This document shows, one piece after another, positions 1-64,000 of a stretch of 64,000 bases of DNA (positions are counted from its first letter, which is position 1; the number at the start of each line of letters is the position of its first letter). The notes under the pieces were generated by a model, which saw only the letters and a list, made by a program, of their open reading frames with translations, was not told where the DNA came from and did no database searches. Source of the stretch: Clostridia bacterium (GTDB lineage Bacteria > Bacillota > Clostridia > Oscillospirales > CAG-272); NCBI GenBank assembly GCA_017473085.1, contig JAFUNF010000011.1, positions 111,876 through 175,875 on the forward strand. The letters are read 5' to 3'. The position numbers and the translations under genes were made by a program.

Positions 1-1029
1 ACCTTCAATGACGATTTGGTAATGGATTTGTACTCCTTAGAGGGTGTAGAAATGACCGCTTACGAAATCGACCTAATCTTAGGACCTGGTATCAATATTC
101 ACAGAAGCCCACTAAACGGCAGAAACTTCGAGTATTTCTCCGAGGACCCATACCTAACAGGTAAAATGGCAAGCGCTATCTCTAAGGGTCTTAACAGAGT
201 TGGTGTATATGCAACAATCAAGCACTTTATGGCAAATAGCCAAGAGTGGTATAGACATACAAACGACTCCGTCCTTTCCGAAAGAGCAGTGCGTGAAATC
301 TACGCACGTCCCTTCGAAATTGCTGTAAAGGAGGGTGGCGTTAAATCTATTATGACAGCCTATAATGCAGTAAACGGCTACCACGCAGCCTCAAACTACG
401 ACCTTACTAAAACCCTACTTCGTGACGATTGGGGCTATGAGGGCTTTGTTATGACAGACTGGTGGGCACATATTACAAATCTTGATAAATCTACAAGCAC
501 AAGCGACTTTGCAAGCATGGTTAAGGCACAAAACGACATTTATATGGTTATGGAAAACGCAAGAACAAATAACGATAACCTAATGGCATCCTTAGAAAAT
601 GGCTATCTGACTGTGGGCGAGCTTCAGGTGTGCGCAAAGAGAATTTGCGAAATCGCAATGATTACCCACGCATATGAACGCTTTAAGGCAAGTGGCTTTA
701 AGTATGATATTTCAACTCTTGATACCTCCTCAATGACTCCTTTGGTTGAATTTAAGGACGTTGTACTTGGCACACCAAACCAAGCAGAATTTACAAAAGC
801 AGGCAAGTACGTGGCTGAAATTGAGTTTTCAACACCACTTTCTGAGCTTGCACAAATCAAAATTCCTGTAACTCTTGATAAAACTGAGGCTTGTACTCTT
901 GTTGCTAAGGGTACAAACGGAAAAACAGGCATTGCAAAGGCACCTATCTCAATTATGTGGGGCAAGCACAATATTGTATTTAACTCAGAGGCAGACGTAA
1001 AAATCACAAGTGTTAAATTCTTGATTTAA
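1..1029 (+). CDS. Glycoside hydrolase family 3 enzyme (beta-glucosidase-like), N-terminus cut by window edge
   Basis: Frame is open from nt 1, with no stop before the ORF-track start at 16. Translation carries GH3-type blocks GPGINIHRSPLNGRNFEYFSEDP, IKHF and GFVMTDWW. Confidence 0.8.
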   Translation, partial: TFNDDLVMDLYSLEGVEMTAYEIDLILGPGINIHRSPLNGRNFEYFSEDPYLTGKMASAISKGLNRVGVYATIKHFMANSQEWYRHTNDSVLSERAVREIYARPFEIAVKEGGVKSIMTAYNAVNGYHAASNYDLTKTLLRDDWGYEGFVMTDWWAHITNLDKSTSTSDFASMVKAQNDIYMVMENARTNNDNLMASLENGYLTVGELQVCAKRICEIAMITHAYERFKASGFKYDISTLDTSSMTPLVEFKDVVLGTPNQAEFTKAGKYVAEIEFSTPLSELAQIKIPVTLDKTEACTLVAKGTNGKTGIAKAPISIMWGKHNIVFNSEADVKITSVKFLI

Positions 1030-1039
1030 GGGTGATAAA

Positions 1040-1561
1040 ATGAGAAACGTATTAGTAGTAGTCGATATGCAAAACGACTTTATAAATGGCTCCTTAGGTA
1101 CAGCCGAGGCACAAGCAATTTTACCTAACGTGCTTAAGCTTGTAAAGGACTTTGAGGGCGAAATTATTTTTACAAAGGATACCCACGAGACAAATTATTT
1201 AGACACAAAAGAGGGTAAAAATCTACCCGTTGAGCATTGTATTAAGAACACACAGGGGTGGGAAATAGCAGATTGCCTTTTGCCCTACGCAAAGGTAGTT
1301 ATTGAAAAGCCTACCTTTGGTAGCCTTGTGCTAATAGAAAAGCTACAAGAGCTTGACAAGGAAGAAAAAATTGAAACTATAACCTTTGTAGGACTTTGCA
1401 CCGACATTTGCGTGATTTCAAACGTATTGCTTACAAAATCAGCCTTTTTAGAGGCAGAAATTATAGTTGACGCATCCTCTTGTGCAGGTGTTACCCCTCA
1501 AAGCCATAAAAATGCACTTGAAGCTATGAAAATGTGTCAAATTAAAATAGTTGGCGAGTAA
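1040..1561 (+). CDS. Isochorismatase-family cysteine hydrolase (nicotinamidase-like)
   Basis: VVVDMQNDF near the N-terminus and GLCTDICV (catalytic Cys context) are typical of the isochorismatase/nicotinamidase fold. Confidence 0.75.
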   Translation: MRNVLVVVDMQNDFINGSLGTAEAQAILPNVLKLVKDFEGEIIFTKDTHETNYLDTKEGKNLPVEHCIKNTQGWEIADCLLPYAKVVIEKPTFGSLVLIEKLQELDKEEKIETITFVGLCTDICVISNVLLTKSAFLEAEIIVDASSCAGVTPQSHKNALEAMKMCQIKIVGE

Positions 1562-1623
1562 ATATTGAAATGATAATATAATTGTGATAAAATAAAATAT
1601 AATAAATTTAAGGAGATAATATT

Positions 1624-1965
1624 ATGGCAGACGAAAAGAACTTCCCAGAGGAAATCGGCGAGGACGAATTTGCAGATGACGATATAGTAACTCTTATTTC
1701 AGGCGATGGCGAGGAAATCGACTTTGTTGAAATTGCAGGCATTGCTCATCAAGGCGAATTTTATGCAATTCTTCAACCTGTTGAATTGCTCGAGGGTATG
1801 GCAGACGACGAGGCGCTTGTTTTCCATGTAACAAGAAACGAGGAGACAGGAGACGACAAGTTTGAAATCGTGCTTGACGACGAAATAATCGACATCGTAT
1901 TCCAAAAGTACAACGAGCTTCTTGATAACGTTGATAAGAATGACGACGGAGAAGACGAGGAATAA
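1624..1965 (+). CDS. DUF1292-like small acidic protein
   Basis: 113 aa and very acidic. The central block DGEEIDFVEIAGIAHQGEFYAILQPVE resembles DUF1292. An aaggaga RBS lies upstream and a hairpin terminator follows. Confidence 0.6.
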   Translation: MADEKNFPEEIGEDEFADDDIVTLISGDGEEIDFVEIAGIAHQGEFYAILQPVELLEGMADDEALVFHVTRNEETGDDKFEIVLDDEIIDIVFQKYNELLDNVDKNDDGEDEE

Positions 1966-1973
1966 TTAAAAAA

Positions 1974-1996
1974 CGGACACTCTGTGTCCGTTTTTT
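1974..1996 (+). terminator. Rho-independent terminator
   Basis: Stem CGGACAC/GTGTCCG with a 3-nt loop, followed by a T6 run. Confidence 0.7.
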
Positions 1997-2071
1997 ATTG
2001 TTTTCAAGTCCTTCTTGACTAAATTGGAAATATATGCTAAAATACTATATAGAATAAAACAGGAGGGGAAT

Positions 2072-2749
2072 ATGTCACTTAAAATATACAGAGATAAATT
2101 AGCCGAGCTTGTAAGACAGCTTAAGCTTTTAGCTTTTGTGTTTTTAGTTGAGCTACAAAGCTTAAATATATTGTTCCCTCTCCTTCTTGTACTGATAGGT
2201 ATAGGAGTTGTTCCGGTAAACTGCGTGCTTGCGGGAGTATCGTGCCTGCTTCTTGTATTCACCATTGTTAGACATTTCCAAGAGAGTAAGATTTTGCAAA
2301 CTGTAAAAAAAACAGTTGACAGAGTGTGCAGAATTATTAAAATTCTTGCAAAGGCTGTTTCCTTAGGTATATCAATCTATGGTATAGTAATCATTATAAA
2401 CGATGTTAATTGGTTTTCTGTGCTTGTGGTTGTTGTTTCTGCAATTTTATGGATAATACAGGTGGTTATTGAGATTGTTCGTCAAATCCTCGAAAGACAA
2501 CTTGCAATATTGACACAAAGAGTGAAGGACGACTACCAAAAGGCGAAGGAAAAAACAAGTCAGGTAAAGGATAATGTTGGCAATTTCGTGAAATGCTTAA
2601 GAGGGGACGAGGATGCAGATAAAACTAGGGTTTCCTCAACTCAACAAAAAGCAATTGACATATTTGAAAAAGGGAAAACCACCTTTGTCGGTGCAAAAAA
2701 CGCGATAGTGGATAAAATAAAGAAAAAGCCAAGTGATGAGAATAAATAA
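2072..2749 (+). CDS. Hypothetical multi-pass membrane protein with charged C-terminal tail
   Basis: Start moved to ATG 2072, directly behind RBS aggagggg; the ORF-track start 2015 has no RBS. The protein has several hydrophobic segments. No family recognised. Confidence 0.5.
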   Translation: MSLKIYRDKLAELVRQLKLLAFVFLVELQSLNILFPLLLVLIGIGVVPVNCVLAGVSCLLLVFTIVRHFQESKILQTVKKTVDRVCRIIKILAKAVSLGISIYGIVIIINDVNWFSVLVVVVSAILWIIQVVIEIVRQILERQLAILTQRVKDDYQKAKEKTSQVKDNVGNFVKCLRGDEDADKTRVSSTQQKAIDIFEKGKTTFVGAKNAIVDKIKKKPSDENK

Positions 2750-2783
2750 AAGGAAGTGTGAAATTATCACACTTCCTTTTTTG

Positions 2784-4214
2784 TTATCTTGCGTATATAG
2801 TGTTCCAGTGCTTAAGCTTTTCCTTGTCAATTTTTTCAAATTGCTCCTTAGTAATTCTAAAGGACCAGTTGTCGTCACAGCTACCAGGTGTATTAAGACG
2901 TGTATCCTTACCATACTTCAAAAGGTCTTGAACGGGGAAGATTACAAGTCCTGCGTGAGATGCAAGCATTGAACGAATAACAGTATCGTAGCAGTTATCC
3001 CAATTGTCCCCCTCATAGCCAAAATAGCTTAGAAAATGCTTTCTTTTATTCTCGTCAAGGTCCCAAACGTAGCCAAGAAGAGTATTGTTGTCGTGTGTGC
3101 CTGTGTAGGCAACGCAATTGTTAGGATAATTGTGGGGTAGGTGCATTGAATTGTCCTCACCCAAAAGTCCAAATTGCAAAACTCTCATACCAGGATAGGT
3201 GCTATCCTTAACAAGCCTTTCAACCTCAGGAGTTATTTCTCCCAAGTCCTCTGCAATTATCAGCTTATCCTTGCAAACGCCCTTAAGAGCATTGATAAGG
3301 GACATACCTGGACCCTTAACCCAAACACCATTTTTAGCAGTTTTCTCGGTTGATGGTATTGAAAAATAGGACTCTAAGCCTCTGAAATGGTCAATTCTTA
3401 CACCATCGAAAAGCTCACACATAAAGCTCATACGCTGAACCCACCAGGAGTAATTGTCCTTCTTCATTTTGTCCCAATCGTACAAGGGGTTTCCCCAAAG
3501 CTGTCCGTCCTCGCTAAAGTAATCGGGTGGCACGCCTGCAACGTTAGTTGGTCGAAGATTTTCGTCAAGCTGAAACTGCTCAGGATTTGCCCAAACGTCA
3601 GAGGAATCAAGGGCAACGTAAATAGGCACGTCACCTATAATTTTAACACCCCTCTTGTTAGCATACTCCTTAATCTCAAGCCATTGAGTAATAGCCATAT
3701 ACTGTATAAATTTCCAAGCGTGCAAGGAATCCTTGCTAGGCTTTGTATTGGTCCATTCCGTCCACTCCCTGCCACCATTTGCTTCCTTCAGTGCCATAAA
3801 CTCGCAAAAGCGTTCAGTTTGCTTGTGACTCTTGTAAAACTCCTCTAACTTCTTAGTCTCTAAAAACCTTGTAGATGCCTTCCTTAAAAGCTTTAATCTG
3901 TCACGATTAAGCTTTTCAAATTCGCAAGCAAAGGGACTTTTTTGCTTAGCCTCTTGTAGCTCACTCCTTGTAATTAATTCCTTAGTGTGTAGCTTTTCAA
4001 TATCAATAAAATTAGGGTTTACTGAAAAGGCACTAAAGGATTTATATGGGGAATTATATTCATCAGGTAAGCAGAAGGGTAAAACCTGCCAATACTTAAA
4101 TTTACATTCACTTAAAAAATCTATCCATTCCTTAGCACTTTTCGAAAAAGCACCCTCAGAAAAATCTCCCCAAAGGGAAGACACGTGCATTAAAACGCCA
4201 CTACCTCTTTCCAT
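2784..4214 (-). CDS. malQ: 4-alpha-glucanotransferase (amylomaltase, GH77)
   Basis: N-terminus MERGSGVLMHVSSLWG, then PDYFSEDGQLWGNPLYDW and VRIDHFRG blocks typical of MalQ. Start set at ATG 4214, behind an aaggaga RBS. Confidence 0.9.
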   Translation of the reverse strand: MERGSGVLMHVSSLWGDFSEGAFSKSAKEWIDFLSECKFKYWQVLPFCLPDEYNSPYKSFSAFSVNPNFIDIEKLHTKELITRSELQEAKQKSPFACEFEKLNRDRLKLLRKASTRFLETKKLEEFYKSHKQTERFCEFMALKEANGGREWTEWTNTKPSKDSLHAWKFIQYMAITQWLEIKEYANKRGVKIIGDVPIYVALDSSDVWANPEQFQLDENLRPTNVAGVPPDYFSEDGQLWGNPLYDWDKMKKDNYSWWVQRMSFMCELFDGVRIDHFRGLESYFSIPSTEKTAKNGVWVKGPGMSLINALKGVCKDKLIIAEDLGEITPEVERLVKDSTYPGMRVLQFGLLGEDNSMHLPHNYPNNCVAYTGTHDNNTLLGYVWDLDENKRKHFLSYFGYEGDNWDNCYDTVIRSMLASHAGLVIFPVQDLLKYGKDTRLNTPGSCDDNWSFRITKEQFEKIDKEKLKHWNTIYAR

Positions 4215-4371
4215 GAAAAATCTCCTTGTATAAAAGCTTAATATATAATATTCTATCACACAACAATTGATAATTCAATTAATTTTTAGTGCAAATTTGT
4301 TACAAATGTTTGAGCATTACGTCGTGTAATTTATAAAGATAACTAAAAAAATGAAAATAGAAAAAACATAA

Positions 4372-4400
4372 TTGACAATAGATGCAAAATAAGGTATAAT
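4372..4400 (+). promoter_or_regulatory. Consensus sigma-A promoter (TTGACA-17-TATAAT)
   Basis: TTGACA at 4372-4377, an exact 17-nt spacer, TATAAT at 4395-4400. It lies 72 nt upstream of the HMA gene. Confidence 0.7.
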
Positions 4401-4405
4401 ACTGA

Positions 4406-4458
4406 TGGTTAGCTTTGACTAACCATTAAATTTAATTTTAGGTTAGTTTAAGCTAACC
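4406..4458 (+). promoter_or_regulatory. Two related palindromes GGTTAG-N6-CTAACC (candidate operator pair or 5' UTR hairpins)
   Basis: TGGTTAGctttgaCTAACCA at 4406-4425 starts at the predicted TSS. GGTTAGtttaagCTAACC at 4441-4458 lies just before the RBS. The arms are conserved and the loops differ. Confidence 0.5.
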
Positions 4459-4471
4459 GAAGGAGGCTTAT

Positions 4472-4717
4472 ATGTATAAATGCACAATACAAATAGACGG
4501 AATGGCATGTGGTATGTGTGAGGCACATGTTAATAGTGCTGTTCGCAAGGTAATCAATGCAAAGAAGGTAACTTCATCTCACAAAAAGGGAACAACGGAG
4601 ATTATAGCACAAGTAATTGATGAAGTAGCCTTGAAAAAAGCCATAGAGGAAACTGGTTACAGAGTTTTAAGTATAAAAACAGAGAATTATGTAAAAAAGG
4701 GCTTGTTTTCGTTTTAA
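4472..4717 (+). CDS. Heavy-metal-associated (HMA) domain protein
   Basis: GMACGMCEAHV is an MxCxxC metal-binding motif in an 81-aa protein. RBS is aaggagg. Confidence 0.8.
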   Translation: MYKCTIQIDGMACGMCEAHVNSAVRKVINAKKVTSSHKKGTTEIIAQVIDEVALKKAIEETGYRVLSIKTENYVKKGLFSF

Positions 4718-4726
4718 GGAGCAGTA

Positions 4727-6463
4727 ATGATAGACAAAGATTTATTAAAGCTATTAGGAAAGAATAAAAGGTATATCTTCTATACAGTTGCACTAATGGT
4801 AGTAGGCTTGCTTGCCAATGTAACTATTACGGCAAGCATTTGTTGGGCAATTTTTATGGTTGTGAATTATGGCAATCCCTTTACACCGATAAGCTTTATC
4901 TACCCGATAATAACAATAATAGCTGGCATTGTTGTGCGTTACATTTCAACTCGTCTTGTAGGAGAGCTAAAGGACACAATAGGTCGCAGGGCGAAAAAGG
5001 ACCTAAGAGAGCAGGTATATAACAAAATTGTAAGGCTCGGTGTTCGTTCTACCGACGAAATGAGTATGGCAGGACTTACACAAATTTCAATGGAGGGAAT
5101 AGAACAGCTTGACCTTTATTATTCCTCTTACATACCACAGTTCTTCTATTCAATGATAGCACCTGTAATTTTGTTTTGCATAACCGTAGGAATTGAATAT
5201 AGAGTGGCACTTGTGCTTCTTTTGTGCGTACCCTTAATACCAATTTCAATTATTGCAGTATCCAAATATGCAAAGAAAATCTTTGCAAAATATTGGGGAA
5301 AATACACCTCTATGGGAGATAGCTTTCTTGATAGCGTGCAGGGACTTAAGGAATTAAAAATATTTAAGGCTGACCAAAACCAGCACCAAAAAATGAACGA
5401 AAGCTCCGAGGATTTCAGAAAAATAACGATGAAGGTATTGGTAATGCAGCTTGCAAGCACTACAATTATGGATTTAGTTGCCTATGGTGGAGCAGGAGTT
5501 GGAATTGCATTAGCCGTAACAGGTATATTTGCTTGGGGATTAAATCCAATACTTGCCCTTTTCTTAATTTTAGTAGCAGTTGATTTCTTCTTACCTCTTC
5601 GTGCCTTTGGCTCTGCCTTTCACGTGGCAATGAATGGAGTGTCAGCAGGTAAAAAAATCCTTTCACTCCTCGAAAAGCCAGACCCAATATGGGGAGAGGA
5701 AAAGGTTACTGATACAGAGCTTTCACTCAATAACATAGATTTTTCCTATGACGGAAAAAGAAACGTTTTAAAAAATATAACAATGAGCTTCCCTAAAACA
5801 GGTATGACAGCAATAGTTGGAGAAAGTGGCTGTGGAAAGTCAACGATTGTAAATCTTTTGTATGGTGGAATAAGAGCAAAAAACGGACAGGTTCTTGTTG
5901 GTGGAAAGGAGCTTGAGGGCTTAAATCGTGAAAGCTACTATTCCCATCTGGCAGTTGTAAGCTATAACACCTATATTTTTAACGAATCCATACGTTCAAA
6001 CTTTCAGCTTGCTAAGTCTGATGTAACCGACGAGGAAATATATTCAGCCTTGGAAAAGGTAAATCTTTCAGACTTCGTTTTGCAAAACGGAGGACTAAAC
6101 AAGGTAATTACCGAGGATGCAAGCAATATTTCAGGAGGACAAAAGCAAAGATTAGCCCTTGCAATAAGCCTTGTTTCAAGCAAGGATGTTTATATCTTTG
6201 ACGAGGCTACAAGCAACATTGATATAGAGAGTGAAGCAATCATAATGCGAAATATAAAAGAGCTTTCAAGGAATAAGTCGGTAATTGTAATTTCTCACAG
6301 ACTTGCCAACGTCATTCCCTCTGATAAGATTTATTATATGGAAGCAGGAGAGCTTAAGGAAACAGGCACACACCAGGAGCTTATAAAGCTTGAGGGTGGA
6401 TATGCACGACTCTTTATGGCACAGAAAAGACTGGAAAATGGTTATTGTGAGGAGGTACAGTGA
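4727..6463 (+). CDS. ABC exporter, fused permease/ATPase (CydD-like half transporter)
   Basis: N-terminal TM domain followed by Walker A GESGCGKST, signature ISGGQKQR and Walker B VYIFDEATS. Confidence 0.85.
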   Translation: MIDKDLLKLLGKNKRYIFYTVALMVVGLLANVTITASICWAIFMVVNYGNPFTPISFIYPIITIIAGIVVRYISTRLVGELKDTIGRRAKKDLREQVYNKIVRLGVRSTDEMSMAGLTQISMEGIEQLDLYYSSYIPQFFYSMIAPVILFCITVGIEYRVALVLLLCVPLIPISIIAVSKYAKKIFAKYWGKYTSMGDSFLDSVQGLKELKIFKADQNQHQKMNESSEDFRKITMKVLVMQLASTTIMDLVAYGGAGVGIALAVTGIFAWGLNPILALFLILVAVDFFLPLRAFGSAFHVAMNGVSAGKKILSLLEKPDPIWGEEKVTDTELSLNNIDFSYDGKRNVLKNITMSFPKTGMTAIVGESGCGKSTIVNLLYGGIRAKNGQVLVGGKELEGLNRESYYSHLAVVSYNTYIFNESIRSNFQLAKSDVTDEEIYSALEKVNLSDFVLQNGGLNKVITEDASNISGGQKQRLALAISLVSSKDVYIFDEATSNIDIESEAIIMRNIKELSRNKSVIVISHRLANVIPSDKIYYMEAGELKETGTHQELIKLEGGYARLFMAQKRLENGYCEEVQ

Positions 6464-8154
6464 TGAAAAAACAGGCTAAGCTTCGCAGAAGTGGAGCAAA
6501 AATAATGGCTAGCCTAATTTTATTACTGGGTAGCCTTTCATACATAATGATTTTAGCAGTTATTAACGGGTCAATTGGCTTTGTTTGTGCAATGGGTGTA
6601 ACACTGTTCGGTGCAGTCGGTGTTGCCAAGGCATTGGGCGAGGCAATAGCGCTTTCGTACGGTTGGATTATTGCCCTTGCAATTGGCTGTGGTGTATTAC
6701 GTGGACTTCTTCGCTACCTTGAGCAATATAGTAACCACTACATTGCCTTTAGGCTTCTTGCCACCTTGCGAGATAAAATCTTTGGAGCACTCAGAACCTT
6801 GTGCCCTGCCAAGCTCGAAAGCAAGCAAAAGGGTAGCATTATAGCAATGATAACCTCCGATATAGAAACCCTTGAGGTTTTCTATGCCCATACAATATCT
6901 CCAATATGTATCGCTGTGGTAGTATCCCTCTCTGTATTCTTATTCGTAGGCTTTGTATCAAGCTGGTACTTGGCGCTTATTGCTCTTATTGGCTTTTTAA
7001 CCATAGGTATAATAGTTCCACTCATCTCCTCAAGTGCACTAAAGGAATCTGGTGTTAGATATAGAAAAGAGTTTTCGTCCTTCAATGGATACTTTCTTGA
7101 TAGCATAAAGGGAATTAAGGATATAGTTTTAAACAATACGGGAAGTAAGCGAAAAGACGAGGTAAATGCTCGTTCAGTTGTCTTACTTAAGGAAACCAAA
7201 AAAATGAAAAGAAACACAACCAAGGCAAGTGCAATAACAGAGCTATTGGTATCGCTATTTATCGTAGCAACCCTTGCAGTAGGCATCGCTTTGGTAATAA
7301 ACGGCTTGTCTGTCGGCAAAATGATAATAGGCGTTGTTGGTGTGTTTGGCTCCTTCGGACCTGTAATTGCCATATCAGCCCTGCCAGGCAACTTAACACA
7401 AACCTTTGCCTCAGGCGATAGAGTTTTGAATTTGCTATCTGAAAAGCCTGCCGTTTCCCCTGTTGTGAATGGAGCAGGCTTTGAATATCAAGACTTGAAG
7501 GTAGAAAATTTGAGCTTTTCCTACGATAAAGAAAGGGAAATTTTAACCGACATCAAAATGCACGCACAAAAGGGCGAGATAATAGGAATTGTGGGCGAAA
7601 GTGGTTGTGGAAAATCAACGTTTTTGAAGCTACTGCTTCGCTTTTGGCAAAAGGATAAGGGTGCTATCAAATATAATAACATAGATATTGATAATGTTGA
7701 CGAAAATAGCCTGTTAGACAATGTAACAATGGTAAGTCAGGTAACCTATTTGTTTGACGATACCATAGAAGAAAATTTACGTGTAGCCAAACGAGATGCA
7801 ACAAATGAGGAAATGGAGAATGCCTGCAAAATGGCTTCAATTCACGACTTTATAATGACATTACCACAGGGCTACCAAACTAAGGTCGGAGCATTAGGCG
7901 ATAATTTATCAGCTGGAGAAAAGCAAAGAATAGGATTAGCTCGTGCATTCCTGCGAGGAAGTGAACTTATTTTACTCGATGAGCCAACAAGCAACGTTGA
8001 TAGCATAAACGAGGGAATAATTCTTAAGGCACTTAAGGAGCAAAAAAATAAGAAAAGCATTATTCTTGTATCTCACAGGGAATCTACTATGGCAATTGCA
8101 GACCGTATATATAACGTAAAAGATGGAAAAATGTATGAACAAAAAAGAGCTTGA
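6460..8154 (+). CDS. ABC exporter, fused permease/ATPase (CydC-like partner)
   Basis: The start overlaps the upstream stop by 4 nt. Carries Walker A GESGCGKST, signature LSAGEKQR and Walker B LILLDEPTS. Confidence 0.85.
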   Translation: MMKKQAKLRRSGAKIMASLILLLGSLSYIMILAVINGSIGFVCAMGVTLFGAVGVAKALGEAIALSYGWIIALAIGCGVLRGLLRYLEQYSNHYIAFRLLATLRDKIFGALRTLCPAKLESKQKGSIIAMITSDIETLEVFYAHTISPICIAVVVSLSVFLFVGFVSSWYLALIALIGFLTIGIIVPLISSSALKESGVRYRKEFSSFNGYFLDSIKGIKDIVLNNTGSKRKDEVNARSVVLLKETKKMKRNTTKASAITELLVSLFIVATLAVGIALVINGLSVGKMIIGVVGVFGSFGPVIAISALPGNLTQTFASGDRVLNLLSEKPAVSPVVNGAGFEYQDLKVENLSFSYDKEREILTDIKMHAQKGEIIGIVGESGCGKSTFLKLLLRFWQKDKGAIKYNNIDIDNVDENSLLDNVTMVSQVTYLFDDTIEENLRVAKRDATNEEMENACKMASIHDFIMTLPQGYQTKVGALGDNLSAGEKQRIGLARAFLRGSELILLDEPTSNVDSINEGIILKALKEQKNKKSIILVSHRESTMAIADRIYNVKDGKMYEQKRA

Positions 8155-8482
8155 CAGTAAAAGAGAAAGAGAAAAAAGAGTAGTAGGCTTGATGATAAGG
8201 CTCTATTGCAGAAAAAAGCACAAAACGAAAAAGGAGCTTTGTCCTGAGTGTCAAAATCTTCTTGATTACGCACGTGAAAGAAGCGATAGATGTCCATTTA
8301 TGGAAACAAAAACCTTTTGCTCTAATTGTAGAGTTCATTGCTATAAGGCTCAAATGCGTGAAAAAATCCGTCAGGTTATGAAATTTTCAGGACCAAGAAT
8401 GGTGCTTTATCATCCTATTTTAGCAATAAAGCATTTGATTGAAAGCAAAAAGGAAAAAAGACAGATTGAGAGGGATAAATAA
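8135..8482 (+). CDS. Cys-rich small protein resembling the nitrous-oxide-stimulated-promoter (YgbA_NO) family
   Basis: The pattern CPECQNLLDYARERSDRCPFMETKTFCSNCRVHCY matches my recollection of the YgbA_NO family. The start is uncertain (8123 or 8135) and overlaps the upstream ABC gene. Confidence 0.55.
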   Translation: MNKKELDSKREREKRVVGLMIRLYCRKKHKTKKELCPECQNLLDYARERSDRCPFMETKTFCSNCRVHCYKAQMREKIRQVMKFSGPRMVLYHPILAIKHLIESKKEKRQIERDK

Positions 8483-8916
8483 TGAAGGTTAAAAAAATAG
8501 TGTTTATTGTATTAGGCTGTATAGGCTTAGCACTTGGTGCTGTTGGTGCCGTACTCCCAATGCTTCCTGCGTTTCCGTTTTTGCTCGTGGCATTAATATG
8601 CTTTGGTAAAAGCTCTGAAAGACTACATAAATGGTTTGTTGGCACTAAGCTTTATAAAAATAATCTTGAATCCTTTGTCAAGGGGCAGGGTATGACCTGG
8701 AAAACAAAAATCAAAATAATGATAACAGTAACTCTTTTAATGACCTTTGGCTTTGTAATGATGTTTTTAAAGGAGCTATACATTCCCTGTGGAATACTTG
8801 CAGGAGTATGGCTTTTCCATATAATATATTTCTGTTGTGTAAAAACATTAAGAAAAAAGAATGACGCTACAACCGAAGAAAAAGATACGCAAAAACCCGT
8901 AGAGGAAAATCCATAG
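8482..8916 (+). CDS. DUF454/YbaN-family membrane protein
   Basis: The N-terminus LPMLPAFPFLLVALICFGKSSERLHKWF is typical of YbaN-like proteins. ATG overlaps the upstream stop. Confidence 0.65.
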   Translation: MKVKKIVFIVLGCIGLALGAVGAVLPMLPAFPFLLVALICFGKSSERLHKWFVGTKLYKNNLESFVKGQGMTWKTKIKIMITVTLLMTFGFVMMFLKELYIPCGILAGVWLFHIIYFCCVKTLRKKNDATTEEKDTQKPVEENP

Positions 8917-8961
8917 AATAAAAAAACGACAAAAGCTTACAAAATAGTCTTTTGTCGTTTT

Positions 8962-9174
8962 TTATTTTGCTTTATATCTTTCCTTAACGTCAGTTTCTCC
9001 TACTAAATAGTCTAAGCTTGTGTTGTAAAATCTTGCTAACTTGATAAGCACGTCAATAGGTATTTGCCTGTGACCATTTTCGTATTGTGAATAGGTGTTT
9101 TGCTTTATATGGAGATAATCAGCAATCGCTTTTTGAGTTAAATCCGAATCCTCTCTTAAATCTCTTATTCGCAT
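8962..9174 (-). CDS. XRE-family helix-turn-helix transcriptional regulator
   Basis: MRIRDLREDSDLTQKAIADYLHIKQNTYSQYENG is a classic Cro/CI HTH. Start set at 9174, behind a gaggag RBS. Confidence 0.85.
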   Translation of the reverse strand: MRIRDLREDSDLTQKAIADYLHIKQNTYSQYENGHRQIPIDVLIKLARFYNTSLDYLVGETDVKERYKAK

Positions 9175-9216
9175 AAGCACTCCTCTGTAAAGTTTGTATA
9201 TGATTATTATATAAAA

Positions 9217-9260
9217 TCTCAACTTGAGATATTGACATTTATCTCAAATTGTGATATTAT
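9217..9260 (+). promoter_or_regulatory. Promoter TTGACA-17-TATTAT with two TCTCAA/TTGAGA-type palindromes (probable XRE operators)
   Basis: TCTCAAcTTGAGA at 9217-9229. TTGACA at 9232-9237, a 17-nt spacer, TATTAT at 9255-9260. ATCTCAAaTTGTGAT at 9241-9255 lies inside the spacer. Confidence 0.5.
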
Positions 9261-9290
9261 TTATATAAATACATAAAAAGGAGAACAACT

Positions 9291-10334
9291 ATGGACGAAA
9301 CACAAATGATTGAAAATAAAACCTTAGTCGATAAGCTTTATAGCCTAAGAGCAGGACTATCTCTTGTGGCTGTAAAAAATGATGAGATTGAACATCACGA
9401 AAATGTTTTAAGGAACATTAAGAATGAAAAATATACAAAAAAAACTAAATTAAATAATAAAAGAAATCAATTGATTGGAGCCAGATGGCAAGCAAAAGAA
9501 AAAATGTGGGCAATAAATAACGAAATTTACTATCGCTCAGCATTTTTAAAAAAAGAGTTAAAAGTTGGCTCCAGATTTAAAAGAGTATTTAATACGTTTT
9601 TTGAGTTTTTTGAAGAATCGTTGTGGTTGTTTTTCACATTTTTAATTTGGGTTACAGCGATAATAATACCGATTATTGCAATATACGATGCTGTTCAGTG
9701 CGGAAAAATGAAAAAAGAGCTAAAACAATTGGCAAGCCAATTGAGGACTGATACGCAAATTGAGGAAGAGTGGAAAAATAGCGAAGAGTATATCAGATTA
9801 ACAAAGGCTATTGAAGAGGTTGAAATAAAAATAGCAGATTGTGAATCTGAAAAAAAGCTTTTTTACGATGACAAAGTTAAGAGAATAGAGAGCAAAGAAG
9901 CGATTATCAAAGAAACATGCGATTGTAGTATCTCGTTACATAATGCGTTGATAAGTGAATACTCAAGCACTCTCGACCAACGAGATTGGTCTAATATCGA
10001 TTTGATAATTTACAATGTAGAAACAGGCAGAGCCGACACTCTAAAGGAAGCACTTCAGCAGGTTGACAATTACAGAAACACCGAAAAAATAGTAGGTGCT
10101 ATTAAAACGGCAACCCAAGCAATTTGCAATACAATCAGTATGGAGCAGGACAGAATGATAAGGCTTGTTAATAATTGCACAGACGCAGTCAACTCGAGAT
10201 TAAGTACAATAGATTCAAGCGTAAAAGATTTGATTAAAAATGACGAAATGCAATATGCAATGCAGAGAAAAGCCAAATTAACCAGTGATGAGTTAGTAAA
10301 AGAGGTTAAGGAATTAAGAGAAAAAATAATCTAA
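9291..10334 (+). CDS. Hypothetical coiled-coil protein with one central hydrophobic hairpin
   Basis: Good RBS aaaggaga. 347 aa, K/E-rich, with one hydrophobic stretch WLFFTFLIWVTAIIIPIIAIY. No family recognised. Confidence 0.5.
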   Translation: MDETQMIENKTLVDKLYSLRAGLSLVAVKNDEIEHHENVLRNIKNEKYTKKTKLNNKRNQLIGARWQAKEKMWAINNEIYYRSAFLKKELKVGSRFKRVFNTFFEFFEESLWLFFTFLIWVTAIIIPIIAIYDAVQCGKMKKELKQLASQLRTDTQIEEEWKNSEEYIRLTKAIEEVEIKIADCESEKKLFYDDKVKRIESKEAIIKETCDCSISLHNALISEYSSTLDQRDWSNIDLIIYNVETGRADTLKEALQQVDNYRNTEKIVGAIKTATQAICNTISMEQDRMIRLVNNCTDAVNSRLSTIDSSVKDLIKNDEMQYAMQRKAKLTSDELVKEVKELREKII

Positions 10335-10338
10335 AAAA

Positions 10339-10365
10339 TAAGGCGAAATTTTCGCCTTATTTTTT
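10339..10365 (+). terminator. Rho-independent terminator
   Basis: Stem AAGGCGAA/TTCGCCTT followed by a T-run. Confidence 0.7.
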
Positions 10366-10421
10366 AGTTATATTGAAAACCACGCCCGAATAGTGATATA
10401 CTAAAGAAAAAGGAGGCAGGA

Positions 10422-11288
10422 ATGGAAAGTAAAAAGAAAAAGCTCATAATAGAAATTGTAATAGCGCTCTTAGTCTCGCTTCTTGCTATCTTCATTATAG
10501 TAACCATAAGAGAAAATAACACCCTTGAATTAAATTATATAGAGGTAAATAATAGCACCCTACCAAGAGAATTTGAGGGCTTTAAAATTGCCCACGTCTC
10601 AGACTTACACAACAGAACTTGGGGAGAAAACAACGAAAGACTAATAAACCTACTAAAATCGACAAATCCCGACATAATAGCCATAACAGGCGACATTGTC
10701 GATAAAAGTCGCACTAATATAGAAATTGCCCTTGAATTTGCAATCGAGGCTACAAAAATAGCACCCTGCTACTATGTAAGTGGCAACCACGAAAGTGCAA
10801 TACCAAATTACGATGAATTAGAAAAGGGACTTATAGATGCAGGAGTAACAGTTTTAAATAATACTAAGGTAGAAATAAAAAGAGCTGGCGGAAAAATCAC
10901 AATAATGGGAATATGCGACCCAACCCTTGTAATTGATGAAAAGGAGGGCTATGACGAAAAAAGCATAACTAACGACCTAATATCAAAAATCAACTACACC
11001 AAGGAGGACTACACAATCTTACTATCCCACCGACCTGAAAATTTTGATATTTACGCAGAGAAGGAAATAGACCTAACCCTAAGTGGCCATGCCCACGGTG
11101 GACAGGTGCGATTACCCCTAATAGGTGGAATATTAGCTCCCAACCAAGGCTTTTTCCCAAAATATGACTCTGGCTTGTACCAAGAGGGCACCTCAGCTAT
11201 GGTGGTTAGCCGAGGAATAGGCAATAGCTCCTTCCCAATTAGAGTAAATAATATACCCGAGGTAATCTTAATAGAGCTGACTAAATAA
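10422..11288 (+). CDS. Membrane-anchored metallophosphoesterase
   Basis: Calcineurin-like motifs HVSDLH, GDIVD, GNHE and SGHAHGGQ follow an N-terminal TM helix. Confidence 0.85.
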   Translation: MESKKKKLIIEIVIALLVSLLAIFIIVTIRENNTLELNYIEVNNSTLPREFEGFKIAHVSDLHNRTWGENNERLINLLKSTNPDIIAITGDIVDKSRTNIEIALEFAIEATKIAPCYYVSGNHESAIPNYDELEKGLIDAGVTVLNNTKVEIKRAGGKITIMGICDPTLVIDEKEGYDEKSITNDLISKINYTKEDYTILLSHRPENFDIYAEKEIDLTLSGHAHGGQVRLPLIGGILAPNQGFFPKYDSGLYQEGTSAMVVSRGIGNSSFPIRVNNIPEVILIELTK

Positions 11289-11313
11289 AAAAACGGACAT
11301 TGTCCGTTTTTTT
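11287..11313. terminator. Bidirectional hairpin terminator between convergent genes
   Basis: A-run, stem CGGAC/GTCCG, then T-run. Confidence 0.6.
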
Positions 11314-11315
11314 AT

Positions 11316-11690
11316 TTAGTCTGATAGTGTTACGATGCACGCACCAAATGGTAAAAGTGACAGCTTAGCAAGCTTTAAGCATTGCTTAGCAAATGGAATA
11401 CCGATAATGGTGATAGCGAACAAAAGTGCTGAAAGTAAATATGAAAGAGCAAACTCCCAACCAAAAAGGATAACCCAAATAATATTCATAATTGGGTGTT
11501 TATCGAAGTTAAGCTCCGCATCCTTTCCAAAAGGAAAGGCGGAAAGGGATGCTAACTTGAAGCACTGTAAGCCTGCAGGAATGCCAATAATGGTAATGCA
11601 TAGGACAACCCCGCAAATAATCCAACTTAGCCAGCTAACCAAACCTACCAATAAAAACCATAAAATATTTCCGAGTGTTCCCATAATCAA
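11316..11690 (-). CDS. YccF/DUF307-family inner membrane protein
   Basis: Two repeats of the IIGIP..Q..KLA..PFG pattern. The overlapping plus-strand ORF 11335-11709 is low-complexity and was rejected. Confidence 0.7.
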   Translation of the reverse strand: MIMGTLGNILWFLLVGLVSWLSWIICGVVLCITIIGIPAGLQCFKLASLSAFPFGKDAELNFDKHPIMNIIWVILFGWEFALSYLLSALLFAITIIGIPFAKQCLKLAKLSLLPFGACIVTLSD

Positions 11691-11711
11691 ATTGTCCTCT
11701 TTAATATAAAA

Positions 11712-12575
11712 TTATGCCTTGTTTACAGAACCGAAAAGCTCCATCTTTTCCTTAACAGTAGCCTTGATAGCCTCAAAGCCAGGAGCAAGAAGCTTTCTTG
11801 GGTCAAAGCCCTTACCTGAAAGGTCCTTACCAGCCTCAACGTACTGTCTTGTAGCAGCAGCAAAAGCGAGCTGACATTCAGTATTAACGTTAATCTTTGA
11901 AACGCCAAGGGAGATAGCCTTCTTAATCATATCCTCAGGGATACCTGTACCACCGTGAAGAACGAGAGGCATATCGCCAACCTTCTCAGAAATAGAAGCA
12001 AGAACGTCAAAGTTAAGTCCTGCCCAGTTTGCTGGATACTTACCGTGAATGTTACCAATACCTGCAGCAAGCATTGTAACACCAAGGTCTGCAACCATCT
12101 TGCACTCATTAGGGTCTGCACATTCGCCAGCACCTACAACGCCGTCCTCTTCGCCACCGATAGAGCCAACCTCAGCCTCAAGTGAGATACCAAGAACGTT
12201 ACATGCGTTTACAAGCTCAGTTGTCTTTTTGATGTTTTCCTCAATTGGATAGTGTGAGCCATCGAACATTACAGAGGAGAAGCCTGCGTTGATACAAGCC
12301 TTAGCGCCCTCGTATGAGCCGTGGTCGAGATGTAAAGCAACAGGAACAGTAATGTTTAGGCACTTAATCATACCCTTAACCATACCAACAACTGTCTCAT
12401 AGCCACACATATACTTACCAGCACCCTCGGAAACACCGAGAATTACAGGAGAATTAAGCTCCTGTGCTGTGAGAAGGATAGCCTTTGTCCACTCAAGGTT
12501 GTTGATGTTGAACTGACCTACTGCGTATTTGCCTGCTTTTGCTTTTTCAAGCATTTCTTTTGCTGAAACTAACAT
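11712..12575 (-). CDS. fba: Class II fructose-1,6-bisphosphate aldolase
   Basis: Full-length match in character to class II Fba: VALHLDHG, NIHGKY, LVLHGGTGIP. Confidence 0.9.
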   Translation of the reverse strand: MLVSAKEMLEKAKAGKYAVGQFNINNLEWTKAILLTAQELNSPVILGVSEGAGKYMCGYETVVGMVKGMIKCLNITVPVALHLDHGSYEGAKACINAGFSSVMFDGSHYPIEENIKKTTELVNACNVLGISLEAEVGSIGGEEDGVVGAGECADPNECKMVADLGVTMLAAGIGNIHGKYPANWAGLNFDVLASISEKVGDMPLVLHGGTGIPEDMIKKAISLGVSKINVNTECQLAFAAATRQYVEAGKDLSGKGFDPRKLLAPGFEAIKATVKEKMELFGSVNKA

Positions 12576-12650
12576 TTTAAATCTCCTTAGTTTTCTTAAA
12601 TTTTTAACGCTAATATTATACTTTATTTTTTTATTAAAATCAATACATTT

Positions 12651-13157
12651 TTAAATTTTTATGCAGATTATATAATCATCCATGTAGATATATTGAAAAT
12701 TCTCCATAGTTGTGTCAATTTTTTTTAAATATGAAATCGTACCACCAAGCTTTTTGATGGTAGCTTCCTTACCACACCAAATTTTATAAAACGCCATTCT
12801 TTTGTCGCTTGCACTTTCAAGAAGCTTTCTTTCGTTTTCGGTAAAATATCTTTTAGCAAATGAATCTATTCGGACATCCGTACGTCGCGTTAATCTTTCA
12901 GCGTCAATGCCAACGGGATGGTTGCTTATTGCACAAACCACAAGCTCATTTGTGTGAGAAATACTGAAGTGAACGTTAGGCACATTTATGTAAGGCTTTC
13001 CATTGTGAGTTTTTAATATTTCAGGATTATATATATTAAAATGCTCGCCAAGCATTTTATTTAAAAGCTCATACGCAGAATTATGCTCCAACAGCTTTCT
13101 TTCTCTTGCGAGCTTTAGTCCATCGTAGTTAATTTTTTTGTATTCGACCTTTAGCAT
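12651..13157 (-). CDS. 4'-phosphopantetheinyl transferase (Sfp type)
   Basis: GKPYI...FSISHT...GIDAE and the W/KEA..K motif order (WCGKEATIK) are typical of Sfp-family PPTases. Confidence 0.75.
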   Translation of the reverse strand: MLKVEYKKINYDGLKLARERKLLEHNSAYELLNKMLGEHFNIYNPEILKTHNGKPYINVPNVHFSISHTNELVVCAISNHPVGIDAERLTRRTDVRIDSFAKRYFTENERKLLESASDKRMAFYKIWCGKEATIKKLGGTISYLKKIDTTMENFQYIYMDDYIICIKI

Positions 13158-13286
13158 TTAATACCTCTTTACGCTGATTTATATGTATATTTTAGCATAC
13201 TTTTTTGTGGAATACAAATTTCTGTTGAAATTTTATTAAAAATCTTGTAAAATAATATTAGAATAACTGAAAGGAGGCTTCAAATT

Positions 13287-13919
13287 ATGAAGGGTAAAAT
13301 TTTAGTAACAATCGCACGACAATACGGAAGTGGAGGACATAAGCTTGGCGAGCTACTTGCCAAGGAGCTTGGCTTTGCCTTTCACGATAGGAGCCTTATA
13401 GAAAAGGCAGCCGAGAAGTCGGGCATTAGTCTTGAGGTTTTGAAAAACGCAGACGAAAAGACAACACCAAGCTTTTTGTATTCAATCGCTATGGGCAATT
13501 ATGATATGTATCCACTTTCAATCAATATGTCCCCCTACGATATGCCAATCAACGACAAGCTTTTTAACCTTCAGGCAGATATAATCAGAGAAGAGGCAGA
13601 CAAGGGTAGCTGTGTTTTTGTAGGTCGTTGCGCCGACTATATTTTAAACGGTTATGAAAACGTAGTAAAGGTTTTCGTATATGGCGACACCGACTCTCGT
13701 GCTAAAAGAATTGCAGAGATAGAAAACGTGTCCTTGCAGGACGCAAAGGTTCTAATTTATAAAACTGACAAAAGGCGTGCCAATTACTATAACTACTACA
13801 CCTCGCTAAAGTGGGGTAAAAGTGACAATTATAACTTAATGATTGATACAAGCAAAATAGGTATCGAGGGTGCTGTGAAAATAGTAGGAGAGTATATTAA
13901 GCAATTGCAAGATAAATAA
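13287..13919 (+). CDS. Cytidylate kinase-like family protein
   Basis: ITIARQYGSGG-type P-loop variant (VTIARQYGSGGH) and overall length match the clostridial cytidylate-kinase-like family. Confidence 0.7.
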   Translation: MKGKILVTIARQYGSGGHKLGELLAKELGFAFHDRSLIEKAAEKSGISLEVLKNADEKTTPSFLYSIAMGNYDMYPLSINMSPYDMPINDKLFNLQADIIREEADKGSCVFVGRCADYILNGYENVVKVFVYGDTDSRAKRIAEIENVSLQDAKVLIYKTDKRRANYYNYYTSLKWGKSDNYNLMIDTSKIGIEGAVKIVGEYIKQLQDK

Positions 13920-13962
13920 AAAATGGCTACTTTTTAAGTAGCCATTTTCATTATAATTTTAA

Positions 13963-14187
13963 TTATGCGTTTGCTTCAAGAAATTCAACAACGTCGCCAA
14001 CAGTTAAAAACTTTTGCATATCAGCCTCGTTGAACTCAACACCAAACTCATCCTCACAAGTAAGAACAAGGTCAGCAAGCTCCAAGGAGTTAACTCCTAA
14101 GTCATTAGCAAGCTCAGCAGATAGTGTTACGTCCTCTGGGTTGAGAGAAAGCTCCTCAACAAGAATCTTCTTTAATCTTTCAAACAT
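13963..14187 (-). CDS. Stand-alone acyl carrier protein (non-FAS type, NSL instead of DSL)
   Basis: 74 aa and acidic. The phosphopantetheine-site context is DLGVNSLELADL. Start set at ATG 14187, 8 nt after a ggagga RBS. Confidence 0.75.
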   Translation of the reverse strand: MFERLKKILVEELSLNPEDVTLSAELANDLGVNSLELADLVLTCEDEFGVEFNEADMQKFLTVGDVVEFLEANA

Positions 14188-14280
14188 GAAAAAATCCTCC
14201 AAAATATTTTTTGTCCCATTATAATGGGAGGGGTTGCTTCGACATTGTTGTCGAAATTTCTGTGTTAACTAACTTAGTCT

Positions 14281-14309
14281 ATTATAAAGATTTTGTTTCT
14301 GTATGTCAA
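14281..14309 (-). promoter_or_regulatory. Consensus sigma-A promoter for the ACP gene
   Basis: Minus strand reads TTGACA (14309-14304), a 17-nt spacer, TATAAT (14286-14281). Confidence 0.65.
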
Positions 14310-14385
14310 TAGTCAAAATGCACAAAAAAATTAATCCAAATTGTATTATGATGTAAAATATGCAATAAAATTATTGATAAAATCG

Positions 14386-15393
14386 CTATTTTTGCGTTTT
14401 TTTGACATTGGCAAGTGGATTATTGTTTATAGCATCCTGCATACCCTTATTAGACACGTGAGTATATATTTGAGTAGTATTTAATTGCTCGTGACCTAAA
14501 ATTTCCTTAAGCACACGAACATCAACCTTTCCTGTTTGATACATCAAGGTTGCCGCTGTATGTCTTAGCTTATGGGTAGAATAATGCTTATAATCAAGTC
14601 CTGCAAGGGTAAGATATTTATAAACAAGCCATTGAACAGTTTTGTTGCTGATACGCTTGTATTGCTTGCTTATAAAAAGTGCGTTTGTATTTATTTTTGC
14701 GTATTTTTCGCTTTTTCTAACAAGTAAATATGTAGTAAGTGCGTTTCGGCAAGCATCATTTAGATAGACAATTCTTTCCTTGTTACCCTTACCTAAAACT
14801 CTTAAGGATCTTAGCTCACGGTCAAGGTCGTTTAAGTTGATTCCTACAAGCTCGGAAAGACGCATACCACAATTCAAAAATAAAGTAATTATGGCATAAT
14901 CTCTTTCAATTGTTTTAGACTCCTTGTCGTTTTCAACTGCGTTTAAAAGTGCTAAGCTTTCCTCCATTGATAAAAATTTAGGAAGAGTCTGCTTTTTCTT
15001 AGGAGCTTCAATGTCAATTGCAGGATTTTTCTCCATTAATCTACGCTTTGTACAAATAAATTTATAAAAAGCCTTAATAGCAGAAAGCTTTCTTGCCTTG
15101 GCACAGGATTGGTTTCCTCTTTCGTTTGATAGATAGATAAAAAAGTCGTATATTTCCTCGGTAGTTATAGAGGTAATAAATTCCGTATCTAAAGCAGAAA
15201 TGCTTAAATTATCAAAAAATTCAGAGGGTATTTTTACATTGTATCTTTTGGCATAGGTAAACTTAAAAAAAAGCCTTAAATCCGACAAATACTCGTCAAT
15301 CGTCTTTTGAGAACAACCCTGAATAGTTAGCTTGTATGCAGCAAAATCCTTAGCTAACTGAGGCATTTGCTCAATTGGAAACTTATGCGACAT
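14386..15393 (-). CDS. Tyrosine recombinase (XerC/XerD-like integrase family)
   Basis: SAM-like N-terminal domain followed by catalytic signatures GMRLSEL, HKLRHTAAT and LGHEQLNTTQIYTH. Confidence 0.85.
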   Translation of the reverse strand: MSHKFPIEQMPQLAKDFAAYKLTIQGCSQKTIDEYLSDLRLFFKFTYAKRYNVKIPSEFFDNLSISALDTEFITSITTEEIYDFFIYLSNERGNQSCAKARKLSAIKAFYKFICTKRRLMEKNPAIDIEAPKKKQTLPKFLSMEESLALLNAVENDKESKTIERDYAIITLFLNCGMRLSELVGINLNDLDRELRSLRVLGKGNKERIVYLNDACRNALTTYLLVRKSEKYAKINTNALFISKQYKRISNKTVQWLVYKYLTLAGLDYKHYSTHKLRHTAATLMYQTGKVDVRVLKEILGHEQLNTTQIYTHVSNKGMQDAINNNPLANVKKTQK

Positions 15394-15554
15394 AGTAAAA
15401 CCTCCTTTAATAATATGACATATATATTTATTGTATCACATAATAAGATGTTTTTGTATCAAAAATATGAATTTTTTTAAACATTATTGAAATTGCACAA
15501 ATGCTATTATATAATAGATGTAAGAAATTTAATTTTTAAGGGGGAAAATCCGTC

Positions 15555-16226
15555 TTGGAAGAAAATAAAAATATAGAAAATAACGACCAAAGGTCAAAAG
15601 AGCCTCAGGTCGAGAAAATGAAATTTGACTTTGATGAAAGGGAAAGGGTTGGTAATCCTGTAATTAACTTTTTCAAAAAAAATTCAAGTCCAATACTCGC
15701 ACTAATTCGTAACCATATTGCAGTTGCAATCTTTGGCTTAATAGTAGTAATTGCCTGTGATATGCTCGCTGCTGCAAAATGGGGACAGGATACTGCACCT
15801 CTTTGGCCTAACCACATAGGTGGAGCAGTTGCAATAATTTTGTATCTTGGACTAATTTATGTTGTTATGTGGGAAAAGGGCGCAAAGGACAGAACTAAGC
15901 TTGAGGGTGGCAGACTCGTAAGAGACAATTTTTACGGACTTAAAATTTGGCTTTGTGCAAACTGTGTTATTATTCTTTTAACTGCAATTATGCTTATTTT
16001 CAAGCTATTCTGGAATGATGGCGCAGGAATGTTAGATACCATATTACGTTTCATAAATGGTATGTATATAAGCATAACGGGAAGCACTCCACTTGGCATG
16101 TGGGGACACCTGATTGCCCTTGTACCAGGTGCTGTGGTATCAACCCTTTCCTATATTTCGGGAATCAGTGGTCAAAGATGCATTTTCCCAGAAAACAAGC
16201 ACGACAGAAATCGTAATATGAGATAA
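15555..16226 (+). CDS. Hypothetical integral membrane protein
   Basis: TTG start in the ORF track and four or more hydrophobic segments. No family recognised. Confidence 0.45.
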   Translation: MEENKNIENNDQRSKEPQVEKMKFDFDERERVGNPVINFFKKNSSPILALIRNHIAVAIFGLIVVIACDMLAAAKWGQDTAPLWPNHIGGAVAIILYLGLIYVVMWEKGAKDRTKLEGGRLVRDNFYGLKIWLCANCVIILLTAIMLIFKLFWNDGAGMLDTILRFINGMYISITGSTPLGMWGHLIALVPGAVVSTLSYISGISGQRCIFPENKHDRNRNMR

Positions 16227-16237
16227 GAAAAGAGGCT

Positions 16238-17179
16238 TTACGCCTCTTTTTTCTTTCTCTTACTCTCAATAAAGCATTCAAGCCTCTTAAATAGCTTAAA
16301 GGACATTGGGTATAAAACAATAGCAAATACAACTACAAGTGCGTATCTTATCGTCCTTCCCAAAAATGGAATTGGAATAAGATTATCAAGCACAAGCTTC
16401 AAGCCCTCTAAAATGCCAAGCACAAGTGGAAGACCGATTACACACTTAAATATCTGTGTGTACCATTTTCCCGAAACCTCAAAGCGTACAAGCCTTCTTT
16501 CAATAGGTGAGCAAATCATCATACCGAGAAGTGCACCTAAAAGGGTGTGACCGTTTTTAATTCCACTTTCTCTGTATTCCTCAACCACGTTGAAGGGAAG
16601 ATTGTATGCATAAATCAAATATAGAGCAGAAATAGCAACCATTACACCAAGGAAAATATAAAAATGCTTTTCATTTTCATATATTTTATCAATAAGTGGC
16701 TTTACAAAGAATATCAAAAGTAAAGCTATACAAATTGATACAAAAACGTCCAAGGGAGTGTGAACGCCCAAATACATACGAGAAAAGGGCACAAGCACAC
16801 AAATCGCAATAAAAATAATTCTTAGCCAGGTTCTTTTCGTATTGTAGGCAAGTGCACCAAAGGTACCAACTGAATTTTGTGTATGTCCAGATGGAAAGGA
16901 ATAGCCTGTTGCCTCAGGAATTGCGTCCTCAACTGCATTAAAGGATTTGTCAAGAACCCAAGGACGCTCAATTCTTACAAGTAGCTTTAGGAATTGATTT
17001 ATAACAGTTCCTAAAAATCCAACTGACAAAATATAATAGCCGTCCTTTTTTGAAACGCACCAAAAAACGATAATAGCCACAGCCATAAAGGCAGTCTCCT
17101 CGCCTAAGGCAGTAATCAATAAAAATAGCTTATCAAAAAGCTCTGTGCGAAGATTAGATAAAAACCATAAAAAATCCAA
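16238..17179 (-). CDS. PAP2-family phosphatase (membrane)
   Basis: PAP2 motifs KLLVRIERP, PSGHT and SRMYLGVHTPLDV. The ORF-track start 17260 contains a TTGATT-17-TATACT promoter and an aaaggag RBS. The start was therefore moved to TTG 17179; this is uncertain. Confidence 0.7.
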   Translation of the reverse strand: MDFLWFLSNLRTELFDKLFLLITALGEETAFMAVAIIVFWCVSKKDGYYILSVGFLGTVINQFLKLLVRIERPWVLDKSFNAVEDAIPEATGYSFPSGHTQNSVGTFGALAYNTKRTWLRIIFIAICVLVPFSRMYLGVHTPLDVFVSICIALLLIFFVKPLIDKIYENEKHFYIFLGVMVAISALYLIYAYNLPFNVVEEYRESGIKNGHTLLGALLGMMICSPIERRLVRFEVSGKWYTQIFKCVIGLPLVLGILEGLKLVLDNLIPIPFLGRTIRYALVVVFAIVLYPMSFKLFKRLECFIESKRKKKEA

Positions 17180-17314
17180 AGCAAAAGCTCCTTTCAATTC
17201 AATATTAAATACAGTATACCACATCTGGAAAAAATAATCAATATTTTCTTGACAAATCACTAAAGTAGTACTATACTAAAAACAATAAATTTTTCGACAA
17301 GAGGTGACACAATT

Positions 17315-18433
17315 ATGTCAAAGGTTAAGGAGTATTTGAAAAAGTATTTTGTTACCGCAATGGGTGCTATGGCACAGGGCTTATTTGCAACTTTATTGAT
17401 AGGTACAATAATTAAAACAATCGGTCAATATACAGGCTTAGATTTTCTTGTAACCATATCCTCATATGCCTCAGGTGCAACAGGAATGGCAATCGGTGTT
17501 GCAATTGCAATTGCTCTTAAGGCAGATATGCTTGTTATACTTTCAAGTGCAGTAGTAGGCTCAATGGGTAACGCAATCGGTGCAGTTATTAACAATGGCT
17601 TAATTTCTGCTTGGGCAGTAAGTGCTAAAGGAGAGGCAGAGGGTGTTTTCTATTCTGCAGGACCAGCAGGTGCCTTCTTTGCAGTTATTATCGCTTGCGA
17701 GGTTGCAAGACTTGTTTCTAAAAAGACACCAGTAGATATTTTAATAACACCAATAGTAACAATATTAGTAGGCTTTGGTGCAAGCTTTGTAATTTGCCCA
17801 CTCGTTTCCTACGTAATGTACTATTTAGGTATATTTATCGCAAGTGCAACCACCTTCCAGCCATTTATAATGGGTGTAGTAGTTGCAACTGTGGTTGGTA
17901 TTATTTTGACACTGCCAATTTCAAGTGCCGCAATTTGTGCTATGATTTTCTCTCCAACTGCCCTTGAGGTTGCAATTGCAAACGGCACAGAGGAGGGCTT
18001 TATGCTTGCAGGTGGTGCCGCAGTAGTTGGCTGTTGTGCGCAAATGATTGGCTTTGCAGTAATGAGCTTTAAGGAAAATAAGGTAGGTGGACTTGTGTCT
18101 CAAGGACTTGGCACAAGCATGCTACAAATGGGCAATATCTGTAAAAACCCAAGAATTTGGATACCACCAACAGTGGCAGGTGCAATTTGTGGACCTCTTT
18201 CAACACTTGTATTTAAGCTAAAATGTCAAGGTGTTGCAGCAGGCATGGGCACCTGTGGTCTTGTAGGACCAATCGGTGTAATTGCCGACACTCCAAGTAG
18301 TGTTACAATGTGGTCAGGATTAATTCTTTTATGCTTTGTATTACCTGGAGTAATTTCTTGGGGACTTGGCAAGCTATTTTATAAGATAGGCTGGATAAAG
18401 CCTGGTGATTTAACCCTTGAGGAGAAAAAATAA
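17315..18433 (+). CDS. PTS EIIC-like polytopic membrane protein
   Basis: About 10 TM segments and Gly/Ala-rich. Resembles proteins usually annotated as PTS transporter subunit IIC (EIIC_2). Assigned from memory only. Confidence 0.45.
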   Translation: MSKVKEYLKKYFVTAMGAMAQGLFATLLIGTIIKTIGQYTGLDFLVTISSYASGATGMAIGVAIAIALKADMLVILSSAVVGSMGNAIGAVINNGLISAWAVSAKGEAEGVFYSAGPAGAFFAVIIACEVARLVSKKTPVDILITPIVTILVGFGASFVICPLVSYVMYYLGIFIASATTFQPFIMGVVVATVVGIILTLPISSAAICAMIFSPTALEVAIANGTEEGFMLAGGAAVVGCCAQMIGFAVMSFKENKVGGLVSQGLGTSMLQMGNICKNPRIWIPPTVAGAICGPLSTLVFKLKCQGVAAGMGTCGLVGPIGVIADTPSSVTMWSGLILLCFVLPGVISWGLGKLFYKIGWIKPGDLTLEEKK

Positions 18434-20538
18434 TGAATAATTGGATTTGGCTCGACTCCAAATTATATCCACAATACGAAAAAAACGACGACCAAGCAAG
18501 CTTTTGCATAGCCGAATTTAAAAATCACTACTATGCAAAGGACAAAACAAAAATACAAATATCAGCAGATGCAAGGTATTTGCTTTTTGTAAATGATAAA
18601 TTTATAGGCAGAGGACCTGCAAGCCCTGGAAGTGACTTTTTATATGGTAAAATGACATATTCCTACATTGACGAATACGAAATTATCGACACAGGTAAGG
18701 TAGAAATTCGTATTTTAGTAACTAACGTATCAACAGCACTTACCGAATATACCTTTGGTTATTCTGGACTTTTTGTAAGGGTAACCAAGGGTGAAGAGGT
18801 ACTTCTTGAAGGTAACGAAAGCTGGGATTCACGCCCACTTACCGAAAGAAAATCTGCTAACTACACAGACTACACAGTGCCACAGGCACAGTACCATAAG
18901 GCTAAATTTATTCCAACTAAGCGACAAGCAGAGCACTGTCCCTTAGAAAAGCTAACTGAGGAAAAAATATTGCCAATTGACTTTGCACCTGTAACCATAG
19001 GAGCAAAGGAAAAACAAATACTCTCTTGGCAATTTGACAAGATTTACTCAGCTTACCCACAAATTTCAATAGAAGCTAATTCAAATGTCACTATTAAAAT
19101 GATAAGTAGTGAGCAGGGTAAAACAGGCTATTATGACGAAGTAATAGTAACCGACAAAAAGATAGAGCATATCTGTCCACGAATGAGGTCAGTTGGCGAA
19201 ATCACTCTTGAAATAGAAAACAAGGGCGAGTGTGCTTGCACAATCAAGGAGCTATTTTTAAATTATGCTCACTATCCTGTTAAAAACGAGGCTAAATTCA
19301 AATGCTCCGACAAGCTTTTGAACGAAATTTACGACCTTTGTATGCACACGCAAAAGATATGCCGTCAAACCTTGCATCTTGACTCTCCCACCCACCAAGA
19401 GCATCTTGCTTGCACAGGAGACTACTATATTCAAGCACTTATCGAATATTACAATATGTATGACCCCACCTTGACCGAGTTCGACATTTTACGAACAAGT
19501 CGAATTTTAGAAGCACAAAATGGTAGGCTATTCCATACCTCATATAGCTTAATTTATCCATTGTGGATATATGATTACTATATGCACACAGGAAATTTAG
19601 ACCTTTTAAAGAAGGTAGAAAACAGCCTAAGATTATTAACAAAGCGTTTTGAGGGCTACGTAGCCGAGGACAACGGACTAATTGAATACGCACCCGACTA
19701 TATGTTTGTGGATTGGGTAATAGCAAGCGAAAACGAGGATAGCTTCCTTGATGGTAGCAAAATGATGTCCCACGGAAAAATGACAGGCTTTAGCCTACAT
19801 CATCCACCAAAGGCGCTAGGGCAAAGTGTTTTGTGTATGCTTTATTATGAGGCACTAAATAAGCTGAGCGCTATTTTCTCCTTGCTTAAGGACGAAAAAA
19901 CATCCAAGGAGTGTCTAAAAAAGGCGAAAAAAATAAAAAATGCTATCAATGAAAGCCTTTTTGACAAGCAAAGGGGACTATATGTTGGAGGACTTAACAC
20001 ACCCGACAGAGTTGAAACAGGCACTTGGCTACCACAAAATACAAAAACTGTTTATTACCTTAAGCAAGCAAACGTGCTTTCTGTGCTTTTTGGCATTGCA
20101 CCACAGGAAAGTAGTAAGAGCATTTTAGAATACGTGCTTAAGGATTTAAGCAAATACGAAATGCAACCCTACTTTTATCATTTCTTGCTTGAATCAATCT
20201 ACAAGACAGGACTTTTTGAAAAGTATGGACTTGATTTGATAAGAAAATACGAAAGCCTACTAAAAAGATGCAAAAAGGGATTGTCTGAGGCTTGGGAAAA
20301 TATGGATTGCGACTTTTCACACGCATGGGGCGCAGCCCCTGCCTATATTCTGAAAAAAGCACTCACAGGCTTTGAAATTTTAGAGGCAGGCTACAAAAAA
20401 ATCAAGCTTAAACCACGATTGTACGACCTTGAAAGCATGGCAGTTGAAATTTCGACACCCTTTGGCAATATCGAAATTTGTCAACAAAGGGGCAAGGAGC
20501 CTATAATTAAATCCCCTAGGGAAATAGAAATTATATAA
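18433..20538 (+). CDS. GH78-like (alpha-L-rhamnosidase-like) six-hairpin glycosidase
   Basis: N-terminal ARYLLFVNDKFIGRGP and central HLDSPTHQEHLACTGDYY resemble rhamnosidase N-terminal and catalytic-domain blocks (the DCP.RE...W.GD analogue). Confidence 0.55.
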   Translation: MNNWIWLDSKLYPQYEKNDDQASFCIAEFKNHYYAKDKTKIQISADARYLLFVNDKFIGRGPASPGSDFLYGKMTYSYIDEYEIIDTGKVEIRILVTNVSTALTEYTFGYSGLFVRVTKGEEVLLEGNESWDSRPLTERKSANYTDYTVPQAQYHKAKFIPTKRQAEHCPLEKLTEEKILPIDFAPVTIGAKEKQILSWQFDKIYSAYPQISIEANSNVTIKMISSEQGKTGYYDEVIVTDKKIEHICPRMRSVGEITLEIENKGECACTIKELFLNYAHYPVKNEAKFKCSDKLLNEIYDLCMHTQKICRQTLHLDSPTHQEHLACTGDYYIQALIEYYNMYDPTLTEFDILRTSRILEAQNGRLFHTSYSLIYPLWIYDYYMHTGNLDLLKKVENSLRLLTKRFEGYVAEDNGLIEYAPDYMFVDWVIASENEDSFLDGSKMMSHGKMTGFSLHHPPKALGQSVLCMLYYEALNKLSAIFSLLKDEKTSKECLKKAKKIKNAINESLFDKQRGLYVGGLNTPDRVETGTWLPQNTKTVYYLKQANVLSVLFGIAPQESSKSILEYVLKDLSKYEMQPYFYHFLLESIYKTGLFEKYGLDLIRKYESLLKRCKKGLSEAWENMDCDFSHAWGAAPAYILKKALTGFEILEAGYKKIKLKPRLYDLESMAVEISTPFGNIEICQQRGKEPIIKSPREIEII

Positions 20539-20540
20539 CA

Positions 20541-20574
20541 AAAAAGTCAATGTGAAAAACCACATTGACTTTTT
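20541..20574. terminator. Bidirectional terminator between convergent genes
   Basis: 10-bp stem AGTCAATGTG/CACATTGACT flanked by an A-run and a T-run. Confidence 0.7.
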
Positions 20575-20577
20575 AAT

Positions 20578-21786
20578 TTATTTACCCTTAGCTTGCTTTT
20601 CAAGTCGTTTATTCTTAAGAAACATTAGAAGACTAATTACACAAAGTATAACAGGAAATACAAGTGCGATAACAAAGCCTGCCTTAAGATTGTCCCCAAA
20701 GGCAGAGGAAACCTGACCTGCAAGGAATGGACCCACAAGACAACCACCATCGCCTGCTAAGGCAAGCATACCAAAGAGGAATACGCCACCACGTGGCATT
20801 TTTGCACTTGCTATGCTAAATGAAGCAGGCCACAATATGCCTGCACCGATACCACAAAGCCCGCAACCGATTAAGGAAAGTGCAGGGAAGGGAGATACAA
20901 TCGTAATAAGGTAAGCAATAATGCAAACTACTGTTGAAATAAAAATACCAAGTGTCAAATCAAGCTTATCTGCAAATTTTCCATAAAGCACACGAGTAGC
21001 ACCCATGCAAACGGCAAACAGGCAAGGACCAAGCAAATCTCCAAGCCACTTTTCAACCCCTAATGCGCTTTCGCAAAAGGCTGAAGCCCATTGGCTCATA
21101 GCAAGCTCAGAGGCACCTGCACAAAGCATCATTACAACAAGCACCCAGAAAATACCACTCTTTAGTATTTCCATAGGCGAAGACTCTTGACCATCTTCAA
21201 CAAGGTCGTAAATAGTAACCTTGGAAAACATAAAAATACAAGCAATAGGAACAAGAGTCCAAAACATAGCTGCAATTAGCCAGTTGTCAATGCCGAAAGC
21301 AAGGAAGAATATAGTAGAAAGCAAAACCACGGCAACCTGTCCCCAACAATAGAAGGAGTGAAGAATACTCATAGTGCCTGCCTTGTTTTTAGTAGGACAC
21401 GCCTCAACCACAGGGCTGATAAGCACCTCCATAATTCCACCACCTGCGCCACAAAGAATCATTGAAATCATAAGTGCTACAAAGGAATTTGGAATAAGGT
21501 CAGGTAAAATAAACATAGTGCAAAGACCCAAAACAGCAAGGGAGTTGCCTAAGATTATCAAAAAGCGTTGACCGATTTTTGAGGAATACTTAGATACCAA
21601 AACGTCAACTATTAATTCGGTAATAAAGTTAGCCGAAATTAAAAAGCTAATTTGAAAAAGAGTAAGTCCTAACTTTTCCTGAAAGAAAATGAACAAAAGG
21701 GGTGGGAAGTTAAGCATAATTGCTTGCGTTACGTAGCCTAAGCACGCAGCACAAATCGTTGCCTTGTAATTGTTTTTTAAGCTCAT
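20578..21786 (-). CDS. MFS transporter
   Basis: 402 aa with about 12 TM segments in 6+6 organisation. Confidence 0.8.
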   Translation of the reverse strand: MSLKNNYKATICAACLGYVTQAIMLNFPPLLFIFFQEKLGLTLFQISFLISANFITELIVDVLVSKYSSKIGQRFLIILGNSLAVLGLCTMFILPDLIPNSFVALMISMILCGAGGGIMEVLISPVVEACPTKNKAGTMSILHSFYCWGQVAVVLLSTIFFLAFGIDNWLIAAMFWTLVPIACIFMFSKVTIYDLVEDGQESSPMEILKSGIFWVLVVMMLCAGASELAMSQWASAFCESALGVEKWLGDLLGPCLFAVCMGATRVLYGKFADKLDLTLGIFISTVVCIIAYLITIVSPFPALSLIGCGLCGIGAGILWPASFSIASAKMPRGGVFLFGMLALAGDGGCLVGPFLAGQVSSAFGDNLKAGFVIALVFPVILCVISLLMFLKNKRLEKQAKGK

Positions 21787-21868
21787 AGTTTTGCCACGCC
21801 AAAGTGAAATAATATACTTAGGCTATTGTATCACAAGGACACGGGGAAGTCAAGCAAATAAGGACAAA

Positions 21869-23689
21869 TTAATCAACAATATTAATATGGTTATGCTCAA
21901 TCCAAAAGTCAAATTGAATAAGCCAAGCGATAAGCTGTGGAGTATCCATTAGCTGACCAAACCAGGTCCCACCCGACTCAATAATTTCATTAAGCTTAGC
22001 CCTGTCAAGATGCTCGGAAAGATACCCACCCTTTTTAAGCCTTTCCTCAAGCAAGGAGGTAACAAGCCTCATATATTCAGGATTGTGAGTTTTTGGATAT
22101 GGGCTCTTTTTCCTCCAAAGAATTTTCTCAGGCAGATAATCAACCATAGCATTACGCAAAAGAGCTTTTTCAACCTTGTTTTCAAACTTAATTTCCCAAG
22201 GCACATTATAAAGAAATTCTAAAATTCTATGGTCGGCAAAGGGCACTCTTATCTCAACACCACTTGCCATGCTCATTCTGTCCTTCCTCTGTAATAAAGA
22301 GGTCATAAAGTAATTAACGCTTAGATAGGTTGCCACTCTTGAGGTTTTCATTTCCTCACTATCACTTGATAAAACTGGACACTCCTCAAGGGAATTTTTA
22401 TAAATAGACCTGATATAGTCAAAGCCCTCATCACTATTAGATATAGAATCCTTAAATAGTGAGGGGCGAAGTCTGGGCGAGTGTATCCAAGGGAAAAAGT
22501 CACTGTAAAGCATTTCAGGACGATAAAACCAAGGATAGCCACCAAATATTTCGTCGGAGCACTCTCCACTTAAGCCAACAGTGTGGTTTTTCTTAATTTC
22601 CTTGCAGAAATATAAAAGAGAGGAGTCAATGTCTGCTTGCCCTGGTAGGTCCCTGTATTCACAGGAGGGAATAAGATTGCTTGCAAGCTCCCTTGTAGGA
22701 CAGGTTAAAACTCTGTGGCTTGTGCCAAGATAATCAGCTAAATAAATTGCAAATTCATCATCAGGGTTAGGCTGGAAAAGGCTATTCTTAAAGCTTTCCT
22801 TGTTGCCCTCGTATTCAAAGGAATAGGTGGAAAGGACCCTTCCTTGCTTTTTGTATTCATGACTGGCAACTGCCGTTACCACACTTGAATCAAGTCCACC
22901 TGATAAAAGCACACAAAGTCCAACGTCTGCATCAAGCTGTCTTTTTATCGCATCATAAACTAAATATTTGGTTTTCTCAATTGCGTAATTCCTGTCCTTG
23001 AAAAATGGTAAAGGAGTAAGGGACCAATACTTCCATTTTTTAAGCTCCCCACCCTTGAAAATCATACACTCTGCTGGCAAAAGCTCTAAAATATCCTTAA
23101 AAACAGACCTTCCACCAACAAAGTTAGGGCTTAAATATAAAATCTCCCAAAGACCCCTTTTAGTCACGTCACGACTAACTAAGGGCGAGGACAAAAGTGC
23201 CTTAATCTCTGAGGCAAATAATAGATGGCTACCCTTTAAGGAATAATAAAGTGGCTTTACACCAAATCTGTCCCTTGCCAAAAAAACACTTTCTCCGTCG
23301 TAAATCGCAAAGGCAAAAATACCATTTAAGTGCTTAGGGCAGTCCACCCCATATAAAATATAGGAGTATAAAACTACCTCTGTATCACAGTTGGTTTTAA
23401 GAAATATATTCCTTCTTCTAATATCCTTTTTTATTTCGTCACAGTTGTAAATCTCTCCATTATACACAATAGTGTATTTTTTATTGCCATACTCAATAGT
23501 AAAGGGCTGTTGCCCATTTTCAGGGTCCATAACGCTTAAGCGATTGTGCCCAAGCAAAACACCATTGTCCTTAAAAAAATCACTTTCGTCAGGACCACGA
23601 TGCTTCATCGTACCATTCATTCGCCTAACAATCGCCTCATCTACCGAAAACGGCTCCAAAAAATCAATTTCTCCACATATCGAACACAT
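21869..23689 (-). CDS. asnB: Asparagine synthase (glutamine-hydrolysing)
   Basis: N-terminal MC(S)ICG Ntn-amidotransferase start. LSGGLDSS PP-loop. 606 aa. Confidence 0.9.
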   Translation of the reverse strand: MCSICGEIDFLEPFSVDEAIVRRMNGTMKHRGPDESDFFKDNGVLLGHNRLSVMDPENGQQPFTIEYGNKKYTIVYNGEIYNCDEIKKDIRRRNIFLKTNCDTEVVLYSYILYGVDCPKHLNGIFAFAIYDGESVFLARDRFGVKPLYYSLKGSHLLFASEIKALLSSPLVSRDVTKRGLWEILYLSPNFVGGRSVFKDILELLPAECMIFKGGELKKWKYWSLTPLPFFKDRNYAIEKTKYLVYDAIKRQLDADVGLCVLLSGGLDSSVVTAVASHEYKKQGRVLSTYSFEYEGNKESFKNSLFQPNPDDEFAIYLADYLGTSHRVLTCPTRELASNLIPSCEYRDLPGQADIDSSLLYFCKEIKKNHTVGLSGECSDEIFGGYPWFYRPEMLYSDFFPWIHSPRLRPSLFKDSISNSDEGFDYIRSIYKNSLEECPVLSSDSEEMKTSRVATYLSVNYFMTSLLQRKDRMSMASGVEIRVPFADHRILEFLYNVPWEIKFENKVEKALLRNAMVDYLPEKILWRKKSPYPKTHNPEYMRLVTSLLEERLKKGGYLSEHLDRAKLNEIIESGGTWFGQLMDTPQLIAWLIQFDFWIEHNHINIVD

Positions 23690-23952
23690 AAAAACAAAGC
23701 TCCTTATAAAAAAACAAGTCTGCTTTCAGTATATGCAATTCCTTGGAAAATATTAACTTTGTTGCAAAAGTAAAAAGGCATTTGCAATAATAAGAGTAGT
23801 GTCCATTTATCACGCGTGAGCTTGATAGAAATATATTAAAATGCTCGATGATCTTGTAAAAGTTATGTATGTTGATTTAAATAAATTTGATATGTGAATC
23901 ATTATACACTTGAAAGAATTTCTTGCAAGGGTCTAAAATGTTAAAAAATTAA

Positions 23953-24569
<617 letters not shown>

Positions 24570-24591
24570 TGCGACTATTCCTCTACATATG

Positions 24592-24620
24592 AGTATATCA
24601 CAAGATAAATATTTTGTCAA
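24592..24620 (-). promoter_or_regulatory. Consensus sigma-A promoter inside the invertible segment, currently facing left (away from the RiPP operon)
   Basis: Minus strand reads TTGACA (24620-24615), a 17-nt spacer, tgaTATACT (-10 at 24597-24592 with a TG extension). Confidence 0.7.
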
Positions 24621-24697
24621 GACTTTCATTAAAAAAAGTTGCTTAGATAGTTACTTAACTCCTTTTAGTTAATATTATTGTCTTTAACATAATCAGT

Positions 24698-24721
24698 TGT
24701 CAAAAAGTACACTTTATGGCG
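24698..24721. repeat. Right inverted repeat / hix-like crossover site (IRR)
   Basis: TGTCAAAAAGTACACTTTATGGCG matches the reverse complement of IRL (TGTCAAAAAGTACGCTTTTTGGCA) at 21 of 24 positions. Confidence 0.75.
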
Positions 24722-24760
24722 AAAATATTTCTGACATTCATTTGAAAGGATAGACTTGAT

Positions 24761-25840
24761 GTGAGCGAAAGAAAAACAATTACTTTAATAGTTACAGAAA
24801 AATGTGATCTGGCTTGTTCATATTGCTATGAGCATAAAAAAACGGCAAGAAATATGTCTTTTGAAACTGCAAAGAGAATTATTGATAAAGAATTAGACAA
24901 AACAGAATATTCATCGTTTATGATAGAATTCTTTGGTGGTGAACCATTTTTAAATTTCGAATTAATAAAAGAAATTGTTGAATATGTCAACAAAACATAT
25001 AATAAAGATGTTCATTTCTTTGCTACAACAAATGGAACACAGGTGCACGGAGAAATCCAAGAATGGTTAAGAAAAAATGTAAATCAGTTTACTTTTGGCT
25101 TGAGCTTTGATGGAATTAGAGAAGCACAGAATATTAATCGTTCAAATAGCTACGATAAAATCGACTTAAATGTTTTTAGAGAATTATATCCAATGCAACC
25201 CATTAAAATGACTGTATCAGAAAAGACCTTGCCTATGTTTTTTGAATCAGTAAAATTTTTAACAGAACTTGGCTTTAAGATAGCGTGCAATTTGGCTTAC
25301 ATGGTAGATTGGTTGAAAGATGAAAATCGTACGATTTTAGAGGAACAACTTGACTTGTTAATTGACTATTATATAAATAACCCCGATTATCCCAAATGCA
25401 CAATGCTTGATTATGATATTGCAGTGTTGTCACATCCGTTGATGGATAGTGTGATTGTAAAAAAGTTTTGCGGATGTGGAACAGATATGAGAGTTTATGG
25501 TATTGATGGTGAGTGCTATCCTTGCCAACTGTTTTCTCCGATAGCATCACAAGAAAATGCCATAAAGTCAAAGGATTTTAATTTAACAAGAGACATACCT
25601 AAGGAGTTATATCCAAAAGAATGTAACGATTGCTATTATGAAAGAATTTGTGCATTTTGTTTAGGTAGCAATTATTTAAGTACCGGGGATATGTTTAAAC
25701 CTGATTTTTCGCGTTGTGAGTTAAATAAAATAATATTTAAGGCGAATGCCAAACTCAAGGCGCTTGAATGGGAAAAAGGCTTACTTAAGCACGATGATGA
25801 ACAAGGTTTGTTACGAAGTATTATTAAAATATTAGGTTAG
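24761..25840 (+). CDS. Radical SAM/SPASM-domain peptide-modifying enzyme 1 (anSME-like architecture, no N-terminal RRE)
   Basis: CDLACSYC (CX3CX2C) at residues 15-22. C-terminal Cys clusters CGCG...GECYPC and CNDCYYERICAFC. GTG start 10 nt after aaagga. Confidence 0.85.
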   Translation: MSERKTITLIVTEKCDLACSYCYEHKKTARNMSFETAKRIIDKELDKTEYSSFMIEFFGGEPFLNFELIKEIVEYVNKTYNKDVHFFATTNGTQVHGEIQEWLRKNVNQFTFGLSFDGIREAQNINRSNSYDKIDLNVFRELYPMQPIKMTVSEKTLPMFFESVKFLTELGFKIACNLAYMVDWLKDENRTILEEQLDLLIDYYINNPDYPKCTMLDYDIAVLSHPLMDSVIVKKFCGCGTDMRVYGIDGECYPCQLFSPIASQENAIKSKDFNLTRDIPKELYPKECNDCYYERICAFCLGSNYLSTGDMFKPDFSRCELNKIIFKANAKLKALEWEKGLLKHDDEQGLLRSIIKILG

Positions 25841-25877
25841 ATAAAATTAAATCTTTAAAAAGGAGGGAAAATTGCAT

Positions 25878-26053
25878 ATGAAAGTAACAGAAGAATTAAT
25901 CACCAAGTTTAAAGGAGCAATCATTCCCGAGGAAGATCTAACACTTTACTAGTGGAAATGGTGGGTCCTAGTAAGGGCTGCAATAGAGCTTGCAGCAATG
26001 CTTGTGTCTATAGTTGTGGTGACGGCTGTAGTGGTTCGTGCTCAAGCGTTTAG
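25878..26053 (+). pseudogene. Precursor-peptide gene copy 1, disrupted (leader and Cys-ladder core in different frames)
   Basis: A strong RBS aaaaaggaggg precedes leader MKVTEELITKFKGAIIPEEDLTLY, which stops at TAG 25950-25952. The core VEMVGPSKGCNRACSNACVYSCGDGCSGSCSSV continues in the frame offset by -1 (25952-26053). It stops where copy 4 has Gln. Confidence 0.55.
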
Positions 26054-26113
26054 GCGAGTGGCGGATGCAAAATACCTCTAAAACAAGTAAAAATCAAATC
26101 ATAGATTCAAATA

Positions 26114-26285
26114 ATGAAGTTAACAAAAAGAATTGCTTGTGAGGATTAAAAAATAAATTAAATCTGTTGAATTAGCCTCAGTAACAGGAGTTCACTCTGA
26201 TAGTTGTGATAATACGTGTGCACATTCTTGTAAAGTGAACTGTGCAATTGGGTGCGCTGTGAAATGTGCTAATGAATACTATTAG
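26114..26285 (+). pseudogene. Precursor-peptide gene copy 2, decayed leader with an intact-looking core
   Basis: The leader frame gives MKLTKRIACED, then a stop at 26147-26149. The core frame has an in-frame TAA at 26154-26156 and then IKSVELASVTGVHSDSCDNTCAHSCKVNCAIGCAVKCANEYY. The core differs from copy 3 at only 3 nt. Confidence 0.6.
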
Positions 26286-26341
26286 AAATATAATAGTTAG
26301 ATACGAAAAAATTAACTTCTATTTGGCGAAAAGGAGAATAT

Positions 26342-26512
26342 ATGAGATTGACCGAGGAATTGATTGCTAAGATTAAAAGAGCGATTAAGCCTGTTGAATT
26401 AGCACCGACTATGGGAGTTTATTCCAATAGTTGTGATAATACGTGTGCACATTCTTGTAAAGCGAACTGTGCAATTGGGTGCGCTGCGAAATGTGCTAAT
26501 GAATACTGTTAG
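26342..26512 (+). CDS. RiPP precursor peptide, Cys-ladder core type A (56 aa; below the ORF-track cutoff)
   Basis: aaaggaga RBS. MRLTEELIAKIKRAIKPVELAPTMGVYSNSCDNTCAHSCKANCAIGCAAKCANEYC has Cys at 31, 35, 39, 43, 47, 51 and 56. Confidence 0.75.
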   Translation: MRLTEELIAKIKRAIKPVELAPTMGVYSNSCDNTCAHSCKANCAIGCAAKCANEYC

Positions 26513-26568
26513 AAATATAATAGTTAGATATGAAAAATTTAACTTCTATCTGGCGGAAAGGAGAATAT

Positions 26569-26751
26569 ATGAGATTGACCGAGGAATTGATTGCTAAGAT
26601 TAAAAGAGCGATTAAGCCTGTTGAATTAGCACCGGCTATGGGAGTTTATTCCAATAGTTGTGATAAAACTTGTGGCAGTAGCTGTGATAATAGCTGCTGT
26701 AGTGGTTGCAGTGGGACATGTTCAAGTTCTCAAGCACATGGTGGATGCTAA
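26569..26751 (+). CDS. RiPP precursor peptide, Cys-ladder core type B (60 aa)
   Basis: Start moved from ORF-track 26530 to ATG 26569, behind the same aaaggaga RBS as copy 3. Sequence is MRLTEELIAKIKRAIKPVELAPAMGVYSNSCDKTCGSSCDNSCCSGCSGTCSSSQAHGGC. Confidence 0.8.
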   Translation: MRLTEELIAKIKRAIKPVELAPAMGVYSNSCDKTCGSSCDNSCCSGCSGTCSSSQAHGGC

Positions 26752-26872
26752 GGTTTAATTGAATAATAGCCATGACTTTAATGAAATATTTCCAAACGAG
26801 TTTATAGCAGTTTTGGTTTATTTAATCAAGTTATGGCTATTATTTATCAATTTATAATGAAGGAATTTGTGT

Positions 26873-28258
26873 ATGTATTATATATTAAACAAAAATATAG
26901 CATTAAGAAGTTGGAGACTAATACCACATGCCTATTACTCCAAATTGTTACCAACAGCACGATATTTAACTAAGGCGGAGTTTGATTTGCTGTTGAAGTG
27001 CGACGGAAAAACAGATGTGGAACAGACGCCGTTACTTGAGTGCTTGGAAAATAAGGGGATTATTGCAAGATGTAATAAAAACGAAAAGCAATTGACTATT
27101 TGGCAACGATATAGACATTGTGATAACAGATATTTTCCCAAAATGAATTGGATGATAACAAGTAAGTGCAACTACAATTGCCTACATTGCTTTAACGCGA
27201 TTGACAATTCTCCGTTGCAAAACGAATGGACATATGGTGAGGCAGAGAAATTACTTGATGAGGCAATGAAATGTGGAATACATGCTTTTACTCTCACAGG
27301 AGGAGAGCCGATGGCACATAAAGACTTTTTAAAGATAGTAAAGGGGATTTATGAGCGAGGTATGTATGTAGAAGAAATTAACACCAATGGATTTTTTTTA
27401 AATCAAAAAATATTAGATTCATTTAAGGAGATATCTTGTAATCCGATATTAAAAATATCTTTCGATTGCCTAGGGTTCCACGATTGGATGCGCAACAGGG
27501 CGGGAGCAGAGAAAGATGCGATTAGGGCTATAGAATTGTGCATTGAAAATGGATTTAAAGTTAAGGTTCAAACAAATATCAATAAGGTTAATGTTAATTC
27601 TTTATTAAAAACAATGGAATTTTTAGATTCTATAGGAGTAGCTGAAACAAGGATCATTAAAACCACAGAAACGCCCCGATGGATTCAAAACGCAAAGCAA
27701 GAAACACTTGAAATCGAGGAATACTTTGATTGCGTTTTAAACTTTGTTAATGAGTACATAAAAAAAGAGCGAAATATGTCAATTAATGCATGGCAATTTT
27801 TGAGCATAAATCCATTAAACAAAACATATTGTTTAAATCCTGTGTTATGCAACAAGGGCGATTATCGAGACAGCATTCCAGTATGTATTACCAATAGAGG
27901 AATGATTGCTGTAGCGGCAAATGGTGGTGTATATCCTTGTCATCAAACCTCTGGAATTTATGAAGCTAAGGGAATAAAGGTTGAAAATGTTAAAAACAAA
28001 AGTCTTCAGGAAATATTGCAATATGGTGACTATTTGGATGAGATTTGTCGTACTGTAGGAAATTTAAAAAGCGTTAATGATGAATGTGGAATTTGCAAAT
28101 ATTTTCAGTATTGTTTAGGTGGTTGTCGAGCAGTTGCAATGATTCATACTAATGATAAAAACGGTATAGATCCCACAAAATGTGCATTTTTTAAAAAAGG
28201 ATATCATGAGAAAATATTTGAAATGTTAAAGGAGTGGAATAGTCAAACTATTTTGTAG
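26873..28258 (+). CDS. Radical SAM/SPASM-domain peptide maturase 2 with an N-terminal RRE-like (PqqD-like) extension
   Basis: CNYNCLHC (CX3CX2C) appears only after about 95 aa. That extension contains LTKAEFDLLLKCDGKTDV...LLECLENKGII, which looks like a winged helix. The SPASM motif is exact: CGICKYFQYCLGGC. ATG 26873 lies 7 nt after aaggaa. Confidence 0.85.
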   Translation: MYYILNKNIALRSWRLIPHAYYSKLLPTARYLTKAEFDLLLKCDGKTDVEQTPLLECLENKGIIARCNKNEKQLTIWQRYRHCDNRYFPKMNWMITSKCNYNCLHCFNAIDNSPLQNEWTYGEAEKLLDEAMKCGIHAFTLTGGEPMAHKDFLKIVKGIYERGMYVEEINTNGFFLNQKILDSFKEISCNPILKISFDCLGFHDWMRNRAGAEKDAIRAIELCIENGFKVKVQTNINKVNVNSLLKTMEFLDSIGVAETRIIKTTETPRWIQNAKQETLEIEEYFDCVLNFVNEYIKKERNMSINAWQFLSINPLNKTYCLNPVLCNKGDYRDSIPVCITNRGMIAVAANGGVYPCHQTSGIYEAKGIKVENVKNKSLQEILQYGDYLDEICRTVGNLKSVNDECGICKYFQYCLGGCRAVAMIHTNDKNGIDPTKCAFFKKGYHEKIFEMLKEWNSQTIL

Positions 28259-28264
28259 AAAAAT

Positions 28265-28462
28265 ATGATAGAGCTTGATTTTATTAGTGAAATAGTAAAA
28301 TGTACAACTTCTCAAGAGGTGTATCAAATTTTACTTAAAAATGGCTTTGAAACCACAAAAAAAGAAGCAGCTGTTCTTTTTTTTAATATACACCAAGAAG
28401 GAGATTTGGCCAAGGAAGAGTTATCTAACGTAGGACAAGGTCAAAGATTTCCTAGAGATTAG
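28265..28462 (+). CDS. Small ORF resembling a Nif11-type leader peptide with almost no core
   Basis: TTSQEVYQILLKNGFETTKKEA ... LAKEELSNVGQG-QRFPRD resembles Nif11-like leaders, which end ..ELSDEELE.VAGG. RBS is weak. Starts 7 nt after the rSAM2 stop. Confidence 0.4.
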   Translation: MIELDFISEIVKCTTSQEVYQILLKNGFETTKKEAAVLFFNIHQEGDLAKEELSNVGQGQRFPRD

Positions 28463-28519
28463 AAGAATAAACAGCAATTTAAATTTAAAAATTGTTAAAT
28501 GTGCTAAATCCAAAACGGA

Positions 28520-29257
28520 ATGAAGAATGAAACTATGATAGAACTTATAAATGTAACAAAAAAATTTGGAAAAAATGAAGTAATTCATAATGTCAGTTTT
28601 AAAATTCCTAAAGGTAGAATAGTGGCATTGATAGGTGCCAATGGATCGGGAAAAACAACATTAATGAGAATGATATCTACCATTATTGAACCTACATCCG
28701 GAGAGATTTTTGTTGATGGAATAAATGTTAAAAAATCATCAAATGAGTGTAAAAAAAGAATCGGATTAATTTTAGGCGGAGATGCAACATTATTTAAAAA
28801 TTTCACAGCACGAGAAAATATTTACTATTTTGCTCGTTTGCAGGGAATGGATGATAATTCAGCAAAAGAATGCATTAATAAAATATCTAATTTGTTAAAT
28901 ATGAATGATTATATTGACAAAAGAGTTGATATCTTTTCAAGAGGTATGCGTCAAAAGGTTGTTCTTGCTTCTGCGTTAATACATGATCCATCAATTTTAT
29001 TAATGGATGAGCCTTCTACTGGTTTAGATGTTTTTGCTATTATTGATGTTCAAAATATTATCAAATCCTGTCAAAATTTAAACAAAACAGTTTTGATTTC
29101 TAGTCATAATTTTAACGAAATAGAAAAATTGTGCGATTACATTATCATAATTGAGGCAGGAAGAATAATATTTGCAAACGAAGCAAGTGCACTAAAGAGT
29201 CTTACCTCAAGTTACTCAGTGGAAGAAGCTTTTAAAAAAATAAGTGGTTTGAAGTAG
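28520..29257 (+). CDS. ABC transporter ATP-binding protein (ABC-2 type)
   Basis: Walker A GANGSGKTT, signature FSRGMRQK, Walker B ILLMDEPSTGLD. Confidence 0.9.
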   Translation: MKNETMIELINVTKKFGKNEVIHNVSFKIPKGRIVALIGANGSGKTTLMRMISTIIEPTSGEIFVDGINVKKSSNECKKRIGLILGGDATLFKNFTARENIYYFARLQGMDDNSAKECINKISNLLNMNDYIDKRVDIFSRGMRQKVVLASALIHDPSILLMDEPSTGLDVFAIIDVQNIIKSCQNLNKTVLISSHNFNEIEKLCDYIIIIEAGRIIFANEASALKSLTSSYSVEEAFKKISGLK

Positions 29258-29266
29258 GAGCAGGGT

Positions 29267-30403
29267 ATGACGTTAGAGATAATAAAAAAAGAATTTCTGA
29301 AAATTATTCGTGATAAGCGTAGCCTTTTGTCAATATTTTTGCCACTTGTTATTTTTCCACTTATCTTTTCTTTTGTAGGCTTGCAAGCAGAGCAATCACA
29401 GGAAACCTTAAATGAAAATGTTTTGATTTTCAGTAATGTTGATGAGGAATTTTTAAAGGATTTTTTACCTAATTTGAATTTCAGTTTAGTTGACTGTGAT
29501 AATCCTGAAAAATATCTGGTAGAGGAAAAAATATACGCAATCGTTAATTTTGAAAATTTAGATATTACTCAAATGCCAATATCGGTTAACGTAGTATACA
29601 ATGCAAATTCTAATCTATCCATAGAAACTTATTCTAAAATAATGATTGAATTAGATACAGTTAACGGAATAATAATCAATCAAAATTTGATTGATGCAGG
29701 AGTAAATCCTGATGTATTAAATGGTATTTCGATAAATTCGAAAACTATTGAAACTAACACTCTTTTTGTGATGTTAGCCCCTCTTTTAATTGTTTCATTG
29801 TTAGTGTCTGGCGGTGCTAATGTATCTGCTGATATCTTTGCAGGTGAGAAAGAAAGAGGCTTGTTGGAGCGTACTATAGTTACGCAAGTGAACAAAAATA
29901 GTCTACTATATGGAAAAATGGCAGTGGTTTTTACCATGACTATTTTAAGTGCGACTATATCAACGTTAGCTTATGCTCTGTCGATAGCAATTAATCCCAG
30001 CATTTCTAAAATGTTTGGCTCAACGAGTACATCATTAAATTTGGAAGTGACTTCTTATATTCAATTGGTTACAATTATCTTAACCTTTTGCGCTTTTATT
30101 TCATCTGTATTAATAACTATAAGCATACTTTCTAAAAATGCAAAGGAAGCATCTTCTCATATGTCTATACTCACTATGTTGCCAAGTATTATAAGCTTGC
30201 TGGTAACCTTTGCATCCTTCGGTATAAACAAATGGGCATATGTCGTTCCGTTTTATGGTGCTATAGCTGGATTGAAATTAATTTTTTTAAATGCATTTGA
30301 ATGGAGTAATTATTTATTATTGCTCATATCACAGATTGTTCTTTGTGGTTTATTTACATATATAAATCAAAAACTGATAGAGGGGAATAAGTTTTTGCTG
30401 TAA
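29267..30403 (+). CDS. ABC-2 family permease (NatB-like topology)
   Basis: An N-terminal TM helix, a large extracytoplasmic loop, then about five C-terminal TM helices. Adjacent to the ATPase. Confidence 0.7.
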   Translation: MTLEIIKKEFLKIIRDKRSLLSIFLPLVIFPLIFSFVGLQAEQSQETLNENVLIFSNVDEEFLKDFLPNLNFSLVDCDNPEKYLVEEKIYAIVNFENLDITQMPISVNVVYNANSNLSIETYSKIMIELDTVNGIIINQNLIDAGVNPDVLNGISINSKTIETNTLFVMLAPLLIVSLLVSGGANVSADIFAGEKERGLLERTIVTQVNKNSLLYGKMAVVFTMTILSATISTLAYALSIAINPSISKMFGSTSTSLNLEVTSYIQLVTIILTFCAFISSVLITISILSKNAKEASSHMSILTMLPSIISLLVTFASFGINKWAYVVPFYGAIAGLKLIFLNAFEWSNYLLLLISQIVLCGLFTYINQKLIEGNKFLL

Positions 30404-30441
30404 TCATTATCAAAATGAAAATTCGTCATGGAGGTGTCATT

Positions 30442-30507
30442 ATGTGGGGAGTATTTTTTGCTGGAGCAATATTGGCTAGCGTGCTTTGGAATATGCGTCG
30501 TAGATAA
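30442..30507 (+). CDS. Possible 21-aa hydrophobic peptide (MWGVFFAGAILASVLWNMRRR)
   Basis: A ggagg RBS lies 7 nt upstream of ATG 30442, and an in-frame alternative ATG is at 30415. It has a single TM-like stretch and an RRR tail. Too short to score statistically. Confidence 0.3.
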   Translation: MWGVFFAGAILASVLWNMRRR

Positions 30508-30657
30508 AATTTTATTTTTAGAACATAAATATTGAGAAAATATTAAATTTTCTAATGAACTTGAAGTAAATCCAAAAGTAAGACACTTTTGGAGGTACAT
30601 ATTACTTTTAAGGAGTTTTTATAAATTTCGTTCAATTCATTTTGATGTGATTTTCAG

Positions 30658-30714
30658 GACTGTTACTAATGGCTGATTTTGAAGGATATCAGTTGTGAGT
30701 GACAGTCTTTTTTT
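30658..30714 (+). terminator. Probable terminator of the RiPP operon
   Basis: Outer stem GACTGTTAC/GTGACAGTC (9 bp including one G-U pair) encloses inner stem CTGAT/ATCAG and is followed by T7. Confidence 0.55.
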
Positions 30715-30895
30715 AATAAAAGCAATCACATGTTTATATTTAGGCGTCCATATAACATTTTAAAAATTTATAAAAATTTTTGATAGATTTCTCCTGCCCT
30801 TTTGTCGCCCTTTTAAAATTTAGCACCTAACGTCACTTTTTTGTGATGTTAGGTGCGTTTTTTTGCAATTGTATTACTTAAATTGAGAGTTTTAG

Positions 30896-32266
30896 TTATT
30901 TTCCTTTAAATAGCGAAAGTGCATCGTAAACGCCTTGGATTGGGATTGTGGATACTCCCTTGGGGATTTTTGCTTTTGCGTCTAAGGAATTGTGGGGGAT
31001 TGCGATACAATCGAAGCCTAAGCGGTGTGCCTCGTTTAAGCGCTTGCCAAGGTTTGTAATAGACCTACATTCGCCTGCAAGACCGATTTCGCCCATAGCA
31101 ATTACGTTTTGAGGAATTGGAATATCCTTTATAGACGAAATAAGCGCAAGGGCAAGGGCAAGGTCAACAGATGGGTCGTCAACACGCAAGCCACTTACAA
31201 CGTTTATATAAACGTCGTTTTCTGAAAACTTAAGACCGAGCCTTTTTTCAAGAACTGCCAAAATAAGACAAAGTCGATTATAGTCGATACCATTTGAGGT
31301 ACGTCTTGGGGCAGGAAAGGCAGTAGGCGTAACTAATGCCTGTACCTCTGCAATAAGAGGACGAGAGCCCTCCATAATACAAACTGCACAGCTACCTGAA
31401 ACACCAATTGGTCTTCCAGAAAGAAGCATTTCAGAAGGACTTGGCACCTCGCAAAGACCCATATCTGTCATTTCAAAAACACCAATTTCATTAGTTGAGC
31501 CAAAGCGATTTTTAATTGCTCTTATAATTCTATATGAGTGTATTCTTTCGCCCTCAAAATATAGCACAGCATCAACCATATGCTCAAGAATTTTAGGACC
31601 TGCAATAACACCCTCTTTATTTACGTGACCAACAAGGATAATAGAAATACCCTTGCTCTTTGCCTTTGCAATAAGCTTAGTTGCACATTCCTTTACCTGT
31701 GCAATGCTACCAGGAATAGATGCACAAGCAGGGTCAAGCATAGTTTGAATTGAGTCAATTATAATAACCTGTGGAGTAAGCTTATCAGCATACTTTAAAA
31801 CGTTATCAACGTTTGTTTCAGTTAGAAAATATGTATTCTCTCCGTTGATTTGCAGTCTTTGACCACGTAGTTTAAGCTGACCACGAGATTCTTCGCCTGA
31901 TACGTATAAAACCTTAGATGGAAAGTTAGAGCAGATTTGCATAAGCAGAGTAGATTTGCCAATACCTGGCTCGCCAGCTAACAAAACAACGCTACCATTT
32001 ACAACTCCACCACCTAAGACTCTGTCAAGCTCGCCAATGCCTGTATTTTGTCTTATGTACTCAGGCATTTCCATTTCCTTAAAGGGAACAGGCTCCTGTG
32101 AGTCGGACAAAAGAGAAACACGAGGATTTTTAACAACTGCCACAGGCTTTTCCTCGTAGGTTTCCTCAATCATAGTATTCCATTTTTTGCAGGACGGACA
32201 TTGCCCTGTCCATTTTGGACTTTGATAGTCACAGGCAGAGCATACAAAAACCTTCTTTTCCTTCAT
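30896..32266 (-). CDS. radA: DNA repair protein RadA/Sms
   Basis: N-terminal zinc finger CSACDYQSPKWTGQCPSC, Walker A GEPGIGKST, KNRFG motif and a Lon-like C-terminal domain. Confidence 0.95.
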   Translation of the reverse strand: MKEKKVFVCSACDYQSPKWTGQCPSCKKWNTMIEETYEEKPVAVVKNPRVSLLSDSQEPVPFKEMEMPEYIRQNTGIGELDRVLGGGVVNGSVVLLAGEPGIGKSTLLMQICSNFPSKVLYVSGEESRGQLKLRGQRLQINGENTYFLTETNVDNVLKYADKLTPQVIIIDSIQTMLDPACASIPGSIAQVKECATKLIAKAKSKGISIILVGHVNKEGVIAGPKILEHMVDAVLYFEGERIHSYRIIRAIKNRFGSTNEIGVFEMTDMGLCEVPSPSEMLLSGRPIGVSGSCAVCIMEGSRPLIAEVQALVTPTAFPAPRRTSNGIDYNRLCLILAVLEKRLGLKFSENDVYINVVSGLRVDDPSVDLALALALISSIKDIPIPQNVIAMGEIGLAGECRSITNLGKRLNEAHRLGFDCIAIPHNSLDAKAKIPKGVSTIPIQGVYDALSLFKGK

Positions 32267-32369
32267 TTTATAAATCCTTATTTAATAATTCATTTCGTTA
32301 CGTTTATTTTATCATATCAAAAAAGCTCTGTCAACACCCGAATGTACCAAAAGTGGAACATTGAGCTAC

Positions 32370-33107
32370 TTAATCCACGGAAATTAACGATGAAAAAACA
32401 CAAATTGCAAGCCTTCTTTTGTATTCATCACTCTTTAATGCTTCAAGCTCACTCTCATTTGACATAAAACCACACTCAACTAAGATAGCAGGGCACTCTA
32501 AATTGTCTAAAACGAAAATCGAGCTATTTGCCACCTTTGGCTTTCTTTTGTTTTCAGGCTGTAAAAAATCCTTGGTTATTTTACTAATGTCGTTTGCCAA
32601 AAGGGAGCTTTTTTCATTGTGCTTAGAGTAATAAACCTGCAAGCCACTATATTTAGATTCTTGAAACTTATTCATATGAATACCAACGTAAATAGGATTT
32701 TGTTGTGCTTCTGTGATTTTCAACCTGTTTTTTAGGTCGTAAACCTTTTTGTGACCTGTGTAATCCTCTAAGTCATCATAGTAATCATAAAGAAGCGTGT
32801 CGGTATCTCTTGTCAATATGGCATTATTTCCATTAAGCTCGCAAAGTGCGTGAATTAAGGTTGCAATTTCTAAATTCAAGTCCTTTTCAAGCGTTCCGTC
32901 ACTACCAACAGCCCCAGGGTCCTCGCCACCATGCCCTGCATCTATAACTATTGTATATCCGTCAGAATTTGAAAAGGCTGGAGCTGTCTTATCCTTACTA
33001 TTTTCAAGATGGCTTGTAAAGAAAAAGCCCAAGGCAGAGAAGGACAAAGCCAAAACAAAGGCAACCAAAAAGAATTTAATTGAATATAAGGTAGCACCCT
33101 TTTTCAT
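32370..33107 (-). CDS. cwlD: N-acetylmuramoyl-L-alanine amidase (CwlD-like, germination-specific)
   Basis: An N-terminal TM anchor followed by VIDAGHGGEDPGAVG and the amidase_3 pattern. Confidence 0.8.
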   Translation of the reverse strand: MKKGATLYSIKFFLVAFVLALSFSALGFFFTSHLENSKDKTAPAFSNSDGYTIVIDAGHGGEDPGAVGSDGTLEKDLNLEIATLIHALCELNGNNAILTRDTDTLLYDYYDDLEDYTGHKKVYDLKNRLKITEAQQNPIYVGIHMNKFQESKYSGLQVYYSKHNEKSSLLANDISKITKDFLQPENKRKPKVANSSIFVLDNLECPAILVECGFMSNESELEALKSDEYKRRLAICVFSSLISVD

Positions 33108-33179
33108 AATATCACCTCAATTCAATATATGAAATAGGGTATAAAAAATATGCACCCTTGTGGAAGGGTGCATATAGCT

Positions 33180-33959
33180 TTATTTAATTCCAAATAGCCT
33201 TTTTGCGTTTTCAGTAGTGATTTTCTCAATATGCTCAAGAGTAGTGCCACGCAATCTTGCAATTTCCTCGGCAGTTAATTGAATGTAAGTAGAGCGATTA
33301 AGCGTGCCTCTGTGAGGAGTAGGAGCAAGATAGGGTGCATCGGTTTCGATAAGCAGTCTATCCTCAGGCACAACCACGCAGGCTTCCTTTGGCACTCTTG
33401 CGTTTTTAAAGGTTACTGTACCTGAAAAGGAAATGTACCAGCCTAACTTGACAAGCTCCTTTACCATTTCTGCACTTCCGCTGTAGCTATGGAAAACGCC
33501 CTTAACCTCTGGGTATTCCTTGATAACCTCTAAGCAATCTCCGTGGGCATCTCTGTCGTGAATAATTACAGGAATATTAAGCTTTTTTGCAAGGTCCATT
33601 TGCTTTTTGAAGTAAACCATTTGCAAATCTCTTGGCACGTGCTCATAGTGATAATCAAGACCGATTTCTCCCAGTGCAACCGCCTTTTCGTCCTTTAAAA
33701 GCTCCTCTATTACAGAAATAGCCTTGTCAGCATCCTCGTAAAAAACATCGGATGGATGAATACCACAGGAGGCATAGACGTTATCAAATTTATGAGCAAG
33801 CTCCACCGACACCTTAGAGTTTTCAAGATTAGTACCAATATTTATAATGTATCCCACGTTGTCGCTTAAGCAATCCTCAATTAGCTTAAGAGTACCGCCC
33901 TCATATTCCGTATCGAATCTTTTGTCATCACAATGGGCATGTGTATCAAATAGCTTCAT
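33180..33959 (-). CDS. tatD: TatD-family metal-dependent DNase/hydrolase
   Basis: MKLFDTHAHCDD, GEIGLDY and ETDAPYL motifs. Confidence 0.9.
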   Translation of the reverse strand: MKLFDTHAHCDDKRFDTEYEGGTLKLIEDCLSDNVGYIINIGTNLENSKVSVELAHKFDNVYASCGIHPSDVFYEDADKAISVIEELLKDEKAVALGEIGLDYHYEHVPRDLQMVYFKKQMDLAKKLNIPVIIHDRDAHGDCLEVIKEYPEVKGVFHSYSGSAEMVKELVKLGWYISFSGTVTFKNARVPKEACVVVPEDRLLIETDAPYLAPTPHRGTLNRSTYIQLTAEEIARLRGTTLEHIEKITTENAKRLFGIK

Positions 33960-34004
33960 AAAATCTCCATTCTTAAAAATATGGGGCAGAGTGCCCCATA
34001 TTAT

Positions 34005-35954
34005 TTATCTAACTCGTTCTCCGTTAGGAGTGTCCTTATCAAGGAATACAACTCTTACAGTTTCCTCACCTGAGGCAAGAAGCATACCCTGACTTTCAAT
34101 GCCACAAAGCTTGGCAGGTGCAAGGTTAGCAACAACTATTACCTTCTTACCAATCAAAGATTCTGGCTCATAGAATTTAGCAATACCTGAAACAATCTGT
34201 CTTGTTTCGTAGCCAAGATTAACCTTAAGCTTAAGTAGCTTTTTAGCCTTAGGAACTCTTTCACACTCAACGATTTCGGCAGTTCTTAATTCAACTCCCA
34301 TAAAGTCGTCAATGGAAATAATAGCACAGCCCTCTGGCTTTTCTTTAGCCTTTTCCTCTGCCATAGCCTTAGCCTCAAGCTCCCTTGCAACCTCCTCAAG
34401 CATTTTTGCCTCATCTATTCTTGCAAATAGAATCTTGGAGTCGCCAAGAACAATACCACTTTGTAGCTCGCCAAAGTCCTCAATTGAAGCGTAGGTGTCA
34501 AGGGTTGAATTTAGTTGCTTAAAGATTTCGTCACAGGTGGCTGGAATAATGGGTGTCAAAAGCACAGCACTAACTCTTATAACCTCTAAAAGATTGTAGA
34601 GAACAGTGCCAAGTCTACCCTTAAGACCTTCGTCCTTAGCTAAAATCCAGGGAGTAGTTTCATCAATATATTTGTTAGCACGGCTAAGCATAATAAACAC
34701 TTGCTCAATAGCCTCAGAAATATGGTAGTTATCCATAAGCTCAACGAATTTGCTTGTACATTCCTTGCAAACGCTCTTAAGCTCGAAATCTACACCCTCG
34801 TCGCCCTGAGGTGCAGGAATAATGCCATCAAAGTATTTCTTCGTCATAGCAATTGAACGGCTTACAAGATTACCAAGATTGTTAGCAAGGTCGGTATTAA
34901 AGCGATGAATAATTGCCTCGTAGGTTATACTACCATCGTTTGCATAAGGCATTTCGGAAAGAGCAAAGTATCTGACACCGTCAACGCCAAATTTGTTAGC
35001 AAGCTCATCTGCATAAACAACGTTACCCCTAGACTTAGACATTTTGTCCATACCAAAGTTAAACCAAGGATGGGCAAAAATCTTTTTAGGAAGCTCAACA
35101 CCTAATGCCATTAACATAATTGGCCAATAGATTGTATGGAAGCGCACAATGTCCTTGCCAATAACGTGAACGTCACAGGGCCAATACCTTTGGAACAATT
35201 CAGGCTGTACCTCGTTGTCAGGGTCGTAGCCAAGACCTGTAATGTAGTTGGAAAGAGCATCAATCCAAACGTAGGTTACATGCTTAGGGTCAAAGGAAAC
35301 AGGAACACCCCAATTAAACGAGGTTCTTGAAACGCAAAGGTCTTGAAGACCTGGCTTTAGGAAGTTGTTTATCATTTCCTTTTTTCTGGATTCTGGCTGA
35401 ATAAACTCAGGATGGCTTTCTATATGCTCGATAAGTCTGTCGGCATACTTGCTCGTTTTGAAGAAGTAAGCCTCCTCCTTAGTCTTAATAACCTCTCTGC
35501 CACAGTCAGGACACTTGCCGTCAACAAGTTGAGTTTCTGTGAAGAAGGACTCACAGGGGGTACAATACAAGCCCTCATAGTAGCCCTTATAAATATCTCC
35601 CTGGTCGTAAAGCTTTTTAAAAATATGCTCAACTGCAGTTTTGTGATAGGAATCAGTTGTTCTGATAAAGTAATCGTAGGTGGTATTCATTAAATCCCAG
35701 ATACCCTTAATTTCCTGTGCAGTTTTGTCAACAAAGGCTTGAGGAGCAATACCCTGCGCCTCTGCCTTGCTTTGAATTTTTTGACCGTGCTCATCAGTAC
35801 CTGTCATAAAGCGTACGTCAAAGCCTCTTTGTCTTTTGTATCTTGCTAATGCGTCGGTTGCAATAACCTCATAGGTGTTACCAAAGTGAGGCTTGCCTGA
35901 TGCGTAGGCAATAGCAGTAGTTATATAAAATTTTTCTCTTTTTTCGTTAGCCAT
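34005..35954 (-). CDS. metG: Methionine--tRNA ligase
   Basis: HFGN (HIGH variant), a zinc knuckle CPDCG, KMSKS, and a C-terminal tRNA-binding (EMAP-like) domain. Confidence 0.95.
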   Translation of the reverse strand: MANEKREKFYITTAIAYASGKPHFGNTYEVIATDALARYKRQRGFDVRFMTGTDEHGQKIQSKAEAQGIAPQAFVDKTAQEIKGIWDLMNTTYDYFIRTTDSYHKTAVEHIFKKLYDQGDIYKGYYEGLYCTPCESFFTETQLVDGKCPDCGREVIKTKEEAYFFKTSKYADRLIEHIESHPEFIQPESRKKEMINNFLKPGLQDLCVSRTSFNWGVPVSFDPKHVTYVWIDALSNYITGLGYDPDNEVQPELFQRYWPCDVHVIGKDIVRFHTIYWPIMLMALGVELPKKIFAHPWFNFGMDKMSKSRGNVVYADELANKFGVDGVRYFALSEMPYANDGSITYEAIIHRFNTDLANNLGNLVSRSIAMTKKYFDGIIPAPQGDEGVDFELKSVCKECTSKFVELMDNYHISEAIEQVFIMLSRANKYIDETTPWILAKDEGLKGRLGTVLYNLLEVIRVSAVLLTPIIPATCDEIFKQLNSTLDTYASIEDFGELQSGIVLGDSKILFARIDEAKMLEEVARELEAKAMAEEKAKEKPEGCAIISIDDFMGVELRTAEIVECERVPKAKKLLKLKVNLGYETRQIVSGIAKFYEPESLIGKKVIVVANLAPAKLCGIESQGMLLASGEETVRVVFLDKDTPNGERVR

Positions 35955-35964
35955 TTTATTTACC

Positions 35965-37122
35965 TCAATCTATTTTATTTGCACCAACATATACTGACTC
36001 AATGTTAGGGTCATTAATATCGTCAAGAACGATAAAGTCAGCGCGATAATTCTTTTCAAGCTTACCAACAAACTCGGCACCAACCATCTTAGCAGGGTTG
36101 ATAGTAGCATACTTTATTGCACGATTGAAGGGAAGCTTTAAGAATTTAACCATATTCTTAAGTCCTTGGAAAAGTGTAAGAGTACTACCTGCAAGAGTAC
36201 CATTTATGTCGGTTGCAGTGCCGTTTTTAACATAAACGTGAGTGCCAGCAATTTCATATTCGCCATCGGGCCAAGTAGCAGCAGCTAAGGAGTCGGTTAT
36301 TAAAACCATTTTATCTCTTGGCTTGGACTTGTAAATAAGTCTGACAATTGCAGGATGTAAATGCATACCATCACAAATTGCCTCAGCATAAGAGGAATCA
36401 TTCGTAAGGGCACAAACAGTAGCACCTGGCATTCGATGGTGTATAGGAGTCATAGCATTAAACGTATGTGTAAAGGCGGAAGCACCCCATTTTACAGCCT
36501 CAAGAGCCTTTTCGTAGGTTGCGTTTGTATGAGCAACACCAACTGTTGCACCATACTCCTTAGCCTTCTTAATAAATTCCTCAGCACCCTCAAGCTCAGG
36601 AGCAAGAGAGAAGTGCATAGGTGCAGGGAGCATTGATTGTGCAAGGGTGTCAAGCTCCTCAAGAGAGGGAAGTGCCAAATATTCAATATTGTGTGCCCCC
36701 TTCTTGTCGGGATTTAAATATCTACCCTCTAAATGAATACCGATAATATTAGCACCATCACGCTTGTTTTCAAGCCTGTTAGGATTGATTGCAAAAATTG
36801 AATTCATAAGAGAGGGCATAGGTGCAGAGGCAAGAGTTGCCATAACAGATGTAGTGCCATGCTTAGCATATGCCTTACACATTTCTGCAACCTTTTTTTC
36901 ATCGGCAAAGTTGAAGTCACCACCAGCAATTCCGTGAGTATGAACATCAACAAGACCTGGGATAATATGCTTGCCCTTTAAATCGACAGTTATGTAGTCA
37001 GATGGCACACTTGAGTTGGAGATTTCAACAATGTATCCGTCCTCGCATAAAACATTAGACGCAACAAAGACTTCTTCATCGGTATTGAAAACTCTTCCAT
37101 TAATAAAAGCAATTTTATTCAT
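35965..37122 (-). CDS. nagA: N-acetylglucosamine-6-phosphate deacetylase
   Basis: Amidohydrolase pattern PGLVDVHTHG, GIHLEGRYLNP and HTFNAM. Confidence 0.85.
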   Translation of the reverse strand: MNKIAFINGRVFNTDEEVFVASNVLCEDGYIVEISNSSVPSDYITVDLKGKHIIPGLVDVHTHGIAGGDFNFADEKKVAEMCKAYAKHGTTSVMATLASAPMPSLMNSIFAINPNRLENKRDGANIIGIHLEGRYLNPDKKGAHNIEYLALPSLEELDTLAQSMLPAPMHFSLAPELEGAEEFIKKAKEYGATVGVAHTNATYEKALEAVKWGASAFTHTFNAMTPIHHRMPGATVCALTNDSSYAEAICDGMHLHPAIVRLIYKSKPRDKMVLITDSLAAATWPDGEYEIAGTHVYVKNGTATDINGTLAGSTLTLFQGLKNMVKFLKLPFNRAIKYATINPAKMVGAEFVGKLEKNYRADFIVLDDINDPNIESVYVGANKID

Positions 37123-37423
37123 ATTAAAGCTCCCTTCATAAATTCACTTTCTATATATTATAACAAATATTTACAGATATATCAAGAGAAAAAACGCAAA
37201 ATATGAAAAAATACCCAATTCGACAAAAAGTATTATAAATCCACTTCCTTACTCTGTTTTGCTCTTTTTAGGACAAGCCTCGACAAAATGCCCAGATTTA
37301 AAGCCGATATGCCAAAAATACCCATACCTGTGTCGAATTTTGCGAAAAAGAAAGCCAAGCGACAAATAGTGCCACTTGGCTTTTCGACAAATTATTCATT
37401 GGAATAAAATAGAGAAGGGTAGG

Positions 37424-38311
37424 TTAGCTGGAAGCGTTAACAGCCTTGTAAATTTCATTCTTCGCAACGCCTCGGTCCTTAGCCACTTGCTTGATTGCAT
37501 CCATTTTCTTCATACCTTGATTTACATAATGTAAAACGTGATCGGATATGGTAAGGCTTGTCCAAAATTCGCTAATTGGTTGCTTTTCTTGGCTACCCTC
37601 TACAACCAAGACGTACTCTCCACGAGGGGAGCTTTCCTTATAGTATTCAATTGCACCACTAATAGTTGTGCGAATAATTTCCTCGTTTAGCTTAGTAAGC
37701 TCACGGCAAAGGGATATTTTTCTATCTCCCAAAACCTCTAAAAGATCATCAAGAGTTTTTTGTAGCTTGTGGGGAGCTTCGTAAAAAATAGTGGTACGAG
37801 TGTCGTATTTTATCTCATTTAAACGAGAATATCGCTCATTTTTGTTTACACTCAAGAAGCCTTCAAAGCAAAATCTACCTGTTGGCAAGGCAGATAAGGC
37901 AAGAGCATTGACAACAGCACAGCACCCTGGTATTGAGGTAACAGGTACACCTGCCTCGCTACACATTCTGACTAAGTCCTCGCCAGGGTCGCTTATTGCA
38001 GGAGTGCCTGCATCTGTAACTAAGGCACAGGACTCGCCGTTTTGTAGTCTTTCTATTATAAGCTGTCCCTTTTCTTTTTTATTGTGCTCGAAATAGTTGA
38101 CCATAGGCTTTGATATTTCAAAATACGCAAGTAGCTTGCCTGTATTTCTTGTGTCCTCTGCTGCAATAAAATCAACCTCGCTAAGCACCTTTAGTGCTCG
38201 TTGGGATATGTCTGCAAGGTTGCCTATTGGTGTTGCTACTAAATAAAGTGTACCACCAACTATTTGATTTTTTTCCTCACGAGAGGCGTTTCTATATCCT
38301 GAAGCACGCAT
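37424..38311 (-). CDS. rsmI: 16S rRNA (cytidine1402-2'-O)-methyltransferase
   Basis: GTLYLVATPIGNLADIS, AEDTR and SDPG blocks typical of RsmI. Confidence 0.9.
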   Translation of the reverse strand: MRASGYRNASREEKNQIVGGTLYLVATPIGNLADISQRALKVLSEVDFIAAEDTRNTGKLLAYFEISKPMVNYFEHNKKEKGQLIIERLQNGESCALVTDAGTPAISDPGEDLVRMCSEAGVPVTSIPGCCAVVNALALSALPTGRFCFEGFLSVNKNERYSRLNEIKYDTRTTIFYEAPHKLQKTLDDLLEVLGDRKISLCRELTKLNEEIIRTTISGAIEYYKESSPRGEYVLVVEGSQEKQPISEFWTSLTISDHVLHYVNQGMKKMDAIKQVAKDRGVAKNEIYKAVNASS

Positions 38312-38320
38312 GATATCTCC

Positions 38321-39073
38321 TTAAAGCTTATTGTCCTCGTATATTTTGTTGAATTGGTCTGTATATTCGTTTGTTCCATCCTTGTAGATGTAAATAGGCT
38401 TTTCAACTACAAGCCCACTTTTGCCACCTAACTTTGCTTGAATTAATAAAATTGATGGGGGAGTGTTTGAATTGGCTTGAATAAAAATAAGTCTTTTTGG
38501 CTCTAAATTGTTATTCTTTAAAGCAAAAATAAGGTCTGCAAGTCTATCAGGACGATAAACCACGTAGAAGCTACCGCCAAATTTCAAAAGCCTTTTTGCA
38601 CAGGCACAAAAATCGTTTATATCTCCAAACATTTCATGTCTTGAAATAGTCTTGCACTGGTTTTCGTTTAGCTTGCCTGAGCTCGCCTTCATATAGGGAG
38701 GATTTGAAAAAACCATATCAACCTCGCCATTTGTATCCTTTGTGGAAACCTGTCTTAAATCCTTGGTAATGACCTTGAAATTATTTCCTGGGAAATTAAG
38801 CCTTCCGTTTCTTTCAGCTATATCGGCAATAGCCTCTTGTACCTCGATTCCGTACACTTGATTGCACTTTTTTCTGTTTAAAGCAAGCAAGGAAACGATA
38901 CCACTGCCTGTACCAAGCTCAACACCTACCGAGTTTCTTTTACCTTGAATGAAGGCAGAAAGTAAGTAGGCATCAGTGCCAAAGGTTAAGCTATCCTTAT
39001 TTTCAATAAGCCTTAAATCATCGTTTACTATATTTATTCTTTCGTTTTCCTTCAAAAGCTCTTTGTAATCCAT
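38321..39073 (-). CDS. SAM-dependent N6-adenine methyltransferase (tRNA1-Val m6A37 TrmN6/YfiC-like)
   Basis: SAM-binding ELGTGSG and an NPPY motif (FSNPPYM). Confidence 0.75.
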   Translation of the reverse strand: MDYKELLKENERINIVNDDLRLIENKDSLTFGTDAYLLSAFIQGKRNSVGVELGTGSGIVSLLALNRKKCNQVYGIEVQEAIADIAERNGRLNFPGNNFKVITKDLRQVSTKDTNGEVDMVFSNPPYMKASSGKLNENQCKTISRHEMFGDINDFCACAKRLLKFGGSFYVVYRPDRLADLIFALKNNNLEPKRLIFIQANSNTPPSILLIQAKLGGKSGLVVEKPIYIYKDGTNEYTDQFNKIYEDNKL

Positions 39074-39095
39074 TTAACCTCTTCTAAGAAATGCC

Positions 39096-39134
39096 AAAAA
39101 AGAAGAGACCCCTGCTCGATAAAGCAGAAGTCTC
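39096..39134 (-). terminator. Rho-independent terminator downstream of ferredoxin 1
   Basis: Minus strand has the GAGAC...GTCTC stem with inner CTGCT/AGCAG, followed by TTCTTTTTT. Confidence 0.6.
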
Positions 39135-39242
39135 AAGCTATTTATACTCTTCTTTAAAGGCTTTCCATAATATATATTATGTTATATCAAAGCAAGCTTG
39201 CTTGATAACCTAATCTTTTTCGTCATGTTTGAATTCTGTGGA

Positions 39243-39413
39243 TTATTCCTCAACAGGCGCACTAACTGGGCAAACGCCAGCACAAGAGCCACAAGAAATG
39301 CACTCGTCAGCATTGATTTCATACTTGCCGTCGCCTTCAACAATGCAACCACAAGGACAAGCATCTACACAAGCACCACAAGCGATGCAATCGTCTGTAA
39401 TCTTAAAAGCCAT
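39243..39413 (-). CDS. fdx: 2x[4Fe-4S] clostridial-type ferredoxin (56 aa; missed by the ORF track)
   Basis: My translation is MAFKITDDCIACGACVDACPCGCIVEGDGKYEINADECISCGSCAGVCPVSAPVEE, with two CxxCxxCxxxCP motifs. A ggaggtg RBS lies upstream. Confidence 0.85.
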   Translation of the reverse strand: MAFKITDDCIACGACVDACPCGCIVEGDGKYEINADECISCGSCAGVCPVSAPVEE

Positions 39414-39529
39414 GATAACACCTCCATAAGATTTTGTGCCGAAATTGATGCAGTCGCCTCCGACTAAATATATTTTATCACAAAAAAAAGATTTGTCAAT
39501 AAGATATAATTAAAATAATAAAATGAAAG

Positions 39530-39559
39530 TAAAAAATCGTTGCTAGTGCAACGATTTTT
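39530..39559 (-). terminator. Hairpin terminator downstream of ferredoxin 2
   Basis: 8-bp stem ATCGTTGC/GCAACGAT flanked by an A-run and a T-run (bidirectional appearance). Confidence 0.65.
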
Positions 39560-39581
39560 ATGTCGAATAAATATTCTTTGA

Positions 39582-39749
39582 TTATTCCTCAACGATAGCA
39601 TCAACAGGACAACCAGCTACGCAAGCGCCACAACCAGCACACTTGTCAGCATCGATAACATAAATATCGCCCTCTGTGATAGCATCGCAAGGACAGTTAG
39701 CTTGGCATGAGCCACATGCAATGCAAGCATCTGTAATCTTGAAAGCCAT
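39582..39749 (-). CDS. fdx: 2x[4Fe-4S] clostridial-type ferredoxin (55 aa; missed by the ORF track)
   Basis: My translation is MAFKITDACIACGSCQANCPCDAITEGDIYVIDADKCAGCGACVAGCPVDAIVEE. A ggaggta RBS lies upstream. Confidence 0.85.
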   Translation of the reverse strand: MAFKITDACIACGSCQANCPCDAITEGDIYVIDADKCAGCGACVAGCPVDAIVEE

Positions 39750-39845
39750 GATAATACCTCCGTAGAAATAAGTTATACATACATTTTATACTATGATATA
39801 TCGGTTAGTCAAGATTAACTTGCAAAATACGACAAATTTCTATGT

Positions 39846-40709
39846 CTATTTGTCTGTGTCCTCGCTGTCACTATCGTTTTTCTTAGCCTTTGGTAGAGAG
39901 ATAAGCTTAACGTTATCTCTTTTATAGGTTTTAACAGAATCATTTATCTTAACCTTAATAGTGCCTTGAAGCGGACTGGTTTCAACAACCTGACCAACAC
40001 CATCATCGGTTTTAACAGTAGAATCAACAGGTGGAGTTTGCTTTATTTCCTGCACATATGTATCATGCTCAAAGCGTAGGCAACACATAAGCCTACCGCA
40101 AGCACCAGAAATTTTTGTGGAGTTAAGAGATAAGCTTTGCTCCTTTGCCATTTTGATAGATACTTGACAAAAATCAGGCAAGAAGGTGCTACAACAAAAG
40201 GGTCTGCCACAAGCACCTAAGCCACCCATAAACTTAGCCTCATCTCTTATGCCGATTTGTCTTAGCTCAATTCTGGTTTTAAAGGTTGAGGCAAGGTCCT
40301 TTACAAGCTCACGGAAGTCTATTCTTCCATCTGCTGTAAAGTAGAAGGTTAGCTTGGAACAATCAAAGGTGTATTCAGACTCAATCAGCTTCATTTCAAG
40401 CTGGTGCTGAGTAATTTTAGTTTGGCAAACTCTTAAAGCCTCAGCTTCCTTTTTCTTATTGTCTGCATTGATTTGAATATCTCTTTGGGTCGCAATTCGA
40501 ATTACAGGACGAAGAGGGGGGACAAGCTCACTTTCGTCAACCATTTTATTTACGCAAGCAACCTTACCAAATTCAAGTCCACGAGAGGTCTCAACTACTG
40601 CATAGTCGGTGGTTTTTGCCACATTGCCATTTGGCTCAAAATAATAGGTTTTTCCACCATCCTTGAAGCGAATACCTATAACCTCATATTGTTTTTTTGT
40701 ATCTTCCAT
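39846..40709 (-). CDS. yaaT: PSP1-domain protein YaaT/RicT (stage 0 sporulation protein)
   Basis: VIGIRFKDGGKTYYF start and the Cys cluster GACGRPFCCSTFL...CGRLMCCL are typical of YaaT. Confidence 0.85.
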   Translation of the reverse strand: MEDTKKQYEVIGIRFKDGGKTYYFEPNGNVAKTTDYAVVETSRGLEFGKVACVNKMVDESELVPPLRPVIRIATQRDIQINADNKKKEAEALRVCQTKITQHQLEMKLIESEYTFDCSKLTFYFTADGRIDFRELVKDLASTFKTRIELRQIGIRDEAKFMGGLGACGRPFCCSTFLPDFCQVSIKMAKEQSLSLNSTKISGACGRLMCCLRFEHDTYVQEIKQTPPVDSTVKTDDGVGQVVETSPLQGTIKVKINDSVKTYKRDNVKLISLPKAKKNDSDSEDTDK

Positions 40710-40710
40710 T

Positions 40711-41697
40711 TTATTTGCCTTTCTTGGTTAATATTGAAACGAGTGTGTTGGATACAGAGGCATTTGCATTCAAATCCTCAATTGCGTCCTCAATAGTCTC
40801 GTATAGCTTTAAAATTTTACTTAAGCTATGTCTGGAGGCAAGCTCTAATGCTTGCTCAAGAGATGTAAAGAAGCATAAAGAAGCACCTCTATATTTCTTT
40901 ACAACAGCTAAGTCTCTTACAACGACGGAGCACATAGACAAAAGCTCCTTAAACTTGTCTCTTTGCATAGAAAACAAGGATGTTATAAAGCTTATTGACT
41001 CACTATTGTCGTTTAGGTAAGCGAGCACAAGCGATTTAGCTCTTTCTCTGTCCTTTGAAAGTGCTTGTGACTTTTTTTCATCAAGCATATCAATTACATA
41101 GCCTAAGCTACCACCTGATGCAACAATAATTTCCTTAAGTGCATCGTCTCCCACGGAAATCTTACAGTTTTTCTTAACGTAGCTATATATCGTATCATTG
41201 TCAAGAGGCTTTGTCCTTAAAATCTGAGCGCGGGATCTGATTGTTTCCAAAAGATAAGAGGAGTCCGTCGTCAAAAGGAAAAACAAAACGTGGGGTGGTG
41301 GCTCCTCTAAGGAAATAAGAAGAGCGTTTTGTGCCTTTACGTTCATTTTTTGAACGTCGTTCAAAATATAAATTTTGTATTCGCACTCCGTTGCACTATC
41401 GTAAAGATTTTCCTTAATTTTTCTGACCTCATCAATCTTAAAGGCATCGAAAAATCTGACGTCTGCACAGTTGTCACTCAAGATTTTCAAACAGGAATTG
41501 CACACTCCACAGGGAAGCTTGCCATGTCCCTTATTTTGACAGAGAATAGATGCAGAGGCTAATCGTGCAATCGTATGCTTGCCAGTGCCTTGAGCACCCT
41601 CGATGATATATGCGTGGAGAAATTGAGAATCAAGAATAGCGTTTCCTAAGGAGCACTTTATTTCCTCGTTGCCAATAAGACCAGAAAAAATATCCAT
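40711..41697 (-). CDS. holB: DNA polymerase III subunit delta'
   Basis: HAYIIEGAQGTGK P-loop, zinc module CGVCNSC, SRAQ. Start set at ATG 41697, behind a ggagggc RBS. Confidence 0.85.
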   Translation of the reverse strand: MDIFSGLIGNEEIKCSLGNAILDSQFLHAYIIEGAQGTGKHTIARLASASILCQNKGHGKLPCGVCNSCLKILSDNCADVRFFDAFKIDEVRKIKENLYDSATECEYKIYILNDVQKMNVKAQNALLISLEEPPPHVLFFLLTTDSSYLLETIRSRAQILRTKPLDNDTIYSYVKKNCKISVGDDALKEIIVASGGSLGYVIDMLDEKKSQALSKDRERAKSLVLAYLNDNSESISFITSLFSMQRDKFKELLSMCSVVVRDLAVVKKYRGASLCFFTSLEQALELASRHSLSKILKLYETIEDAIEDLNANASVSNTLVSILTKKGK

Positions 41698-41963
41698 AAA
41701 AACGCCCTCCTTCAATCAAAATCTCTTTAAGAAATAATATACTATTCTAAAGTATAACAGAAAAAAATCAATATGTCAAACACAAATAAAATTAATTTTA
41801 TGTAAAGTGCATAAAAAAGACGAAAAAAATGAATATAATAACAAAAAATCAACAAAATTTAAAAAAAGACTTGTATAATTCTAAAAAATGGTATAAAATA
41901 TGTAGATGGTAGGGAATGGAAATATTCCATACACAAATTTTAAAAAATTCGGAGGAATTTAAA

Positions 41964-42977
41964 ATGTCAGTAAAAGTTGCTATTAACGGCTTTGGCCGTA
42001 TCGGACGTCTTGCATTCAGACAGATGTTCGGAGCAGAAGGCTACGAGGTAGTAGCTATCAACGATCTTACCAGCCCAAAGATGCTTGCTCATCTTCTAAA
42101 GTATGACACAGCACAAGGTAAGTACGCACTTGCAGATACTGTTTCTTGCACAGAGGACAGCATCACAGTAAACGGCAAGACAATCAAAATTTACGCAGAA
42201 AAGGACGCTGCAAACTGCCCTTGGGGTGAGCTTGGTGTAGACGTAGTTCTTGAGTGCACAGGCTTCTACTGCTCAAAGGAAAAGTCAATGGCACACATCA
42301 CAGCTGGTGCTAAGAAGGTAGTTATCTCTGCTCCTGCAGGAAATGACCTTAAGACAATCGTATTCGGCGTTAACGAAAATACACTTGATGCAAACGACCA
42401 AATCATCTCTGCTGCATCATGCACAACAAACTGCCTTGCTCCTATGGCTAAGGCTCTTAACGATGCATACCCAATCCAAAGCGGTATCATGACAACTGTT
42501 CACGCTTACACAGGCGACCAAATGATTCTCGACGGTCCTCACAGAAAGGGTGACCTTAGAAGAGCAAGAGCAGGCGCTCAAAACATCGTTCCTAACTCAA
42601 CAGGCGCTGCAAAGGCTATCGGTCTTGTAATTCCTGAGCTCAACGGCAAGCTTATCGGCTCTGCACAAAGAGTTCCAACCTGCACAGGCTCAACAACACT
42701 TCTTGTTGCAGTTGTTAAGGGTAAGGACGTAACAAAGGATTCTATCAACGCTGCTATGAAGGCTGTTGCATCTGCATCCTATGGTTACAACACAGACGAA
42801 ATCGTATCCTCTGACATTATCGGTATGACATACGGCTCACTCTTCGATGCTACACAAACAATGGTAGCTAAGATTGACGACGACACATATCAGGTACAGG
42901 TTGTTTCTTGGTACGACAACGAGAACAGCTACACAAGCCAGATGGTTCGTACAATTAAGTACTTCGCTGAGATCTAA
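41964..42977 (+). CDS. gap: Glyceraldehyde-3-phosphate dehydrogenase
   Basis: [11 protein letters not shown] and the catalytic SCTTNCLAP motif. Start set at ATG 41964, behind a ggagga RBS. Confidence 0.95.
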
Positions 42978-42996
42978 TTAAACCAAAAACAAAAAA

Positions 42997-43019
42997 GGGC
43001 TTTTCAAAAGCCCTTTTTT
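42997..43019 (+). terminator. Rho-independent terminator after gap
   Basis: Stem GGGCTTT/AAAGCCC followed by T6. Confidence 0.75.
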
Positions 43020-43063
43020 ACTTACCAAAAATGTGCTTGTGAAAATCACAAGCACATTTTGAT

Positions 43064-44647
43064 TTATGTCCTTTTCCAGGTGCGTGGGTTGAATAAAATG
43101 AATACTGGGAGAATTTCTAATCTACCAAGCATCATTGTCAGTGTTAAAACTATTTTTGAAAATGCACTATATCCCGCAAAGCTTGCATAAGGACCTACCG
43201 CCTCGAATGCTGGACCTACGTTTGAAATACAGGTCAATGCTGCGGAAAAATTACTGAAAAATCCGTGGGTTACATCATAGCTTCCTGCGTCTGATACAAT
43301 TTGTATAACAGAACCATTTACTGGGTCGAAGGATAGCAGGAATATTGCCGCTAAGAATATAAAGAAATAAAGCGTGATGAAGGTAAACACGTCACTAATT
43401 GTTTTTTCTTCCAGAGTTTTGCCTTCAAATTTTGCCTTTGGTACGTAGCGTGGATTTATGAGCTTTCTGACGTTTATATAAGCGCCCTTTGCAGCAATTA
43501 CTATTCTTGACATCTTCATACCACCTGCAGTAGAGCCTGCCATAGCACCTATAAACATAATCACAATAAGCATTGTCCTTGCGAGCATGGGCCATACGTT
43601 AAAGTCAGTAGTTGAATAACCAGCAGTGGTTATCAAGGATGCTACTTGGAAGAGCGAGTGTCTGAATGCTTCCTCAGTGGTATATGTCTGTGGAAACGCA
43701 CCCAGCTTTCCAACAAGACTTATGAAAATAAGGGTAACTGCGACACCAACGATAAGGAAGTAGCTTTTAAGCTCCTCGCTTTTGAATATTTGCTTAGCCT
43801 TTCCAATCAAAATCAAATAGTAAAGGCTAAAGTTACAACCGAACAGGATAAGAAATATTGCCATTACGTACTGTGCAAAGGGGGTAAAGTATTGAATGCT
43901 GTTTGGAATAAATCCAAAGCCTCCTGTACCTGCACAGCCAAAGGAGGAAAGAAGTGCGTAAAACACCTTGTTTTTTTGATATGCATCGGCAACCTCTGAC
44001 CCAAGAGCGTCGGATACGGCATTATAATCAATTAATGGACCACAACACATAATGATAATTTGAAGTGCTGTCATTCCAAGATAGATTAGATAAAGAATTC
44101 TTGTTGTAACCTTCATCTTTGAAACAATTTTACCAACCTGTGGACCTGGGCTTTCTGCACGTAGAAGATGCATTGAGGAGCCGTCGTTACTTTCAGGAAT
44201 AAAGATAAGCACGAATACAAGTATTCCCATACCACCAATCCAATGAGAAAAGCTTCTCCAAAACAGAGTAGAGTGGGAAACGGCAGTGATATCTGAAATA
44301 ATACTGGAGCCTGTTGTAGTAAAGCCTGACATTATTTCAAACCAAGCATCAATATAATTCGGAATATCCTTGCTTATAACAAACGGAATAGCTCCAAAAA
44401 GTGTAATAACTAACCAAACCATAGCAACTAATGCAAAGCCCTCCTTTTGATATAGTGAGGCTCTTTTTGGCTTGGGCAATTGTAGTAAAAAGCCGATAAT
44501 GGCTAAGGCAAGAATGGGAAAAACATACGAAAGCTTGTATCTTAAGGGCTCGTTATAAATAATGCTTACTAAAAGTGGCGCAAGCATTAAAGCACCCTCA
44601 AGAATCATAATTTTTCCAAGAATTTTTCCAAGTGCTTTAAAGTTCAT
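43064..44647 (-). CDS. trkH: TrkH/KtrB-family potassium uptake membrane subunit
   Basis: 527 aa, polytopic, with repeated M1-P-M2-like units and GFTTTG / GGFG selectivity-type motifs. Confidence 0.85.
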   Translation of the reverse strand: MNFKALGKILGKIMILEGALMLAPLLVSIIYNEPLRYKLSYVFPILALAIIGFLLQLPKPKRASLYQKEGFALVAMVWLVITLFGAIPFVISKDIPNYIDAWFEIMSGFTTTGSSIISDITAVSHSTLFWRSFSHWIGGMGILVFVLIFIPESNDGSSMHLLRAESPGPQVGKIVSKMKVTTRILYLIYLGMTALQIIIMCCGPLIDYNAVSDALGSEVADAYQKNKVFYALLSSFGCAGTGGFGFIPNSIQYFTPFAQYVMAIFLILFGCNFSLYYLILIGKAKQIFKSEELKSYFLIVGVAVTLIFISLVGKLGAFPQTYTTEEAFRHSLFQVASLITTAGYSTTDFNVWPMLARTMLIVIMFIGAMAGSTAGGMKMSRIVIAAKGAYINVRKLINPRYVPKAKFEGKTLEEKTISDVFTFITLYFFIFLAAIFLLSFDPVNGSVIQIVSDAGSYDVTHGFFSNFSAALTCISNVGPAFEAVGPYASFAGYSAFSKIVLTLTMMLGRLEILPVFILFNPRTWKRT

Positions 44648-44664
44648 TGTCTAAAAACCACCTT

Positions 44665-46020
44665 TTATTCAAAAATGTCTGTTAGGTCGTCAAAATTCTT
44701 ATGAGTTGTAACAACGATTACGTTGTCGCCCTGCATAATGCAGGAATTACCATCAGGAATAATAACCTCGTTATTTCTCAAAATACAAGCAACAAGGCAA
44801 TTTTCCTTAGTTTTAAGTGTGCGTAAGGGCTTATTGTAAAAGTCCTCCTCGGTCTTAGCAGAGAATTCAAGTGCCTCAACCTGATTGTTGACTAATCTGT
44901 AAAGAGTTAAAACGTTACTTCCTCGTTTATTTGCCAATGCACGAATGTAGGAAATAATTCTGTTAGCAACTATCGTCTTAGGAGATACGTTATTATCAAG
45001 ACCAAGCTCGGCAAGCATACCGTAAAGATTGTCGCTTTTTATTTGAGCAATAGCCTTTCTAACCCCCATCTTGTTTGCAAACATGGAGGCAATCATATTT
45101 TCCTCGTCAATCTTGGTAAGAGCAACGAAGGCATCCATAGCCTCAATTCCTTCCTCAATCAAAAGGTCGTGCTGAGTACCATTTCCATTAATGATAGTAG
45201 TCTTAGGCAAAAGCTCTGCCAGCTCCTCGGCATCATTTTTATTATTCTCGATTAGCTTAACATTGAATTTTTTAGTAGAAAGCTCCTCGGCAAGATAAAA
45301 GCCAGTCTTACCACCACCAACAATCATAATATTTTTAAGAGGGGACTTTTCAAGCTTAACCTCGCTTAAAAACTTGTTTAGAGTAGTAGCGTCAGCTGTT
45401 AAGTGAACCTTATCTCCTGTATTAAACATAAAGTTACCTGAGGGAATAATAATTTCATTTTCACGCTCAACAGCACATACAAGAACTCTTGTATTCAATT
45501 TTTTGCTAAGAGAAATAAGAGTTTCTCCAACTAAAAGACAACCATCTTCAACCTCAATGTTAGCTAAAAGCACCTTGCCCTTGGCAAAATGCTCAACCTG
45601 AATAACAGACGGAAGGTTGATTAGATTAAAGATTTCCTGTGCAGTTTCCTTTTCAGGATTAACTATCATAGAAATGCCAAGGTCGTCCTTCATATCAATA
45701 ATTTGTTGTCTGTAATTGGGATTACGGACACGAGCAATTGTGTTTGTAACCCCCGCCTTTTTTGCAACAAGACAAGCAAAAATGTTTAGCTCGTCACTAT
45801 TTGTAAGGAAGATAGCAAGGTCGTTGTCCACAACGTTGGCTTCCTTTAAAATATCCAAGCAGGCACCATTACCTACAATGCCATACACGTCATATATTTC
45901 TATATATTTTTCGATTTTGTCCTTATTTTCATCAATGATAGTGATAGTATGTCCCTCACCGGATAAGCTCCTTAAGACAGTTTCTCCAATTGTGCCAAGT
46001 CCAACAATAACGATTTTCAT
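44665..46020 (-). CDS. trkA: Trk system potassium uptake protein TrkA (two RCK/NAD-binding repeats)
   Basis: MKIVIVGLGTIG and a second IMIVGGGKTG Rossmann motif. ATG 46020 is preferred over the TTG at 46029. Confidence 0.85.
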   Translation of the reverse strand: MKIVIVGLGTIGETVLRSLSGEGHTITIIDENKDKIEKYIEIYDVYGIVGNGACLDILKEANVVDNDLAIFLTNSDELNIFACLVAKKAGVTNTIARVRNPNYRQQIIDMKDDLGISMIVNPEKETAQEIFNLINLPSVIQVEHFAKGKVLLANIEVEDGCLLVGETLISLSKKLNTRVLVCAVERENEIIIPSGNFMFNTGDKVHLTADATTLNKFLSEVKLEKSPLKNIMIVGGGKTGFYLAEELSTKKFNVKLIENNKNDAEELAELLPKTTIINGNGTQHDLLIEEGIEAMDAFVALTKIDEENMIASMFANKMGVRKAIAQIKSDNLYGMLAELGLDNNVSPKTIVANRIISYIRALANKRGSNVLTLYRLVNNQVEALEFSAKTEEDFYNKPLRTLKTKENCLVACILRNNEVIIPDGNSCIMQGDNVIVVTTHKNFDDLTDIFE

Positions 46021-46208
46021 TATTTTCAACTCCGTTAAATATTTCGATATGCTTTATTATAACACTAATAAATAAAAAATGGAAGAGGCAAAAGAGTTTT
46101 TTACATTAAATTTACTAACATGAAATTATTTTGTCGAAAAGGGTAGAGAAAAGGAAAAATAATTCATATTATGTTATTGAGGCAAAACAGCCTCAGAAGG
46201 AGACTAAT

Positions 46209-46505
46209 ATGAATATAGACAGAAATATGAGAAGAACGACTCGTCAGGACTACAATGACTTTGTCAATCTTCTTGGTATGAATGGCCAAAGACAGGTAAA
46301 AAACGACACAGGGTCGGTAAATATATCCGAAAACCATACAGGAAGGTCTCTCGCTATGGTATACGCAGAGGAGCAGGCTTGGAGAAATATATTCGATCCT
46401 GAGCTTGCTCTTATAAACGGAACTATATTTAGCGAATTGAACAAGCCCTTCATTCCGATTGCTTGTTCAGGCAGGTCGAATAACAACGGGGAGGGTTGCT
46501 TATGA
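46209..46505 (+). CDS. cotJA: Spore coat-associated protein CotJA
   Basis: SLAMVYAEEQAWRNIFDPELALINGTIFSELNKPF is CotJA-like. Start moved to ATG 46209, behind an aaggaga RBS. Confidence 0.7.
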   Translation: MNIDRNMRRTTRQDYNDFVNLLGMNGQRQVKNDTGSVNISENHTGRSLAMVYAEEQAWRNIFDPELALINGTIFSELNKPFIPIACSGRSNNNGEGCL

Positions 46506-46780
46506 TAGGCTTTAATAATAGAGAAAATACAAGGGCACGCTTGCTCAAGGAAATCAGCACCTATGCCTTTTCTGCTTACGAGGCACTTTTGTATCTTGAT
46601 GCTTATCCAAATAGTAGAGAAGCACTTAATTTTTACAATAAGTACAGAAGATTAGAGGCGAAGGCAAGGGCAGATTATGAAAGCAAGTATGGACCACTAA
46701 CAATGCCGTTTGAAGCAAATGAGTGGAATTGGACAAACGGACCTTGGCCTTGGCAACTTGAAGAGGAGGTAGGCTCATAA
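46496..46780 (+). CDS. cotJB: Spore coat protein CotJB
   Basis: LLKEISTYAFSAYEALLYLDAYPNSREAL is typical of CotJB. Overlaps cotJA. Confidence 0.8.
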   Translation: MLMIGFNNRENTRARLLKEISTYAFSAYEALLYLDAYPNSREALNFYNKYRRLEAKARADYESKYGPLTMPFEANEWNWTNGPWPWQLEEEVGS

Positions 46781-47385
46781 TGTGGCAATACGAGAAAAGA
46801 CTTCAATATCCTGTTAAAATTAAGACACCTAACCCTAATTATGCACAGATAATAGTTAGTCAGTTGGGTGGTCCTGATGGAGAAATTGGTGCATCACTTC
46901 GCTATTTAACACAGAGAATCGCTATGCCATACCCCAAAATTGTAGGTATGCTAACTGACGTAGGTACAGAAGAATTAGCCCATTTCGAAATGATATCTGC
47001 TATCCTTTACCAGCTTACAAGAAATTTAAGTCAGGACGATATTGTTAGGAGTGGCTTCGACACCTATTTTGTAGATCATACAACAGGTGTATATCCTGTT
47101 GCAGCAAGCGGATTCCCCTATTCAGCCTCTCAATTCCAATCAAAGGGCGATGTCCTTGCCGATTTGAACGAGGACTTGGCTGCCGAGCAAAAGGCAAGAG
47201 TAACCTACGATAACATTTTAAGATTGGTTGACGACCCCGACGTTTGCGATGCAATAAAATTCCTTCGTGCAAGAGAAATAGTTCACTATCAGCGCTTTGC
47301 CGATGCACTGAGAATTGCACAGGAAAATATGAATTCCAAGAACTTCTATGGATACAATCCTGCCTTTGATAAAGGTAAAAAATAG
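46780..47385 (+). CDS. cotJC: Spore coat protein CotJC (manganese catalase family)
   Basis: QLGGPDGEIGASLRYLTQR and EELAHFEM motifs. Confidence 0.9.
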   Translation: MWQYEKRLQYPVKIKTPNPNYAQIIVSQLGGPDGEIGASLRYLTQRIAMPYPKIVGMLTDVGTEELAHFEMISAILYQLTRNLSQDDIVRSGFDTYFVDHTTGVYPVAASGFPYSASQFQSKGDVLADLNEDLAAEQKARVTYDNILRLVDDPDVCDAIKFLRAREIVHYQRFADALRIAQENMNSKNFYGYNPAFDKGKK

Positions 47386-47538
47386 ACACTCCCCCAACAA
47401 AAAAGCCAAAAAGGTAACTCCTTTTGGCTTTTTTACGTCTTATGAAAATAAAATAAGGATTAGCAATTGACAAAACAATATTTGAGTGCTAAAATATATA
47501 TAAAATTTACTGTACATATTGTGAAAGGAGGCAGAAGC

Positions 47539-48378
47539 TTGAAGAAGGCTATAATTATTCCAAATTACCTAAAGGAGAATAGCATAGATTTTTCATATGT
47601 GGCAAAAGAGCTATTGATAAAAAATGGTTATCAGGTACAGGTGTTAGATGAAAAGGAGCTTCCAAAGGAAAAGACTGAGTTTGCATTAGTGCTTGGTGGA
47701 GATGGCACTCTTCTTCGTGCTTGCAAAAAGCTTTATACCCACGATATTCCAATGCTTGGTATCAACTATGGCAATCTCGGTTATCTGACAGGTTGTAATC
47801 CTGAAAATGCTCTTGAAGCTATCGAAAAAATAGTTTCTGGTGACTTCACAATAGAGGAAAGAGCAATGCTAAGTGGCGAGGTTATTAGAAATGGCGAGAA
47901 TGTATATTCCTTTGTTGCTCTTAATGAGTGCGCCTTCTATCGTGCTTCCTTCTTAAAGGCATTCACTATGGAAATTTACATAAATGGTGTATTTACTCAC
48001 AATGTAGTTGGTGACGGACTTATCGTTGCAACTCCAACAGGCTCAACCTCTTACAATATGTCAGTTGGTGGACCTGTTTTAACACCAAACGCAGACAATA
48101 TGGTTATTACACCTGTTTCTCCAATATATTTCCCTAAGTCGTCCTTAGTAACCAATGGTGCAGATAATATAGATATAGCAATCAAGGTAAATAGTGTAAC
48201 AAAAATTGGCACTCCGTCCTTGCAAATTGATGGGGACGTAGCCTTTGAATTGCAAAACGGAGACACAGTTAAAATCAGAAAGCATGTTAAATGTGCAAAA
48301 ATTATAAAGGTAAGTGACAGAAGCTTCTATCAGGTTTTAAGTCAGAAGCTATCTAAGGCAACGCTTGACAACGTATAA
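47539..48378 (+). CDS. nadK: NAD kinase
   Basis: GGDGTLL and NxGxLGFL-type (INYGNLGYL) motifs. Start moved to TTG 47539, behind an aaaggagg RBS. Confidence 0.85.
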   Translation: MKKAIIIPNYLKENSIDFSYVAKELLIKNGYQVQVLDEKELPKEKTEFALVLGGDGTLLRACKKLYTHDIPMLGINYGNLGYLTGCNPENALEAIEKIVSGDFTIEERAMLSGEVIRNGENVYSFVALNECAFYRASFLKAFTMEIYINGVFTHNVVGDGLIVATPTGSTSYNMSVGGPVLTPNADNMVITPVSPIYFPKSSLVTNGADNIDIAIKVNSVTKIGTPSLQIDGDVAFELQNGDTVKIRKHVKCAKIIKVSDRSFYQVLSQKLSKATLDNV

Positions 48379-48402
48379 TCTTACCGATAGCAAGGAGTAA
48401 AA

Positions 48403-49245
48403 ATGTACAAAATAGTCAATAAAAGGGTGCTTAATCCTACTGTTGTTCTTATGGATATTGAAGCACCATTAGTAGCAAAAAAGGCAGAGCCAGGACAGTT
48501 TATTATTCTTCGTACAGACGAAAACGGAGAGAGAATACCTCTTACTGTGGCTGACTTTGACAGAAAAAAGGGAACAGTAACAATAATTTTTCAAATTGTT
48601 GGTGCAACAACTGAAAAGCTTGCTCATTTGGAAAAGGGAGATTCACTTTGTGACTTTGTTGGACCTCTTGGCAAAGCAACTCACACCGACGGACTAAAGA
48701 AGGTGGCCGTTGTTGGTGGTGGAGTAGGCTGTGCAATTGCTTACCCTGTGGCTAAAAAGCTCCACAGCTTAGGCTGTGAGGTGCACGCAATTTGTGGCTT
48801 TAGAAATAAGGACTTGGTGATTCTTGAAGATGAATTTAAAGAAGCTTCGTCTAAATACGTTCTAATGACTGATGATGGCACAAGGGGACAAAAGGGCTTG
48901 GTTACTAATGCACTTAAGACTTTAATTGATAGTGGCGAAAGATACGACCAAGTTATAACAATTGGACCACTTCCTATGATGAAGTTCGTTTGCTTACTTA
49001 CTAAAGAGTATGGTATAAAAACCATTGCTTCAATGAACCCTATTATGATTGATGGTACAGGTATGTGTGGTGGTTGTCGTTTAACCGTTGGTGGCAAAAC
49101 AGTTTTTGCTTGCGTTGACGGACCCGAATTTGACGGACACCTTATTGATTTTGACGAGGCAATGGCAAGGTCAAATATCTACCAAGCAACTGAAAGAAAA
49201 AAGCACGACGAGGCTTGTAACCTCTTTAAAAAGGAGGTAAAATAA
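48403..49245 (+). CDS. Ferredoxin-NADP(+) reductase-like FAD/NAD-binding subunit (NfnA-type; sulfide/dihydroorotate dehydrogenase-like)
   Basis: An FNR-like fold plus a C-terminal [2Fe-2S] motif CGGCRLTVGGKTVFACVDGP. Paired with the GltD-like gene. Confidence 0.75.
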   Translation: MYKIVNKRVLNPTVVLMDIEAPLVAKKAEPGQFIILRTDENGERIPLTVADFDRKKGTVTIIFQIVGATTEKLAHLEKGDSLCDFVGPLGKATHTDGLKKVAVVGGGVGCAIAYPVAKKLHSLGCEVHAICGFRNKDLVILEDEFKEASSKYVLMTDDGTRGQKGLVTNALKTLIDSGERYDQVITIGPLPMMKFVCLLTKEYGIKTIASMNPIMIDGTGMCGGCRLTVGGKTVFACVDGPEFDGHLIDFDEAMARSNIYQATERKKHDEACNLFKKEVK

Positions 49246-49246
49246 T

Positions 49247-50674
49247 ATGCCAAATATGTCACTTGTAAAAAATGAAATGCCAACTCAAAAGCCAAGTGAA
49301 AGAATAAAAAACTTTGACGAGGTTGCTCTTGGTTACACCGAGGAGCAGGCAATTGACGAGGCTAAAAGATGCTTAAAATGTAAAAACAAAATGTGCGTTG
49401 CAGGTTGTCCTGTAAAAATTCAAATTCCCGATTTTATCGCAAAGGTAGCAGAGGGAAAATTTGAGGAAGCATATCAAATTATTTTAACTCAATCCTCACT
49501 TCCTGCTGTTTGTGGTAGAGTTTGCCCACAGGAAAATCAATGCGAGGGTAGATGTGTAAGAGGCATAAAGGGCGAGCCAGTTGCGATAGGTAGGCTTGAG
49601 CGCTTTGTGGCTGACTATCACAATAAAAATTGCAAGGAAAAGGTTAAGGCACCTATCAAAAACGGACACAGGGTGGCTATAATTGGCTCAGGACCTGCAG
49701 GGCTTAGCTGTGCCTCTGACCTTGCGAAAAGAGGATATAGTGTAACTATTTTCGAGGCACTGCACACTGCTGGTGGTGTTTTGGTTTATGGTATTCCTGA
49801 ATTCAGGCTTCCAAAGGCTATCGTTAAACAGGAGATTGATGGCTTAAAGGATTTAGGTGTTGAAATTAAAACAAATATAGTTATAGGAAAAACTCTGTCA
49901 ATAGACGAGCTTTTACACGAATACGGCTACGAGGCTGTGTTTATTGGCTCTGGTGCGGGCTTACCTAAGTTTATGGGTATTCCAGGAGAAAACCTTAAGG
50001 GTGTATTTTCAGCCAACGAATTTCTTACACGTATCAATTTAATGAAGGCATACAAAGAGGAAAGCGACACTCCGATTCTTATGGGAAGAAGAATTGCTGT
50101 TGTCGGTGGTGGTAACGTTGCTATGGACGCAGCTCGCTGTGCACGTAGATTAGGTGCTGAGGTGTACGTTGTTTATCGTCGTGGCATGGAGGAGCTACCT
50201 GCAAGACACGAGGAGGTAGAGCATGCAATTGAGGAGGGAATTATATTTAAAACCTTAACCAACCCAACCGAAATCTTAGCCTACAACAACCCCGAGGACA
50301 AGCGTGACCATAGAAATATGTCGGTTAAGGGTATAAAATGCGTTGAAATGACCCTTGGAGAACCCGATGACAGTGGAAGAAGACGTCCCGTTATAAAGCC
50401 AGGTAGCGAACATATATTAGACGTTGATTGTGTAATTATGTCCCTTGGTACCTCTCCAAATCCTCTGATTAAGTCAACGACAGAGGGACTTGACACAGAG
50501 TATTGGGGTGGAATTATAGTTGACCTAAATGGACTTACCTCAAAGGAAGGTATCTACGCAGGTGGTGATGCAGTAACAGGCTCAGCAACTGTAATTTTGG
50601 CTATGGGTGCAGGCAAAACTGCCGCCTCAGCAATCGACGATTACATTCAAAGCAAGAAAAAAGCGTTCGAATAA
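49247..50674 (+). CDS. GltD-like NADPH-dependent oxidoreductase (NfnB-type / glutamate synthase small-subunit homologue)
   Basis: N-terminal FeS Cys clusters (CLKCKNKMCVAGCP, CGRVCPQENQCEGRC) followed by GSGPAG and GGGNVAMD dinucleotide-binding motifs. Confidence 0.8.
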   Translation: MPNMSLVKNEMPTQKPSERIKNFDEVALGYTEEQAIDEAKRCLKCKNKMCVAGCPVKIQIPDFIAKVAEGKFEEAYQIILTQSSLPAVCGRVCPQENQCEGRCVRGIKGEPVAIGRLERFVADYHNKNCKEKVKAPIKNGHRVAIIGSGPAGLSCASDLAKRGYSVTIFEALHTAGGVLVYGIPEFRLPKAIVKQEIDGLKDLGVEIKTNIVIGKTLSIDELLHEYGYEAVFIGSGAGLPKFMGIPGENLKGVFSANEFLTRINLMKAYKEESDTPILMGRRIAVVGGGNVAMDAARCARRLGAEVYVVYRRGMEELPARHEEVEHAIEEGIIFKTLTNPTEILAYNNPEDKRDHRNMSVKGIKCVEMTLGEPDDSGRRRPVIKPGSEHILDVDCVIMSLGTSPNPLIKSTTEGLDTEYWGGIIVDLNGLTSKEGIYAGGDAVTGSATVILAMGAGKTAASAIDDYIQSKKKAFE

Positions 50675-50778
50675 TTCTAAGGGGCTTGGCAAATTTGCCC
50701 AGCCTCTTTACTTTTTTGTTGACAAGGAAAAATACGTGTGTTAAAATAAATATATATTAATATAAGGAGAATCATAAA

Positions 50779-52836
50779 ATGAAAAGAAAGCTTTTATTGG
50801 TAGTGTCAATGCTTGCTATACTTATGTGCTTGCTTGCAATTTCCGTAAGTGCTGCAAACAAGGTTGGCACAGCTACTGTTGATGGGTTCAAGTACACCTT
50901 GTATGATGATGCTACTGCATCATTTCAGGACAATCGTAACTGTACCGTTGCAAACGTAGTTATTCCAGCAAAATTTACCTATAACGATGTGGAATATACT
51001 GTAACTGCAACTGAAAACTATGCTTTGCATAGTAGCTCTGCGATTACATCAATTTATTTCCCACCAACAATTACAAAAATTGGCAATCAAACGTTTTCAA
51101 GCTGTGCAAATCTAAAGTCTGTATATATTGACTTGGAAAATCTTGTATCTATAGGTGAGTGTGGCTTGACTGATAACACTTCAGGTGGAGACTGTAAGGT
51201 TACCAACTGGGATATTTACTTTTATCCTACAAGTGAGTATGGCAAGGAAACACCTGTGGCAAACCTTAACCCAGTGTTTACAAATCTTGTTACCCTTGGA
51301 ACAGGGAGCTTACAGGGTGTTAATATTAAGGACGTTACTTTAGGAGAAAAATTAACGGTTATCGGAGTGCAATCATTTAGAAAATCGACTATTGAAAGCA
51401 TAACAGCTCTTGGTGACGTTACCTTGATTGGTAACTGGTCCTTTGCACAATGCTCCTCACTTAAGCGTGTAGTAATTATGTCAAACAACCTAACCAAGGT
51501 TGATGCTTGTGCATTTTCTGCTTGCGAAAATATTAGTAGCATAAAGATTGACTTATCAAAATGTACTTACATAGGTAGCGCTGCATTTGAGCTTTCGTTA
51601 GACTGTCAAGGTGGCTATACAAACACCACAACAACTTGGTGCAATTTGAATGACGAAAATATTGTTGACCTTTCAAGTGTTGAGACATTAGGCTCTGAGG
51701 CGTTTGGTACATCTAACATTGGTTCTGCAAAAATTGTATGGCCAAAGGGACTAAAATCTCTTTCTGACCAAGTGTTTAGAAAGGCAAATATAAATCAGCC
51801 AATGTATTTCCAAGCGGCTGAGGGCTCTACAATTTCAATTTCATATTACGTTCTTGATGGCAATACTCCAAATCTTGTAATTTTGGGTGATCGCGTTGCA
51901 TCATACAACTGCGAGCTTTCAAACGTATATACACTTGTAATGCTAAATTCTAACATTAAAATTACGAGAAGCAGTATGTTCAAGGCATCGGGAAGCACAC
52001 TTTATTATGCAGGCTTCTCAGCAGATTCTACGTACACAAGCTTTGACAGATGCACAATGAATCAAATCTCAACAGGCACAGCAGTAAACTATGGTGCTTG
52101 TGGTATTGATTGTAACGTAACACTTACAAGCGATAGCTCAAATGTTGTGATTTCTACACCTGTTCATACCTGGGACGAGGGAGTAGTTAATGAGGCTTAT
52201 TGCCCAATCGGTGCAGTTATAGATTTCGGTTGCACTTATTGTGATGCCGAAAAAACAGAGGGCGAGGGCACAGAGCATAGCCATACTGTTGCTGTAATTG
52301 TTTACGAAAGTGGCTTCTTCAACGTTGGTCTTAAGACACTTAAGTGTGCAAACGACGAATGTACCTCCGTGCTTAGCGAGGGTACCGAAGTAAAACCAAT
52401 CTTTACAGCTCTTGGCTATTCTAAGTCAGAGGTTGGTGCAAAGTCAGTTATGCAAGGCTTTGCTATCGATCAAGATGTACTTCAAGAGTACAATGCTTCA
52501 ACAGAGGACAAAATTGTAGGCTATGGTGTAATGGCAGCAAGCAAAATCGCACTTAACGACGAGGTTGAGGTGTTTGAAAATGGTGCACTCAAGAATGTAA
52601 AGGTTGCTCAGGTTGATTTCAGTAACAGGTCCTATGACGTAATGGAAATAAAAATTTCTGGTCTTGAGGGCAGAGACGATGTAAACGGCGACTATGTAGC
52701 ACTTGAGCTATATTGCTGCGGCTATTATCTCGTGAAAAATGGCGAAGTGATTGATTCTTACTATGCAAGCGAGGACACAGTAACCGATACGCTTGTCGAA
52801 ACAATTACCTACAACAATATAACAACGATTAAATAA
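50779..52836 (+). CDS. Secreted leucine-rich-repeat (BspA-like) surface protein
   Basis: Signal peptide with AISVSAA. Repeated about 23-aa I..IG..AF..C..L units. C-terminal His/Cys module. Confidence 0.7.
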   Translation: MKRKLLLVVSMLAILMCLLAISVSAANKVGTATVDGFKYTLYDDATASFQDNRNCTVANVVIPAKFTYNDVEYTVTATENYALHSSSAITSIYFPPTITKIGNQTFSSCANLKSVYIDLENLVSIGECGLTDNTSGGDCKVTNWDIYFYPTSEYGKETPVANLNPVFTNLVTLGTGSLQGVNIKDVTLGEKLTVIGVQSFRKSTIESITALGDVTLIGNWSFAQCSSLKRVVIMSNNLTKVDACAFSACENISSIKIDLSKCTYIGSAAFELSLDCQGGYTNTTTTWCNLNDENIVDLSSVETLGSEAFGTSNIGSAKIVWPKGLKSLSDQVFRKANINQPMYFQAAEGSTISISYYVLDGNTPNLVILGDRVASYNCELSNVYTLVMLNSNIKITRSSMFKASGSTLYYAGFSADSTYTSFDRCTMNQISTGTAVNYGACGIDCNVTLTSDSSNVVISTPVHTWDEGVVNEAYCPIGAVIDFGCTYCDAEKTEGEGTEHSHTVAVIVYESGFFNVGLKTLKCANDECTSVLSEGTEVKPIFTALGYSKSEVGAKSVMQGFAIDQDVLQEYNASTEDKIVGYGVMAASKIALNDEVEVFENGALKNVKVAQVDFSNRSYDVMEIKISGLEGRDDVNGDYVALELYCCGYYLVKNGEVIDSYYASEDTVTDTLVETITYNNITTIK

Positions 52837-52852
52837 AAGGAGGATACAAAAA

Positions 52853-53020
52853 ATGTATATTAAACCAGAATACAAGCTTGAAATTATTTCAAGCGAGGAC
52901 ATAATGGAATTTTCTCCTAACGATATTGCAACATCAACGGAGACATTTGACTTTGGAGAGGGAGAAGTAACCGTAACTAAGGGAACTTCAACTGCCGACA
53001 TTAAGGATTTATTGTTCTAA
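52853..53020 (+). CDS. Hypothetical 55-aa acidic protein (below the ORF-track cutoff)
   Basis: RBS aaaggagga 8 nt upstream. Sequence MYIKPEYKLEIISSEDIMEFSPNDIATSTETFDFGEGEVTVTKGTSTADIKDLLF. A strong terminator follows immediately. Confidence 0.45.
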   Translation: MYIKPEYKLEIISSEDIMEFSPNDIATSTETFDFGEGEVTVTKGTSTADIKDLLF

Positions 53021-53027
53021 TAAAAAA

Positions 53028-53055
53028 GGCACTTCATTTTTGAAGTGCCTTTTTT
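53028..53055 (+). terminator. Rho-independent terminator
   Basis: Stem GGCACTTCA/TGAAGTGCC followed by T6. Confidence 0.8.
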
Positions 53056-53155
53056 AATGAAATGTGTACAAGCACACTTGAAATGATAGCTAAAGCTATC
53101 TTGAAATGCACGACGATATCGTGCCTGAAATGAAGCATAAGCTTCATTGGAAATC
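53056..53155 (+). repeat. Periodic array: TGAAATG word repeated 4 times (plus a TGGAAATC variant) every 21-24 nt, each followed by a different short palindrome
   Basis: TGAAATG at 53058, 53079, 53102 and 53126. Palindromes are GATAGCTaaAGCTATC, GCACGAcgataTCGTGC, AATGAAGCataaGCTTCATT and the imperfect GTGTacaagcACAC. Confidence 0.6.
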
Positions 53156-53208
53156 TTGTGTAGCAGCGAGTGCAGATATCCTTATTAAAAATGTATATAT
53201 ATAAAGTC

Positions 53209-53237
53209 TTGACTACAAGAAAAAAGTATGTTAAAAT
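53209..53237 (+). promoter_or_regulatory. Sigma-A promoter for the protease gene
   Basis: TTGACT, a 17-nt spacer, then tgtTAAAAT (extended -10). Confidence 0.6.
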
Positions 53238-53273
53238 TACTATGTATTTATAATGAAGAAAATGGAGATTTTT

Positions 53274-55094
53274 ATGAAAGCAATTGTGCGTAACGGTAGG
53301 GCTTTTATTTTTGTAATTTTAGTCCTGCTATTTGCAACGCTTATTTTTTCTGCTTGTGATGATTCAGAGGAGGGTACCTTGGACCACGACCATACCTTCG
53401 TCAATAAGGTAATTGAGCCTACCTGTGTCGATAAGGGCTATGACTTAGGTGTTTGCTCAATCTGTCAAGAGGAGAAGCGCTCAAACTTTGTTGACCCTAA
53501 GGGACACACACCAGGAGAGTGGCAGGTAACCAACGAGGCAAGCTGTGTTATCCCAAAAATAGAAGAAAAATTCTGCTTGACCTGTAATAAGTCAGTTGAA
53601 ACAAGAACAGGTGAAAAAACTGAACACGACTTTTATGAAACAGATGTTCCACCAACATGTAGAGAGCTTGGCTATACCTTAAAGGTTTGCTCTGTTTGTA
53701 ATGGCGAGGAAAAGAGTGACTATTTGCCTGTATCATCTGAGCATACCGAGGGCGAGTGGGTTATTACAAAGAAAGCAACCTGTATGGATACAGGCTATCA
53801 AAAGAAATTCTGCACAATATGCTCTAAGGAGCTACGTGGCGAGGCAATTGCCGTTTCTGCAATTCACGATTTCTCAACAGAATATTTTGACAAAGAGGAT
53901 GGCACTGGTGGATATACAAAGTTTACCTGTGCATTGTGTGGACATGCGAAAACCCTTGACCATACGTCAACCATTTCCCCTGCCGTTATCTACGAGCTGA
54001 TTTCAAGCTCTATGGTAAGAATAGAGGTGTATGACAAAAATAACAATCGCACAGGCATTGGCTCAGGCTTCTTTGTCAGTGGCGATGGACGAATTGTAAC
54101 TAACTATCACGTAATTAAGGCTTCCTACTCTGTAAAGGTAACTAACTATGCAGGCAGAGAGTTCGAGGTTGCAGGCGTAATGGGCTATGATGCCGATGAT
54201 GATGTGGCTATGCTCAAGGTCGTTGCCGAGGCAGTTCCTTATCTTGAAATTGTAGGTACCGAAAGCTTAAAAGCAGGCGACCCTGTGTATGCTTTAGGTA
54301 GCCCACTTGGTGTTGATAACATCTTTACAACTGGTATTATTTCTAACCCATCTCTTACAATTAATGGCGCAGATTCTATCGCATTCACAGCACCAATTTC
54401 CTCTGGAAACAGTGGAGGCCCACTTGTAAACTCAGAGGGCAGAGTAATAGGAATAAATACAAGAACTGCTGTTCAGGGTCAAAACCTTAACTTTGCAGTA
54501 AGAGGCGAAAAAATTACCAACCTTGATATTTCCAATACAAAAACAGTTGCCGAGGTTTACGAAGGTGAGCTTCAGAATAACGCATATCAAATACTTGCAA
54601 ACTACATAAAAATTAACAAAACAGGCACTAAGAACAATGGTGACGTGTACTATATTCACAAGCATATTAAGGATGGTACAGATACCTCTTATGGTGTTGA
54701 ATATTTCTTTAATTACGACACTGTGTCAGGCGAAATCACCTTGATACTAAATCTTTTGACAGGTCGTGCAATAAGATATGAGGTTGGTGTTTATATTACC
54801 GAGGTTAGTGAAGACTACCAAATGTACTTGTTTGACTACAATATGGGTCAGGTAACTGTTGAGGCTGACATGAAGGCAAACGAAAAGCCAATTATGGATA
54901 ACCTTGAAAAGATTATGGACATCACACTTATGAAGTACGATAATACAAGCGATAACCCAACACTTGTTGATTACATTACAAAGCTCTCATATCAATGCTA
55001 TATGACACTTGTAAGCGAGCTTGGACAATTGCTAAATGCTTCAAATACAGGCTTAGGTCTTGGTAACTTTAATTTGGTTGATCCTGAAATATAA
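53274..55094 (+). CDS. Lipoprotein with five His/Cys repeat modules and a trypsin-like (S1C/HtrA-like) serine protease domain
   Basis: Lipobox LIFSAC. Five repeats of H-x9-11-C-x8-9-C-x2-C. Protease motifs TNYHV, DVAMLKV and GNSGGPLVN. Start 53274 is preferred because of the ggaga RBS. Confidence 0.8.
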   Translation: MKAIVRNGRAFIFVILVLLFATLIFSACDDSEEGTLDHDHTFVNKVIEPTCVDKGYDLGVCSICQEEKRSNFVDPKGHTPGEWQVTNEASCVIPKIEEKFCLTCNKSVETRTGEKTEHDFYETDVPPTCRELGYTLKVCSVCNGEEKSDYLPVSSEHTEGEWVITKKATCMDTGYQKKFCTICSKELRGEAIAVSAIHDFSTEYFDKEDGTGGYTKFTCALCGHAKTLDHTSTISPAVIYELISSSMVRIEVYDKNNNRTGIGSGFFVSGDGRIVTNYHVIKASYSVKVTNYAGREFEVAGVMGYDADDDVAMLKVVAEAVPYLEIVGTESLKAGDPVYALGSPLGVDNIFTTGIISNPSLTINGADSIAFTAPISSGNSGGPLVNSEGRVIGINTRTAVQGQNLNFAVRGEKITNLDISNTKTVAEVYEGELQNNAYQILANYIKINKTGTKNNGDVYYIHKHIKDGTDTSYGVEYFFNYDTVSGEITLILNLLTGRAIRYEVGVYITEVSEDYQMYLFDYNMGQVTVEADMKANEKPIMDNLEKIMDITLMKYDNTSDNPTLVDYITKLSYQCYMTLVSELGQLLNASNTGLGLGNFNLVDPEI

Positions 55095-55187
55095 AGAGAG
55101 GCTGCTGCAACAAGCACAGAACAAAAGCGGACGGATAACTTCACAAGGATTATTATTCTATTTGTTAATTTTATAATTTTTAAGGTT

Positions 55188-55222
55188 GAGAACTTGCAAC
55201 TCGTTGCAAGTTCTCTTCATTT
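55188..55222 (+). terminator. Hairpin terminator after the protease gene
   Basis: 12-bp stem GAGAACTTGCAA/TTGCAAGTTCTC. The T-tract is weak. Confidence 0.55.
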
Positions 55223-55421
55223 ATGTCCACTTTTTAGGTGCGACCTCGCACTCTACCGTACACCAGTACGCCTACGTGTACGAGTTCACACCTTCTGCAC
55301 CTGTTTCGCTATCCTCTAATTTTACGTGCATTTATTTAAAATATTTAATTTTATATATTGAAAAAATATTTTTTTAATGTTATAATAAAATGTAAAAATA
55401 TGTATTAAGGGAGGAATATCT

Positions 55422-56543
55422 ATGAAAATAGGACTAATTGGTACTGGTGCTATGGGTAAAACCCACATCTACTCTGTAAATAATATTCCTTTCTTTTTTG
55501 ATACTGACCTGAAGCCTGAAATAATTGCAGTGTGCACTCGCAAGCTTGAAAAGGCAAGGGGCTTTGCAGAAAAGTACAATATTCCTACATATACAAACGA
55601 CGAAAACGACTTGATTCAAAATAAGGAAATTGATGTAATTGATATTTGTACACCTAACATCTATCATTACGAAACTGCAAAAAAAGCAATCCTTGCGGGC
55701 AAAAGCGTTTATTGTGAGAAGCCACTTGGTGTAACCTATGAGCAGGCTAAGGAGCTTGCCGAATTAACCGAGAAAAATGGTGTTTTCTGTGGCATGGTCT
55801 TTAACAATCGTTTCCTTTCCCCTATTATCAGAGCAAAGGAGCTTGTTACACAAGGGAAAATAGGAAAAATTCTTTCCTTCAATGTAAAGTATTACCATTC
55901 AAGTGCACTTGATACAAATAAAAATGCAGGCTGGAAGCAGGATTCAAGCATTTGTGGTGGTGGCGTGCTATTTGACTTGGGCTCTCACGTGGTTGACCTT
56001 GTATATTACCTGTGTGGTAATTTCAAAAGCGTAATTGGAAAAAGTCAAATTGCATATCCTGTGCGTCGTGGTATAAATGGCGAGGAATGGCAAACAAACG
56101 CAGATGAGGCATTTCATATAATAGCCACCCTTGAGTGTGGTGCACTTGGCACCATAAGTGTCAGCAAAATTGCCCAAGGCACAAACGACGATTTAACTCT
56201 TGAAATTTATGGAGAAAAGGGAAGCATTAAGTTCGATTTAATGAACCCTAATTTCTTTGAATACTATTCGACAGAAGCCCAAGAAGGAGCCTATGGAGGC
56301 GAAAGAGGCTTTACAAAAATTGAATGTGTGAATAGATACCCACATCCAGGTGGAGTATTCCCTGGCATTAAAGCTCCAATTGGTTGGCTAAGGGGACACA
56401 TAGGTAACTACTTTGCATTTTTAGAAGCAGTTAAAAATAAGGAAACCCCTTGTCCAAGCTTCCAAGACGGAGCCTATGTGCAAAAGGTTTTAGAGATAGC
56501 TTATAAATCTGACAAAAGTGGCAGAGAGGAGCAAATCCAATGA
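55422..56543 (+). CDS. Gfo/Idh/MocA-family oxidoreductase
   Basis: N-terminal Rossmann IGLIGTGAMGKTH, an EKP motif (YCEKPL) and a C-terminal alpha/beta domain. Confidence 0.85.
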   Translation: MKIGLIGTGAMGKTHIYSVNNIPFFFDTDLKPEIIAVCTRKLEKARGFAEKYNIPTYTNDENDLIQNKEIDVIDICTPNIYHYETAKKAILAGKSVYCEKPLGVTYEQAKELAELTEKNGVFCGMVFNNRFLSPIIRAKELVTQGKIGKILSFNVKYYHSSALDTNKNAGWKQDSSICGGGVLFDLGSHVVDLVYYLCGNFKSVIGKSQIAYPVRRGINGEEWQTNADEAFHIIATLECGALGTISVSKIAQGTNDDLTLEIYGEKGSIKFDLMNPNFFEYYSTEAQEGAYGGERGFTKIECVNRYPHPGGVFPGIKAPIGWLRGHIGNYFAFLEAVKNKETPCPSFQDGAYVQKVLEIAYKSDKSGREEQIQ

Positions 56544-57139
56544 TGGTAATTGGTATTTGTGGCTCAAGTGGGTCAGGAAAAGGCTATGTATGTGGACTTT
56601 TTAGAAGGTATGGCTTTGCGCATATAGATACCGACCGTCTTTACAGAGAGGTGGTCGTAAGGTCAGGCACTCCTTGTCTTAAGGAGCTTGTGGATTCATT
56701 TGGAAATGGTATTCTTGATTCTGTTGGAGAGTTAAACAGAAAGGAGCTATCAAAATTAGTTTTTGAGCATGCAAATGCCGAAAAAAACAGATTGCTTTTG
56801 AATAGCATTACTCACAAATACATCTTACAGGAGACTCTTGCTCTTATTGAAAAATATAGAAGCGAGGGTATAAAGGCAGTGCTTGTTGACGCACCTGTGC
56901 TTTTTGAAAGTGGCTTTGACAAAATTTGTGATATCACAATTTGTGTTACAGCAAGCAGACAGGAGAAAATCAAGCGAATAATTGCAAGAGACAAAATATC
57001 CGAGGTAGATGCAATAGCAAGACTGTCTGCTCAAAAGACCGACCAAGAATTAAGAGAGCTATGCGATTACGAAATTGATAACTCTGTTGGCTTGTCACTC
57101 GAGGAGCAGGTCAAGGGATTAATAAGTAAAATAATTTAG
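56540..57139 (+). CDS. coaE: Dephospho-CoA kinase
   Basis: P-loop GICGSSGSGKG, length about 200 aa, and a DAPVLFESG block. Confidence 0.9.
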   Translation: MMVIGICGSSGSGKGYVCGLFRRYGFAHIDTDRLYREVVVRSGTPCLKELVDSFGNGILDSVGELNRKELSKLVFEHANAEKNRLLLNSITHKYILQETLALIEKYRSEGIKAVLVDAPVLFESGFDKICDITICVTASRQEKIKRIIARDKISEVDAIARLSAQKTDQELRELCDYEIDNSVGLSLEEQVKGLISKII

Positions 57140-57170
57140 GTAGCAATTAGCTACGGAATAGGAGTATAGA

Positions 57171-58562
57171 ATGAAAAAGAACGATCTTAAGGAATTAAAG
57201 GAAAAGCTTTTCTACAAAAAGGAAAACGTGTTTGACACACGCACAAAAAAGGAAGAAAAGCAAATTACTGATTATGCAAAGGGCTATATGCACTTTCTCG
57301 ATGTTGCTAAGACAGAAAGAGAGGCAGTTGTAGAGGGAGTTAAAATGCTCAAGGAAAACGGCTTTGAGGAGTATGTGCTTGGTGGCAAAATCGTTGCAGG
57401 TGGCAAGTACTACCTAAACAATCGTGGCAAGAGCCTATTTGCTTTTGTTGCAGGTACAGAAAACGTAGAGAATGGTATCAGAATTTGTGCTGCACACGTT
57501 GACTCTCCACGTCTTGACCTAAAGCAACACCCAATGTTTGAATCTGAGGGCTTTGCATATCTTAAGACCCACTACTATGGTGGTATCAGAAAATATCAAT
57601 GGGTTACAATTCCACTTGCACTTCACGGTGTAGTTACAACAGTAGACGGAGAAAGCGTTGAGGTTGTAATCGGCGAGGACGAGTGCGACCCAATCTTCTG
57701 CATTACCGACCTTTTGCCACACCTTGGCAGAGAGCAATCTCAAAAGCCACTTGGCACAGCCCACACAGGCGAGGGTCTTAACCTTCTTATCGGCTCTCAA
57801 CCACTTGAGGGTGCAACCGAGGACAAGGTTAAGTTCAATATGCTTAAAATTCTAAACGAGAAATATGGCATTACTGAAAGCGACTTTGTAAGTGCAGAGC
57901 TTACAGCAGTACCAGCAGGCAAGGCAAGAGAGCTTGGTCTTGACCGTTCAATGATTGGTGCTTATGGTCACGACGACAGAGTATGTGCATACCCATCGCT
58001 TACCGCCATTATTGAAAACAAGAATAGCGAGCACACGCTTATGTGTATTCTTGCAGATAAGGAGGAAATTGGCTCCGAGGGTGTAAGTGGTATGAAGTGC
58101 CGTCTTATCGTTGACTTAATCGAGGAAATCTCCAAGAATCTTGGTGGTAATCCTAACGTTGTAAGAGCAAACTCAATGTGTCTATCTGCTGACGTTAGTG
58201 CAGGCTACGACCCTAACTATCCAGAGGTATTTGAAAAGCGTAACAGTGCAATTATCAACTGTGGCGTAGTTATGAACAAGTACACAGGTGGTGGTGGAAA
58301 GAGCTCCACAAACGACGCGAGCGCAGAGTACGTTGGTCAAATCAGAAAAATTTTCAAGGATGCAGGTGTTGTATGGCAAACTGCTGAGCTTGGCAGAATT
58401 GATGCAGGCGGAGGCGGAACAGTTGCTATGTATATCGCTAACCAAAACATCAACACAGTTGACCTTGGTGTTGCAGTTCTTTCAATGCACGCACCAATGG
58501 AGGTTATCTCTAAGAACGACTTATACGAGGCTCATAAGGCACTTTCTGCATTCTGCAAATAA
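57171..58562 (+). CDS. M18-family aminopeptidase
   Basis: AAHVDSPRLDLK, DKEEIGS and SMHAP blocks typical of aspartyl/M18 aminopeptidases. Confidence 0.8.
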   Translation: MKKNDLKELKEKLFYKKENVFDTRTKKEEKQITDYAKGYMHFLDVAKTEREAVVEGVKMLKENGFEEYVLGGKIVAGGKYYLNNRGKSLFAFVAGTENVENGIRICAAHVDSPRLDLKQHPMFESEGFAYLKTHYYGGIRKYQWVTIPLALHGVVTTVDGESVEVVIGEDECDPIFCITDLLPHLGREQSQKPLGTAHTGEGLNLLIGSQPLEGATEDKVKFNMLKILNEKYGITESDFVSAELTAVPAGKARELGLDRSMIGAYGHDDRVCAYPSLTAIIENKNSEHTLMCILADKEEIGSEGVSGMKCRLIVDLIEEISKNLGGNPNVVRANSMCLSADVSAGYDPNYPEVFEKRNSAIINCGVVMNKYTGGGGKSSTNDASAEYVGQIRKIFKDAGVVWQTAELGRIDAGGGGTVAMYIANQNINTVDLGVAVLSMHAPMEVISKNDLYEAHKALSAFCK

Positions 58563-58576
58563 AAGAGGTTTAGAAA

Positions 58577-59539
58577 ATGGATATTATTAAGGAATTACAC
58601 GATTTTGGACTTGTTCCAGTTATAAAAATTACAGACGTTAAAAACGCGGTTCCACTTGCCGAGGCTCTTGCTAAGGGTGGTCTTAACTGTGCAGAAATTA
58701 CCTTCCGTACAGCTTGTGCTAAGGAGGCAATTGCAGAAATTACTAAGGCTATGCCTGATATGCTTGTAGGTGCAGGCACAGTTCTTACACCAGAGCAGGC
58801 TGACGAGGCAATCGAGGCAGGCGCTAAGTTTATAGTTAGCCCAGGCTTAAATCCAAGAGTAGTAAAGCACTGTATTGAAAAGGGTGTGCCAATTCTTCCA
58901 GGCTGTGCAACACCATCTGAGGTTGAAACTGCTATCGAGCTTGGCTTAAAGGCTGTTAAGTTCTTCCCAGCTGAGGCAGCGGGTGGACTTAATATGATTA
59001 AGTCAATGAGCGCACCTTATGGTCAAATCAAGTTTATGCCAACAGGTGGCATTAATGAAAACAATATGCTTGACTACCTTGCATTTGATAAGATAATTGC
59101 TTGTGGTGGTAGCTTTATGGTTAAGGACGCACTAATTGATGCAGGCAATTTTGAGGAAATTACTCGTCTTACCAAAAATGCAGTTATGAAAATGCTTGAC
59201 TTCAAGCTTGTTCACGTTGGTATCAACTGTGAAAATCAAGAAAAGGCAGTAAAGGGTGCTCAGCTACTTTCAACGCTCTTTGGTCTTGATTACAAGGTAG
59301 GCAATTCCTCTACCTTTGCAGGCACTGAATTTGAGCTTATGCACACAAAATATTTAGGAGCAAATGGTCATATTGCAATGGCTACAAACTTCCCTGACAG
59401 GGCAAAATCATACCTTGAAAAAATGGGTATTGAGTTCAATGAGGAAACAGCAAAGTACGACGCAAAGGGCAACTTGACTGTTATCTATCTAAAGGAAGAA
59501 ATCTGTGGCTTTGCAATCCATCTTGTAAAGAAGAAGTAA
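58577..59539 (+). CDS. eda: KDPG/KHG aldolase (Eda) fused to a C-terminal VOC/glyoxalase-like domain
   Basis: The first 210 aa or so carry Eda blocks ([22 protein letters not shown]). About 110 further aa ([15 protein letters not shown]...HIAMATN) look VOC-like. Confidence 0.75.
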
Positions 59540-59540
59540 T

Positions 59541-60608
59541 ATGTTCAATAGATTAAACGAAGCAGAAAAAAGATTTTTAGAAATTGAAGAGGCTCTTGCA
59601 AGTCCCGAGGTTGCATCAAACCAAAACGAGTTTACTAAGCTTATGAGGGAATACAAAAACCTGACTCCCATTATTGAAAAATACAGAGAGTACAAAAAGG
59701 TTACCTCCGATATGGAGGGCGCTAAGTCCTTAATGGAGGAGGAAAGCGGAGAGCTTTACGAAATTGCCGTTGAGGAATATAAGGAGTGTAAGGAAAGGCT
59801 TGTTGCTATTGAAGAGGAGCTAAAGATTCTTCTTATTCCTAAGGACCCCAACGATGATAAAAACGTAATTGTAGAAATTCGTGCAGGTGCAGGTGGCGAG
59901 GAGGCAGCCCTCTTTGCCTCTGTGCTTTACAGAATGTACTCAATGTACGCAGATTCAAACGGCTTTAAAACTGAGCTTACAGGAGTAAACGAAACAGGCT
60001 TAGGTGGCTTTAAAGAGGTTACCTTTATGATATCGGGAGAGGGTGCATTCTCTCGCTTTAAGTTTGAAAGTGGTGTTCATCGTGTTCAAAGAGTGCCTGA
60101 AACCGAAACTCAGGGTAGAATTCACACCTCAACTGCAACCGTTGCAGTTTTGCCAGAGGCAGAGGATGTTGAGGTTGAGCTTAATATGGGCGACGTTGTG
60201 GTTGAAACCTGTAAGAGTAGTGGTGCAGGTGGTCAGCACGTAAACAAGACCGAATCTGCAATTCGTCTTATCCATAAGCCCACAGGTATTGTGGTTGAAT
60301 GTCAGGACGAAAGAAGCCAATTTAAAAATAAGGACAAGGCGTTTAAAATTTTAAGAGCTAAGCTGTACGATATGAAACAGCAGGAGCAAAACGACAAAAT
60401 TGCGAGTGAAAGAAAAAGTCAGGTAGGTACAGGCGACAGAAGCGAAAGAATCAGAACCTATAACTACCCACAGGGCAGAGTAACTGACCATCGTATTGGC
60501 TTTACTATTTATTCACTTGACGCATTTTTAAATGGAGACATTGGCGAAATGCTTGACAAGTTAGCAACTGCCGATGCTGCTGAAAAGCTTAAAAACGGTA
60601 ACGCATAA
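59541..60608 (+). CDS. prfA: Peptide chain release factor 1
   Basis: PET-type tripeptide context ([17 protein letters not shown]) and [11 protein letters not shown]. Confidence 0.95.
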
Positions 60609-60622
60609 GGAAAAGGGACAAA

Positions 60623-61666
60623 ATGAGAACGGAGATTTTTAAGGTTGATGAAAATAGTATAGATATACTATCAAGAGCTTCCAAGCTTATAAGAGACGGA
60701 GCACTTGTGGCAATTCCCACAGAAACCGTCTATGGCTTAGGTGCAAATGCGCTTGACAAAAATGCTTGTCTTAGTGTTTTCTCAGCTAAGGGCAGACCAG
60801 CAGACAACCCCTTAATCGTCCACGTGGCAAAGCCCGAGGATGCTGAAAAAATCTCCTTTACCTGTCCCCTTTACTATGAATTAGCAAAACGCTTTATGCC
60901 AGGACCATTAACTGTAATTCTTCCAAAAAAGGATATAATCCCAAGGGAAGCAACAGGTGGTCTTGACACAGTTGCAATAAGGTGTCCCGCTCATCCCGTT
61001 GCTAAAAAATTAATTGAGCTTTCAGGTGTGCCAATCGCCGCCCCATCAGCTAATAGCTCAGGAAAGCCATCGCCAACCACAGCAAGCCATGTATTTGACG
61101 ATATGAATGGCAAGATTCCAATGATTTTAGATGGTGGCGAGTGTGATGTAGGCGTTGAGTCCACAGTTATAGCAATAAAGGACAATTCAATTGTACTGTT
61201 AAGACCAGGAAAGGTAACTCTTGAGGAGCTAAAAACAGTATGTGAGGACTCGCAAATTGCAGGTGCAGTTAAGGAGGAATTAAAGGCTGGAGAAAAGCCA
61301 CTTTCTCCAGGAATGAAATATAAGCATTACGCACCTAAGGCTGAGCTATATTTAATTGACGACAAATATATTAACTTTGTAGAATTTACAAGGGAAAAGC
61401 AAAAAAAGGAAAACTGTGCTGTGATGTGCTACGACGAGGAAATATCACAGCTTGAAAATAAAAATCTTTTGCCTGTTGGCAAAAGAGAGGACATAAAGAT
61501 GCAGACTCACAATCTGTTTATTCTTTTGCGTAGGGCAGACGACTTAGGTGTTGATACTGTCTATGCTCATCTTCCACAGGATGAGGGTGAGTCCTTGGCA
61601 ATCTATAACAGAATGATACGTGCATGCTCGCACCGTGTATTAGGAGGTATAAATGGCAAAGGCTAA
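60623..61666 (+). CDS. L-threonylcarbamoyladenylate synthase (Sua5/YwlC/TsaC type, long form)
   Basis: IPTETVYGLGANA, KGRPADNPLIVH and SANSSGKPSPT blocks followed by a Sua5 C-terminal domain. Confidence 0.9.
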   Translation: MRTEIFKVDENSIDILSRASKLIRDGALVAIPTETVYGLGANALDKNACLSVFSAKGRPADNPLIVHVAKPEDAEKISFTCPLYYELAKRFMPGPLTVILPKKDIIPREATGGLDTVAIRCPAHPVAKKLIELSGVPIAAPSANSSGKPSPTTASHVFDDMNGKIPMILDGGECDVGVESTVIAIKDNSIVLLRPGKVTLEELKTVCEDSQIAGAVKEELKAGEKPLSPGMKYKHYAPKAELYLIDDKYINFVEFTREKQKKENCAVMCYDEEISQLENKNLLPVGKREDIKMQTHNLFILLRRADDLGVDTVYAHLPQDEGESLAIYNRMIRACSHRVLGGINGKG

Positions 61667-63878
61667 GAAAAAGCAGGTAAAAAGGGACTACGTTGAATAT
61701 GTAGAAAGCGACCCAGTATTTCAACCTATAACAGAAACGATAGAAACAAACTATATGCCTTACGTAGTAAGCGTAATGCTATCAAGAGCAATTCCTGAAA
61801 TAGATGGCTTTAAGCCCTCCCACAGAAAATTGCTTTATACTATGTTTAAAATGGGTCTTATGCACGGACATAAGACAAAGAGTGCGAATATCGTAGGCGA
61901 AACCATGAAGCTAAACCCTCACGGAGACGCCGCAATTTACGAAACTATGGTGCGTCTTACAAGAGACCACGAGGCGCTACTTCACCCATTTATCGATTCA
62001 AAGGGTACCTTTGGTAAGCAATATAGTGACGGAATGGTATTTGCTGCATCAAGATATACAGGAGGAAAGCTTGACACCTTCTGTCAGGAGATTTTCTCAG
62101 GTATTGATAAAAATGCAGTAGATATGATTGACAATTACGATAGCACAACAAAGGAGCCAAGACTTCTACCAACAACCTTCCCGAATATTTTGGTTACACC
62201 AAATATGGGTATTGCAGTAGGTCTTGCATCTTCAATTTGCTCATTCAATCTTGCTGAGGTGTGTGATGCAACTATTGCTATTTTACGTTCTCCAAGATGC
62301 GATACAGAAAAGCTTATGGAAATTTTAAAGGCTCCTGACTTTTCTGTTGGTGCAAACGTAATATACGATAGGGAGCAAATAAAAAAGGTTTATGAAACAG
62401 GTAAGGGTCCTATTAAGCTTCGTGCTAAGTATGAGTATAACGAGGACGACAACTCCATTGAGGTGTTAGAAATCCCATATACAACAACAGTTGAAAAAAT
62501 ATCTAAGCAAATGGACGACCTACAAAAGGAGGGCAAGCTTAAGGAGGTTGTTGACCACCGTGACGAAATCGGTATTCACGGCTTTAGGTTTACAATTGAC
62601 TTGAAAAAGGGTACAGACCCTGAGGCACTAATGCAAAAGCTCTTTAAGTTTACGTCACTTGAGGATAATTATGCTTGTAACTTCAACGTAATTATAAATG
62701 GTGCACCAAGACAGCTTGGTGTTAAGGAAATCCTTGTTGAATGGATTAAGTTCAGGACTCAATGTATTACAAGAGAAAAGACCTTTGAATATAACAAAAA
62801 GAACGAAAAACTACACCTTCTCCTTGGCTTGAGCAGAATTTTGCTTGACATAGACAAGGCGATTAAGATAATCAGAGATACCGAAAAGGACGAAATGGTT
62901 GTGCCAAATCTTATGGAGGGCTTTGCAATTGATAAGGCTCAGGCAGACTATATTGCAGATATTAAGCTCCGTCATTTGAACAGAGAATATATTATGAATC
63001 GTCTTGCTGATATTGACACGCTACGCTCTGAGTTAGCTGAGCTGAAGGAGCTTTTAGAGGACGAGCTAAAGCTAAAGGCTTACATAATTAAACAGCTTAC
63101 AGAAATTAAAAAGAAATATGGTATTCCAAGAAAAACAGGCATTATACAAGCAACAGAGATTAAGAGCTTCGACAAGGAGGACCTTGTTGAGGACTATACG
63201 GCAAGACTGTTTTTCACAAAGGACGGCTATCTTAAGAAGATTACTCAGCAATCCCTTCGTGGAAACGCAGAGCAAAGACTTAAGGAGGGCGATAGCATTA
63301 TCTTTGAGGGAGATATAAGCAACAAGGACGAGGTTATTTTCTTTAGTGATAAATGTCAGCTATACTTTGCTAAAATGTCAGATTTTGAGCTTTCAAAGGC
63401 GTCAGACCTTGGCTTATATGTTCCTAAGCATCTAAACTTTGACCCTGAGGAAAAGGTTGCAAAAATGATTATCAACCCATCATATGCCCAGGGCAAAAAG
63501 ATACTCTTTGTCTTTGAAAATGGTAAGATTGCAAGAGTGCCAATGAGCCAATATCAGACACAGGGTAACAGAAAAAAGCTTAAAAACGCATATTCAAGTG
63601 CATCTCCAATTGTTGAAATTATTCCAGAGGAGAACGACGAATACTTTATGCTTATAAACTCTGAGAAGAAGGCAATACTTATAAGACCATCCTTTGTTGA
63701 TCCGAAAGCAACAAGAACGGCAAATGGCGCAGTAGCCTTTGCAATGAATTTAAAGAAAAAGCAAAAGGTTACTAAGGTTGTTGTTGATTATGCAGAGAAA
63801 TATCCAGAGGCTTATTCAACATATCGAAAAATAAAGGTTCCTGCAACAGGTGTGCTAATGCAAAAGGGACGCAAATAA
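61653..63878 (+). CDS. Type IIA DNA topoisomerase subunit A (ParC/GyrA paralogue)
   Basis: DGFKPSHRKLLY, HPHGD variant NPHGDAAIYETMVRL, and catalytic Tyr context AASRYTGGKL. No B subunit is adjacent within the window. Confidence 0.85.
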   Translation: MAKAKKKQVKRDYVEYVESDPVFQPITETIETNYMPYVVSVMLSRAIPEIDGFKPSHRKLLYTMFKMGLMHGHKTKSANIVGETMKLNPHGDAAIYETMVRLTRDHEALLHPFIDSKGTFGKQYSDGMVFAASRYTGGKLDTFCQEIFSGIDKNAVDMIDNYDSTTKEPRLLPTTFPNILVTPNMGIAVGLASSICSFNLAEVCDATIAILRSPRCDTEKLMEILKAPDFSVGANVIYDREQIKKVYETGKGPIKLRAKYEYNEDDNSIEVLEIPYTTTVEKISKQMDDLQKEGKLKEVVDHRDEIGIHGFRFTIDLKKGTDPEALMQKLFKFTSLEDNYACNFNVIINGAPRQLGVKEILVEWIKFRTQCITREKTFEYNKKNEKLHLLLGLSRILLDIDKAIKIIRDTEKDEMVVPNLMEGFAIDKAQADYIADIKLRHLNREYIMNRLADIDTLRSELAELKELLEDELKLKAYIIKQLTEIKKKYGIPRKTGIIQATEIKSFDKEDLVEDYTARLFFTKDGYLKKITQQSLRGNAEQRLKEGDSIIFEGDISNKDEVIFFSDKCQLYFAKMSDFELSKASDLGLYVPKHLNFDPEEKVAKMIINPSYAQGKKILFVFENGKIARVPMSQYQTQGNRKKLKNAYSSASPIVEIIPEENDEYFMLINSEKKAILIRPSFVDPKATRTANGAVAFAMNLKKKQKVTKVVVDYAEKYPEAYSTYRKIKVPATGVLMQKGRK

Positions 63879-63904
63879 TAAGGTATAATTAAGGAGGACA
63901 AAAT

Positions 63905-64000
63905 ATGTCAAAGAACGATAAAAACAATGCACCAAAGAGAAATATCGGTGTAATCGTTATGGTATGGGTGCTTGCTATTCTTATGGTAAGTGGTGGCGTA
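63905..64000 (+). CDS. Start of a membrane protein, truncated by the window end
   Basis: aaggagga RBS. MSKNDKNNAPKRNIGVIVMVWVLAILMVSGGV has a TM helix. Incomplete. Confidence 0.35.
   Translation, partial: MSKNDKNNAPKRNIGVIVMVWVLAILMVSGGV

Follow-up and report, generated by a model that had tools for sequence, protein, structure and literature searches.

The stretch at positions 24761–30507 of the window (the whole 64,000-nt DNA analysed) is a genuine RiPP-type cassette for Cys-rich, probably heavily cross-linked peptides; the cassette is uncharacterised and lies outside every curated family. The analysis directly supports the gene content and the homologies, as well as conservation, co-occurrence and mobility. 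We lean slightly towards a mechanism in which a two-module mobile cassette would build a ladder of Cys thioether rings, followed by a second tailoring step and by ABC-2-dependent export or immunity. The gene string is co-directional, with all elements on the plus strand:

23965–24567, plus strand: serine recombinase (resolvase; Pfam Resolvase, 99 bits), part of the mobile cassette
24761–25840, plus strand: enzyme 1, CteB/PapB-like radical SAM/SPASM maturase without RRE, 359 aa, MBQ7761100.1
25878–26053, plus strand: precursor copy 1, frameshifted pseudogene (from the sequence and the ORF list)
26130–26285, plus strand: precursor copy 2, pseudogene with an in-frame leader stop (sequence read directly)
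26342–26512, plus strand: precursor copy 3, intact ladder peptide, 56 aa, core CDNTCAHSCKANCAIGCAAKCANEYC, MBQ7761101.1
26569–26751, plus strand: precursor copy 4, intact ladder peptide, 60 aa, core CDKTCGSSCDNSCCSGCSGTCSSSQAHGGC, MBQ7761102.1
26873–28258, plus strand: enzyme 2, RRE, radical SAM and SPASM, 461 aa from ATG 26873
28265–28462, plus strand: Nif11-type "leader-only" peptide, 65 aa, MBQ7761104.1 (hhalign)
28520–29257, plus strand: ABC transporter ATPase, DrrA-like (Pfam ABC_tran, 111.6 bits)
29267–30403, plus strand: ABC-2 permease without CPBP protease domain (PF12698, 68.7 bits)
30445–30507 (inside 30415–30507), plus strand: 21-aa hydrophobic ORF MWGVFFAGAILASVLWNMRRR, kept in locus L081
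30823–30866, plus strand: intrinsic-terminator-like hairpin (14-bp stem with 7 GC pairs, then a T-run), closing the operon, convergent with radA

An earlier note on this DNA described a RiPP operon whose precursors form a Cys ladder and which also encodes an ABC-2 exporter and two radical SAM/SPASM enzymes that are unlike each other. Its observation is confirmed, down to the motifs and peptide sequences, and its interpretation is partly supported.

Ladder precursors and operon layout

As the earlier note stated, there are four tandem precursor genes, two of them intact. Copies 3 and 4 are intact and copies 1 and 2 are pseudogenes. Specifically, the leader frame of copy 1 closes at a TAG and its core sits in a different frame, which places a frameshift between leader and core; the counterpart in L081 is an intact gene (4152–4343). 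Copies 2–4 form a 227-nt tandem repeat, of which copy 2 is the first unit. Copy 2 carries an in-frame TAA at 26154–26156 within the leader and a Tyr in place of the terminal Cys, and these two changes rule out a simple truncation. AGGAG ribosome-binding sites precede copies 3 and 4.

The leader and core sequences, with Cys counts of 7 and 8, match those quoted previously, and the ladder leaders indeed have no double-Gly motif. The leader is ~30 aa long with a conserved N-terminal helix, LTEELIAKIKRAIKP. Among the ladder cores, the Cys spacing is conserved exactly, as is the identity of the inter-Cys residues; these residues are small (D/S/G, G/N/S, S/G/T). The C-terminus of copy 3 is NEYC, not GGC. 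Orthologues of copy 4 are found in loci L081, L246, L248 and L253 and as proteins P0256–P0267. Four orthologous 60-aa precursors differ by 48, 43 and 173 substitutions at codon positions 1, 2 and 3, respectively. This pattern shows purifying selection, beyond chance, on the Cys reading frame, in leader and core alike.

Pfam confirms the 65-aa ORF, the ABC ATPase and the ABC-2 permease downstream. The ATPase scores 205.6 bits against TIGR01188, below the cutoff of 312, and the permease covers just positions 6–391 of the 636-position ABC_perm_CPBP model. The 21-aa hydrophobic ORF is present as described, and cassette L081, which is 82% identical, has conserved it as MWGVFFAGAVLASLLWNLSRR. It is possibly a small membrane peptide, a suggestion that stays weak because just two sequences are available. 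The terminator is present, but as the sole strong terminator it lies at 30823–30866, beyond 30507, where the earlier note ended the operon. The cluster encodes no protease, consistent with the claimed lack of a leader peptidase, and no C39 exporter accompanies it.

Enzyme 2 and its Nif11-type peptide

The enzyme 2 gene, CGICKYFQYCLGGC and CNYNCLHC are all present, while the extension before CNYNCLHC is ~93 aa rather than ~95. Homologues begin at MxYILN, therefore ATG 26873 is likely the start. Pfam detects Radical_SAM (65.5 bits) and SPASM (24.6 bits); against NCBIfam, every score is below cutoff, the best being AhbD (114 against 500), with TIGR04103 (nif11 maturase) at 77 against 725. In the AF2 model (pLDDT 88.9), the N-terminal domain consists of three β-strands followed by helices, and over its full length the model fits SuiB best (TM 0.64–0.67). 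By homology, enzyme 2 is assigned to a large, highly conserved family otherwise found beside Nif11-leader peptides and C39 exporters, an origin that the earlier note missed. Specifically, homologues with 54–60% identity adjoin Nif11-leader precursors and C39 ABC exporters.

The 65-aa ORF had been listed correctly as a gene, but its Nif11 nature, apparent from hhalign and Pfam Nif11, was overlooked. Compared with Nif11-type leaders by hhalign, it aligns with a probability of 98.3% (E 1.8e-14), and all eight leaders used in that comparison match Pfam Nif11. Its library-wide phmmer match, P0266, is a true Nif11 precursor. By this homology, the ORF is a predicted Nif11-type leader with almost no core and a degenerate GG site, ending ...EELSNVGQG-QRFPRD. 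It stands directly 3' of enzyme 2, as do its orthologues in four other sequence-distinct loci, L081, L246, L248 and L253. The tails are variable, 2–16 residues long, Cys-free and without a GG cleavage site; the first residue is K/R in five of seven, with no other common motif. The peptide may be a substrate, a cofactor or a relic.

Other loci point to the enzyme 2 module being an add-on taken from a different peptide system. Enzyme 2 homologues of ~58% identity have Nif11-type precursors and C39 exporters as neighbours. Loci L082, L083 and L256 pair enzyme 1 with a ladder peptide but lack enzyme 2; L249 apparently also lacks it, its contig stopping 284 nt past the precursor. Unlike Nif11-leader/radical SAM/C39 systems, to which it is related through both enzyme and leader, the module here has lost the GG site and the Cys-rich core of its leader and is joined to a ladder module. 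Ladder peptides ending in GGC are confined to loci that carry enzyme 2: five such loci have eight intact precursors, of which seven end this way, versus 0 of 5 precursors where enzyme 2 is absent. The association comes from one clade and therefore may reflect shared ancestry, not function.

The earlier note took two dissimilar enzymes to mean two chemistries. Two chemistries on one peptide is just one of two readings, because relatives of enzyme 1 act with no partner other than a ladder peptide, the enzyme 2 family is Nif11-associated and the 65-aa ORF is Nif11-type. The other reading, two independent RiPP pathways with unrelated products, is unlikely but deserves real weight. Enzyme 1 alone would mature the ladders, and enzyme 2 would act just on the tail of the 65-aa peptide, for example by cross-linking or otherwise altering GQGQ-R/K-F-P.... 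In its favour, a small Nif11-like gene lies directly 3' of enzyme 2 in all enzyme 2 loci, a 57%-identical homologue (L088) is likewise followed by a 76-aa precursor with a short core, CDLGNEKYYQPFWG, and six of seven tails contain an aromatic residue. The RRE-like N-terminal domain is almost invariant between ladder-associated and Nif11-associated members, and it probably still binds a Nif11-type leader. However, the short tails share no motif beyond their first residue and have lost the GG site and all Cys, the C39 exporter is absent here, and this reading gives no reason why C-terminal GGC goes together with enzyme 2.

Enzyme 1 and the proposed ladder chemistry

Enzyme 1 has the cluster motifs reported for it, CX3CX2C at C15/C19/C22 and CNDCYYERICAFC at C288–C300. 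Its invariant Cys residues are 15/19/22, 237, 255, 288, 291, 297, 300 and 319, and the complete 7-Cys SPASM pattern is invariant in 36 homologues. The top NCBIfam matches are PapB (161 bits, cutoff 340) and the CXXX-repeat maturase TIGR04115 (142, cutoff 350); other scores are CcpM (95.5, cutoff 500), the SCIFF maturase (95, cutoff 425), QhpD (84, cutoff 453) and anSME (54, cutoff 349). All are far below cutoff. The claim that no named family can be assigned thus stands at the level of curated cutoffs, but the NCBIfam CXXX-repeat target systems TIGR04114–04118 are a named neighbourhood. Function is transferred to enzyme 1 over ~25–30% identity, because its scores reach no curated threshold.

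A phmmer search of the PDB gives CteB as the sole strong sequence relative (E 1e-18), with residues 5–324 aligned to CteB 97–440, i.e. without the CteB RRE domain. The AF2 model (pLDDT 91.5) also fits CteB best (TM 0.71–0.73), ahead of anSME and ChlB. Of six positions close to the catalytic site in CteB, enzyme 1 retains four, either identical or with a conservative change (Y23, F58, T89, S115); the other two are altered (H363 to Q, Q364 to L). By these comparisons, enzyme 1 is placed nearest to the thioether-forming CteB and PapB and the NCBIfam "CXXX-repeat target" maturases. Its relatives number at least a few hundred, chiefly from uncultured gut and rumen bacteria. At ≥60% identity, all loci read have a CX3C-repeat peptide that shares the leader motif next to the enzyme; at 33–46%, so do most loci read, across several phyla.

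The known systems resemble this one in part. CteB shares the radical SAM and two-cluster SPASM core, and its SCIFF substrates (thermocellin) have CX3C-spaced cysteines with acceptors in between. Unlike enzyme 1, CteB has an N-terminal RRE domain, and the two are just 23–25% identical; the leader of SCIFF peptides is different, and these peptides contain 6 Cys. PapB of Paenibacillus polymyxa makes freyrasin, in which six small Cys-to-Asp thioether rings form a ladder, the topology proposed here, but the enzyme has an RRE at residues 1–86 and requires Cys-X3-Asp/Glu, a motif missing from the ladder cores. The earlier note stressed that, unlike hairpin sactipeptides, these cores lack a Cys-free acceptor half. 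This does not set them apart from known chemistry, because freyrasin and the SCIFF peptides (with Cys-Thr links) have small rings with interleaved donors and acceptors, which is the established ranthipeptide topology. The NCBIfam CXXX-repeat systems (TIGR04115 maturase; TIGR04114/04117/04118 peptides) likewise pair a radical SAM/SPASM maturase with CXXX-repeat peptides. They are the sole family touched by the ladder precursors (E ~0.01), copy 3 giving weak sub-threshold matches to TIGR04117/TIGR04114, with all scores below cutoff. In the annotated member, on Anaerococcus prevotii pAPRE01, the maturase is a fusion protein of 729 aa, just 31% identical to enzyme 1, and the peptide has 56 aa and 4 Cys. 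In the literature, we found no biochemical characterisation of these systems, nor any publication in which a CX3C-repeat system is characterised.

The three-residue cyclophane synthases, ChlB among them, are radical SAM/SPASM RiPP enzymes of ~375 aa that, like enzyme 1, have no RRE; the fold match to enzyme 1 has a TM of 0.68–0.70. ChlB binds its own leader directly (PDB 9GM3), a precedent for leader-binding SPASM enzymes without RRE. The bonds that these synthases make are C-C bonds to the aromatic ring of an aromatic-X-X motif, whereas the ladder cores are nearly aromatic-free.

Radical SAM/SPASM enzymes of similar fold perform diverse chemistries: anSME oxidises Cys/Ser, ChlB forms C-C cyclophanes and EpeE epimerises, which counts against the thioether reading. 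It is nevertheless rather improbable that the ladder peptides carry no thioethers, with enzyme 1 instead converting Cys to formylglycine (anSME-like), epimerising residues or forming C-C bonds, or with a product that is mainly a thiol-rich metal-binding peptide. The second-best fold match, anSME, resembles enzyme 1 in length (~370 aa) and in having no RRE, the epimerase EpeE/YydG is among the sequence matches, and Cys cores with Gly/Ser resemble metal-binding peptides. Against this, the anSME model scores far below its cutoff while the PapB, CXXX-repeat and SCIFF maturases give 95–161 bits, CteB leads by sequence and fold alike, the cores are poor in the aromatics needed for cyclophanes, and the conserved spacing and inter-Cys residues suit rings better than loose metal binding.

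In the favoured thioether mechanism, enzyme 1 and the ladder precursors constitute module A. Enzyme 1 would bind the leader directly, and its SAM cluster would abstract hydrogen from an inter-Cys residue, as in its nearest relatives CteB, PapB and QhpD. The auxiliary clusters would deliver the Cys thiolate, giving an S-C thioether at carbon α or β/γ. Repeated for most of the 7–8 Cys, this step would yield a ladder of small rings.

A mobile cassette in a genomic hotspot

The recombinase and the cluster form a ~6.8-kb cassette: window positions 23876–30670 match L081 at 82–85% nucleotide identity. The cassette occupies the radA–asnB hotspot, where sister strains carry Cas12a or a methyltransferase/helicase-like system. 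Judged from these alignments, the cassette is mobile and the recombinase is evidently co-transferred with the cluster, a context not seen by the earlier note. Two pseudogenes among four precursor copies, where L081 retains three intact copies, and a high-turnover site mean that the cassette in this genome could be what is left of a mobile element that is decaying and no longer functional, but this is very improbable given that the genes for the two enzymes, the transporter pair, two precursors and the 65-aa peptide are all intact, every family-invariant residue is kept in both enzymes, and the ribosome-binding sites are preserved.

In the two-module mechanism that we prefer, module B, i.e. enzyme 2 and the 65-aa leader-only peptide, would have been recruited from a Nif11-leader/C39-exporter RiPP system. 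Enzyme 2 would most likely add a second tailoring, with the C-terminal (H/N)GGC as the candidate site, and the ABC-2 pair would export the product or protect the producer.

Operon layout and coding frame of the precursors

The operon described in an earlier note is real: two radical SAM enzymes, four precursor-like copies, a 65-aa ORF, an ABC ATPase and an ABC-2 permease are all read on the plus strand. The NCBI gene names in the cluster are limited to "radical SAM protein", "hypothetical protein" and "ABC transporter" (MBQ7761098-107; MAG labelled "Clostridia bacterium", 176-kb contig).

Features of the cluster
24761-25840, plus strand: enzyme 1, 359-aa radical SAM enzyme; CX3CX2C cysteines C15, C19 and C22, CNDCYYERICAFC toward the C-terminus
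25878-26053, plus strand: precursor copy 1, frameshift between leader and core
26130-26285, plus strand: precursor copy 2, in-frame TAA within the leader, last Cys changed to Tyr
26342-26512, plus strand: precursor copy 3, intact, 7 Cys
26569-26751, plus strand: precursor copy 4, intact, 8 Cys
26873 (probable start ATG) to 28258, plus strand: enzyme 2, second radical SAM/SPASM enzyme, 461 aa
28265-28462, plus strand: 65-aa ORF
28520-29257, plus strand: ABC ATPase
29267-30403, plus strand: ABC-2 permease
30445-30507: 21-aa hydrophobic ORF, MWGVFFAGAILASVLWNMRRR
30823-30866: terminator, the sole strong one

Precursor copies 2-4 form a 227-nt tandem repeat. The leader, the cores and the 7 and 8 cysteines quoted in the earlier note hold for the intact copies 3 and 4. 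Enzyme 2 is present as a radical SAM/SPASM enzyme, but its start was probably misplaced; homologues begin MxYILN, so that translation probably starts at ATG 26873. At the operon end, the 21-aa ORF stands and is conserved, with conservative changes only, at ~8550-8615 of L081, a related cassette, while the only strong terminator lies past the end coordinate first assigned to the operon. The 21-aa peptide may be a real small membrane peptide, serving as transporter accessory or immunity factor.

The Cys frame of the precursors is indeed coding, because four orthologous 60-aa precursors show 48, 43 and 173 differences at codon positions 1, 2 and 3, with the same bias in leader and core. Read in the +1 frame, the CX3C cores give an open, hydrophobic ORF rich in Val and Ala, which gene callers chose in two related loci, L249 (10146-10337) and L256 (10238 onward), but the codon-position pattern rules it out as the coding frame. 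In a further locus, L247 (1478-1666), the A-run of the leader carries a frameshift. Ladder precursors, i.e., Cys-rich peptides with a CX3C-repeat core, are consequently underrepresented in public protein sets; when a precursor was the query, a protein search yielded only 3 matches, because such small genes are rarely called.

The spacer between the resolvase and enzyme 1 (24592-24726) contains two promoter-like minus-strand sites that come close to consensus (11/12 matches) and weaker plus-strand sites. It also contains a short ORF, MSISQDKYF..., which has a 51-aa counterpart in L081. An Rfam scan of the window gave no matches.

Enzyme 1 and the ladder peptides

Ranthipeptides carry thioethers from Cys S to C-beta or C-gamma, and sactipeptides from Cys S to C-alpha. 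Both enzymes of the cluster score above the gathering threshold of the radical SAM superfamily (PF04055, 29.5 bits), with 48.3 bits for enzyme 1 and 65.5 bits for enzyme 2, and the CX3CX2C cysteines are invariant in the alignments of both. The SPASM subfamily is defined by a C-terminal seven-Cys motif or by Pfam PF13186 (gathering 21.5 bits). Enzyme 1 has no match to PF13186; however, C237, C255, C288, C291, C297, C300 and C319 are invariant in 36 homologues. With this motif and the CteB/anSME-like fold of its model, enzyme 1 belongs to the SPASM subfamily, with two predicted auxiliary 4Fe-4S clusters.

The NCBIfam families put forward for enzyme 1 did not hold: in every one tested, the score misses the cutoff by a factor of 2-6. 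Specifically, enzyme 1 scores 161 bits against PapB family ranthipeptide maturase (NF047865, cutoff 340), 141.8 bits against CXXX-repeat target maturase (TIGR04115, cutoff 350), 95.5 bits against CcpM (TIGR04068, cutoff 500), 94.9 bits against SCIFF maturase ScfB/CteB (TIGR03974, cutoff 425), 83.6 bits against QhpD (TIGR03906, cutoff 453) and 54 bits against anSME (TIGR03942, cutoff 349). An annotated TIGR04115 member, from Anaerococcus prevotii pAPRE01, is a 729-aa fusion with 31% identity to enzyme 1. PapB differs from enzyme 1 in having an RRE domain (residues 1-86), and its substrates contain Cys-X3-Asp/Glu motifs, whereas the cores in the window are C-X3-C and lack C-X3-D/E.

By sequence, the ranthipeptide synthase CteB is the closest solved structure and the sole strong one, with E 1e-18. 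Residues 5-324 of enzyme 1 align with CteB residues 97-440, which excludes the RRE domain of CteB; the radical SAM motif of enzyme 1 begins at residue 15, leaving no room for such a domain. The AF2 model of enzyme 1 (pLDDT 91.5) likewise has CteB as its best fold match, with TM of 0.71-0.73, followed by anSME and the cyclophane synthase ChlB, each of ~370 aa. Six residues of CteB in proximity to the catalytic site have been set out by Precord et al. (PMC10288494). They correspond to Y23, F58, T89, S115, Q256 and L257 of enzyme 1, with three identities, one conservative change and two differences. Cyclophane (triceptide) chemistry was considered for enzyme 1 from its fold neighbour ChlB and was rejected, as the cores lack aromatic-X-X motifs.

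Enzyme 1 has 687 relatives at E 1e-10 or better, at least 120 of which are at least 45% identical. Most are from uncultured bacteria, and the few named ones are Clostridia MAGs; the family thus counts a few hundred members or more, the majority of them belonging to uncultured bacteria of gut and rumen. Close relatives came from ENA/Logan assemblies only, whereas among the best 80 loci per scan of species-representative genomes and JGI metagenomes identity to enzyme 1 did not exceed 46%. In each close locus that was read, a peptide comes after the enzyme; it has the leader motif M-x-L-x-x-E-L-I-x-K-I-K-x-A-I-x-P and its core is of the CX3C type. Even where the enzyme has drifted to 67% identity, the type-4 core, CDxxCGSSCDNxCCxGCxGxCSxxxxHGGC, is almost unchanged, and the residues between the cysteines are small (D/S/G at +1, G/N/S at +2 and S/G/T at +3). 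Relatives at 33-46% identity come from assemblies under the labels Clostridia, Bacteroidales, Synergistales and Treponema, and most of their loci also carry CX3C-repeat peptides, in some cases with as many as 16 Cys.

The precursors touch named families only through NCBIfam Cxxx-repeat peptide models, and below cutoff (TIGR04114, 13.5 bits, cutoff 20; TIGR04117, 15.7 bits, cutoff 50; TIGR04118, 13.5 bits, cutoff 35), although the CX3C periodicity itself is present. No curated family model was found for the enzyme 1 branch, and a literature search on CXXX-repeat/CX3C radical SAM systems and the TIGR accessions found no experimental characterisation. Because the precursors match only these models, below cutoff, and the TIGR04115 member is so distant, enzyme 1 and the ladder peptides form a branch outside the curated families, of a kind that bioinformatics already recognises. 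A thiazole/oxazole peptide of the heterocycloanthracin type, raised by the weak match of one relative's precursor to TIGR03601 (E 0.022), was dismissed, there being no cyclodehydratase in any locus.

Enzyme 2, its leader-like partner and a proposed model of maturation

Enzyme 2 likewise falls short of every curated family, its best scores being 113.9 bits against AhbD (TIGR04545, cutoff 500), 91.4 bits against StsB (NF045574, cutoff 625) and 76.6 bits against nif11 maturase (TIGR04103, cutoff 725). It matches SPASM PF13186 directly (24.6 bits, threshold 21.5). In its AF2 model (pLDDT 88.9), residues 2-69, the candidate RRE (PqqD-like winged-helix) domain, form three beta-strands followed by helices, with local pLDDT of 85-96, and in Foldseek it aligns full-length with the RRE-bearing SuiB over 478 columns. 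Enzyme 2 belongs to a large and strongly conserved family: 1315 relatives were found, and columns in an alignment of 43 average 72% identity. About six representatives, at 60-86% identity, form a ladder-associated subclade, and all others plateau at 54-59%. All three plateau loci examined adjoin Nif11-leader precursors (...ELSDDELDNVAGG-C...) and carry paired ABC exporters, one of each pair with a C39 peptidase domain.

Beside enzyme 2 homologues and such exporter pairs, L086 (3846-6195) and L087 (274-1642 and 6586-6996) carry multi-copy Nif11-leader precursors of 129-153 aa with Cys-rich, zinc-ribbon-like cores (GGGC(Y/H)..DGRL(I/V)VT...). The family is large and gut-associated, and likewise appears uncharacterised.

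The 65-aa ORF has no Pfam match even at E up to 10, including to Nif11 (PF07862, gathering 23.8), and no NCBIfam match to Nif11, so that profile-profile comparison was needed to show its kinship. It aligns with Nif11-type leaders, all of which match Pfam Nif11, with an hhalign probability of 98.3% (E 1.8e-14) up to the GG site (ELSNVGQG versus ELDNVSGG). Among 1.84 billion representative proteins, the search hits were three orthologues and one bona fide Nif11 precursor. The orthologues all end in GQGQ (or GDG) plus 2-16 variable, Cys-free residues. The 65-aa ORF is thus homologous to Nif11-type leaders and, in effect, a coreless leader. Similarity to the N-terminus of Nif11-type leaders is also seen in the ladder leaders, over their first 23 residues (hhalign 95%, E 3.7e-8, a short alignment).

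Enzyme 2 and precursor C-termini across loci (percentages, identity of enzyme 1 to that of the window)
Window: enzyme 2 present; GGC (copy 4), NEYC (copy 3)
L081: 89%; enzyme 2 present; GGC (three precursors)
L246: 79%; enzyme 2 present; GGC
L248: 70%; enzyme 2 present; GGC
L253-255: 67%; enzyme 2 present; GGC
L082: 65%; enzyme 2 absent; GKGPR
L083: 63%; enzyme 2 absent; GSTR
L249: 63%; enzyme 2 apparently absent (contig stops 284 nt past the precursor); AAHL
L256: 61%; enzyme 2 absent, different second radical SAM enzyme; GHTR

Wherever enzyme 2 is present, the gene order is enzyme 1, precursor(s), enzyme 2 and Nif11-like small gene. Because L082, L083, L256 and apparently L249 have enzyme 1 and its peptide without enzyme 2, the former pair is the self-sufficient core (module A), and enzyme 2 with the leader-like peptide an add-on (module B). 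The ABC-2 pair is found in the window and L081 and is absent from L248; it is accessory. The GGC ending occurs in seven of the eight intact precursors in enzyme 2 loci and in none of five outside them, the fifth being an ASPY-ending peptide of L248 that neighbours an extra radical SAM enzyme of 377 aa. This suggests, if weakly since the enzyme 2 loci form one clade, that enzyme 2 may tailor the C-terminus of the ladder peptides.

In L248 (3989-5364), that second ladder module, with a 70-aa CX3C precursor ending ...SAYASPY and the 377-aa enzyme, immediately precedes the main one, so that L248 has a tandem duplication of the module. In L256 (10238-11834) and L160 (2058-3574), enzyme 1 relatives have another radical SAM enzyme, 463-496 aa long, as their partner. 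It is accompanied by a 34-35-aa peptide (MT(I/V)..GY.EE.L..VFE....C..CC..CS.D) and makes a second recurring partner module.

In the proposed mechanism, enzyme 1 would bind the leader helix directly, as has precedent in the crystal structure of ChlB with its substrate's leader (PDB 9GM3). By analogy with CteB, PapB and QhpD, it would then make repeated Cys thioethers to inter-Cys residues, giving a ladder of small rings. The earlier note had set these cores apart from hairpin sactipeptides for having no Cys-free acceptor half, but this topology is the known ranthipeptide one and no departure, as in the six Cys-Asp rings of freyrasin and the Cys-Thr links of SCIFF peptides (PMC8172795). The acceptors would be mainly Gly, Ser, Asp, Asn and Thr, with the acceptor carbon either of the sactionine or of the ranthionine type; the small-ring sactisynthases GggB and QmpB themselves resemble ranthisynthases (PMC10288494). 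Enzyme 2, perhaps once licensed by the leader-only peptide, would tailor the HGGC at the C-terminus, or it would act on that peptide alone. The ABC-2 transporter would export the product or confer immunity, and a protease from outside the cluster would be required to remove the leader.

A bolder version, which we consider improbable, has the coreless 65-aa peptide binding the putative RRE domain of enzyme 2 in trans and switching on HGGC tailoring of ladder peptides that bear a different, truncated leader; the two enzymes together would then give the most densely thioether-cross-linked RiPP known, with 7-8 links in 26-30 residues. By analogy with the systems compared, the cluster is best assigned as a predicted radical SAM thioether RiPP of the ranthipeptide/CXXX-repeat type and is no categorically new system.

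Mobility and implications

Homology to sister strains (RadA at least 90% identical) ends at ~23775 and restarts at 30896. Among these strains (L257-L260), the radA-asnB interval holds Cas12a (Cpf1) and a small ORF in some, and a T5orf172/ResIII protein together with an Eco57I-type methyltransferase and a phage integrase in others; the slot in the window (23776-30895) holds the resolvase and the RiPP cassette. The resolvase and cluster (23876-30670) recur in L081 at 82-85% identity in unrelated surroundings, other relatives adjoin TraG/T4SS coupling proteins and DUF87 ATPases, and GC content falls to 0.30-0.35 in the cluster. The cluster is mobile cargo in a high-turnover, strain-variable hotspot. 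A defence-system reading was rejected, since PADLOC gave no specific defence-model match and only generic similarity to radical SAM (pVip) and ABC ATPase domains. Phage origin was rejected as well, with IMG/VR relatives at no more than 29% identity.

Upstream of TraG and the ladder cluster, L246 (376-4478) encodes a 101-aa peptide with six WSNSTASWKN-like repeats, then two radical SAM enzymes (of 400 aa and 461 aa) and, beyond them, a PP-binding protein along with ClpP. The set resembles a further unclassified RiPP module, carried on the mobile element that bears the ladder cluster.

Radical SAM thioether peptides offer new enzyme chemistry, tools for peptide stapling (PapB serves as one today) and narrow-spectrum gut-bacterial antimicrobials, and uncharacterised radical SAM RiPP clusters number in thousands. 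With one Cys per four residues, the ladder peptides would test how a single active site builds many adjacent small rings, and enzyme 1 is predicted to be a maturase that works without an RRE domain. In the evolution of module B, the second enzyme came together with a leader peptide that lost its core. Supplying the leader in trans has so far been mainly a laboratory trick, and the 65-aa peptide, if it acts in trans, would be a natural example. The RRE-less enzyme, the extreme Cys density, the recruited Nif11 module with its coreless leader and the mobility into a defence hotspot make the cluster a worthwhile target. Since a recombinase travels with the cassette into a hotspot that defence systems otherwise occupy, a role in competition between strains is suggested.

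Follow-up and report, generated by a model that had tools for sequence, protein, structure and literature searches.

The 64,000-nt stretch of Clostridia DNA analysed here (the window) contains a low-GC island of ~6.8 kb on which a precursor array of four tandem units is flanked by two radical SAM/SPASM genes, followed by an ABC transporter; all features described below lie on the + strand. A small serine recombinase gene (23965–24567; 200 amino acids (aa); PF00239) marks the left end of the island. The first enzyme of the cluster, the radical SAM/SPASM-type maturase 1 (24761–25840; 359 aa), was recognized from PF04055, NCBIfam and PDB matches, and maturase 2 (26873–28258; 461 aa counted from the ATG) from matches to both PF04055 and PF13186. 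Inverted-repeat and folding analysis of the gap between the last precursor and maturase 2 revealed an AU-rich hairpin (26762–26844) with 24-nt arms of 83% complementarity and a folding dG of −31.5 kcal/mol (z = −3.6), which is probably a partial terminator or attenuator and whose palindrome is kept in the relative L004. Downstream of maturase 2 lie a conserved 65-aa open reading frame (ORF) (...EELSNVGQGQ...; 28265–28462) and the transporter (28520–30403), which consists of an ATPase (28520–29257) and an ABC-2 permease (29267–30403) and is presumed to serve in export or immunity. The 65-aa ORF gave no family match, and its assignment as a Nif11-like or double-glycine leader found no HMM support; tblastn located it 3′ of maturase 2 in all relatives that reach past this gene (L004/L094/L095, L008/L009 and L010–L013), with E values of 1e-7 to 1e-30 for the orthologues in L004, L008, L010 and L011. 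Across the whole window, no Rfam family and no tRNA was detected. The locus is an uncharacterised radical SAM RiPP cluster that includes its own precursor array.

Both enzymes belong to the radical SAM/SPASM peptide maturases. Maturase 1 scored 48.3 bits against PF04055 (cut-off 29.5) and carries the SAM-cluster motif C15-x3-C19-x2-C22, invariant across 26 homologues, and maturase 2 passed the cut-offs of both PF04055 (65.5 bits) and the SPASM model PF13186 (24.6 bits; cut-off 21.5). At the level of named families, maturase 1 falls outside the PapB family (NF047865), its top NCBIfam match at 161 bits (cut-off 340), as well as outside the CXXX-repeat-target maturases of TIGR04115 (141.8 bits; cut-off 350). 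The best match to a solved structure was PDB 5wgg/5why (residues 97–440, E = 1e-18), deposited as 'Radical SAM domain protein', which we take to be CteB, the thermocellin maturase. The first ~96 residues of the 5wgg chain presumably constitute its leader-binding (RRE) domain; maturase 1 has no counterpart of this segment and no N-terminal extension of RRE size. Maturase 2 carries an N-terminal extension of about 90 aa, for which a search for an RRE in residues 1–92 returned no Pfam or NCBIfam match at E <= 10 and single-sequence AlphaFold2 prediction gave a poor model (pLDDT about 51).

The precursors, encoded directly between the two maturases, share a helical leader (M+LTEELIAKIK.AIKPVELAP..G) followed by a core with Cys at each fourth residue, the arrangement of a CXXX-repeat peptide encoded beside its maturase. 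Unit 4 (26569–26751) is an intact 60-aa precursor with core B, which comparison with its orthologues in relatives points to as the conserved, ancestral precursor type. Unit 3 (26342–26512), an intact ORF behind an AAGGAG ribosome-binding site (RBS), encodes a 56-aa hybrid precursor in which a unit-4-type leader precedes core A (SCDNTCAHSCKANCAIGCAAKCANEYC), and its protein corresponds exactly to NCBI entry MBQ7761101.1. Core A contains five consecutive C-x3-C intervals (CDNTCAHSCKANCAIGCAAKC) and then one C-x4-C (CANEYC), and core B contains C-x3-C three times and then CC-x2-C-x3-C. Scores of the peptides against the CXXX-repeat target models (TIGR04114, TIGR04117 and TIGR04118) were weak, at 13.5–18.9 bits, and stayed below the cut-offs of 20–50 bits. 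The C-x3-D/E motif of PapB-type ranthipeptide substrates is absent from both cores, where the +4 residue is Cys throughout. The family amounts to no more than 8 representative clusters among 1.84 billion proteins, and across it one leader type bears at least three unrelated core types. Units 3 and 4 appear to be the working genes; they would be expressed and their products modified by both radical SAM enzymes, probably with thioether-type cross-links.

Units 1 and 2 are genuine pseudogenes, each bearing two or three lesions. Translations, alignment with the g1 gene of L004 and a Logan contig identify unit 1 (25878–26068) as a pseudogene of a g1-type precursor. It starts with the ATG at 25878 after AGGAGG, the strongest RBS of the array, and its leader ORF of 24 aa (25878–25952) stops at a TAG at 25950; the core remnant (VEMVGPSKGCNRACSNACVYSCGDGCSGSCSSV) lies in the −1 frame (25952–26053) with a TAG at 26051 in place of the unit 4 Gln, and the tail ASGGC (26054–26068) has AHGGC as its counterpart in unit 4. 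Relative to the intact L004 g1 (63 aa), unit 1 shows a net 2-nt indel, a CAA to TAG change and replacement of the first core Cys by Ser. Reassignment of TAG was ruled out, as this codon terminates six long ORFs of the window and unit 3. Unit 2 (26114–26285), recognized from its lesions and the Logan contig, combines a diverged leader with a copy of core A. Following the ATG at 26114 are an extra A in an A-run, a TAA at 26147 in the ATG frame and a TAA at 26154 in the core frame; a Shine–Dalgarno sequence is absent, and the ORF list contains no entry in the core frame. The original prediction had described the strong RBS, the leader-only 24-aa ORF, the −1 frame core and the TAG for Gln in unit 1, as well as the diverged, frameshifted and twice-interrupted leader of unit 2, and all of these details, like every other number in it, were reproduced. 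That the two units are decayed copies is borne out by their orthologues g1 and g2, which are intact in L004, L094 and L095.

Tandem repeat analysis (TRF) and alignment of the array revealed a 227-bp tandem duplication that cuts across the gene boundaries. Copy 1 (26200–26426) joins the core A belonging to unit 2, through the spacer, to the unit 3 RBS and leader, and copy 2 (26427–26653) likewise joins the core A belonging to unit 3 to the unit 4 RBS and leader. The two copies differ at 8 evenly spread positions in 227 nt. TRF reported a period of 227 nt, 2.1 copies, 95% matches and a score of 880 over 26200–26674, far above chance, and identity at an offset of exactly 227 nt reaches 96.7% over 240 nt and falls sharply to about 50% on either side. 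Units 3 and 4 differ at 5 of 157 nt (26283–26439 versus 26510–26666; sites 26304, 26311, 26323, 26329 and 26408), and units 2 and 3 at 3 of 84 nt (26200–26283 versus 26427–26510; sites 26236, 26260 and 26281), all three being non-synonymous (V/A, V/A and Y/C). The core part and the spacer-plus-leader part have thus diverged equally (Fisher p = 1.0), which is consistent with one event and one age. Polarised against L004, copy 1 carries five derived changes and copy 2 one, both small counts. A repeat search showed that both ends of the duplication fall within the same 13-nt block, ATAGTTGTGATAA, which occurs three times (26200–26212, 26427–26439 and 26654–26666) and encodes Asn/Asp-Ser-Cys-Asp at the leader/core junction; at the sequence level, this is the signature that one unequal crossover would leave.

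These data place the recombination breakpoint, which had been predicted at the leader/core junction, within the 13-nt block at 26200, 26427 and 26654. The predicted period of 227/228 bp describes units 2–4 but not unit 1, with spacings between successive starts of 236, 228 and 227 nt. Likewise, the cores of units 3 and 4 do diverge at the junction, but they are not unrelated immediately after it, since an SCDxTC/CxxxC pattern is common to both for a few more codons. The independent exchange of leader and core modules that had been read from this array is not supported: the opposite patterns of units 2/3 and units 3/4 correspond to the two sides, left and right, of a single 227-bp duplication, and an intact core sits beside the wrecked leader of unit 2 because that leader lies outside the duplicated segment. 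Nor does the array bear out cassette-like diversification of cores, as the event made no new core and a dedicated cassette mechanism is not evident.

The ancestral arrangement could be read from related clusters. In the sister lineage, for which there are three independent assemblies (L004, L094 and L095), maturase 1 is 89% identical to that of the window and the array consists of three intact precursors, g1 with the unit 1 core, g2 with core A and g3 corresponding to unit 4. The g2–g3 spacer of L004 is orthologous to the duplicated spacer, and therefore the window has exactly one extra unit. The array does not vary among the three sister assemblies; an apparently different array in L094 (63, 60 and 60 aa) traced to a gene called in the wrong frame, the DNA being identical to that of L095. 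Five more distant lineages (L003, L005, L008, L010 and L011), with maturase 1 65–79% identical to the window's, have a unit-4-type gene as their sole precursor, and a single precursor of this type is the ancestral state. No gene of g1 or g2 type was found in any outgroup. A scan of genome contigs with maturase 1 yielded one locus, L003, at 65% identity, and a metagenome scan with a 26-sequence maturase profile yielded 80 loci, all at <=45% identity and none with more than one precursor; many of these were SCIFF loci, and none was useful for polarising the array. Word-indexed protein searches, which are insensitive for such peptides, returned three matches for unit 4 and none for L004 g2.

Comparison with the sister lineage also revealed differences in and around core A. 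Core A stands behind a unit-4-like leader in the window and behind a different leader (IDPEEEPKPDKGTTGSKTD) in L004 g2, and the unit 2 leader is of unit-4 type over its 3′ two-thirds (75% over 91 nt). This mismatch between the unit 2 and L004 g2 leaders calls for a further event, or for divergence of one of the lineages, beyond a single crossover. The window's core A is 33 nt shorter than that of L004 g2, the loss including the GGC C-terminus of the family, and unit 3 may therefore fail to give a normal product. Within L004 itself, g1 and g3 have in common an isolated 80-nt tract of 86% identity at the 3′ end of the core.

We consider it likely that a single, recent unequal crossover, in which units 2 and 4 were the partners, produced the mosaic in the course of ordinary gene-family evolution. 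The parents would have been unit 2, with its diverged leader and core A, and the neighbouring unit 4, with the conserved leader and core B. Crossing over inside the identical 13-nt block at the N/D-S-C-D junction would have duplicated 227 bp containing core A, the spacer, the RBS and the conserved leader, and the product would be unit 3, a hybrid in which the unit 2 core (core A) follows the conserved leader and good RBS of unit 4. Unit 2 would have been left as a relic, either made redundant by the event or dead beforehand; unit 1 is a separate pseudogene. Homologous unequal crossing over is the mechanism that we infer from the repeat structure, and redundancy is the presumed cause of the decay of unit 2.

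A broader reading, in which recombination recurs at an N-S-C-D hotspot and re-pairs leaders and cores in cassette fashion to diversify the products, is unlikely. It would accommodate the hybrid unit 3, the different leaders of core A in the window and L004, the tract common to L004 g1 and g3, and the association of one leader type with several core types family-wide. However, breakpoints can be mapped for only one event, which produced no new core; the g1/g3 tract lies at the 3′ end of the core, away from the junction; and the leaders of units 1 and 2, only 72–99 nt long and with a family-wide motif in common, do not allow orthology to be assigned. The outgroups, moreover, have no g1- or g2-type genes, the g2 search came back empty, the three sister assemblies are invariant, and plain duplication and divergence would be expected to leave cores variable behind a conserved leader. 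The more specific proposal that crossovers in this RiPP family recur at the conserved N-S-C-D codon block, repeatedly re-pairing cores with leaders, is doubtful. If it were true, re-pairing could rescue cores whose leader or RBS had decayed and could put cores under the leader best recognised by the enzymes, amounting to a simple, homology-driven mechanism of evolvability for RiPP arrays, seen here just after one event.

Gene conversion among four pre-existing units, with a ~240-nt tract copied from units 2/3 onto units 3/4, would also give high identity with sharp edges, and the asymmetry in derived changes could then mark donor and recipient. We regard this as quite improbable, as the sister lineage has three units rather than four, the offset is exactly one repeat length without an indel, and both edges fall on the same 13-mer, as unequal crossover predicts.

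That the frameshifts, stops or extra repeat copy are artefacts of assembly is highly unlikely. The source is a short-read metagenome assembly, and the related elements L006 and L005 differ by a 1-nt indel in a precursor A-run despite identical maturases. A Logan contig from SRR12529366, assembled independently, albeit possibly from the same or a related sample so that its independence is limited, is nevertheless 100% identical over 22508–26235, a stretch that takes in unit 1 completely, the leader of unit 2 and all of their lesions. This contig breaks within the repeat, one base short of the first inter-copy difference. Unit 3 carries variants that occur in neither unit 2 nor unit 4, and the longest stretch identical between the copies is 78 nt; each dead unit, furthermore, carries two or three independent lesions that include substitutions. 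Shuffling of the array by the serine recombinase encoded 200 nt upstream of the cluster, or recoding by frameshift or stop read-through that would keep unit 1 with its strong RBS functional, is scarcely credible, because the sole candidate recombinase sites are inverted repeats at 24547–24720, outside the array, and unrelated to the junction 13-mer of its direct repeats, and because a frameshift and read-through of TAG, a normal stop here, would both be needed for unit 1 to express a core that has lost a Cys.

Among known systems, the CXXX-repeat targets (TIGR04114/04117/04118, with TIGR04115) resemble the cluster in having short precursors with Cys at every fourth position adjoining a radical SAM/SPASM maturase, and their models are the best or near-best HMM matches to its enzyme and peptides; an authentic TIGR04115 gene, located on an Anaerococcus plasmid, shows 31% identity. 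The scores nevertheless lie far under the cut-offs (141.8 against 350 bits for the enzyme, 13–19 against 20–50 for the peptides), the leader in the window is of a different family, and the window adds a second radical SAM enzyme and the conserved 65-aa ORF. The literature searched nowhere mentions 'CXXX repeat' in connection with radical SAM. PapA/PapB likewise pairs a repetitive Cys-rich core with a single radical SAM/SPASM enzyme guided by the leader, and its product freyrasin is a ranthipeptide carrying six thioether links of Cys-X3-Asp type (PMC9413430). Maturase 1 reaches 161 of the 340 bits needed for PapB, and with Cys at +4 after each Cys and no CX3D/E in the window's cores, chemistry identical to that of PapA/PapB is unlikely. 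Distant metagenomic homologues of maturase 1 adjoin SCIFF-type peptides, as in SCIFF/ScfB systems; the window's precursors are unrelated to CteA or SCIFF. In the organization of its precursors, the array is reminiscent of the prochlorosins (ProcA), where several precursors share a leader and common enzymes and differ in their cores, and whose recombination has been proposed to concentrate at the conserved boundary between leader and core (bioRxiv 10.1101/2020.03.09.984088). Prochlorosins, however, are lanthipeptides encoded by tens of dispersed genes, with diversity attributed mainly to core indels, whereas the window holds a small array with one mapped unequal crossover and two pseudogenes.

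As one more uncharacterised radical SAM Cys-rich RiPP, the cluster is of modest novelty, and no new type of genetic mechanism emerges from it. It does offer a clean, dated case of a RiPP array gaining a new leader–core combination, for which 13 nt of junction microhomology and one unequal crossover would have sufficed, with the parental copy left to decay, and in this respect it bears on the origin of precursor libraries whose leader is conserved and whose cores vary. A rare family with two radical SAM enzymes and CxxxC cores on a small mobile island of ruminant-gut Clostridia could also be a target for natural-product discovery.

A separate observation concerns the left end of the island. The serine recombinase scored 99.1 bits against PF00239 (cut-off 23.3), consistent with a small resolvase/invertase, and only 43.5 bits against the Mpi-family invertase model, whose cut-off is 272. 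The region between it and the cluster possibly contains an invertible promoter; the opposite orientation of this putative inverton (24571–24697) was not found among the window, L004 and L094, which all have the same one. In L004 and L094, as in the window, the serine recombinase adjoins the cluster.

The precursor array comprises four gene-like units within 25878-26751, with starts 236, 228 and 227 nt apart, and lies between two radical-SAM genes that we term maturase 1 and maturase 2. The counts given for these units in the original prediction were all reproduced. Shifted by exactly 227 nt, 26200-26439 and 26427-26666 agree at 232 of 240 positions, with identity falling to approximately 50% directly outside the 240-nt match on either side, and Tandem Repeats Finder reported a period of 227, 2.1 copies, 95% matches and a score of 880 for 26200-26674. 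The 13-mer ATAGTTGTGATAA, encoding N/D-S-C-D, occurs at 26200, 26427 and 26654. The exact offset, the sharp identity edges and the three positions of the 13-mer are the hallmark of a single unequal crossover in which the leader/core junctions of unit 2 and unit 4 recombined, and the aligned copies place the crossover interval within the 13-mer. Such a crossover would have doubled core A (the core of units 2 and 3) together with the spacer, RBS and leader, making unit 3 a recombinant of the unit 4 leader and the unit 2 core. The original prediction had taken the likeness of units 3 and 4 in spacer and leader (26283-26439 versus 26510-26666, 5 of 157 nt different) and that of units 2 and 3 in the core (26200-26283 versus 26427-26510, 3 of 84 nt different, all three non-synonymous) as opposite patterns left by separate exchanges; because the two parts are equally diverged (3/84 versus 5/157, Fisher p = 1.0), as expected of a single event, we read them as the two halves of one duplication, which accounts for the pattern attributed to independent recombination of leader and core modules. 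The proposed breakpoint at the leader/core junction is real, as the 13-mer stands at both ends of the duplication. The duplicated stretch takes in the core of unit 2 but not its leader, which is why that leader looks wrecked beside an intact core.

The nearest relative, with a maturase 1 89% identical to that of the window, is a sister lineage represented by three independent assemblies (L004, L094 and L095) that agree at 99.4-100% wherever they overlap and do not differ anywhere in the array. This lineage has three intact precursors, which in L004 are g1 (63 aa, orthologue of the unit 1 core), g2 (67 aa, with a core A-like core) and g3 (60 aa, orthologue of unit 4). As the duplicated spacer is orthologous to the g2-g3 spacer, the window has exactly one extra unit. 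In five more distant lineages (maturase 1 65-79% identical) the unit-4 type is the sole type, which identifies it as ancestral and dates the origin of g1 and g2 to the ancestor that the window shares with L004.

Unit 1 consists of a 24-aa leader ORF (ATG 25878, preceded by AGGAGG, to stop TAG 25950) and a core in the -1 frame that ends at TAG 26051, the position of a Gln in unit 4; ASGGC after this TAG is the counterpart of AHGGC in unit 4, and TAG is a normal stop in the window. Aligned with g1, unit 1 shows an indel of net 2 nt, TAG in place of CAA and loss of the first core Cys. Unit 2 (ATG 26114) has no Shine-Dalgarno sequence, an A-run with one extra A, and TAA stops at 26147 in the ATG frame and at 26154 in the core frame. 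Because g1 and g2 are intact in all three sister assemblies, we regard units 1 and 2 as pseudogenes of these genes; the two decayed copies are thus real and, with the junction breakpoint, form the part of the original interpretation that is supported. A Logan contig from run SRR12529366, assembled by a pipeline other than that of the window, was 100% identical to it over 22508-26235, a stretch that takes in unit 1 as a whole and the leader of unit 2, and ended one base short of the first difference between the two copies. The longest stretch identical between the copies is 78 nt, and unit 3 has variants of its own, found in neither parent unit. Elsewhere, the assemblies L006 and L005 share an identical maturase 1 (P0002) and, compared over 1478-1666 and 7137-7319, respectively, differ by a 1-nt indel in the precursor-leader A-run. 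This lesion, of the type seen in unit 2, frameshifts the sole precursor of L006, either as a genuine inactivation or through faulty assembly.

With L004 as outgroup, the eight differences between the copies were polarized as five derived changes in copy 1 (26200-26426), one in copy 2 (26427-26653) and two uninformative. The only derived change in copy 2 is a post-duplication Tyr to Cys substitution at the C terminus of unit 3. Compared with g2 (over 4500-4616 of L004), core A of the window (26427-26512) lacks one 12-nt CxxxC repeat and 33 nt encoding the C-terminal ITGNGGC and stop, and with them the GGC terminus of the family, so that its last codons (NEY-C/Y) derive from sequence that is spacer in L004. 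The regained terminal Cys, a single substitution, would fit selection on an expressed hybrid unit 3.

Two further signals bear on the proposed cassette-like diversification of cores. Unit 2 resembles g2 in its upstream spacer and first 15 nt (13/15); from there on its leader follows the unit-4 type (75% over 91 nt), and g2 has a quite different 3′ leader half. Core A is thus paired with unlike leaders in the window and in L004; no outgroup that would polarize this pairing was found among the relatives or by a search with g2. In L004, g1 and g3 share an isolated 80-nt tract of 86% identity (4282-4361 and 4808-4886), comprising the last core codons (CSGSCSSSQAHGGC) and approximately 20 nt downstream, beyond which they have no detectable DNA-level similarity; this is a second mosaic tract, possibly left by gene conversion. 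Together these signals keep recurrent exchange alive but fall short of establishing it, and neither independent recombination of modules nor cassette-like diversification of cores goes beyond a proposal here.

Maturase 1 (24761-25840) scores above the Pfam Radical_SAM cut-off and, among NCBIfam families, comes closest to PapB (161 bits for a cut-off of 340) and to the CXXX-repeat-target maturase TIGR04115 (141.8 bits for a cut-off of 350). Among solved structures its best relative is PDB 5wgg/5why, listed there as 'Radical SAM domain protein' and taken here to be CteB, with an alignment over chain residues 97-440 only; the approximately 96 N-terminal residues absent from the alignment are presumably the leader-binding domain. 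Maturase 2 (26873-28258) exceeds the cut-offs for both Radical_SAM and SPASM and is extended by approximately 90 aa at its N terminus. The precursors, in which direct reading finds a Cys at every fourth residue, matched Cys-Xaa-Xaa-Xaa-repeat radical-SAM target models weakly (E = 0.001-0.08, below cut-offs), and among 1.84 billion representative proteins, searched exhaustively, their leader occurred in only 8 precursor clusters, with at least three unrelated core types. Unlike the PapB system, which has a CX3D motif (PMC9413430), the cores here are without CX3D. The radical-SAM genes, the Cys spacing, the below-cut-off family matches and the eight-cluster leader family lead us to classify the locus, from sequence, as a new, uncharacterized example of an already known type of radical-SAM RiPP cluster, whose working we liken to that of CXXX-repeat and ranthipeptide systems although it falls below the membership thresholds of both. 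By its anatomy and analogy with established RiPP clusters, both enzymes would receive the Cys-rich cores through the leaders, and the ABC ATPase and its permease downstream of maturase 2 would export the product or protect the producer. An AU-rich hairpin between unit 4 and maturase 2 (26762-26844; 24-nt arms, dG -31.5 kcal/mol, z = -3.6), retained as a palindrome in L004 (4878-4962), is probably an attenuator that damps read-through into maturase 2 and sets the precursor:enzyme ratio. Located 3′ of maturase 2, an intact 65-aa ORF (28265-28462; MIELDF...EELSNVGQGQRFPRD) has no call in the ENA record and no family in Pfam or NCBIfam; it is kept in four related loci (L004, L008, L010 and L011) as far as a GQGQ motif, with varying tails beyond, and is a candidate accessory protein or additional precursor.

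Bordered by asnB and radA, the cluster and a recombinase form an approximately 6.8-kb low-GC island (23876-30670; 29-35% GC, with 38-42% on either side). L004 matches the island at 82-85% identity but has other flanks; the L005 cluster adjoins a TraG-like T4SS coupling protein and that of L008 a WHH/SUKH toxin-immunity pair, and given these varying neighbours the cluster appears to be mobile. In the interval separating the serine recombinase from maturase 1 we also observed an inverted repeat (24547-24720), with perfect 13-nt repeats (24558-24570, GTACTTTTTGACA; 24698-24710, TGTCAAAAAGTAC) inside wider 32-nt arms. The approximately 127 nt between the 13-nt repeats contain a strong minus-strand promoter of sigma-70-like type (24620..24592; TTGACA-17-TATACT with TG, 11 of 12 positions matching) that faces away from the cluster into a terminator-like hairpin. 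In L004 and L094 a compensatory change in both arms (GTACCTTTTGACA / TGTCAAAAGGTAC) leaves the repeat perfect. The orientation is the same in all three assemblies (window, L004 and L094), with no inversion observed, and the element is a possible invertible promoter. Gene callers missed the intact 60-aa precursors in L008 (within 6084-6402) and L009 (within 2791-3109) and called g2 of L094 (7393-7575) in the wrong frame, so annotation-based surveys will undercount this precursor family.
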